A DNA stretch of 32,000 nt from Promethearchaeota archaeon (GTDB lineage Archaea > Asgardarchaeota > Lokiarchaeia > Sigyniarchaeales > Promethearchaeaceae). The position numbers were made by a program, and so were the translations under genes. Below the pieces are notes generated by a model. The model was given only the letters and a program-made list of their open reading frames with translations, was not told the origin of the DNA and ran no database searches. Below, piece by piece: positions 1 to 32,000 of the stretch. Location of the stretch: the NCBI GenBank assembly GCA_016933055.1, contig JAFGBS010000028.1, positions 1-32,000 of the forward strand, read 5' to 3'. How positions within the stretch are numbered: position 1 is the first letter of the stretch; each line of letters begins with the position of its first letter.

Positions 1-123
1 AAATTGACAGAACTTCTTACTATATACCCCCTATTCACCTAACGTAACATTTTTGGGTATCACGGAATAGAATTCAACTAATTCAATCAAAAGTCTTTTA
101 TCTAAAACAAAAATTTACACTTT

Positions 124-858
124 ATGCAATTCGTGAAAGGAAACAGGATTACCATCTTAAAATCTATTTTCATAGGATTTTCTATTATTATTTTTAGTAT
201 TGTGGTTCTTTTTCTAATTGCTATGCTATATTATCCAGGTGGTAATTTTGTCAATGATGAAGTGAGTAACGGATATAGCCTACTATATAATGGAATGTGC
301 GATATGCGGGATGGAATTGCCATAAATGGAGAACCAAACCTAATTTCATGCATACTCTTAAAAATTGCTACCATGGGAATTTGTATAGCAATGACTTTCT
401 TCTTTGGAACTTTATGGATTTTTTTTCAAAATAAGACTTCAATGAAATATTTGAGTTGGATCGCTTCCATGTTTGGTATTTTTTTCGGTCCTTTGAATAT
501 CATGATTATATTCTCACATTCAACTTTTGAACTTCATATGTTGTTCAATATTCTTGCAACTTTATCGTTGAACATAGCCGTTGTTTTATATACAATCCTC
601 TATTTCATCAATCCGCAACTACCAAATCTAAATCGATTCTCTTTCTTAGCGCTATCGATTTGTGCTGTTTCATATTGTATCTTAGTAGGGATTATTGCAG
701 GAATAGGAGGTGTTTTTAATATGATTACTCACAGATTAGGTAGCAATTTACTCTATGCGATAACCATGATCGTTTTCATGATCCAAGGAGTGAGTATAAT
801 TTTTTATTTGAAGCAAATTGGAAACATAATAACAACTAATAGAATGAGGAACGAATAA
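124..858 (+). CDS. Multi-pass membrane protein of unknown function (about 6 TM, possibly DUF998-like)
   Basis: 244-aa ORF with repeated hydrophobic segments. YYPGGN and H-containing helices are reminiscent of DUF998-type proteins. It ends 3 nt before the next gene, so it is probably co-transcribed. Confidence 0.65.
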   Translation: MQFVKGNRITILKSIFIGFSIIIFSIVVLFLIAMLYYPGGNFVNDEVSNGYSLLYNGMCDMRDGIAINGEPNLISCILLKIATMGICIAMTFFFGTLWIFFQNKTSMKYLSWIASMFGIFFGPLNIMIIFSHSTFELHMLFNILATLSLNIAVVLYTILYFINPQLPNLNRFSFLALSICAVSYCILVGIIAGIGGVFNMITHRLGSNLLYAITMIVFMIQGVSIIFYLKQIGNIITTNRMRNE

Positions 859-861
859 TTT

Positions 862-2811
862 ATGACTCAAAACACTCCTTTACTTGAATGGCCATATAAT
901 TTAAAATGGAATACTCAAACAGAACTAACTACAGACGTTTTAATATTAGGTGGAGGAATCGCTGGCTGCTGGGCAGCAATTTCAGCTGCGAAGAAGGGAG
1001 CTAAAGTCACTCTTGTTGAGAAAGGAGCAACAATAAGGAGCGGTGCTGGTGGATCGGGATGTGATCATTGGGAAAATGCAGCAACTAATCCATGTTCACA
1101 AGTAACTCCTGAAGAACTCACTTTAGCCATGATTGAAGATCATAATGGATATAATAATGGAATTTCCCATTATATAGAATGCAAAGAAGGATATGACAGA
1201 TTATTAGATATGGAACAAATGGGAGGAAAAATAAGAGATACAGAGGATGAGTTTAAAGGAGCTGATTTTAGGGATGATCAAACCCAATTTTTGTTTGCCT
1301 ATGATTATGAAAATAGATATATCCTCCGAGTCTGGGGAACTTCCTTTAAACCGGCTCTCTATAAAGAGTGTAAGCGTTTAGGTGTGCAAATTTTTGATAG
1401 AACGATGGCTACAAGTTTATTATCAGAGAAAGGTGAGCAAGGAGCGAAAATTAATGGGGCTACAGCGGTAAATGGGCGAACGGGTGAATTTATCGTTTTT
1501 CAATCTAAAGCTACCATATTATGTATGGCTCGCCCATCAAGAATATGGCTTTTTTCTCCAGGATTTCCTGGCATATCTGAATTCCGCCCTCTCCAGTGTA
1601 TGGGAGACGGGCATGCAATGGGTTGGAGAGCCGGAGTGGAATTTACAATGATGGAGAAATCTCTACAAGCATTATGGTCAGGAGAACAGAGTTTTCCCCC
1701 TTATGGAACAGGAAATACTCATAATACATGGTATGCTTGCTCTTTGGTGGATGCAAATGGTAGAGAAATTCCATGGGTTGATAGAGATGGTAAGATTTTG
1801 ACTGATGTTGCCCAACGTTATAGACCTGCTCCTGGTCAAAAACTTTTCTTAAAAGGAGGGGGAGAAACGGATTTTCACTTATACAAATTTTTAGGTCCTG
1901 ATACCATCTCTGTTGAAAAGCTCTTGAAGCAAGGATATGAACTCCCATTTTATGCGGACCTTTCTAGCATGCCAGAATTCGAACGAAAAGCAATTTGGGG
2001 ATTAATGGTAGGTGAAGAAGGAAAATCTAAAATTCCAATATTAGAGAATTATAAGAGCCAAGGATTTAACCCAGAAAAGGATTTACTTCAAAGCTATGGA
2101 GACGCATGGACCTCCAGTTCTTTTACACCAAGAGAAAGACAGTTATTTGGAGTTCCGGGAGGAATTGTTAATGATTGGCAATTAAAAACAAATCTGGATG
2201 GTCTTTATGCAGCGGGTGATCAATTATTTGCATCTGATTGTAATGGTCATGCTGCTGCTACTGGTCATTATGCGGGGCGGCATGCTGCAGATTATGCCAA
2301 AAGAAACGGTAAAGTTGAAATAAAACATGAACAAGTACAAACGGAAATAGAACGAATAAATTCTCTGTTATCGAAAGATAAAGGAATTGGATGGAAAGAA
2401 TTTAACTTACACATCACAAGGATAATGAAGAACTATTGCGGAGCTGTAAAAAGTGAAAAACTTTTAAAAATTGGATTACACCAGTTGGAACAGATGGAAG
2501 CAAAGGAAGCTCCACTGTTGTTTGCGCGAAATCCGCATGAATTGATTCGTTCCTTAGAAGTATTGAATATACTTAGTAATGCAATTTTAATAATCCATTC
2601 TTGTCTAGCTCGCAAAGCAAGTTCTAAACAATTACATTTCAAGCGATCAGATTATCCAGAAATGGACCCTCCTAAATGGCATAAATTTATTACATTGAGA
2701 CTTAAGAACAATCAGGTAAAAATTAGTGAGAACCCTATTGATTACTACGGATCTCTTCCTGAGAACTACAAAATCCATAATGATGAATACATTAATAACG
2801 GAGGTAGTTAA
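862..2811 (+). CDS. FAD-dependent oxidoreductase of the SdhA/FrdA/AprA flavoprotein superfamily (AprA-like)
   Basis: N-terminal DVLILGGGIAG Rossmann motif, SGAGGSGCDH, GDGHAMGWRAG, GLYAAGD, and a C-terminal helical domain with ARKAS..LHFKRSDYPE. An AprB-like ferredoxin follows directly. Confidence 0.85.
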   Translation: MTQNTPLLEWPYNLKWNTQTELTTDVLILGGGIAGCWAAISAAKKGAKVTLVEKGATIRSGAGGSGCDHWENAATNPCSQVTPEELTLAMIEDHNGYNNGISHYIECKEGYDRLLDMEQMGGKIRDTEDEFKGADFRDDQTQFLFAYDYENRYILRVWGTSFKPALYKECKRLGVQIFDRTMATSLLSEKGEQGAKINGATAVNGRTGEFIVFQSKATILCMARPSRIWLFSPGFPGISEFRPLQCMGDGHAMGWRAGVEFTMMEKSLQALWSGEQSFPPYGTGNTHNTWYACSLVDANGREIPWVDRDGKILTDVAQRYRPAPGQKLFLKGGGETDFHLYKFLGPDTISVEKLLKQGYELPFYADLSSMPEFERKAIWGLMVGEEGKSKIPILENYKSQGFNPEKDLLQSYGDAWTSSSFTPRERQLFGVPGGIVNDWQLKTNLDGLYAAGDQLFASDCNGHAAATGHYAGRHAADYAKRNGKVEIKHEQVQTEIERINSLLSKDKGIGWKEFNLHITRIMKNYCGAVKSEKLLKIGLHQLEQMEAKEAPLLFARNPHELIRSLEVLNILSNAILIIHSCLARKASSKQLHFKRSDYPEMDPPKWHKFITLRLKNNQVKISENPIDYYGSLPENYKIHNDEYINNGGS

Positions 2812-3089
2812 AGATTAAAAAATTATACGTAGTTCCTGAAGCTGGAATATCCAATCCCATAACAATAAATCCCGATCTTTGCATTGGATGTAACAGATGC
2901 ATGGAAGTATGTCAAGTTGACTTATTTATCCCTAATCCAAATAAAGGAGCTCCTCCCATTGTTCTTTATCCGGGAGAATGCTGGTACTGCGGTTGTTGCG
3001 TAGATGAGTGTCCAATTCCAGGAGCTATACAATTGAATCCCCCATTAATGAATCGGGTTCATTGGAAATCCAAAAATGAATTGGAATGA
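2811..3089 (+). CDS. 2x[4Fe-4S] dicluster ferredoxin (AprB-like); start codon uncertain
   Basis: The frame is open from 2808 (after TAG at 2805-2807) and reads KIKKLYVVPEAGISNPITINPDL-CIGCNRCMEVCQ...CWYCGCCVDECP. The ORF-track start at 2901 lies inside the first Cys motif. GGAGGT is at 2800-2805. Confidence 0.85.
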   Translation, partial: KIKKLYVVPEAGISNPITINPDLCIGCNRCMEVCQVDLFIPNPNKGAPPIVLYPGECWYCGCCVDECPIPGAIQLNPPLMNRVHWKSKNELE

Positions 3090-3101
3090 TGTAAAACATC
3101 T

Positions 3102-3776
3102 TTAATTATTATTGTAGGTATCTAACAATTGGAGAACTTCTTCACTGTTTTCGTCTTTCCAATATTTGTATGCGTCAGCAACCGCGAAGGACTTCCCAGC
3201 TCTGATATCAAGGCATATTATTCTCAGATTTATATCAGAAGATTCGTTTGCCAACTGCTCAAAATGTTGAACTGTTCGCGCATGTGCTGTGGGAACCGCA
3301 ACTGTGATTCTGTTTGGATTTCTCTTTACAATGCTCATAATTGCTGTTTTCATCGTAATACCGCTAGCTAAACCATCATCAATCAAAAAAATCTCCTTAT
3401 TTTTAAGATTAGCTGGTAAAAGGTGTTTTTCAAATACTTCTGCTCTTTTTTTCAATTCTTGAAGTGCTTTTTCCGTTTGTTTTTCTATTGCATTTTGGTT
3501 TATGTATCCCGTTTGGATGAAAATTTGATTATAGATAGTATCCCCATCAATTGTTACTGCACCGAATCCTGCTTCCGTTGTCCAAGGAAATTGGATTTTT
3601 CGAGCAAGATAAACGTAAACTCTATTGATATTCAAACTCTCTGCCAATGATATAGCAATGGGGACTCCACCGTTCGGTATTGCACATATTATCATATCAG
3701 ATAGAGGTTTGGTTTCCTTTGTAAATAGAGAGGATAGTTTTCGACCTGCATCTGTTCGATCTGTAAATGGATACAT
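3102..3776 (-). CDS. Type I phosphoribosyltransferase-like protein
   Basis: FTDRTDAGRKL start, AIPNGGVP, LARKI...EAGFGAV, PRPP-binding LIDDGLASGITM, and VAVP, all typical of the small uncharacterised PRTase family. Confidence 0.9.
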   Translation of the reverse strand: MYPFTDRTDAGRKLSSLFTKETKPLSDMIICAIPNGGVPIAISLAESLNINRVYVYLARKIQFPWTTEAGFGAVTIDGDTIYNQIFIQTGYINQNAIEKQTEKALQELKKRAEVFEKHLLPANLKNKEIFLIDDGLASGITMKTAIMSIVKRNPNRITVAVPTAHARTVQHFEQLANESSDINLRIICLDIRAGKSFAVADAYKYWKDENSEEVLQLLDTYNNN

Positions 3777-3847
3777 CTAAGGTATAGTTTAAATTTGGTA
3801 TTTAAAATCTATCGACTAATTTTCCAAATATCATCAAAGAGATATTT

Positions 3848-3869
3848 TCGTGAAAGCACACTTTCACGA
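3848..3869. promoter_or_regulatory. Perfect inverted repeat TCGTGAAAG-caca-CTTTCACGA; candidate operator or recombination site
   Basis: 9-bp arms with a 4-nt spacer in the divergent intergenic region between the PRTase and the TA operon. Confidence 0.45.
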
Positions 3870-4016
3870 TCTTACATATATACCATAATGATACCCTCAT
3901 GTTCCCTTAGTAGTACGAAAACGAAGTAGTAGTAGAAATAAAATATGATTAATGGAAAATTTCTGATGAGTATTTATAGATATGTATATATATTTGTTAA
4001 TATGTATAATTCTGTG

Positions 4017-4259
4017 ATGACTCAATCAAAACTAAAACAAAAAACAAAAAATGTTACTACAACCATAAAAGAAGACGATTATAAATTTCTAAAAAAAAAT
4101 AATCTACAAGTTTCTTCAGCTCTATCGATTGGTGTACAGACATTGAGGAATATATATGAAACTGGACAAGTTAAAATAAATTCCGAAGACATTAAACTAG
4201 TAAGAGAATTAATGGATGAAAATAGGAATGTACTAAAGCGATTGGGAGAATCTGACTGA
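4017..4259 (+). CDS. Putative antitoxin with ribbon-helix-helix-like N-terminus
   Basis: About 80 aa from ATG 4017, with a TATA-like tract about 25-35 nt upstream, so the ORF-track start at 3945 is less likely. NVTTTIKEDDYKFLK..LQVSSAL fits RHH. The C-terminal RELMDENRNVLKRLGE resembles Doc-neutralising helices. It lies 4 nt upstream of the toxin. Confidence 0.65.
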   Translation: MTQSKLKQKTKNVTTTIKEDDYKFLKKNNLQVSSALSIGVQTLRNIYETGQVKINSEDIKLVRELMDENRNVLKRLGESD

Positions 4260-4263
4260 AAGT

Positions 4264-4653
4264 ATGTGGTTCCCTGATCTTCAATTCATTTTGGGTACAT
4301 TCACACTATTAAAAGAACTCCCAGAGTGTTCTGACCTTATCAAAGACAAATGTGTTAATCCAAATGGTTTGAACGGAACTCTTGATAAAGTTAAGTTTGG
4401 ATTACCATTTAAAAAATCGACATATATCGAAAAAGCATCAATTTTAATCCATGATATTGTTCTGTATCATTATTTTACAGATGGTAATAAGCGTATTGGT
4501 TTCTTAAGTATGGTAATTTTTCTGAAGAAAAACGGTAAAATAATTTCAGCATCAGAAGATGAAAAAGTAGAATTCACACTTGAAATCGCAAGGGGTAAAT
4601 CGTCGTTAGAAGATATTTCTAGTTGGATATTTGGTCACCTAAATATTGAATGA
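4264..4653 (+). CDS. doc: Fic/Doc-family toxin (death-on-curing type)
   Basis: 129 aa with HYFTDGNKRIG, matching the Doc motif HxFxDGNKR, preceded by EKASILIHDIV. Confidence 0.9.
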   Translation: MWFPDLQFILGTFTLLKELPECSDLIKDKCVNPNGLNGTLDKVKFGLPFKKSTYIEKASILIHDIVLYHYFTDGNKRIGFLSMVIFLKKNGKIISASEDEKVEFTLEIARGKSSLEDISSWIFGHLNIE

Positions 4654-4707
4654 ACTTTAAACATCCACTATCTTTCATGAAATCAATATATTTTTGGGGT
4701 TCATTTG

Positions 4708-4976
4708 CAATGGGTGCCATTTTATAACCTACTTGATAGTAATCTTTTTCTAGTGTCCGATTCCGGTTTGATTACTCAACATCTGTGGAGTGGTAGAGAC
4801 GGAGTCTATAGGGTACTAGGCACTCCTACGGTAGATCCACGGCATCCCATTGAAAAATATGCCGTGGGTATACCGTAGATAAACTTAGTGCACGTTATTC
4901 CCGCCGTAAAAAACGACTAAGCGTAAAGTGGTGATAGATTCAGGCTATTTTGATCCTTGGATTTTTCTTAGGATCA
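4708..4976 (+). ncRNA. Candidate structured non-coding RNA or element, family not recognised
   Basis: 4741-4920 is 44% GC by hand count within AT-rich intergenic DNA. Four consecutive stems (4750-4819, 4826-4878, 4884-4921, 4951-4976) with seven G-U pairs on the + strand. No plausible ORF seen. Confidence 0.55.
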
Positions 4977-5032
4977 TTTGTACGCACAAAATGCTTCCCT
5001 AAGATCTTAAATCAATTCTTTCATGAAAAGAT

Positions 5033-5051
5033 CTCTATCATTGTGATAGAG
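5033..5051 (-). terminator. Inverted repeat CTCTATCA-ttg-TGATAGAG; possible terminator of the permease gene
   Basis: Perfect 8-bp arms about 40 nt downstream of the stop at 5093, followed by ATCTTTT on the - strand. Confidence 0.3.
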
Positions 5052-5092
5052 TGAAATTCAGACTCGACTATTTGTCATAATTCTCATATAAC

Positions 5093-6388
5093 TCAAGATA
5101 GAATTAGGGCATACAACATCGTATATCCTAATATAGCGAGAAAATGAAAGGTTGAAAACATCGCTCCAGTTTTCAATAATCGTTTATAATTTAAGTTCTT
5201 CACGCCAAATTTTTTTGCCATTGAAAGAGTTAGGAGATCGCATGCGGAACCTTGAGGTAAAAAGTTGCCTGCCATATTTACACCCCCAATAAACGCAATA
5301 ATAATTGGATTTGGAAAAGGACTAACTTTAATCAATTCTGAGAAAATTGGTAAAAGAATTATTGTAACAGGAGTACCGGCAAGAAAAGCAGACATAAAAG
5401 AGGAAATTACTAAAGTTATTAACACGGTGAGATAAATGTTATTATTCGTCACATTAGACAAAATTGAGGAAATTAATGTTGAAAATCCGAAATAGGATAA
5501 CGAATTAGATAGAATAAATAAAATGGCGAAAACTATTATTAATTTCCATGGGATCTCATTTTGAAGATCAGAAAAATCGAACTCTTTAATATGAACAATT
5601 AGAAGGAGAGCTGCGGCGATTACCGAAACGAGTGAGGGTTCAAATCCAATTATCATGAACAAAAATGTAATCAACATAATTACAGACGTCAGTATAAAGT
5701 TCTTCTTATTTTCTATCACTATTTCTGGATGCCCAAGTTCTAAAAGGAGCTTTTTGTTTCTTTCAGTAGGTCTTTCTTCTTTTCTTAAGATAAAAAAATC
5801 CAAGGAAAAAATTGTAAGAATTAAAGTAATCAAAAAGAGTATTCCCATATTAGAAAAATATTCATTAAATCCCCATCCAAACTCTTGCCCAATTATCAGA
5901 TTTTTTAAACTTGACACAGGGGTTAGAATTGCTCCTATATTTATTGTAATGGTCATCCCCATCATATATGTACCTGCTGGTATCTTTAAAATTCGGCATG
6001 TTCGATATATTAAAGGAATCAAGATTAAGGAAAGTGTTAAATCTTCGATAAATGCGACAACTATGCCCGTAAAAATACAGATCATATAGAAAAATAGCCG
6101 ATTATTTCCTTTCGTGATGTGGATTAATTTTATTGCAACATACTCTAAAACCTTGTCAGTTGTCGCAAAATTGATAATTATCTGCATTGCAAAAATAAAA
6201 ATTAAGGTGTTAAAATTAATAAATCCAAGAATTTCAATTTCATCGAGATTGTAAATACGAACCATAGACACTACAGCTATCGCTCCAATAATCAAAGCGA
6301 TTGGGAAATAATCGATTTTACTTTGTGAAAAGAAACCCATCAGTATTCCAAATAACACTAAGATTAGGATTATAGCTGATAAATCCAT
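5093..6388 (-). CDS. ArsB/NhaD/SLC13-type (ion transporter superfamily) permease
   Basis: 431 aa, highly hydrophobic. NIGAILTPVSSLKNLII and NMAGNFLPQGSACDLL hairpin motifs of the IT superfamily. Confidence 0.85.
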   Translation of the reverse strand: MDLSAIILILVLFGILMGFFSQSKIDYFPIALIIGAIAVVSMVRIYNLDEIEILGFINFNTLIFIFAMQIIINFATTDKVLEYVAIKLIHITKGNNRLFFYMICIFTGIVVAFIEDLTLSLILIPLIYRTCRILKIPAGTYMMGMTITINIGAILTPVSSLKNLIIGQEFGWGFNEYFSNMGILFLITLILTIFSLDFFILRKEERPTERNKKLLLELGHPEIVIENKKNFILTSVIMLITFLFMIIGFEPSLVSVIAAALLLIVHIKEFDFSDLQNEIPWKLIIVFAILFILSNSLSYFGFSTLISSILSNVTNNNIYLTVLITLVISSFMSAFLAGTPVTIILLPIFSELIKVSPFPNPIIIAFIGGVNMAGNFLPQGSACDLLTLSMAKKFGVKNLNYKRLLKTGAMFSTFHFLAILGYTMLYALILS

Positions 6389-6862
6389 TTTAGTAAATGT
6401 ATGATTATTCTTTTAAAAAGTGTCCGCCCACCCTTATTTTTTCTTTACTAGGTGCGAAAATTCAATCTGTCCAGTCATATTTTATTTTTCTAATAACTTT
6501 GCATGAATTTATTTCAAGTATGTAAATTATTTGATTATTATCTTAACGACATCAACGAATCAGAACAAGAAATTAGCCTTTCTTCTCTTTCGAACTATTT
6601 TTGCAAGCCTATAACACTACTAAGTTTAAAATTTCCGTATAATCGATGGTATGTGAGTCTGTTTTACCCTATTTAGACTTGTCTATTGTTTCCAGATGTT
6701 GATGTAATGCGAGAGACAAGAAAACCGAATCGAGAAAATTTCTGTTAATGTGATAAAACTTATACAATACACAAGATGAAAACGAAAAAAAAATTACGGA
6801 GTATTTATGGAAAAAGAGTGAGAATAGTTATTGTTTTATTGTGTTCTGATAGTTTAAGGTAT

Positions 6863-6958
6863 TTAATCTTTGATTCTACTGAGAAAAACCCGTATCAAAT
6901 TGCCCACTAAAGCCATCATCGCAATAATTACACCAATCGCAATTATGATTTGAAGCAT
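6863..6958 (-). CDS. Small single-pass membrane peptide (31 aa), absent from the ORF track
   Basis: ATG 6958 to TAA 6863 encodes MLQIIIAIGVIIAMMALVGNLIRVFLSRIKD, one TM helix plus a basic tail. GAGTGA RBS-like sequence upstream. Confidence 0.5.
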   Translation of the reverse strand: MLQIIIAIGVIIAMMALVGNLIRVFLSRIKD

Positions 6959-7157
6959 TCACATCACTCTCTTTTTTTCAAGTACATGCTATAAAAAACA
7001 AAGAGAGTACTTTAGTGATGTAGCACCCAGAATTTCGTATAAAAACTGGTCTATTAATACTATAAGGAAAAAAAGATATAATGTATAAGATAATAGAATG
7101 TATGCTTGTCCCAAACGTCAGTTAGAGATAACCTCCATCAACTAATGCCAATATCTG

Positions 7158-7427
7158 TTAATCTTTATACTTATATTTCTTAAGATCCACCGTTTTGAGA
7201 TCTTCTTCTTTTAATTTGTCTGAATCAAAATCTGACCATATTTGATCCATATTGTAATTTTCAGCACAATCATCACATATCAGGATATAATCGTCCCCAT
7301 CTCTATAAGTAAATTCTCGACCACATACGCGACATTGGTAGACTTCATCGTCTTCATCCTCAAAATCTTCATCTTCGTATTCTTCTTCCCCATCTTCATC
7401 GATGGGTACCTTCTTTTTCATATTCAT
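7158..7427 (-). CDS. Small acidic zinc-finger protein
   Basis: D/E-rich N-terminus, then CRVC-x15-CDDC. Confidence 0.7.
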   Translation of the reverse strand: MNMKKKVPIDEDGEEEYEDEDFEDEDDEVYQCRVCGREFTYRDGDDYILICDDCAENYNMDQIWSDFDSDKLKEEDLKTVDLKKYKYKD

Positions 7428-7567
7428 GTAATCTCACCGAATTATTTTTTTATTAATATCAGAAACAATAATCGTAATTTCACTTTTAACCATTTCTAAA
7501 AGCAAAGTGCAAAAATGAAAAAAAAGATAGATGGGAAACTATAGGGGATGAGGAAGATGATATATAT

Positions 7568-7903
7568 TTACTTCTTTCCAATTATCCACAAAATTGAAGC
7601 AATAATAACTAAAGCTCCCCCGACATGCCAGTAGGTAAGAACAAGACCTAAAATACCCAAAATTAGAAGTAACCAACCATTATAGCGCAGTCCTTTCATC
7701 CTCTTAAAAGCATCACACGAGATCAATACCAAAAATCCAATTAAGATTGCTATGAGTGCAAAATACCAATCCACCAAAAAAAAGGCTAGATTCTGAATTG
7801 AAATTACTTTAAAACTCACTAAAATACCAAGAATTCCCTCAATAATGATAAATATACCACCAATAAAAGCAAGAGTTTTTGTAAAGGATCTTTTTTTTGC
7901 CAT
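7568..7903 (-). CDS. Small membrane protein (about 4 TM), unknown function
   Basis: 111 aa, hydrophobic segments with basic N- and C-termini. Confidence 0.7.
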   Translation of the reverse strand: MAKKRSFTKTLAFIGGIFIIIEGILGILVSFKVISIQNLAFFLVDWYFALIAILIGFLVLISCDAFKRMKGLRYNGWLLLILGILGLVLTYWHVGGALVIIASILWIIGKK

Positions 7904-7956
7904 ATATCATCATTTTATAATCAGTAGAATTAGTTAAAAAAAATTCCTTTTGAGTC

Positions 7957-9180
7957 CTAAAAAAATTCTGTGCAACAATACTCGATTTTTGGAAACCAGA
8001 ATAATAGGGTCTCTTTATCCTCATTGCAGAGATTTTCTAGCCACCCGAAATATTCTATTTCTCCCACGTCTACAGTCCCATAGAGTAGAGCAGTTAGTCC
8101 CTCAATGGTAATTTTAGTGTCAGCACTCTCATTAGGATAAAATGTCGAGTGTAGCTGTCCTCCCTCTTCCCGTAATTTTAAAATTCCATTGTTCCATTCG
8201 CACATAGGATCTTTAACCTCAATACAAAGCTCTCGCTTTTCAAACTCAGGCACTGAAATTCCATCAAAAACAGTCTCTACATTGACAATTCTAACCATGG
8301 AAATGAAGTGTTGTTTTATATCAGTTTTTATATGTCCTTGGATCCATGATTGGAAATTATCTTCATGAGGAAATAATGGAAGCATTGCTTGTACGAGTTG
8401 TTCCGTATGAAGATAAATAAAATGAAACAATGCATGTTTTGCTTCTAGAGTTTTCGGAAAGAATCCAATTCTTCCCATTCGACCTATATTATCCTCTCCA
8501 AAGATTCGATTACCATATCCTTTCATACTGTAATACATGGCGCCTTCTACTTTTTTTTGAGCATTATATACTAAAACGAGCCAAGCGGGATTTCCTTCGG
8601 TAAATTCTTTCCAACGATCATCAAACAGTTTTACCCCACCGTTAAATTGCGAGACTGTATATTCTTGGAGTTCCCGTAATTCTCGTACTCCTTCCGAGAT
8701 TTGCATTCTCTTCAGACTGTATCCTTCAGGAAGGATTTTCCACCTTTCCAACCAGGATGGATTTAACTCGATGAATTGATGAGGTTTTGCATTCACATAA
8801 TTGAATTTCATATAAAATGAATCTTTGAACGGGGTGAGAGTACTGACAAGAATACCATCATTTTTCATCTTTTCGAAGGCACATATCATTAAATCTCTAC
8901 AGTATCCTTTTCTCCGATGCTCAGGGTAGGTACCCACCATACCCACACCAGCCATTTTTTTAAACGTTCCTCGAATATTCTGATTCAATGGGATGCTGCG
9001 AAGACAAGTCACAATCTTATCTCTAATTATTCCTACATGCCATTCCTTGTAAATCAATTCATATAATGCCTTAAAATGCTCAATTGCGGGAGGAGATTCA
9101 TCGTACACATATTTCAACAAATCAGCGATTGCGTTTTTATCCTTATCATCGGAATTGGCGACTCGAAAAACAACAGTCAT
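7957..9180 (-). CDS. eis: Eis-like GNAT acetyltransferase with C-terminal SCP2-like domain
   Basis: 407 aa. VGTYPEHRRKGY acetyl-CoA motif, LTPF..SFY.KFNY, and a C-terminal DPMCEWNNG...ITIEGLTALLYG segment typical of Eis. Confidence 0.85.
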   Translation of the reverse strand: MTVVFRVANSDDKDKNAIADLLKYVYDESPPAIEHFKALYELIYKEWHVGIIRDKIVTCLRSIPLNQNIRGTFKKMAGVGMVGTYPEHRRKGYCRDLMICAFEKMKNDGILVSTLTPFKDSFYMKFNYVNAKPHQFIELNPSWLERWKILPEGYSLKRMQISEGVRELRELQEYTVSQFNGGVKLFDDRWKEFTEGNPAWLVLVYNAQKKVEGAMYYSMKGYGNRIFGEDNIGRMGRIGFFPKTLEAKHALFHFIYLHTEQLVQAMLPLFPHEDNFQSWIQGHIKTDIKQHFISMVRIVNVETVFDGISVPEFEKRELCIEVKDPMCEWNNGILKLREEGGQLHSTFYPNESADTKITIEGLTALLYGTVDVGEIEYFGWLENLCNEDKETLLFWFPKIEYCCTEFF

Positions 9181-9226
9181 ATTTTTTACTTAGAGGGAAT
9201 GTCTTAAAAAATAGTAGGAGATCATT

Positions 9227-9766
9227 ATGAATATGTTAGAATTTGTGAAAACTAATCTAGATGAACATAAGGATATCGTTCGAGAATACACCACGCAATA
9301 CTTGAAATGGGTTCAAGATAATGTGTTAGAACATTACCAGATAGATATGTTCAAGGAGATTGGTATACCAATAGAAAAGTATGTGAATAATTTCATCGAG
9401 AAGAAAGCTTTTACTTCGGAATATTCATTTTTTCTCATCCATCATATAACTGATGATAAATATATTGGAATGGGGGCAATCCGAAAACACACAGAATCCG
9501 TTGGGGAAATAAAGCGAATGTATTTGGAGGATGAATATCATGGCGAAGGATATGGATTACAATTATTGAAATTTTTACTGGATACAGCAAAAACTCAAGG
9601 TTATGAAAAAGTGCGATTAGATACTCTTAAATTCATGGATAAAGCTCAGAGGATTTATGATTATGTGGGTTTTAAGGAAATTCCTCCATATGAAGAGAGT
9701 GAAGTACCCACAAAACTCTGTCAGATCATGAAATATTACGAAATAAATACAAACATACTATTATAG
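9227..9766 (+). CDS. GNAT family N-acetyltransferase
   Basis: GEIKRMYLEDEYHGEGYG, VRLDTLKFMDKAQRIY..VGF, EIPPY. Confidence 0.9.
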   Translation: MNMLEFVKTNLDEHKDIVREYTTQYLKWVQDNVLEHYQIDMFKEIGIPIEKYVNNFIEKKAFTSEYSFFLIHHITDDKYIGMGAIRKHTESVGEIKRMYLEDEYHGEGYGLQLLKFLLDTAKTQGYEKVRLDTLKFMDKAQRIYDYVGFKEIPPYEESEVPTKLCQIMKYYEINTNILL

Positions 9767-9767
9767 A

Positions 9768-10661
9768 ATGGATTTTAAGCTTGTAAAAAATAATTTGTGG
9801 GATAGAAGAGAGATGGATATTCGTTTCTATTCAGATCCGATTGTATTCGTGAGTACCGTAAAAACTTACCTGCACGAACATCCTATTGAAAATAATCTGA
9901 TAATAGGAATTCTCAATCAGATTGTAAAAGATCCCTTAACTTACGGTCCCACATCCCCAATATTAACAGAAATTAGAAATCAGGGTAAAATTGTGTTAGT
10001 GGCGACTCGAACTCCTCCTTGGAATACGATTTTATCCTATACGGAAAATTTGAAGGCAGTAGGGTTTTTAGCAACAGAATTAATGAAAAAAGATCCCAAG
10101 ACTCCCGGTATTTTAGGCCCAAAACTTGCGGTTCAAAGATTTATTCAGACATGGACAGAATCTAAAAATATTAAAGTGGAGTTAAGCATGAATGAACGAA
10201 TTTACAAAATAACTGAGGTAAATCCGGATACACTTGGTAATCATGAAATCATTCCTGCAAGATATAAACATAAAAAATTAGTTCGACGCTGGGGTTATGC
10301 ATTTATCCAAGAATCTATGCCCGAAACACCCCAAGATCAAATTAAGCGGTCACTAACCCGTGCCGTGAAAGACATAAAAGAAAAAAGAATCTTTTTACTC
10401 CTCGATAACGGGAAACCCGTATCAATGGCTCGCGATATAGCAATGGAGAATTGTGGAAGAGTAAATTATGTGTATACGCCTCCAGAATTACGTCGAAGAG
10501 GATATGCAACTGAATGTGTTGCCAAATTAACCCAGAAACTTCTTGATGAATATGATTATTGTGTTTTATTCACGGATCTCTCTAATCCCACATCAAATTC
10601 TATTTATCAAAAAATTGGCTATCGTCCTGTTATGGATGTGGATTTATTCAAATTTGGATAA
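9768..10661 (+). CDS. GNAT family acetyltransferase (FR47-like C-terminal domain)
   Basis: VNYVYTPPELRRRGYAT, CVLFTDLSNPTSNSIYQKIGY. The start may be about 14 codons later. Confidence 0.9.
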   Translation: MDFKLVKNNLWDRREMDIRFYSDPIVFVSTVKTYLHEHPIENNLIIGILNQIVKDPLTYGPTSPILTEIRNQGKIVLVATRTPPWNTILSYTENLKAVGFLATELMKKDPKTPGILGPKLAVQRFIQTWTESKNIKVELSMNERIYKITEVNPDTLGNHEIIPARYKHKKLVRRWGYAFIQESMPETPQDQIKRSLTRAVKDIKEKRIFLLLDNGKPVSMARDIAMENCGRVNYVYTPPELRRRGYATECVAKLTQKLLDEYDYCVLFTDLSNPTSNSIYQKIGYRPVMDVDLFKFG

Positions 10662-10699
10662 ACTCAACTTTTAATATAAATTACACCCCAAGTACAACT

Positions 10700-11389
10700 A
10701 TGAATTGGATTCAAATACTTATTCTTGTTATATTCGGAATAGATGCAGTTTTGCATTTGTTGAGTGAGTACCAGAAGATTAAAGGAAAATCAGGGGTGAT
10801 AATGGAGTATTTAACTAAACCTCTCCTCATGCCATTATTAGCGGCTTTTTACGTCGTGAGTGCATTAGCAAATGCCATTTCCATTAATTGGTGGTTCGTC
10901 GTAGGAATATTGGGTGGCTTTTTGGGAGATTTCTTCCTTTTGATTGATCAGAAACGCAATAAATTAATGTTCAAGCTTGGACTTATTGCTTTCCTATTTG
11001 GTCACATTTTCTACTTCATTGCATTTTTCATTCGTGGATGGGATTTTGCGGCATTTCAGTGGTGGAGTCTCATAATTGGTGCTCTTTTTGTTGTATACGG
11101 AGTAATACTAGCGCCAATTTTACTAAAACACACGGGAAAAATGTCCTTACCTGTAGGAATATACCTCGTAATAATTGTATTAATGGGAGTATCCGCGTCT
11201 GCATTAATTGGTATTATAAGCACTATGGGAATTGTCTTCCTTATAATTGGAGCATGGTTATTTATAATTTCAGATACTTTTAATGCAATTGGTCGTTTTG
11301 TGAAACCGATACGATATGAACGTATCTACACGATGTTTACTTATATTTTGGGACAATTATTTATAGTGTTAGGTTTCACTTTCGCCTAA
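10700..11389 (+). CDS. yhhN: YhhN/TMEM86 family membrane protein (lysoplasmalogenase-like)
   Basis: TKPLLMP, GDFFLL, F..GL..FLFGH..Y, GAWLFIISD, MFTY..GQ, the characteristic YhhN motifs. Confidence 0.85.
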   Translation: MNWIQILILVIFGIDAVLHLLSEYQKIKGKSGVIMEYLTKPLLMPLLAAFYVVSALANAISINWWFVVGILGGFLGDFFLLIDQKRNKLMFKLGLIAFLFGHIFYFIAFFIRGWDFAAFQWWSLIIGALFVVYGVILAPILLKHTGKMSLPVGIYLVIIVLMGVSASALIGIISTMGIVFLIIGAWLFIISDTFNAIGRFVKPIRYERIYTMFTYILGQLFIVLGFTFA

Positions 11390-11395
11390 TTTTTT

Positions 11396-13063
11396 TTAAG
11401 CCCCTGTAGTATTTATCGGGTAAATTTTTTTCCCTCTGCGGTAAGTTTCCAAAACTTTTATTTTTTTAATATCTTTTGGGGCAATTTTTAGAATATTTTC
11501 ATCCAAAATAACAAAATCTGCATATTTACCTATTTCAATCGATCCTTTGTTTAGTTCTTGCCCTAATGCGGTGGCAGCATTTATAGTAAACATTCTTAAT
11601 GCTTCTTCTACTGATAATTTCTCCTCAGGAACAAAACCAAATCGATGTATAGCAACTCCTATTGCATTAAGAACATCGGGATTCTCAACTGGTGCGTCGG
11701 ATGCTCCTGCAAGCATTATTCCGCTGTCAAAAATGGATTTAAAGGGATATGTGAGGTTACACCGATCTTCACCTAATCGAGATTTCAACCAAAAATGTTC
11801 ACTTTCAATAAAAGCAGGTTGAGATGCAATAAAGATGTTATTTTCCTTGATTTCTCGCAAAAGGGATTCAGTTAGTATTGAAGCATGTTCAATTCGCATT
11901 ATTGGTAGTTTTTCGCTATATTTTACGTTCTCCTTTATTGATTTATACATTTTTACTAATTCTTGAATTGCTTTATCCCCAATTGCGTGGCATATAAGGT
12001 CATATCCCATCTTATACGCGAGTGTAAATTGATCTAGGAGTGCATTTTTATTTGATACAAGAAAACCATAATTTTTAGGAGGTCCATCCGAAAAAGGTTC
12101 ACTTAAATATGCAGTTCGCGCTCCGATTACTCCATCCAAAAAGCGTTTTATTCCCCCTACGACAAACTGATTTGTGTCCTTATCCAGTTTCTCCATAGTT
12201 TTTGTATACCGAAGTAATTTTTTCGGTTTATCGGTTATTAAATATAGGACATAATCCTGAAAGAGAGCGCTTTCTTTAATAAGAATCTGGATGATGGGAA
12301 ATTCCAAGGATCCCAAGCTCCCTGAGGGGCCTTCTTCACTGGTTTGAATTACCGCCCCGATGCTTGTTATTCCCAAGGAAGCCATTTCATGCGAAAAAGC
12401 TATTCCAGCTTCTATGAAGTTTTCAAAATTTGGAGTAGGTACTTGATCTAACAAGATTGAGGTTGCATTTTCAGTAAAAACACCGGTAGGTTCTCCATTA
12501 TCATCAGTTTCTATTCTACCCGATTCTAACACAAATTCAGAAACTGAATTTTTATTTATGTTTAGAATCTCAAGTCCGCGTGAATTAGTACAACAGCTAT
12601 GTCCATCATGTCTAAGCACTATAATAGGATGAGTTGTACTTATCTCATCCAAATCATTTCTTCGTGGGAATTGTCTTTCCGTAGGGTCAGTAAATCGTTC
12701 TTCTAAAAAATCAAGCCCTAATATCCAAAAGTCTTCTGATTTGGAAGAAATTTCCCTTTTAAATGCATTATTCAGCTCAGAGAAGCTTTTAACATCAGTC
12801 AATTGAAGTTGCGTTTTAAAGTATACAGAAATAATTGGATGCATATGGCTGTCGATAAAACCAGGTACTACTGTTTTTCCTTTCAGATCAATCCTTTTCA
12901 CTTTCAAATTTTTGTAATTTTTATCAATTAAATTCCGAATTTGCTTTTCCGATCCAACATATAATATTTTCTCGTTCAAAATAGCGAATGCATTATAAAT
13001 CGAAAAATTTTCATTTACAGTGATGATGATTCCATTGAAAAAAAGAAAAATAGTTGAAATCAT
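11396..13063 (-). CDS. Amidohydrolase 3 family (YtcJ-like) metal-dependent hydrolase
   Basis: PGFIDSHMH, GIKRFLDG..GARTA, HAIGD, RIEHAS, ASDAPV, GSIEIGKYADFVIL. Confidence 0.9.
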   Translation of the reverse strand: MISTIFLFFNGIIITVNENFSIYNAFAILNEKILYVGSEKQIRNLIDKNYKNLKVKRIDLKGKTVVPGFIDSHMHPIISVYFKTQLQLTDVKSFSELNNAFKREISSKSEDFWILGLDFLEERFTDPTERQFPRRNDLDEISTTHPIIVLRHDGHSCCTNSRGLEILNINKNSVSEFVLESGRIETDDNGEPTGVFTENATSILLDQVPTPNFENFIEAGIAFSHEMASLGITSIGAVIQTSEEGPSGSLGSLEFPIIQILIKESALFQDYVLYLITDKPKKLLRYTKTMEKLDKDTNQFVVGGIKRFLDGVIGARTAYLSEPFSDGPPKNYGFLVSNKNALLDQFTLAYKMGYDLICHAIGDKAIQELVKMYKSIKENVKYSEKLPIMRIEHASILTESLLREIKENNIFIASQPAFIESEHFWLKSRLGEDRCNLTYPFKSIFDSGIMLAGASDAPVENPDVLNAIGVAIHRFGFVPEEKLSVEEALRMFTINAATALGQELNKGSIEIGKYADFVILDENILKIAPKDIKKIKVLETYRRGKKIYPINTTGA

Positions 13064-13072
13064 TAATCTAAC

Positions 13073-14458
13073 CTACAAATTCAATTCTTCTAATTTCATT
13101 TTAATTTCTTTAGTTTTATCTGGAGTAAGATCATAAACAAGCCACATTGCCAAAAAACCAAGAAGGTAGAATACTGCAGGAATGATTGCACTATGAATGC
13201 GGATCCCTAAAAGTGCCGAAGCTGGTTGAGGAGTGACAATATAATCGGGATTAAAATTGGTGAAGTAATGAATTAATCCGAATGTCACAGCTTGTATCAC
13301 GATGGAAAACCGTCCAATAAAGGTTCTGAACCCATAGAATATACCTTCGCTTCTTTTTCCCAACTTCACTACTAGCTCATCAATAACATCAGAAAACGTT
13401 GGATACATCAGAGACCAAGTAGCTCCCATTGTAAATCCTACAAGTAAAGCACAAACCATAACCGCGTATGGGCTATTACTCAAGAAGAAAAAAATAAACA
13501 ACATTAATGATGTCAATCCCGTTCCGAACATGTATCCAATCCGATTCCCTAATTTTCTTCCTACATAAATCCATAACGGAACGGAGATTAACCCTCCTAT
13601 TAATACTGCTCCAGAAATAAATATCTCCAAATCTTCATCGCCGTATATAAATTCAGTAAGATATGGTATAGAGGCAAGCATAACAGTCATCATAACCGTT
13701 TGACCGAGATAAGCTGTTAGATAGGCTCGTACATTCTTTTGTTTTAAGGCAAATTTTACTGTTTGGAAATATGTTTTGTCAATTTTGAATTCTTGAACTG
13801 GTTCAGGAACAGCTCTCAAAACATCTTTTTCCCTCATTCCTGGAATCATGATGAGGATTGCAAAAATACATGTTATAGATACGAACATCGCAGCATAAAC
13901 ATAGGTAATTCGAACATTATAACGAATAAATATCGGAGGTATAAGCATTCCTAACGTGAGACCAATTTGACTAAGGAGGGTCTGTAAAGATGCTACTCTA
14001 GTTCGTTCTTTCTGACTACGAAACTTCTTTGGAAATATAGCCATCCAATTCGTGTTCCAAAATGAAAACGTCGTATCATATAGACAAATCAAAATGAGGA
14101 GCCAGAAGAAATGTTACCATGTATTATTTCCCGGAACAAGAAAAATTAATAAATATATGATTGCTGTTGGGAATGAGTTCAATATAAACCAAGTGAACCG
14201 TTTTCCCAGTTTCCGTGTAAACTTGAATTCTTTATCTGATATATATCCTGCAAGGGGATCGTTAAACATATTCCAAGCTCCATAGATAGCGATTGCGACT
14301 GAGACAAATACACCAGGCAATAATAACTCAGTTTCATAGAAATGATACACACGGATACTGAATGCTGTCATGATGAAATCATCAAAAAAACTACCAAAAG
14401 AATATGAGAGATGAGTTCCAAAACGATGTTTCATTTTATGTTCAATATTTGTAGTCAT
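13073..14458 (-). pseudogene. GPH/MelB-family MFS transporter interrupted by one in-frame TAA at 14114-14116
   Basis: The two ORF-track pieces are in the same frame: ...PGNNTW-TAA-HFFWLLILICLYDT.... The N-part has WNMFNDPLAGYISD and the C-part has YPTFSDVIDE...RSEGIFYG. Joined length is about 461 codons. Confidence 0.8.
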
Positions 14459-14467
14459 TTATATTCC

Positions 14468-15688
14468 TCAGTTTATGGTTATAGTTGGTCCCGTTGCATA
14501 TTTTCTTAAAGATTTTTCATCCAACATAATTCCCCAGCCGGGACCGTGGGGAATGTCCACCCTACCATCATGATAATTGAGTGGTTCCTCAATAAGATCA
14601 TCCTCTATCATTATATAACCAAAGAGTTCTGTCGCATAATCAATTTGATGATAACGGGCTGCTGTTAAATGAGTATGGATTGCAGATGAGATTCCTAAAG
14701 GTTGTGAATGAAGTACGATGCCTAGTCCCCGCATTGCTGCATAATCCATAACTTTAAGTCCTTTAGTTATGCCTCCGGGGCGTTCCGTATTAATTCCGAA
14801 TACCCGAACAGCATTCATTTCAGCGAGCATTGTATATTCATTGACTGAGAAGCATCCTTCATGGGACATTAAAGGGGTTTGAATATGTTTTTGAACATAC
14901 TGCATAGCAAGATAATTATCTTTATCTACTGGTTGTTCAGCGAAATCGATTTCGAATGGTTCGATGGCTTTTATTGCCCGAATAGCATCATATGTGGAAT
15001 AGGCTTGATTATAATCTACTCGCAGATGAATTTTGTCTCCAAAAGTTTCTCTCATCATTTTAATCAGGTTTAGATCTTCTGAAATCGATTTTCCAAGTTT
15101 TAACCGAAAAGTGCGATATCCTTGCTTGTAAAACATTTGGGCGAACGCTTTCACAATTGAGGGATCTGCCAGGGGGAGCAAGGCTGCCAATGGTATCGAA
15201 TCAACCGGACAGCCTCCCATAAAGTCGTATGCTGGTCGTTGAGTGATCTTTCCCATCAAGTCATAAAGGCACATATCCAATAATCCCTTAGCTACCTCGT
15301 GTCGTGCAAAATTCTTATCTAATTTTGCAGTTATTCCTTGAATATTAAATGGACTTTCTCCAATTAGGTATTTTCCTATATGATCTTTAATACTACTATT
15401 AACTTGTGTCACAGAAATGCCAGTTTCGGGAAGCCATGCAATAATTTCTCCAATTCCTTGATTACCCTCGTTATCGGTAACTTTGCATATTGCAGCATCC
15501 ACTCCCAACCAAGCTTCTTCCACACCTATGGCTGTACCTGTTCCATCACCACTTTCCGCCATCGCTTGCTTAACTTGCTCAATAAATGGCACAAAAACGG
15601 GAGTTACTTCAATGTTTGAAATTTTATAACCCGAAGGAGTCACAATACGGACATATCTTCTTTTTAATTTAAAAATCTTTGAATTCAT
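14468..15688 (-). CDS. Enolase-superfamily (mandelate racemase/muconate lactonizing enzyme) protein with atypical active site
   Basis: GIGE, AKGLLDMCLYDLMGK, TFRLKLG, RVDYNQ, AEQP, PHGPGWG. ATG 15688 is preferred over the ORF-track start at 15742. Confidence 0.85.
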   Translation of the reverse strand: MNSKIFKLKRRYVRIVTPSGYKISNIEVTPVFVPFIEQVKQAMAESGDGTGTAIGVEEAWLGVDAAICKVTDNEGNQGIGEIIAWLPETGISVTQVNSSIKDHIGKYLIGESPFNIQGITAKLDKNFARHEVAKGLLDMCLYDLMGKITQRPAYDFMGGCPVDSIPLAALLPLADPSIVKAFAQMFYKQGYRTFRLKLGKSISEDLNLIKMMRETFGDKIHLRVDYNQAYSTYDAIRAIKAIEPFEIDFAEQPVDKDNYLAMQYVQKHIQTPLMSHEGCFSVNEYTMLAEMNAVRVFGINTERPGGITKGLKVMDYAAMRGLGIVLHSQPLGISSAIHTHLTAARYHQIDYATELFGYIMIEDDLIEEPLNYHDGRVDIPHGPGWGIMLDEKSLRKYATGPTITIN

Positions 15689-15776
15689 AAAAACTGTAAA
15701 AAAGTCACTATTCTCGAATATATATAACGCGGTCCATAACAAAAGCGGAAATCAGATTTAAAAAAATTCCTACATT

Positions 15777-16400
15777 GTGTATGATATGGAATCTAAAACT
15801 CAATGGCAAATCCTCTTGGCTATTATATTTGGTGTGTTGTTACTAATTCCTATAGGGACCTTGATCTATATTACGCCAGCAACAGCTCTGGATGCTATTA
15901 TCCGATTGTCTGCGCTTTGGGGCTTTGTTGGGCTCACCGTCTCATCTATCGTGAATCTAAATAAGAGAATACTATACCAAAAATTTGGACTCAAATTCAT
16001 GCAATTGCATCATGGTTTGGCAATATTTTCTCTTGCTATGGCGACATTACATCCAGTTGCGTTCGCCATTAAAACAATGTCTATTTTAGTATTTATTCCA
16101 GATTTCTCCTCATGGTATAATTTTTGGTTACTCGGCGGCAGACCCGCATTGATTATCCTCTATATTGCGGTCATTGCTGCACTCTTCCGAAAAAAATCCA
16201 AAAAAGCTTGGAAATATATTCACATGCTTATCTATGTGGTTCTTGTGCTGATTTTAGTTCATGGAATCATGATTGGTACGGATTTTCAAAGTATAATCAT
16301 ATTGATTCTATTCAGTGTATTATCTTTGGGGGCTTTTTTGACCTTTTTGTACCTTCGGACAAATTCATTAGGAATATTGTCAAAAAAGAAAGAAAAATAG
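15777..16400 (+). CDS. Ferric-reductase-like transmembrane domain protein (MsrQ-like, di-haem b)
   Basis: About 6 TM with paired His residues (QLHH, TLHP, YIHMLIY, LVHG) and WKYIH. The start may be ATG 15786. Confidence 0.8.
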   Translation: MYDMESKTQWQILLAIIFGVLLLIPIGTLIYITPATALDAIIRLSALWGFVGLTVSSIVNLNKRILYQKFGLKFMQLHHGLAIFSLAMATLHPVAFAIKTMSILVFIPDFSSWYNFWLLGGRPALIILYIAVIAALFRKKSKKAWKYIHMLIYVVLVLILVHGIMIGTDFQSIIILILFSVLSLGAFLTFLYLRTNSLGILSKKKEK

Positions 16401-16426
16401 GAAATAAAAACAGAAAAAAACATAAA

Positions 16427-19201
16427 TTATCTAATTTTTTTCCTTTTTTTTCGAGAGATTAATTTTCTCATTTCTTCAGCAAGTAGTAAAATGAATGCTC
16501 CGGAGACGATTATAACCCAATCAAGTAATGTCAGCGGTGTAGTTCCTAATAGAACATTCATAAAAGGAGCTTGTATAGCTAGTATTTGGAGGGATATTGA
16601 AACAGCTAAACCAATAGCAATACTTGAATTAGATCTAAATCCTAGTTGGAAAATGGATTGATTTCTTGACCTGCAATTAACCGCATTGACAATCTGGAAG
16701 AACGCTAACGCATTGAAAGCTAAAGTTTGTTTTTCCAGAATTGTTGCATCTGCACCGTGTAGTAAAGAAATAAGCAATACACCAGAAGCCATAATCACTG
16801 CGGTAAATATTATCTCAAATAACAAACTTTTGGATAGTATAGATTCATTCGGTGATTTTGGGGGGAGTATCATCACATCCTGTTCTTTTGGTTCTCTTGC
16901 TAAAGCTACTGTTAAAGTTCCGTCCGTCACAAGGTTTACCCAAAGAATAGCCAGTGCTGTAAAAAGGGGAGTATTGTCTCTCAATAAAATAATGCTTAAG
17001 AGGATTGTAAGAACCTCTCCAATATTGGTCGTAAGGAGAAATTTAATTCCTTTTTTTATATTATCTGCTACTACTCGGCCTTCCTCAATTGCATTTACAA
17101 TACTTGCAAAATTGTCATCTGTTAGAATCATTTTTGCCGTTTCTTTAGTGATATCGGTCCCTGTAATTCCCATGGCGATTCCTACATCTGCAGCTTTCAA
17201 TGCTGGCGCATCGTTGGCTCCGTCCCCCGTCATTGCTACAATCTCATTTTTACGTTTTAGCGAATTAACCACACGGTATTTGTGGGTTGGGGAAACACGT
17301 ACAAATGCTGATATCTTATCGATGCTATCATCTAGTTCCGAATCCAAAAGGTTCTCTAACTCAATGCCTTCAATAATCTCGGAACCAGGAGTCACGATAC
17401 CGATTTCTTCCCCGATGGCTTTTGCAGTTAACTTATGGTCCCCAGTCGCCATTATTACATGAATTCCAGCACTTTTACTTAATTTTATGGCTTCTTTTAC
17501 TTCTTCCCGGGGCGGATCTATCATGCCAATTAAACCAAGAAAAGCCATTTTAGAGATCTTTTTTCCATCATTCATTAATTGCGATTTTACCAAATCAATT
17601 TGATCATATTCGATTTCCATTGATGCAAATCCAAGAACTCGTAATCCCTCACTTGCAAATTTATTTGCATTTTCCAGAATTTTTCTTCTCGTTTCTTCAT
17701 TGATTGGCATGCTTTGATTATTGAATAGGAAAGTATCAGATAGCTGTAAAATTGACTCAGGAGCTCCTTTTGCATGAATAGCAATCCCTCCGTTTTCTGA
17801 TTGATTAAATGTCACCATAAATCGATTTTTCGGGTCAAATGGAATCTCATCAACTCTCGGAAAATCCCGATGAAGATCTTCTCTTTGTAAATGTAATTTC
17901 GCTGCCGCTACCAGTAATGCTCCCTCAGTAGGATCTCCCGTTATTTCCCACCGAATATCGTCATCCGCAAGACGGTTCTCTATCAGATGAGAGTCATTAC
18001 ATAAAATTGCTGTTTTGAGTAGTGTATGTAATTCATCACCTGGAGTAATTTTGCTGATTTTCTTATCGATTTGACCTTCTTCATAGAATCTGCCTTCTGG
18101 TTTATAGCCCACACCGGTGATTTCCAGAATTTTATTGTTACTTAAAATCTTCCGAGCTGTCATTTGATTACTTGTCAATGTACCTGTTTTATCGGTCACA
18201 ATAGTTGTTACTGCCCCCAAAGAATCAATTGCTGCCAACTTTCGCATAATTGCATTTCGCTTCACCATCTTTTGTACCCCAATTGCCAGTGTGATCGTTA
18301 TTGCTGCAGGTAATCCGGAGGGTATAGATGAGACTAAGGTTGCAATACCAAATAATAACATATCAATAAATTGAAATCCTCGCAGTAAACCGATTATGAA
18401 AATTAATACACTAATGAGAATTGCTAGCAAGCCCAAATTTCTCGATAAAATTCCAATTCGCTTTTGCAATGGAGAAATGATATCTATTGCTTCATCAATA
18501 AGCGTCGTTATTTTCCCCATTTCAGTTTTCATTCCGGTGGAAAATACGATTGCTCTACCGCGTCCCGACGTAACGAGGGTTCCTGAATATACTATATTTT
18601 TCCGATCAGCTAACGGAATTTGTTCTGGAAATATCCCTACTTGTTTACGCACCGTTAGCGATTCTCCTGTAAGCATAGATTCATCTACTTCAAGATTCGC
18701 AACAGATATCAATCTGGAATCCGCAGGGACCTTATCTCCTGCTTCCAACAATATTAAATCTCCTGGAACGACATCTCGTGTTTTTATTCGTAGTTCAATA
18801 CATTCGGTTCCCTTGCTACAATTCCGAATAACATCTGCTTCTGGAGTTGCCATATTCTTTAATGCACTTAATGCTGCATCTGCTTTAGCTTCTTGAACAA
18901 AACCAATGATCCCGTTTATAAGTATCACCGCTACTATGACCGCAACGTTGATGATTTTACCAACAACCGCAGAAATAATTGCTGCAGCCACAAGAATATA
19001 CGTAATTCCATTAGTAAATTGTGAAATAAATAATTGTAATTTTGTTTTTTTCTTCTTTAAGCTTAGCTCATTTGGACCGTATTGAATTAATCGTTTTGCC
19101 GCTTCTTCTTCTGAAAGTCCCTCATATGATGTATTTAATTGATTTAATAATTCATTTTCGGGTATATTATGATAAATTGATTCATGGGTAATTTTTATCA
19201 C
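16427..19201 (-). CDS. P-type ATPase, P2A (Ca2+-ATPase-like) scaffold
   Basis: TGES, DKTGT, KGAPE, DPPR, TGD, MTGDGANDAP, M5 TNIGE, M6 NLVTDG. M4 reads PSGLP. Confidence 0.95.
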   Translation of the reverse strand: MIKITHESIYHNIPENELLNQLNTSYEGLSEEEAAKRLIQYGPNELSLKKKKTKLQLFISQFTNGITYILVAAAIISAVVGKIINVAVIVAVILINGIIGFVQEAKADAALSALKNMATPEADVIRNCSKGTECIELRIKTRDVVPGDLILLEAGDKVPADSRLISVANLEVDESMLTGESLTVRKQVGIFPEQIPLADRKNIVYSGTLVTSGRGRAIVFSTGMKTEMGKITTLIDEAIDIISPLQKRIGILSRNLGLLAILISVLIFIIGLLRGFQFIDMLLFGIATLVSSIPSGLPAAITITLAIGVQKMVKRNAIMRKLAAIDSLGAVTTIVTDKTGTLTSNQMTARKILSNNKILEITGVGYKPEGRFYEEGQIDKKISKITPGDELHTLLKTAILCNDSHLIENRLADDDIRWEITGDPTEGALLVAAAKLHLQREDLHRDFPRVDEIPFDPKNRFMVTFNQSENGGIAIHAKGAPESILQLSDTFLFNNQSMPINEETRRKILENANKFASEGLRVLGFASMEIEYDQIDLVKSQLMNDGKKISKMAFLGLIGMIDPPREEVKEAIKLSKSAGIHVIMATGDHKLTAKAIGEEIGIVTPGSEIIEGIELENLLDSELDDSIDKISAFVRVSPTHKYRVVNSLKRKNEIVAMTGDGANDAPALKAADVGIAMGITGTDITKETAKMILTDDNFASIVNAIEEGRVVADNIKKGIKFLLTTNIGEVLTILLSIILLRDNTPLFTALAILWVNLVTDGTLTVALAREPKEQDVMILPPKSPNESILSKSLLFEIIFTAVIMASGVLLISLLHGADATILEKQTLAFNALAFFQIVNAVNCRSRNQSIFQLGFRSNSSIAIGLAVSISLQILAIQAPFMNVLLGTTPLTLLDWVIIVSGAFILLLAEEMRKLISRKKRKKIR

Positions 19202-19349
19202 CTCAATACTGTTGCATTAAGCTTTTTAATTTTTTAAGTTAATGATGCTGGTCTCAAACTAATTCTTAGAATTTACCGATATATTATGCGTTTTAAGTAG
19301 AAAAATAGCTTAGAAAATATTAAAAATGTAACTATCCCCATTTTTTAAT

Positions 19350-20228
19350 ATGAATTCCGAGAATTCTGAAAAAAAGCATAGAATTATGGGGATTGGTGCC
19401 CATCCCGACGATATTGAAATTGTAGCGGGTGGACTTTCGCTTCTGGGAAAAAAACTTGGGTATACATTCAAATTTGTTAGTGTAACAAACGGGAATGTCG
19501 GTCATCATATAATACCACCCGATGAACTCAGCAAAATTCGATTAAAAGAAGCTCAAAATGCAGCAAAAGCCTTGGGAGGGGAATTTGAAAGCTTAAATGT
19601 GGATGATGGGTATGTGTTTGTCAATAAAGAACAAACAGAGAAAGTCGTGCGGGTGATTCGAGAGTTTGATCCGGACTTGCTGATTACTCATCGGCCATAT
19701 AGTTATCATAGAGATCACCGTTACACAGGGGTGCTCGTTATGGATGCCAGTTATATGTTAGTAGTACCTCATTATTGTCCAGATGCCCCTATCTCTCCCT
19801 CTCGACAAATGCCGGTGATATGTTATGCCTATGACGATTTTATTAAACCCTATCCCCTTGAACCCCATGTGATATTGGATATAACAAATGTGTATGACAA
19901 GAAGATAAAAGGTATATCCCATCACACCAGTCAGATAATGGAGTGGATTCCTTGGACGGTACGAAGGGAGGATGAATTTTCATCTCCTTTTTCTGAAAAA
20001 GATAAAGAATCGGCTGCAAGTTTAATTGAAACTACCTATTTTTCCACTGCGATCACACGCTACCGTTCACTTATAAAGAAAGGATATCCCGAGAAGAAAG
20101 TTAAAAATATTGAAGTGTATGAAATTTGCGAGTATGGAAAAATTCCGAGTAAAAAAGAGCTGCAAGAATTATTTCCAGGTGCTTTTATTCCAAGCAAAAA
20201 GCAATTGAAAACATTTATGGATAACTGA
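19350..20228 (+). CDS. PIG-L/LmbE family deacetylase
   Basis: GAHPDD, VTNG..G, RLKEA..AA..LG, HRDH metal-binding motif, HTSQ. Confidence 0.9.
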   Translation: MNSENSEKKHRIMGIGAHPDDIEIVAGGLSLLGKKLGYTFKFVSVTNGNVGHHIIPPDELSKIRLKEAQNAAKALGGEFESLNVDDGYVFVNKEQTEKVVRVIREFDPDLLITHRPYSYHRDHRYTGVLVMDASYMLVVPHYCPDAPISPSRQMPVICYAYDDFIKPYPLEPHVILDITNVYDKKIKGISHHTSQIMEWIPWTVRREDEFSSPFSEKDKESAASLIETTYFSTAITRYRSLIKKGYPEKKVKNIEVYEICEYGKIPSKKELQELFPGAFIPSKKQLKTFMDN

Positions 20229-20317
20229 ATTAATAGATTGTTCCAAAAAGCTATCATCACATTTTTTCATTTTCATGTAGTATATGATTCTTGGATAAAT
20301 AAGAAAAAAAAGTGTGT

Positions 20318-22033
20318 TTAAGCGTCCCAACCGCCTTGTTCACGTAATTTTTTAGCGATTTCCTTGGATTTGTCTTTTAAGGTCACATAATCGGTTTTTG
20401 AGACTCTATTGAGTGGCATCTGCTCGGGTTCCAGAATTTCTACATGGGAGGGTCTTTTATATGAAGCCATTTCCTTGCATAACTCATCAATCTCCTCTTT
20501 TGTCACTTTCTCTCCTTTTCGAGTTTCGACAAACGCCATGATTCCCTCTGTAAATACATCATGAGGTACTCCAACTACTGCAACCGAACTGACTTTTTCT
20601 TTTAATCCCGTACCGATAAAATCTTCAACCTCTTGAGGATATACGTTATAGCCCTTTGGTTTGATTAGAAGTTTACTTCTACCCGCAAAATGTAATCCTT
20701 CCTCATCATAGGAACCTAGGTCCCCGGTATAAAGGATGCCATCCGTGGAAATTGTTTTTCTTGTATTTTCCACGTCGTCCATATACCCAAGAAATATCTG
20801 CGGTCCTTCGAAACAGATTTCTCCAATTTCCTCTTTGGGTTTCTCATCTCCCGCAGATCCGTCTTTTTTCATCATTTCTCGTATAGAAATTGGGCAGAGA
20901 GGACTATCATAACCAATTCCCTTGAGTAAATCATCTACATCATAATCCATAGGGGTATATGTACAGAAACCTGCCGTTTCTGTCAATCCTAATCCTGTTG
21001 GGTATTGTTTGGCCATAGTAGATAACTTCTCTAAGAATGCTCTCGTCACTTGTTGCCCTGCAGCTATACAGAATCGTAGACTGGAGAGATCATAGTCATC
21101 GTAATTAGGCAATCGCCATTCCATCGAAAATAACGCCGGAATTTGCCCCATGCAAGTCACTTTGTACTTTTGGATAGCGTCGAGTGAATGATCAGGTTTG
21201 AAGATATGAAGAATAACGGCAGTCCCGCCTCCGTAAATTGTGGTTGCGAGCTGTTCTGTTGTGCATCCCACATGGCTTGGGGGAAGGTTTACAAGCATTC
21301 GATCGCTTTCTCTCATCTCAAATCCCGTTCCTAAACTAATATTTTGGAGCAAGATGTTCTCGTGACAAAGCAATGCAGGTTTAGGCCAACCTGTAGAACC
21401 TGTTGTGAAAATAATTAGGCAAGGATCCCGTTTATCTACTTTTTTGGAAGCCCTCTTTACTGCGCCTCCCAGGATTCCCTTTAGGAGATATACTTTCTTA
21501 ATATCTGCGGCAAATTCTCCAATCCCGATTGCTCCATCCATTACTAATTCGGGTTCCTTCTGGAATTGCACCCAATATTTTACCGTATCCTTATGGGCTT
21601 CCATCACAGGCTTAACAATATCTCGAAAGTCTGCAACTTCCGTTTTTCCTAAAAACATGTACACTTTGGGTTTTATTTTATCGAATGCACGAATAATCTC
21701 TTGAGATTTTAATCTTGGATCAAGAGGGGCTATGATTGCACCGATTCGGAAACATCCATACATCAAGTAGATGTGTTCCTTAAGTAAAGCAAGGCTTGTA
21801 GCAACCACATCCCCTTTCTTAATACCAAGAGATAATAGCTTAGCAGCAAATGCTTTGCTGGAAGTTTTGAACTGTTTCCATGGTATTTCCGCACCCGTAT
21901 TGTATTCAATTATCGCTAAGTCATCGGGCTTAATTTTCGCCCATTTGTCGACGATATCGTGCATGAGAGGATATTTTTCAAGCTCCTCAGCACGTTCCAT
22001 AACTAACTTATTTTTTTCTTCATCTGGATACAA
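20318..22033 (-). CDS. Acyl-CoA synthetase/AMP-forming ligase (ANL superfamily)
   Basis: IFTTGSTGWPKP P-loop, GLTET, YTGDLG, GRSK..IKPKGYNVYPQEVE. Confidence 0.9.
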   Translation of the reverse strand: MYPDEEKNKLVMERAEELEKYPLMHDIVDKWAKIKPDDLAIIEYNTGAEIPWKQFKTSSKAFAAKLLSLGIKKGDVVATSLALLKEHIYLMYGCFRIGAIIAPLDPRLKSQEIIRAFDKIKPKVYMFLGKTEVADFRDIVKPVMEAHKDTVKYWVQFQKEPELVMDGAIGIGEFAADIKKVYLLKGILGGAVKRASKKVDKRDPCLIIFTTGSTGWPKPALLCHENILLQNISLGTGFEMRESDRMLVNLPPSHVGCTTEQLATTIYGGGTAVILHIFKPDHSLDAIQKYKVTCMGQIPALFSMEWRLPNYDDYDLSSLRFCIAAGQQVTRAFLEKLSTMAKQYPTGLGLTETAGFCTYTPMDYDVDDLLKGIGYDSPLCPISIREMMKKDGSAGDEKPKEEIGEICFEGPQIFLGYMDDVENTRKTISTDGILYTGDLGSYDEEGLHFAGRSKLLIKPKGYNVYPQEVEDFIGTGLKEKVSSVAVVGVPHDVFTEGIMAFVETRKGEKVTKEEIDELCKEMASYKRPSHVEILEPEQMPLNRVSKTDYVTLKDKSKEIAKKLREQGGWDA

Positions 22034-22145
22034 ATTAATTCACCTATTCATCTCTTGTTCTGAGGATTTATTAAATTGTTTTGAAAAGATTTGGATAGAA
22101 ATTCGAAAAAAAACATTTTATTCAACTTGTTCTCATACTTGGATC

Positions 22146-22955
22146 ATGAGTATATTACTTCAAGAAGTAAAGAGCAAAGTTCTATATTTAACTCTGAATC
22201 GCCCCGAACGTGCAAATTCCCTTAATCCTCCTTTGCTAGTGGAATTAAAAAAAACTATCATGAATGCTCAACAGAATCCCAAAATCCGAGTTATTGTTTT
22301 AACAGGAACGGGGGAAAATTTCACAACTGGTATCGATGTAGGATCCGTTGCAAGTTTCTCAACTGCGGGAAAAATAAATCTGGGATTAGTAGCGGGGGAT
22401 ATTGCTACGCTTCTTTTCTCAGGAAAACCCAGTATTGTTGCAATTAATGGAAGAACTATGGGTATGGGCATTGTATTCGCAGCAGCAGCTGACTATCGTC
22501 TGATGGTAGATACTTGCGAATGGAGTATGCCAGAAGTGACTGCGGGAATCTTTCCGGGGGCAAGTTGTGTGGCGATCTTTACACGAGTGAGTGGTGTCGC
22601 CTGGACACGAAGAATGCTTATGACGGGAGAAAAATTCAATCCAAACCATGCACTTCAAGCACATATAGCGGATGAAATATGCCCTTCCTCCGATCTTAAA
22701 GAAGAAACAAAAAAGATCGCACGAACTTTGAAATCCTATAACCAAGTGAATCTTAAAGCAATTAAGTATGCAACCATTGCGATGCCCGATATGTATTATG
22801 ATGAGTCTATCCAACTGGAAAAAGAACTGTCTTCGTGGTTTGAATGGCAAGAACCGGAAAATAGATTGAAAACCACTTTGGAAACGCATTCATTGCATTT
22901 CACCCTTACAGGAGATTCTCAGAAGCTTATTGAAGAATATGAAAGGACACAGTAA
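22146..22955 (+). CDS. Enoyl-CoA hydratase/isomerase (crotonase) family protein
   Basis: The real start is probably ATG 22146 (MSILLQEVK). TLNRPERANSL, FTTGID, AINGRTMGMG, PEVTAGIFPG, MLMTGE. The ORF-track extension from 21771 is antisense to the ligase. Confidence 0.9.
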   Translation: MSILLQEVKSKVLYLTLNRPERANSLNPPLLVELKKTIMNAQQNPKIRVIVLTGTGENFTTGIDVGSVASFSTAGKINLGLVAGDIATLLFSGKPSIVAINGRTMGMGIVFAAAADYRLMVDTCEWSMPEVTAGIFPGASCVAIFTRVSGVAWTRRMLMTGEKFNPNHALQAHIADEICPSSDLKEETKKIARTLKSYNQVNLKAIKYATIAMPDMYYDESIQLEKELSSWFEWQEPENRLKTTLETHSLHFTLTGDSQKLIEEYERTQ

Positions 22956-22959
22956 AATA

Positions 22960-23043
22960 TGCAGAGAGAGGGATTTGAACCCCCGAACTACTAAAGACTG
23001 GATTCTGAGTCCAGCGCCTTTGACCATACTCGGCAATCTCTGC
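22960..23043 (-). tRNA. tRNA-Leu (anticodon CAG), intronless, CCA not encoded
   Basis: Reverse complement is GCAGAGATTGCCGAGTATGGTCAAAGGCGCTGGACTCAGAATCCAGTCTTTAGTAGTTCGGGGGTTCAAATCCCTCTCTCTGCA: 7-bp acceptor stem, CTGGA/TCCAG anticodon stem, long variable arm, TTCAAAT T-loop. Confidence 0.97.
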
Positions 23044-23210
23044 TAGAATCTTACTAAATTATGGTGTTTATCCTTCTGATAAACAATATTTGAGAAGGAT
23101 AGTGCGTGTAATTCAATACGCGGATTAGTTTAAAATTTCCTATTCTTAAACCCGCAACTATATAAGCAAGTTTAAAGAAAATATCCCATCGATAACATTT
23201 CGGTGAGTGC

Positions 23211-23540
23211 ATGGGAGAATCAGAGGAATGGGAAATCGACTTGCAACCCTCTTTTATTGCGTATAAGTTGAATGATAAAGAGGAGAAATTTGAAAAACTA
23301 CCCCACAGTATCGCAGAAGAAATACATCCGTACCTCCTTTCGGAAAACATTGTATTAATAATTGATATGGAAAATCAGAATGCGTATATTTGGGAGGGGA
23401 GTGCAGCTTCTATACATATGAAATTTTTAGCTGCTCGCATTGCTCCGACTGTTAGAGATAGGCACGGCACTATGAATTTACACAGCATAGATCAATCATC
23501 GGAACCTGATGGATTCAAAGTATTCATGAAATTACCTTAA
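23211..23540 (+). CDS. Single-domain gelsolin/villin-like protein (Asgard eukaryotic-signature type)
   Basis: LIID..NQNAYIWEGS..S...K...A..A..VRDRHG..NLHSIDQSSEP..F fits the gelsolin repeat pattern. GGTGA RBS upstream. Confidence 0.75.
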   Translation: MGESEEWEIDLQPSFIAYKLNDKEEKFEKLPHSIAEEIHPYLLSENIVLIIDMENQNAYIWEGSAASIHMKFLAARIAPTVRDRHGTMNLHSIDQSSEPDGFKVFMKLP

Positions 23541-23663
23541 ATCGCAACATAATTGAATGTCTCATATGTGTTTAAATTTTTAAGAATAGGACACTAATTC
23601 TCTTATATATATATCCTATGTACTGCTAACTATTACCTAAATACAAATTCGAGAAAACAAACA

Positions 23664-24398
23664 ATGAAAATCGATAAAGAAGAGAAACCAATTGCTGTTT
23701 ATCAGTTAAATGATGAACTGGGGGAATTCGAAGAACTTGATTTAGATCCGGGAGTAAAACTTTATGAATTATTGGATCCTGCTTTTTCTTTACTATTCTT
23801 AGATCCAAATCATTTTAAAGGATGGATCTGGCAGGGAAGTGAGGTTTCTACTCGAATGAAATTTTTATCTGCTAAATTAGCACCATCCGTTCGTGATAAA
23901 TTTGGTACTGCGATGAGACTTACTACAGTGGACGATGGCTCTGAACCTATGGCATTTAAGATTCTGGTGGGATTGCAGGAAGAAGTTGATTACGAGGTGG
24001 ATGAACAAGACACAGGGAGAATCAAAGATGAGAAGGATTATGAATTGCTTGATCTTTTAAAACGAGAAAACCTTCTCTTAGCTCTTGCAAAAACCCAACT
24101 TCCCATTGAATACAAACGAGAATTAGTTGTTGTAAAAGATAAAATTTTCAAATATAAGGTACAAGATAAGCACGTAAACGGGCAAGTAATTCAAGAGGAA
24201 GAATTAGTCCCACTTACAGAAAGTGTTCCAGATGGACCCTACACTTTTGATGATTATATTCCTCGACTTTTATTCAGTTTTAACAGTATTGCGTTAATTG
24301 AACTTTTGAGGCGCCGATCTCCTCAAGAAATCGAAATAGAGAGGAAAAAACACGAATCCAACCGATTACAAAATCAACAGGAACAACTTAATTTCTAA
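23664..24398 (+). CDS. Gelsolin-like domain plus C-terminal domain of unknown function (1DGelX-like architecture)
   Basis: The first ~105 aa are paralogous to the preceding gene (GWIWQGSEVSTRMKFLSAKLAPSVRDKFG...VDDGSEPMAF), followed by an acidic linker and a ~110-aa extra domain. Confidence 0.75.
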   Translation: MKIDKEEKPIAVYQLNDELGEFEELDLDPGVKLYELLDPAFSLLFLDPNHFKGWIWQGSEVSTRMKFLSAKLAPSVRDKFGTAMRLTTVDDGSEPMAFKILVGLQEEVDYEVDEQDTGRIKDEKDYELLDLLKRENLLLALAKTQLPIEYKRELVVVKDKIFKYKVQDKHVNGQVIQEEELVPLTESVPDGPYTFDDYIPRLLFSFNSIALIELLRRRSPQEIEIERKKHESNRLQNQQEQLNF

Positions 24399-24400
24399 AT

Positions 24401-24634
24401 TTATTCAGTTCTATATTTTTCTACGATAAGACCTTGAAGTGACCATGCGTATTTCTTTAAATTTAATATAAGCATTTGTTGTTGGAGTTCCCGCAAGTAA
24501 GAAACCTCAAAAGAATCGAACAGAGATTCCAAATACTCTATTGTATCGAAAACTTCAGTTATTTTTGACCAATCTCGACTCCATTCAGTATCTTGAGGGA
24601 ATTCTTTTAATACTTCTAAATAGGAAGCTTTCAC
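24401..24634 (-). CDS. Small helical hypothetical protein
   Basis: 77 aa, GTG start with GTGAG RBS-like sequence upstream. It fills the gap between convergent and tandem genes. Confidence 0.65.
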   Translation of the reverse strand: MKASYLEVLKEFPQDTEWSRDWSKITEVFDTIEYLESLFDSFEVSYLRELQQQMLILNLKKYAWSLQGLIVEKYRTE

Positions 24635-24706
24635 GCTAACTCACTATACTATATAAGTCAATTTGGGTATATAAAATTTGAGTGAGCCCGTTAAACTTAG
24701 ATAAAG

Positions 24707-25549
24707 TCATTTTGCGTTTTGTAGGATTTTGTCTTCGATTTTTTGAACTTTTAAGTTACCCTCTTCATCGAAATAACGGTTTGTATATCTCCATGGAGTT
24801 AAAAATTTCCATAGGGTTTTCATTGAAGAACTATAGTTTAACCGGGCATTTCGTTTCGAATTCTGCTTCATCATAGGAACTAGTTTTTCTGCGACATTTT
24901 CAGCAGTATCGGACAATAAATTAAAAACCCAATATACTCGTTTATCATATGTTGTTCCTGCTTCTCCTGTTAAGATATTCGTTACTACCATACCTGGCTG
25001 AATTGAGCAAATGATTACATCAGTTTCTTTATATTCATAAGATAATGCTTTTCGGACATATGGAATCGCAGCTTTGGTCGTACCGTATACTGTCATCCCT
25101 TTTTGCACTCGTCCTCTTGCTCCTAAACCCTCCATATTGTATATTTTTCCCCCTTTCTCCTTCATGATTGATAATGCAACTTTGGAACCATATAATGTGC
25201 CCAGAAGATTGGTGGTTATTGTATCATGTATTTTTTCAGGTTCTAATTCATGGAATACCTTTAATGAGGATGGAGATATGCCTGCATTATTAATCCAGAT
25301 GTCTAAATCTCCAAATTTTGAAAGTGCAAACTCACCGAGGTGTTTAACATCCTCAAATTTTGTTACATCAGCAACCGTTCCAACAATTCTATTAGAATGC
25401 TTTTTCTGAAGAACTTGAGTGATGCGATCTACTAAATTTCTATTTCTCGAGGAGATTACCACGTTATCTCCTAATTCTAAAAACTTAATCGCAAAAGCAA
25501 GACCGATCCCCCGTGTGGAACCCGTGATCACAACATTATTTGGATTCAT
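24707..25549 (-). CDS. Classical short-chain dehydrogenase/reductase
   Basis: TGSTRGIG, WINNAG, YGTTK (YxxxK), IQPGMVVT. Confidence 0.92.
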   Translation of the reverse strand: MNPNNVVITGSTRGIGLAFAIKFLELGDNVVISSRNRNLVDRITQVLQKKHSNRIVGTVADVTKFEDVKHLGEFALSKFGDLDIWINNAGISPSSLKVFHELEPEKIHDTITTNLLGTLYGSKVALSIMKEKGGKIYNMEGLGARGRVQKGMTVYGTTKAAIPYVRKALSYEYKETDVIICSIQPGMVVTNILTGEAGTTYDKRVYWVFNLLSDTAENVAEKLVPMMKQNSKRNARLNYSSSMKTLWKFLTPWRYTNRYFDEEGNLKVQKIEDKILQNAK

Positions 25550-25781
25550 GATAGAAAAATATTAATCGAGCTATAAAAAATGCTGTTATTTGAAAAATTC
25601 ATGGATTTCAACAATGAATTTAGTAAGCTGAGAAAATCAAGAAACCGACAAAATGTAGCGTTAACTCTTTAATGAGAGAAGTCTAATAACGATACATCCT
25701 AAAAAAACCTTATTAACAACCGCAAAATTATGAATTGTCGTAATATTTATTTGGATCACTCGGATCATAACCTATTTAGAG

Positions 25782-26990
25782 ATGATTTCTCTTGATGCAT
25801 TGAAAGCTAGGAGACCTGCGATTCTTGCTTTAAAAGATGGCAGAATCTTTTATGGTGATGGATTTGGCAGCACTTCTAAAGCATCTGGGGAAGTGGTATT
25901 CACAACTTTCACTGCAGCGGGTTATAATTGTGCATTGACTGATCCCTCAAATCATGGTCAAATTTATGCATTAACTTACCCTTTAGTTGGGAATTATGGA
26001 GTCCCTCCGTGGGAGAAGGATGAATTTGGGATACATAAATGGTTTGAAAGCGATTCTATTAGATGTTCAGGCTTTGTGGTACATGAGAAATGTAATTATC
26101 CTTCTCATTACCAATCAAAAAAATCAATCAATGAATTTTTGATGGAAGAAAATATTCCTGGAATCGAGGGAATCGATACTCGAGAACTCACGAAAATACT
26201 CCGATCTGAGGGAGTGCAACCGGGAATATTACAAGTATACGAATCTGAAGATGATGTTCCCGAAGAAAGTGAAATTCTAAGTGAATTACGACATGTTGAA
26301 GATCCCAACCATCGTCATCTTGTTCAAGAAGTCAGTACAGATACATCAGTTGTGTTCAATAGCAGAATTACAATTGGAACAGTAGTAGTTGTAGATTGTG
26401 GAATTAAAAACAATATACTTCGTGAGCTCATTAAGAGAAATCTAAAAGTGGTAGTGCTCCCTTTTTATAGCTCGTATCAAGAGATCATGCACTACAATCC
26501 CGATGGTGTTTTAATTAGCAATGGACCTGGAGATCCTAAAAAATGTACTGAAACTATTCATATGGTTGAACTATTAATCGAAAATTCTATACCAACAATG
26601 GGAATATGTCTCGGTAATCAAATTCTAGGATTGGCAGCGGGTGGAGAAACATACAAACTAAAATATGGACACCGAGGGGGCAATAAGCCTGTGATAGATA
26701 AAAGAACGGGGAGAGCATATATCACAAGTCAAAATCACGGCTTTGCTTTGGATACTGAATCCTTAAAATATTCACATTCGGGATTTCAACCACTTTTTGA
26801 AAATGCGGATGACCTGACAAATGAAGGAATTTTCCATCCCAAAAAACCGATTTTCTCTGTTCAATTCCATCCAGAAGGTTATCCGGGACCTGCAGATACT
26901 ACTTTTTTGTTCAAAGAGTTTTTACAGAATATGGCTGTTCAAGCATTTACACATCGCAGCCCTTATAACGGAAATGGAGGGCATCCTTGA
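25782..26990 (+). CDS. carA: Carbamoyl-phosphate synthase small (glutaminase) subunit
   Basis: LTDPS, GIEGIDTR.LT, SNGPGDP, nucleophile GICLG, TSQNHG, VQFHPE. Confidence 0.97.
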   Translation: MISLDALKARRPAILALKDGRIFYGDGFGSTSKASGEVVFTTFTAAGYNCALTDPSNHGQIYALTYPLVGNYGVPPWEKDEFGIHKWFESDSIRCSGFVVHEKCNYPSHYQSKKSINEFLMEENIPGIEGIDTRELTKILRSEGVQPGILQVYESEDDVPEESEILSELRHVEDPNHRHLVQEVSTDTSVVFNSRITIGTVVVVDCGIKNNILRELIKRNLKVVVLPFYSSYQEIMHYNPDGVLISNGPGDPKKCTETIHMVELLIENSIPTMGICLGNQILGLAAGGETYKLKYGHRGGNKPVIDKRTGRAYITSQNHGFALDTESLKYSHSGFQPLFENADDLTNEGIFHPKKPIFSVQFHPEGYPGPADTTFLFKEFLQNMAVQAFTHRSPYNGNGGHP

Positions 26991-29900
26991 ATGTCCCTAG
27001 ATAAAAATATCAAGCGAGTACTAGTACTAGGTTCTGGGGCGATACGCATAGGTCAAGCGGGAGAATTCGACTATTCAGGTTCCCAGGTTCTGAAAGCTTT
27101 GAAGGAAGAGGGCATTTATACTATATTAATCAATCCCAATATCGCAACCATTCAAACCGATCCCAACCTTGCAGATCAAACATATCTTCTCCCTATCACC
27201 GCTGAATTTGTAGAATTAGTCATTGAGAAAGAAAATCCTGACAGCATTATGCTTTCGTTTGGAGGACAGACTGCTCTTAACGTGGGAGTACAATTGTTTG
27301 AAAAAGGAATATTGGAAAAATATAATATTAAGGTACTGGGAACCCCTATTCAAGCAATTAAAGACACAGAAGATCGTGAATTATTCCGACAATCCATGAT
27401 CGAATGTGGAATTGGAATTTGCAAATCTGCAACCGCATCCACAAAGGATGAAGCATGGAAAATTGCTAACGAAATCGGATTTCCAATTATGATTCGGGTA
27501 GCATATACTCTCGGTGGTCAAGGTTCTGGTGTAGCGCATAATGTGAAAGATTTTGAAGAACTTGTTGATAAGGCGTTAGCTCAGTCGGTGATCTCGCAAA
27601 TCTTAATCGAAGAATATGTTGGAGGATGGAAAGAAATCGAATATGAAGTCATTCGGGATGTGAATGATAATACAATCACGATTTGTAACATGGAAAACGT
27701 GGATCCGGTTGGTATCCATACAGGAGAATCCATTGTTATTGCTCCGAGCCAAACTTTAACTAATAATGAATATCAAATGCTTCGTACCGCTTCAATTAGG
27801 GCAATTAAACACATCGGAATAATTGGGGAATGTAATATACAATACGCACTAAATCCAGAATCCAATCGGTTTATTGCAATTGAAGTCAACGCCCGATTAA
27901 GTAGAAGCTCTGCCTTGGCCAGTAAGGCAACTGGATATCCTCTTGCTTATATTGCGGCAAAATTGGCCTTAGGTTATACCCTTGTGGAATTAAAAAATAA
28001 GGTCACGAACATCACTACTGCATGTTTCGAACCTGCCTTGGATTATGTCGCAATTAAAATTCCACGTTGGAATTTAGAGAAGTTTCGACGGGTTTCTCGT
28101 CGAATTGGAACCCAGATGAAAAGTGTAGGGGAAGTTATGGGGATAGGTAGGACATTTGAAGAAGCCCTCCAGAAATCCGCTAGAATGTTAAATATCGGAA
28201 TGAGGGGGTTGGTGAACAATGATCTGGAATCAGAATGGATGTCTATGTCATCGGATGAGTTAAGATATGAACTAGCTCATCCCACAGATATTCGGGTCTT
28301 CCTTATTCCCATTGCCCTAAAGAAAGGGCTCAGTATTACCGAAATATATGAATTGACTAAAATTGATAAGTGGTTTTTGCATAAAATACAGCATATTGTG
28401 GATATTGAAGCCATGCTAAGGGAAATCACAGAGAATACTCCTGATTCATTGAAATCTAAAGCATTCCGTTATGCGAAGCGATATGGGTTTTCTGATGGGC
28501 AGATTAGCCGATGTTTAAATTTGGATTCCTATGAGGTGAGAAGATATCGGCATAAGCACCTAATCTATCCAGTTACAAAGCAAATCGACACTTTAGCAGC
28601 GGAATGGGACGCATCCACAAATTACCTATATTTAACCTATGGAGGAGATACAGATGATCTCTCCTATGAAACAAAAGAAGAACGTTTTAGTTCTATAGCA
28701 GAGAGTCGAAAAAAGAGAATTATTGTACTAGGATCGGGGGTATATCGCATAGGTTCCTCAGTCGAATTTGATTGGGGATGCGTAAATATGGTTAATGCAT
28801 TGCGTTCTAATGGGGTTGATGAGGTTATCATGATCAATTATAACCCTGAGACCGTTAGTACGGATTATGATGAAAGTGATAAACTATATTTTGAAGAATT
28901 AAGTGCTGAACGAATATTAGATATAGTCCATAAGGAATACCCTAACGGGATAATTACATCAGTGGGTGGACAAATTGGGAATAATATAACACATGAATTC
29001 ACTAAATACCATCAGGCCTATGAAGCTGGTGGTATTCGGATATTGGGGACCTCAGGAGAAGATATTGACAACGCAGAAAATCGTATGAAATTCGGAAAAA
29101 TTATAGATAAACTAGGAATAAACCAACCACGTTGGGCAGAATTACGAGAACTTAAAGATGCAGTTTCATTCACCGAAGAAATAGGCTATCCAGTTCTCGT
29201 ACGTCCCTCCTATGTCTTATCTGGAGCAGCGATGCGAGTTGCAGACAATGAACAGGAACTAATGGATTTCCTTCAACTAGCTGCGGTAGTTTCGAAAGAC
29301 AATCCTGTCGTAATCACGAAATTTTACTCTGATGCTCGAGAAATTGAGTGTGATGGTGTTGGAGATGGAGAAAACGTCTTTATTGCTGCTGTTGTAGAAC
29401 ACATCGAAAATGCAGGAGTTCATTCAGGTGATGCGACCATGTGTTTACCCGCACCTTCCCTTCCATTTAAAATGTGGGAGAAAATTCAGAATATTACCAA
29501 GCGAATTGCTCTAGCTATGAATGTAAAGGGACCATTCAATATTCAATTTCTAGTACGTGGTCCAAAGATTTATGTGATTGAGATGAATTTGCGTTCCTCT
29601 CGGTCAATGCCCTTTGTTTCTAAATCGATTGGCATAAATATAATCAAATTAGCAGCAAAAGTAATTATGGGGGGGAATATACCTCATGAATTGTTAAAAC
29701 ACTCTATACCTCCATATGACGTAATAAAGGTGCCACAATTCTCTTTTATGCGATTAGATGGAGCAGATCCAATATTAAGTGTTGAAATGGTGTCAACAGG
29801 GGAGGTGGCTTGTGTAGGGGAAAATTTTCCAGATGCTCTAATTAAATCCATGATCGCAGCGGAATTTAATGTCCCAATTGAAGCTGGAAATATATTGATC

Positions 29901-30353
29901 ACCGTTGCTGGACAAGATCTAAAACAAGCGATTATTCCTTCTGCAAAACGACTTCAACAATTAGGTCACAAAATTTATGCAACTCGTCATACGGCAGATG
30001 TGTTAATTTCTAATGGAATAAATGCAGAAATTTTGCATAAAGTAAGAGAACCAGAGAAGAAACCCAACATTATGGATTCCATCTTGAATCGTGAACTGTC
30101 TCTAGTTATCAACATTCCACAAGCACATAACAATCCCGAGAATTCTTATATTACAGAAGACGAATATATGATTCGTCGAAAAGCAGTGGAATTCAACATA
30201 CCTGTGATTACCAACATACAGATGCTGGAGTCATTGGTAGAAGCCTTGACTGATCTCTATGATAGAGGGATAAAGAGTGTATCCGAATATTATAAGAATG
30301 TATCTGTGAAATCATTGCATGATTATAATCAATATGTAAATACCTATTGGTAG
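26991..30353 (+). CDS. carB: Carbamoyl-phosphate synthase large subunit
   Basis: GSGAIRIGQAGEFDYSG, two ATP-grasp domains (HTGES; RPSYVLSG, HSGDA) and a C-terminal MGS domain. Confidence 0.98.
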   Translation: MSLDKNIKRVLVLGSGAIRIGQAGEFDYSGSQVLKALKEEGIYTILINPNIATIQTDPNLADQTYLLPITAEFVELVIEKENPDSIMLSFGGQTALNVGVQLFEKGILEKYNIKVLGTPIQAIKDTEDRELFRQSMIECGIGICKSATASTKDEAWKIANEIGFPIMIRVAYTLGGQGSGVAHNVKDFEELVDKALAQSVISQILIEEYVGGWKEIEYEVIRDVNDNTITICNMENVDPVGIHTGESIVIAPSQTLTNNEYQMLRTASIRAIKHIGIIGECNIQYALNPESNRFIAIEVNARLSRSSALASKATGYPLAYIAAKLALGYTLVELKNKVTNITTACFEPALDYVAIKIPRWNLEKFRRVSRRIGTQMKSVGEVMGIGRTFEEALQKSARMLNIGMRGLVNNDLESEWMSMSSDELRYELAHPTDIRVFLIPIALKKGLSITEIYELTKIDKWFLHKIQHIVDIEAMLREITENTPDSLKSKAFRYAKRYGFSDGQISRCLNLDSYEVRRYRHKHLIYPVTKQIDTLAAEWDASTNYLYLTYGGDTDDLSYETKEERFSSIAESRKKRIIVLGSGVYRIGSSVEFDWGCVNMVNALRSNGVDEVIMINYNPETVSTDYDESDKLYFEELSAERILDIVHKEYPNGIITSVGGQIGNNITHEFTKYHQAYEAGGIRILGTSGEDIDNAENRMKFGKIIDKLGINQPRWAELRELKDAVSFTEEIGYPVLVRPSYVLSGAAMRVADNEQELMDFLQLAAVVSKDNPVVITKFYSDAREIECDGVGDGENVFIAAVVEHIENAGVHSGDATMCLPAPSLPFKMWEKIQNITKRIALAMNVKGPFNIQFLVRGPKIYVIEMNLRSSRSMPFVSKSIGINIIKLAAKVIMGGNIPHELLKHSIPPYDVIKVPQFSFMRLDGADPILSVEMVSTGEVACVGENFPDALIKSMIAAEFNVPIEAGNILITVAGQDLKQAIIPSAKRLQQLGHKIYATRHTADVLISNGINAEILHKVREPEKKPNIMDSILNRELSLVINIPQAHNNPENSYITEDEYMIRRKAVEFNIPVITNIQMLESLVEALTDLYDRGIKSVSEYYKNVSVKSLHDYNQYVNTYW

Positions 30354-30455
30354 AACCTATAATAATGAACTGTCAAAATAACACAATATCCTAAGAAATC
30401 AAAGGAGAATGGGAGATAATTACTACTTGAAACTAAAAAAAAAGACTCCATTAAT

Positions 30456-30957
30456 TTATTCTTCCCAATATAGATGCAAACCACACTTTGGACAAAGTTT
30501 TGATCGGATTGGGGTTAATTGACTACAGATAGGACATTTTCAGCAGCCCTAGCTTGTGGGAAAGGATTTTTATTAATGGGTTTGGGACGGTGGTTTGAGA
30601 TGTCCCTACAGGTTTTGTAACATGTTTGTCATTAAGATAATTAATGAAATGCACTACCTTATTCTTTATTTCATTAACTAAACCATTTGCATCCATTACT
30701 AATACGACTGGGCAGACTCCAAGGGGTACGTAAAAATACTTATCCGAAGGTAAAAAATTAAGTAACAACCCCATCATGATGAACAATGAAATTGCCGTCA
30801 ATATAAAAATTCCAATTAGCTCCGCAATAGGAGGCTTACTGAATTTTTGTTTATATTCCCCACATTCCCCCATTCTCAATTGCATAATATCCTTTATTTC
30901 AAATTTTTCTTTGACGGCTTTATTCTTGTTCATGCTTGAGATTATGTCGATTTGCAT
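30456..30957 (-). pseudogene. Two-TM membrane protein with C-terminal zinc ribbon, split by a +1 frameshift at AAAA 30537-30540
   Basis: Frame 0 ends ...GLLKMSYL*. Removing one A gives ...GLLK-CPICSQLTPIRSKLCPKCGLHLYWEE* with the stop at 30456-30458. Confidence 0.65.
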
Positions 30958-31037
30958 CTAGAAATATATTTTGAAATATGATTTTGTCACTAGAGTGAGA
31001 AAGGGGAACCTCCACTTATTTAATGTAGGGAATAAAT

Positions 31038-32000
31038 TCATTGAAATATTGAAGTATCAATGCTCACTTCTTTGCCTGTTCGACTGGATTCGTAAATTGC
31101 ATCAATTACTGCAGTAATTTTCAAACTTTCTTTACCAGTAGCATTGAATGGTTTGTTTCTCATTACGTAACTTATAAAAGCATCTACAATTTTCCCGTAA
31201 CTTAGTAGACCTTTAGCATCTAATGGATATTTTTTACGTTTAACTCGTTGCCATTTCACTTGTGAAAAAATAGAACCTCTAAACAAAATATTTCCTTTTT
31301 CTCCAAATATGCTGATGTGAGTACCTGCTCCAGGGTCATTAGCTGCGGAACTGAGAACTTGAGCGATAGCTCCACTCTCAAACTCAATTAATCCCATTCC
31401 AACATCTTCCACTTCAATATCATGTCTTCGAGTGGCAATTTTCCCACTTACTGAAACTGGAGTACCTAATGCCCAGATAAGTATGTCAATGAAATGTATA
31501 GCATGAGTCATTAATGTCCCCCCTCCCGCTGTTTCGAGTTTTCCGCGCCATGGGCTTGACTCGTAATAATTTTTGGTTCGTTTCCATGGAACATTTACTG
31601 TACCATACATAATCTTTCCAAGATGCCCATCTTGAACAGCTCGAGCCATATTCACTGCTTGAGGATTATATCGGTTTTGAAAGTCAACTCCTATTTTTAC
31701 GCCTTCTTTTTCTGCCTTGTTTACAATACGGATCGCATCGTCCAATTTCGTTGTTAAGGGTTTTTCTATGAAAATGTTGATATTGTTATCGATTGCATCA
31801 TCCATCATAGATGTATGCGTAAAATGAGGAGTTGCAATATATACAGCATCGATATCCTTGCAGTAGTCTTCATAAAACTCATCGGTTGAACAACAATAGG
31901 GGGTTCCCAATTTTTCGCTCCATTTCTTTGCAGATTCCTCGTTTATATCAACAATACATGCCAGTTTAGCCCGTTTGTTCCTTTGAATCATAAATTGGAC
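31038..32000 (-). CDS. Gfo/Idh/MocA family oxidoreductase, 5'-truncated by the window edge
   Basis: DAVYIATPHFTH, IEKP, GGGTLMTHAIHFID, VEDVG. The frame is open to the window edge and the N-terminal GxG motif is missing. Confidence 0.92.
   Translation of the reverse strand, partial: VQFMIQRNKRAKLACIVDINEESAKKWSEKLGTPYCCSTDEFYEDYCKDIDAVYIATPHFTHTSMMDDAIDNNINIFIEKPLTTKLDDAIRIVNKAEKEGVKIGVDFQNRYNPQAVNMARAVQDGHLGKIMYGTVNVPWKRTKNYYESSPWRGKLETAGGGTLMTHAIHFIDILIWALGTPVSVSGKIATRRHDIEVEDVGMGLIEFESGAIAQVLSSAANDPGAGTHISIFGEKGNILFRGSIFSQVKWQRVKRKKYPLDAKGLLSYGKIVDAFISYVMRNKPFNATGKESLKITAVIDAIYESSRTGKEVSIDTSIFQ

Follow-up and report, generated by a model that had tools for sequence, protein, structure and literature searches.

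A hairpin-rich region next to a Doc gene in a Lokiarchaeial genome is very probably a decayed member of a TA-flanked MITE superfamily confined to one genus

INTRODUCTION

Downstream of a Doc toxin gene in a Promethearchaeota archaeon (assembly GCA_016933055.1, contig JAFGBS010000028.1), a GC-richer stretch of intergenic DNA can be drawn as four adjacent hairpins, referred to below as stems 1 to 4. Such a region could be an RNA gene, a part of the Doc operon or a piece of mobile DNA. A preliminary description, made by reading the sequence, left the choice between a new archaeal class of non-coding RNA, possibly linked to the toxin–antitoxin genes, and the folded end of a non-autonomous mobile element of the HUH type. 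Here we examine which of these the region is. Our analysis leads us to conclude that positions 4775–4917 very probably represent an internally shortened and decayed member of a MITE superfamily that has TA flanks and is confined to one genus. Throughout the text, ‘the window’ is the whole stretch of 32,000 nucleotides that was analyzed (positions 1 to 32,000 of the contig), and all coordinates without a contig number refer to it.

MATERIALS AND METHODS

The genome that holds the window, G000, has a size of 3.76 Mb in 36 contigs, a GC content of 35% and a completeness of 91%; contigs are designated by C and a number. G001 is a congeneric genome and the sole other genome of the genus in the comparison. 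For the 250-nt sister family described below, an HMM was seeded by four copies carrying the 14-mer TAGGCACNCCTACG, rebuilt from 14 near-full-length copies, and used with nhmmer at E ≤ 1e-3. The covariance model R1 describes the conserved core plus hairpin and also reaches copies of the 250-nt family. Filled and empty flanks were compared by direct reading.

RESULTS AND DISCUSSION

Folding of the region and searches for known RNAs

All four stems were found at the positions first given for them and were reproduced by the minimum free energy (MFE) fold. The GC count reported for 4741–4920, 80 of 180 nt, was exact on recount. On the + strand, 4700–4980 folds with −91.1 kcal/mol compared with −67.9 kcal/mol for shuffled sequences (z −5.04), and none of 200 shuffles equaled it, which places the fold well beyond chance. 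The − strand of the same interval folds with −74.8 kcal/mol (z −4.18). When the repeat unit was folded alone (4773–4919), z was −4.36 as RNA and −3.46 as − strand DNA.

Searches for known RNAs confirmed the earlier impression that the element matches no known class. Using cmscan with Rfam 15, both at the gathering thresholds and at E ≤ 10, we found nothing at the element beyond sub-threshold microRNA and U7 noise, and five other copies of the repeat searched at E ≤ 1 likewise gave only sub-threshold microRNA and U7 noise. ARAGORN predicted no tRNA at the element. Two archaeal classes were rejected by eye, H/ACA sRNA because a pseudouridylation pocket is missing from the 20-bp stem, C/D sRNA because C and D boxes are absent. 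A single reading frame of 57 aa, unsupported, crosses the element. Given the strong fold and the absence of an Rfam match, we regard the structure as real and unannotated. The sole Rfam or ARAGORN hit in the entire 32-kb window is a tRNA-Leu(CAG) at 22960–23043 on the − strand.

The four stems had been taken as parts of one element. The structures stand, but they do not form a single unit, since the outer part of stem 1 and the whole of stem 4 lie beyond the repeat (Table 1). For 4750–4772 there is no similarity to the paralogues upstream of TTGATTA and no second match in the same genome. Stem 4 likewise lies outside the repeat and has no counterpart in the paralogues; it is a candidate 3′-end signal that may belong to the Doc operon. 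A long-range pseudoknot between CCCATTG and CAATGGG fares no better. The complementarity itself exists. However, at least one such 7-mer complement occurs in 30% of shuffles, the partner CAATGGG lies outside the repeat, and the match is without counterpart in the copies on C19, C9 and C27. The pairing is thus at the level of chance, and we do not retain the pseudoknot.

Table 1. Positions of the element, its parts and its neighbors in the window, and copies of a longer related family elsewhere in G000
Feature	Position	Strand	Basis
Doc/Fic toxin gene, 129 aa; upstream neighbor, not part of the element	4264..4653	+	Pfam Fic/DOC, E 6.8e-8
CAATGGG, proposed pseudoknot partner	4708..4714	+	outside the element
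Non-repeat flank pairing with the element core in the MFE fold (outer stem 1)	4750..4772	+	folding
TA at 5′ edge, putative target-site duplication	4773..4774		paralogue homology begins here
Decayed MITE-like element, 143 nt, repeat unit proper (very probable)	4775..4917	+	aligned with four paralogues of the same genome
5′ terminal repeat CTCAACATCTGTGGAG; family consensus (A/G)TCAACATCT..	4775..4790	+	
Conserved core module GGGTACTAGGCACTCCTACGGTA, 23 nt	4811..4833	+	fits the 250-nt sister-family consensus
20-bp hairpin (stem 2), palindromic module of the family	4826..4878	+	at the corresponding position in all subfamily copies
Degenerate 3′ terminal repeat AAAAAACGAC; family ..AAAATTGA(T/C)	4908..4917	+	aligned to the C19, C9, C27 and main-family 3′ ends
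TA at 3′ edge	4918..4919		TA also after the 3′ end of the C19, C9 and C27 copies
Separate 7-bp hairpin with T5 run in the loop (stem 4)	4951..4976	+	read and folded
Copy of the >330-nt family	C2:130168		
Copy of the >330-nt family	C16:253336	−	
Copy of the >330-nt family	C36:77314	−	
Copy of the >330-nt family	C36:100340	−	
Copy of the >330-nt family	C15:18050	−	
Copy of the >330-nt family	C31:23216	−	

A family of repeats with common ends

The closest kin of the window copy are four repeats in the same genome, on C19, C9, C27 and C6. Homology with these paralogues runs from the TA at one edge to the TA at the other, and this defines the unit listed in Table 1. The C19 paralogue is 75% identical to the window copy, and the two have in common the blocks TTGATTA(C/G)TCAACATCTGTGG and TAGGCACTCCTACG, the arm sequences of the large hairpin, and CGTAGATAAA. 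The 5′ terminal repeat is common to the window copy, the C19 copy and two mini copies in G001, which are about 110 nt long and have the same termini as the window subfamily. This subfamily is small, with five copies, and is more GC-rich and internally shortened. With model R1 the window copy scores 82.8 bits. Its termini are degenerate (CTCAAC versus GTCG as the reverse complement); the first base is now C and the 3′ end is now CGAC. With its ends drifted in this way, the window copy is probably immobile.

A larger set of repeats was reached through the 14-mer TAGGCACNCCTACG, which has nine exact occurrences in G000, each before a hairpin closing with CGTAG; the nine sites have no adjacent ORF in common. 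The sister family of about 250 nt gave 44 nhmmer hits, among which 17 are full length (240–294 nt, mostly 249–252 nt). These full copies begin with NTAATCAAC and end with TTGATTAN, and their flanks are unrelated immediately outside. TA is present at the 5′ edge in 13 and at the 3′ edge in 16 of the 17. The window copy cannot be aligned with this family over its full length, but the 5′ end, the 3′ end and the 23-nt core are common to both.

The signature of the superfamily is a 5′ TA followed by (A/G)TCAACATCT, a 3′ end ..TTGA(T/C) followed by TA, and, internally, GGGTnnTAGGCACnCCTACG with a hairpin and CGTAG. The ends of the family members form inverted repeats, which read ATCAA/TTGAT for the main family and GTCAA/TTGAC for the subfamily. 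Since the first and last bases change together, the TA lies outside the inverted repeat. The repeat is perfect over 5–8 nt and extends imperfectly to ∼22 nt in the 250-nt sister family, and the 5′ end fits the terminal motif TCAACACCTATC. Across the genome TCAACATCT occurs 126 times, compared with 42 for a reversed control, and 41 of the occurrences are preceded by TA(A/G). The next bases are ATTC in 24 cases, compared with ATAC in 10, ATCC in 7 and GTGG in 2 for the variants analyzed here. Because ATTC is the commonest continuation, at least one further, larger subfamily must exist. A third, longer family (B) has the same 5′ sequence, ATCAACATCT, with TA before it in five of six copies and with unrelated flanks. 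The longer elements exceed 330 nt and begin with TA followed by ATCAACATCTATACGGGTCTATCCATC.., their 5′ terminal motif being that of the family under study. The C2 copy abuts a 250-nt element, the two having one TA in common. Altogether, several elements abut the 5′ end of another element with exactly one TA between them.

The members of the family are ∼110–294 nt in length. All 49 copies examined for placement were intergenic, where intergenic means between ORFs of at least 110 aa, a crude gene call. They lie in tandem, convergent and divergent gaps; within tandem gaps, 17 copies point in the direction of the genes and 13 in the reverse direction.

Restriction to one genus and filled versus empty sites

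We counted 21 occurrences of the 5′ terminal 15-mer in G000 (0 for its control) compared with 0–5 per genome in 120 other genomes of the order. Model R1 gave 17 hits in G000 and 4 in G001; 39 genomes from 16 other genera yielded no hit. When the 301-nt region was compared with 40 relatives by BLAST, short chance matches alone were obtained besides the two G001 mini copies. If the region were a conserved RNA, relatives would be expected to carry it; multicopy kin do exist within the genus, while conservation at orthologous loci was not observed. Two wider scans also gave hits that we discarded: two in a genome-contig collection scanned with the core motif, both bacterial and due to chance, and two among metagenome contigs scanned with the 21-nt 5′ end, which lie within coding sequence and are unrelated.

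Comparison of the two congeneric genomes revealed filled and empty sites. Across species, the window subfamily is matched best by the copy on C10 of G001. In G000 the orthologues of its flanking genes, on C16, are ∼35 nt apart and the element is missing. At the joint, G000 reads ..GGATAT-TA-GAAACATC and G001 reads ..GGATAC-TA-[ATCTACACC..GGAAGAT]-TA-A..., so that a single TA in the empty site corresponds to TA-element-TA in the filled one. A second G001 copy, on C89, fills a convergent gap that measures ∼40 nt in G000. Both inserts begin TA-ATC.. and have a TA adjoining the 3′ end. Restriction to one genus, non-orthologous positions, and filled versus empty sites with TA at the joints are predicted by a MITE and not by a conserved RNA gene. 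For the window copy itself no empty site was found. DNA synteny with G001 around the window gave no match, and the best G001 match to the transporter gene is a 35% paralogue. A joined-flank search within G000 found no empty site.

The two G001 mini copies lie on C144, at ∼16970–17060 and 20617–20735, 3.6 kb apart. They flank a CitMHS-type transporter gene that is the 35% paralogue of the transporter gene in the window, which is probably a coincidence.

Conservation of the internal module and the question of an RNA gene

The strongest case for an RNA would be that of structured non-coding RNA genes forming a multicopy family, in which the 23-nt motif and a covarying hairpin are functional and the copies are gene duplicates or retro-copies. 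Besides the strong fold of both the region and the repeat unit, stem 2 supplies the evidence in its favor. Among the five subfamily copies, 80% of the cells of stem 2 are paired and 6 of the 20 pairs have changed on both sides; only 1–3 of 500 shuffles scored as high by three measures. With the G001 copies added (12 rows), 84% are paired and 10 of the 20 pairs have changed on both sides, but this alignment leans towards structure, having been fitted to the model and containing two rows in which the palindrome is read from the reverse strand. Covariation support is limited to hairpin 2, and a DNA palindrome predicts the same outcome; stem 2 matches the covariance model on the − strand too. Also in keeping with an RNA gene, the 23-nt motif fits the sister-family consensus while the rest of the window copy cannot be aligned to it, and a TATA-like TTTTATAA lies ∼25 nt upstream of 4750.

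Most of what is known of the family stands against such genes. The G-U pairs of the window copy had been read as pointing to an RNA of the + strand. Among the 17 full sister-family copies, however, the mean folding energy is −61.5 kcal/mol on the + strand versus −63.7 kcal/mol on the − strand, and the + strand is the better one in 8 of 17. RNAalifold gave a weak consensus for the 250-nt family on either strand (−4.3 and −7.1). With no strand bias in its folding, the G-U argument fails for the family. The copies have no preferred orientation relative to genes, and they have defined ends, inverted termini and TA flanks. They are known from a single genus, where they occupy non-orthologous positions found empty in the sister genome, and they range from ∼110 to ∼290 nt through internal deletions, as is typical of the decay of transposons. 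Neither the window copy nor the five other copies found a match in Rfam. Dozens of dispersed copies in a single genus, with no strand asymmetry, are not what a new archaeal RNA class would look like, and we consider an RNA gene family distinctly improbable. As regards transcription, a search of sequencing runs found no RNA run with the locus, and in the metatranscriptomes of the source study (n = 2) the locus had no usable cover.

There remains the internal module, which has kept more of its sequence than the MITE around it. Conservation of the 23-nt motif far exceeds that of the remaining element, and the module is also found by itself within other repeats, since numerous nhmmer hits span only HMM positions ∼145–222. 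The neutral decay of a dead transposon fails to predict that the hairpin and the motif are kept, so some constraint on the module is possible. This conservation would be explained equally well by a function of the DNA, for instance in protein binding, by correction within the palindrome, or by a role in RNA. That GGGTnnTAGGCACnCCTACG and its compensating hairpin are functional, either as the binding site of an unrecognized TA-targeting transposase of Asgard archaea or as an RNA hairpin that shapes the 3′ ends of neighboring transcripts, seems to us unlikely. If it were true, these orphan MITEs would point to an undescribed transposition system.

Search for a transposase partner

We also looked for an enzyme that could have moved these elements. 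The HUH-type transposase Y1_Tnp (PF01797) and the TnpB zinc-ribbon (PF07282) were not found in the 91%-complete genome, while both searches were positive in control genomes. DDE_3, of the IS630 type, had no match in the genome and was also found in control genomes. Inverted pairs of the terminal motif enclose ordinary genes only and no transposase. In MAGs, autonomous IS copies are often lost at assembly; with an assembly of 91% completeness, the missing partner is consequently weak evidence. The only DDE_Tnp_1 (IS4/IS5-type) signal in G000 is a decayed fragment at C8:3190–3495, which has four stop codons and lies on a 7.7-kb contig; its surroundings contain no convincing matching element ends.

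These results bear on the proposal that the region is the end of a non-autonomous element of the IS200/IS605 (HUH) type or a remnant of a TnpB omega-RNA. Like the palindrome-associated elements of IS200/IS605 and the omega-RNAs, the repeats are non-coding, hairpin-rich and multicopy, with subterminal hairpins and no ORF, and the TTGAT near their ends presumably recalls the target motifs of IS200/IS605. Elements of that family, however, have no inverted termini, create no flank duplications and depend on a Y1 TnpA, whereas the elements described here show inverted termini with TA on both sides in a genome where TnpA and TnpB are undetectable. The nine exact-core copies, moreover, have no common ORF beside them. 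Terminal inverted repeats and TA flanks without a Y1/HUH TnpA or TnpB suggest a MITE with terminal inverted repeats rather than one of IS200/IS605 type. We therefore keep the non-autonomous mobile element from the preliminary description and drop the HUH type, which is very improbable.

Proposed origin of the window copy and comparison with known MITEs

The MITE assignment draws on the size of the family, its lack of coding capacity, its copy number, the TA duplication and the insertion polymorphism (two G001 copies); an autonomous partner with the same ends was not found in this assembly. We infer a cut-and-paste mechanism and the type of the transposase. A transposase acting in trans would recognize the short terminal inverted repeats, 5′ (A/G)TCAAC.. 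and 3′ ..TTGA(T/C), cut the element out and paste it into a TA, which would be duplicated on both sides. The window copy would have landed in a convergent gap, ∼120 nt beyond the end of the Doc gene's coding sequence, after which its ends would have drifted until it was, as now, probably immobile and probably fixed. It is likely just transcribed by read-through, forming the 3′ untranslated end of the Doc transcript. Its RNA-like look may be explained by the palindromic module beside the 23-nt motif and by the terminal repeats, all inherited from the element, with chance pairing to the local flank supplying the remaining RNA-like structure.

We take the nearest kind to be the TA-flanked, IS630/Tc1-mariner-like MITEs, such as Correia of Neisseria, Nezha of cyanobacteria and SM1 of Sulfolobus. 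Like these, the elements are ∼110–290 nt long and ORF-less, with dozens of dispersed intergenic copies; they have inverted termini, TA flanks and hairpin-rich folds on either strand; and they are lineage-restricted, with presence/absence differences between close relatives. In contrast to these MITEs, the perfect terminal repeat is short (5–8 nt), no cognate transposase was found (no DDE_3), one module of motif plus hairpin is common to several families that otherwise cannot be aligned, and the host is a Loki-type Asgard archaeon. Among the papers searched, none describes MITEs in Asgard archaea. The family adds modestly to the sparsely described mobile DNA of Lokiarchaeia and is characterized by one genus, TA flanks, no recognizable transposase and a module conserved beyond expectation. 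It also carries a caution. In the present AT-rich Asgard genome, GC-richer intergenic hairpin islands are mostly MITE copies and not RNA genes, and screens that look for non-coding RNA by GC content or folding energy will repeatedly pick up such MITEs.

The Doc gene and the surroundings of the element

The Doc gene upstream of the hairpins is real. Its translation carries the motif HYFTDGNKR, and the Pfam hit is above the cut-off (Table 1). A second contig encodes an identical Doc protein, and the spacing of the genes there is the same. The two-gene Doc module extends over 3945–4653 and begins with an ORF of 80–104 aa, 4 nt upstream of the toxin gene. This ORF matched no Pfam family above the cut-off and gave a sub-threshold DLP_helical match only; if real, it encodes a putative antitoxin of no known family.

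The element lies ∼120 nt past the Doc stop codon on the same strand, in the convergent gap before the CitMHS-type transporter gene. It had been suggested to regulate the toxin–antitoxin genes or to form a tripartite module with them; as such it might be an RNA antitoxin or a 3′ element peculiar to operons of toxin–antitoxin genes. The neighbors of the four closest paralogues speak against this. The eight flanking genes encode a VTT/DedA protein, an epimerase, an FG-GAP protein, a DegT aminotransferase, a TrmB regulator, an MBL hydrolase and two proteins without a family, and none is a toxin–antitoxin gene. Copies of the repeat occur in every type of intergenic gap, and the element lacks the tandem repeats found in type III RNA antitoxins. 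The co-occurrence with Doc pairs that a tripartite module calls for was not seen at these four paralogues, and we give a Doc-specific function hardly any credence. No bearing of the MITE on the Doc toxin–antitoxin pair is demonstrable.

The convergent gap also contains two small hairpins with T runs, at 5033–5051 on the − strand and at 4951–4976 on the + strand. The former is terminator-like on the − strand and lies just past the transporter stop codon; the latter lies past the MITE. These hairpins may mark the 3′ ends of the converging transcripts.

The arrangement at this locus was also seen in other data. In a hot-spring metagenome DNA run from a different study (X2, 2017), short contigs are identical to parts of 3694–6500 and cover about half of the element. 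Since these contigs are identical although the source sample of the window is labeled sediment, a near-identical strain is present in a second data set. In all, the two samples besides the source that contain window DNA have the same filled arrangement.
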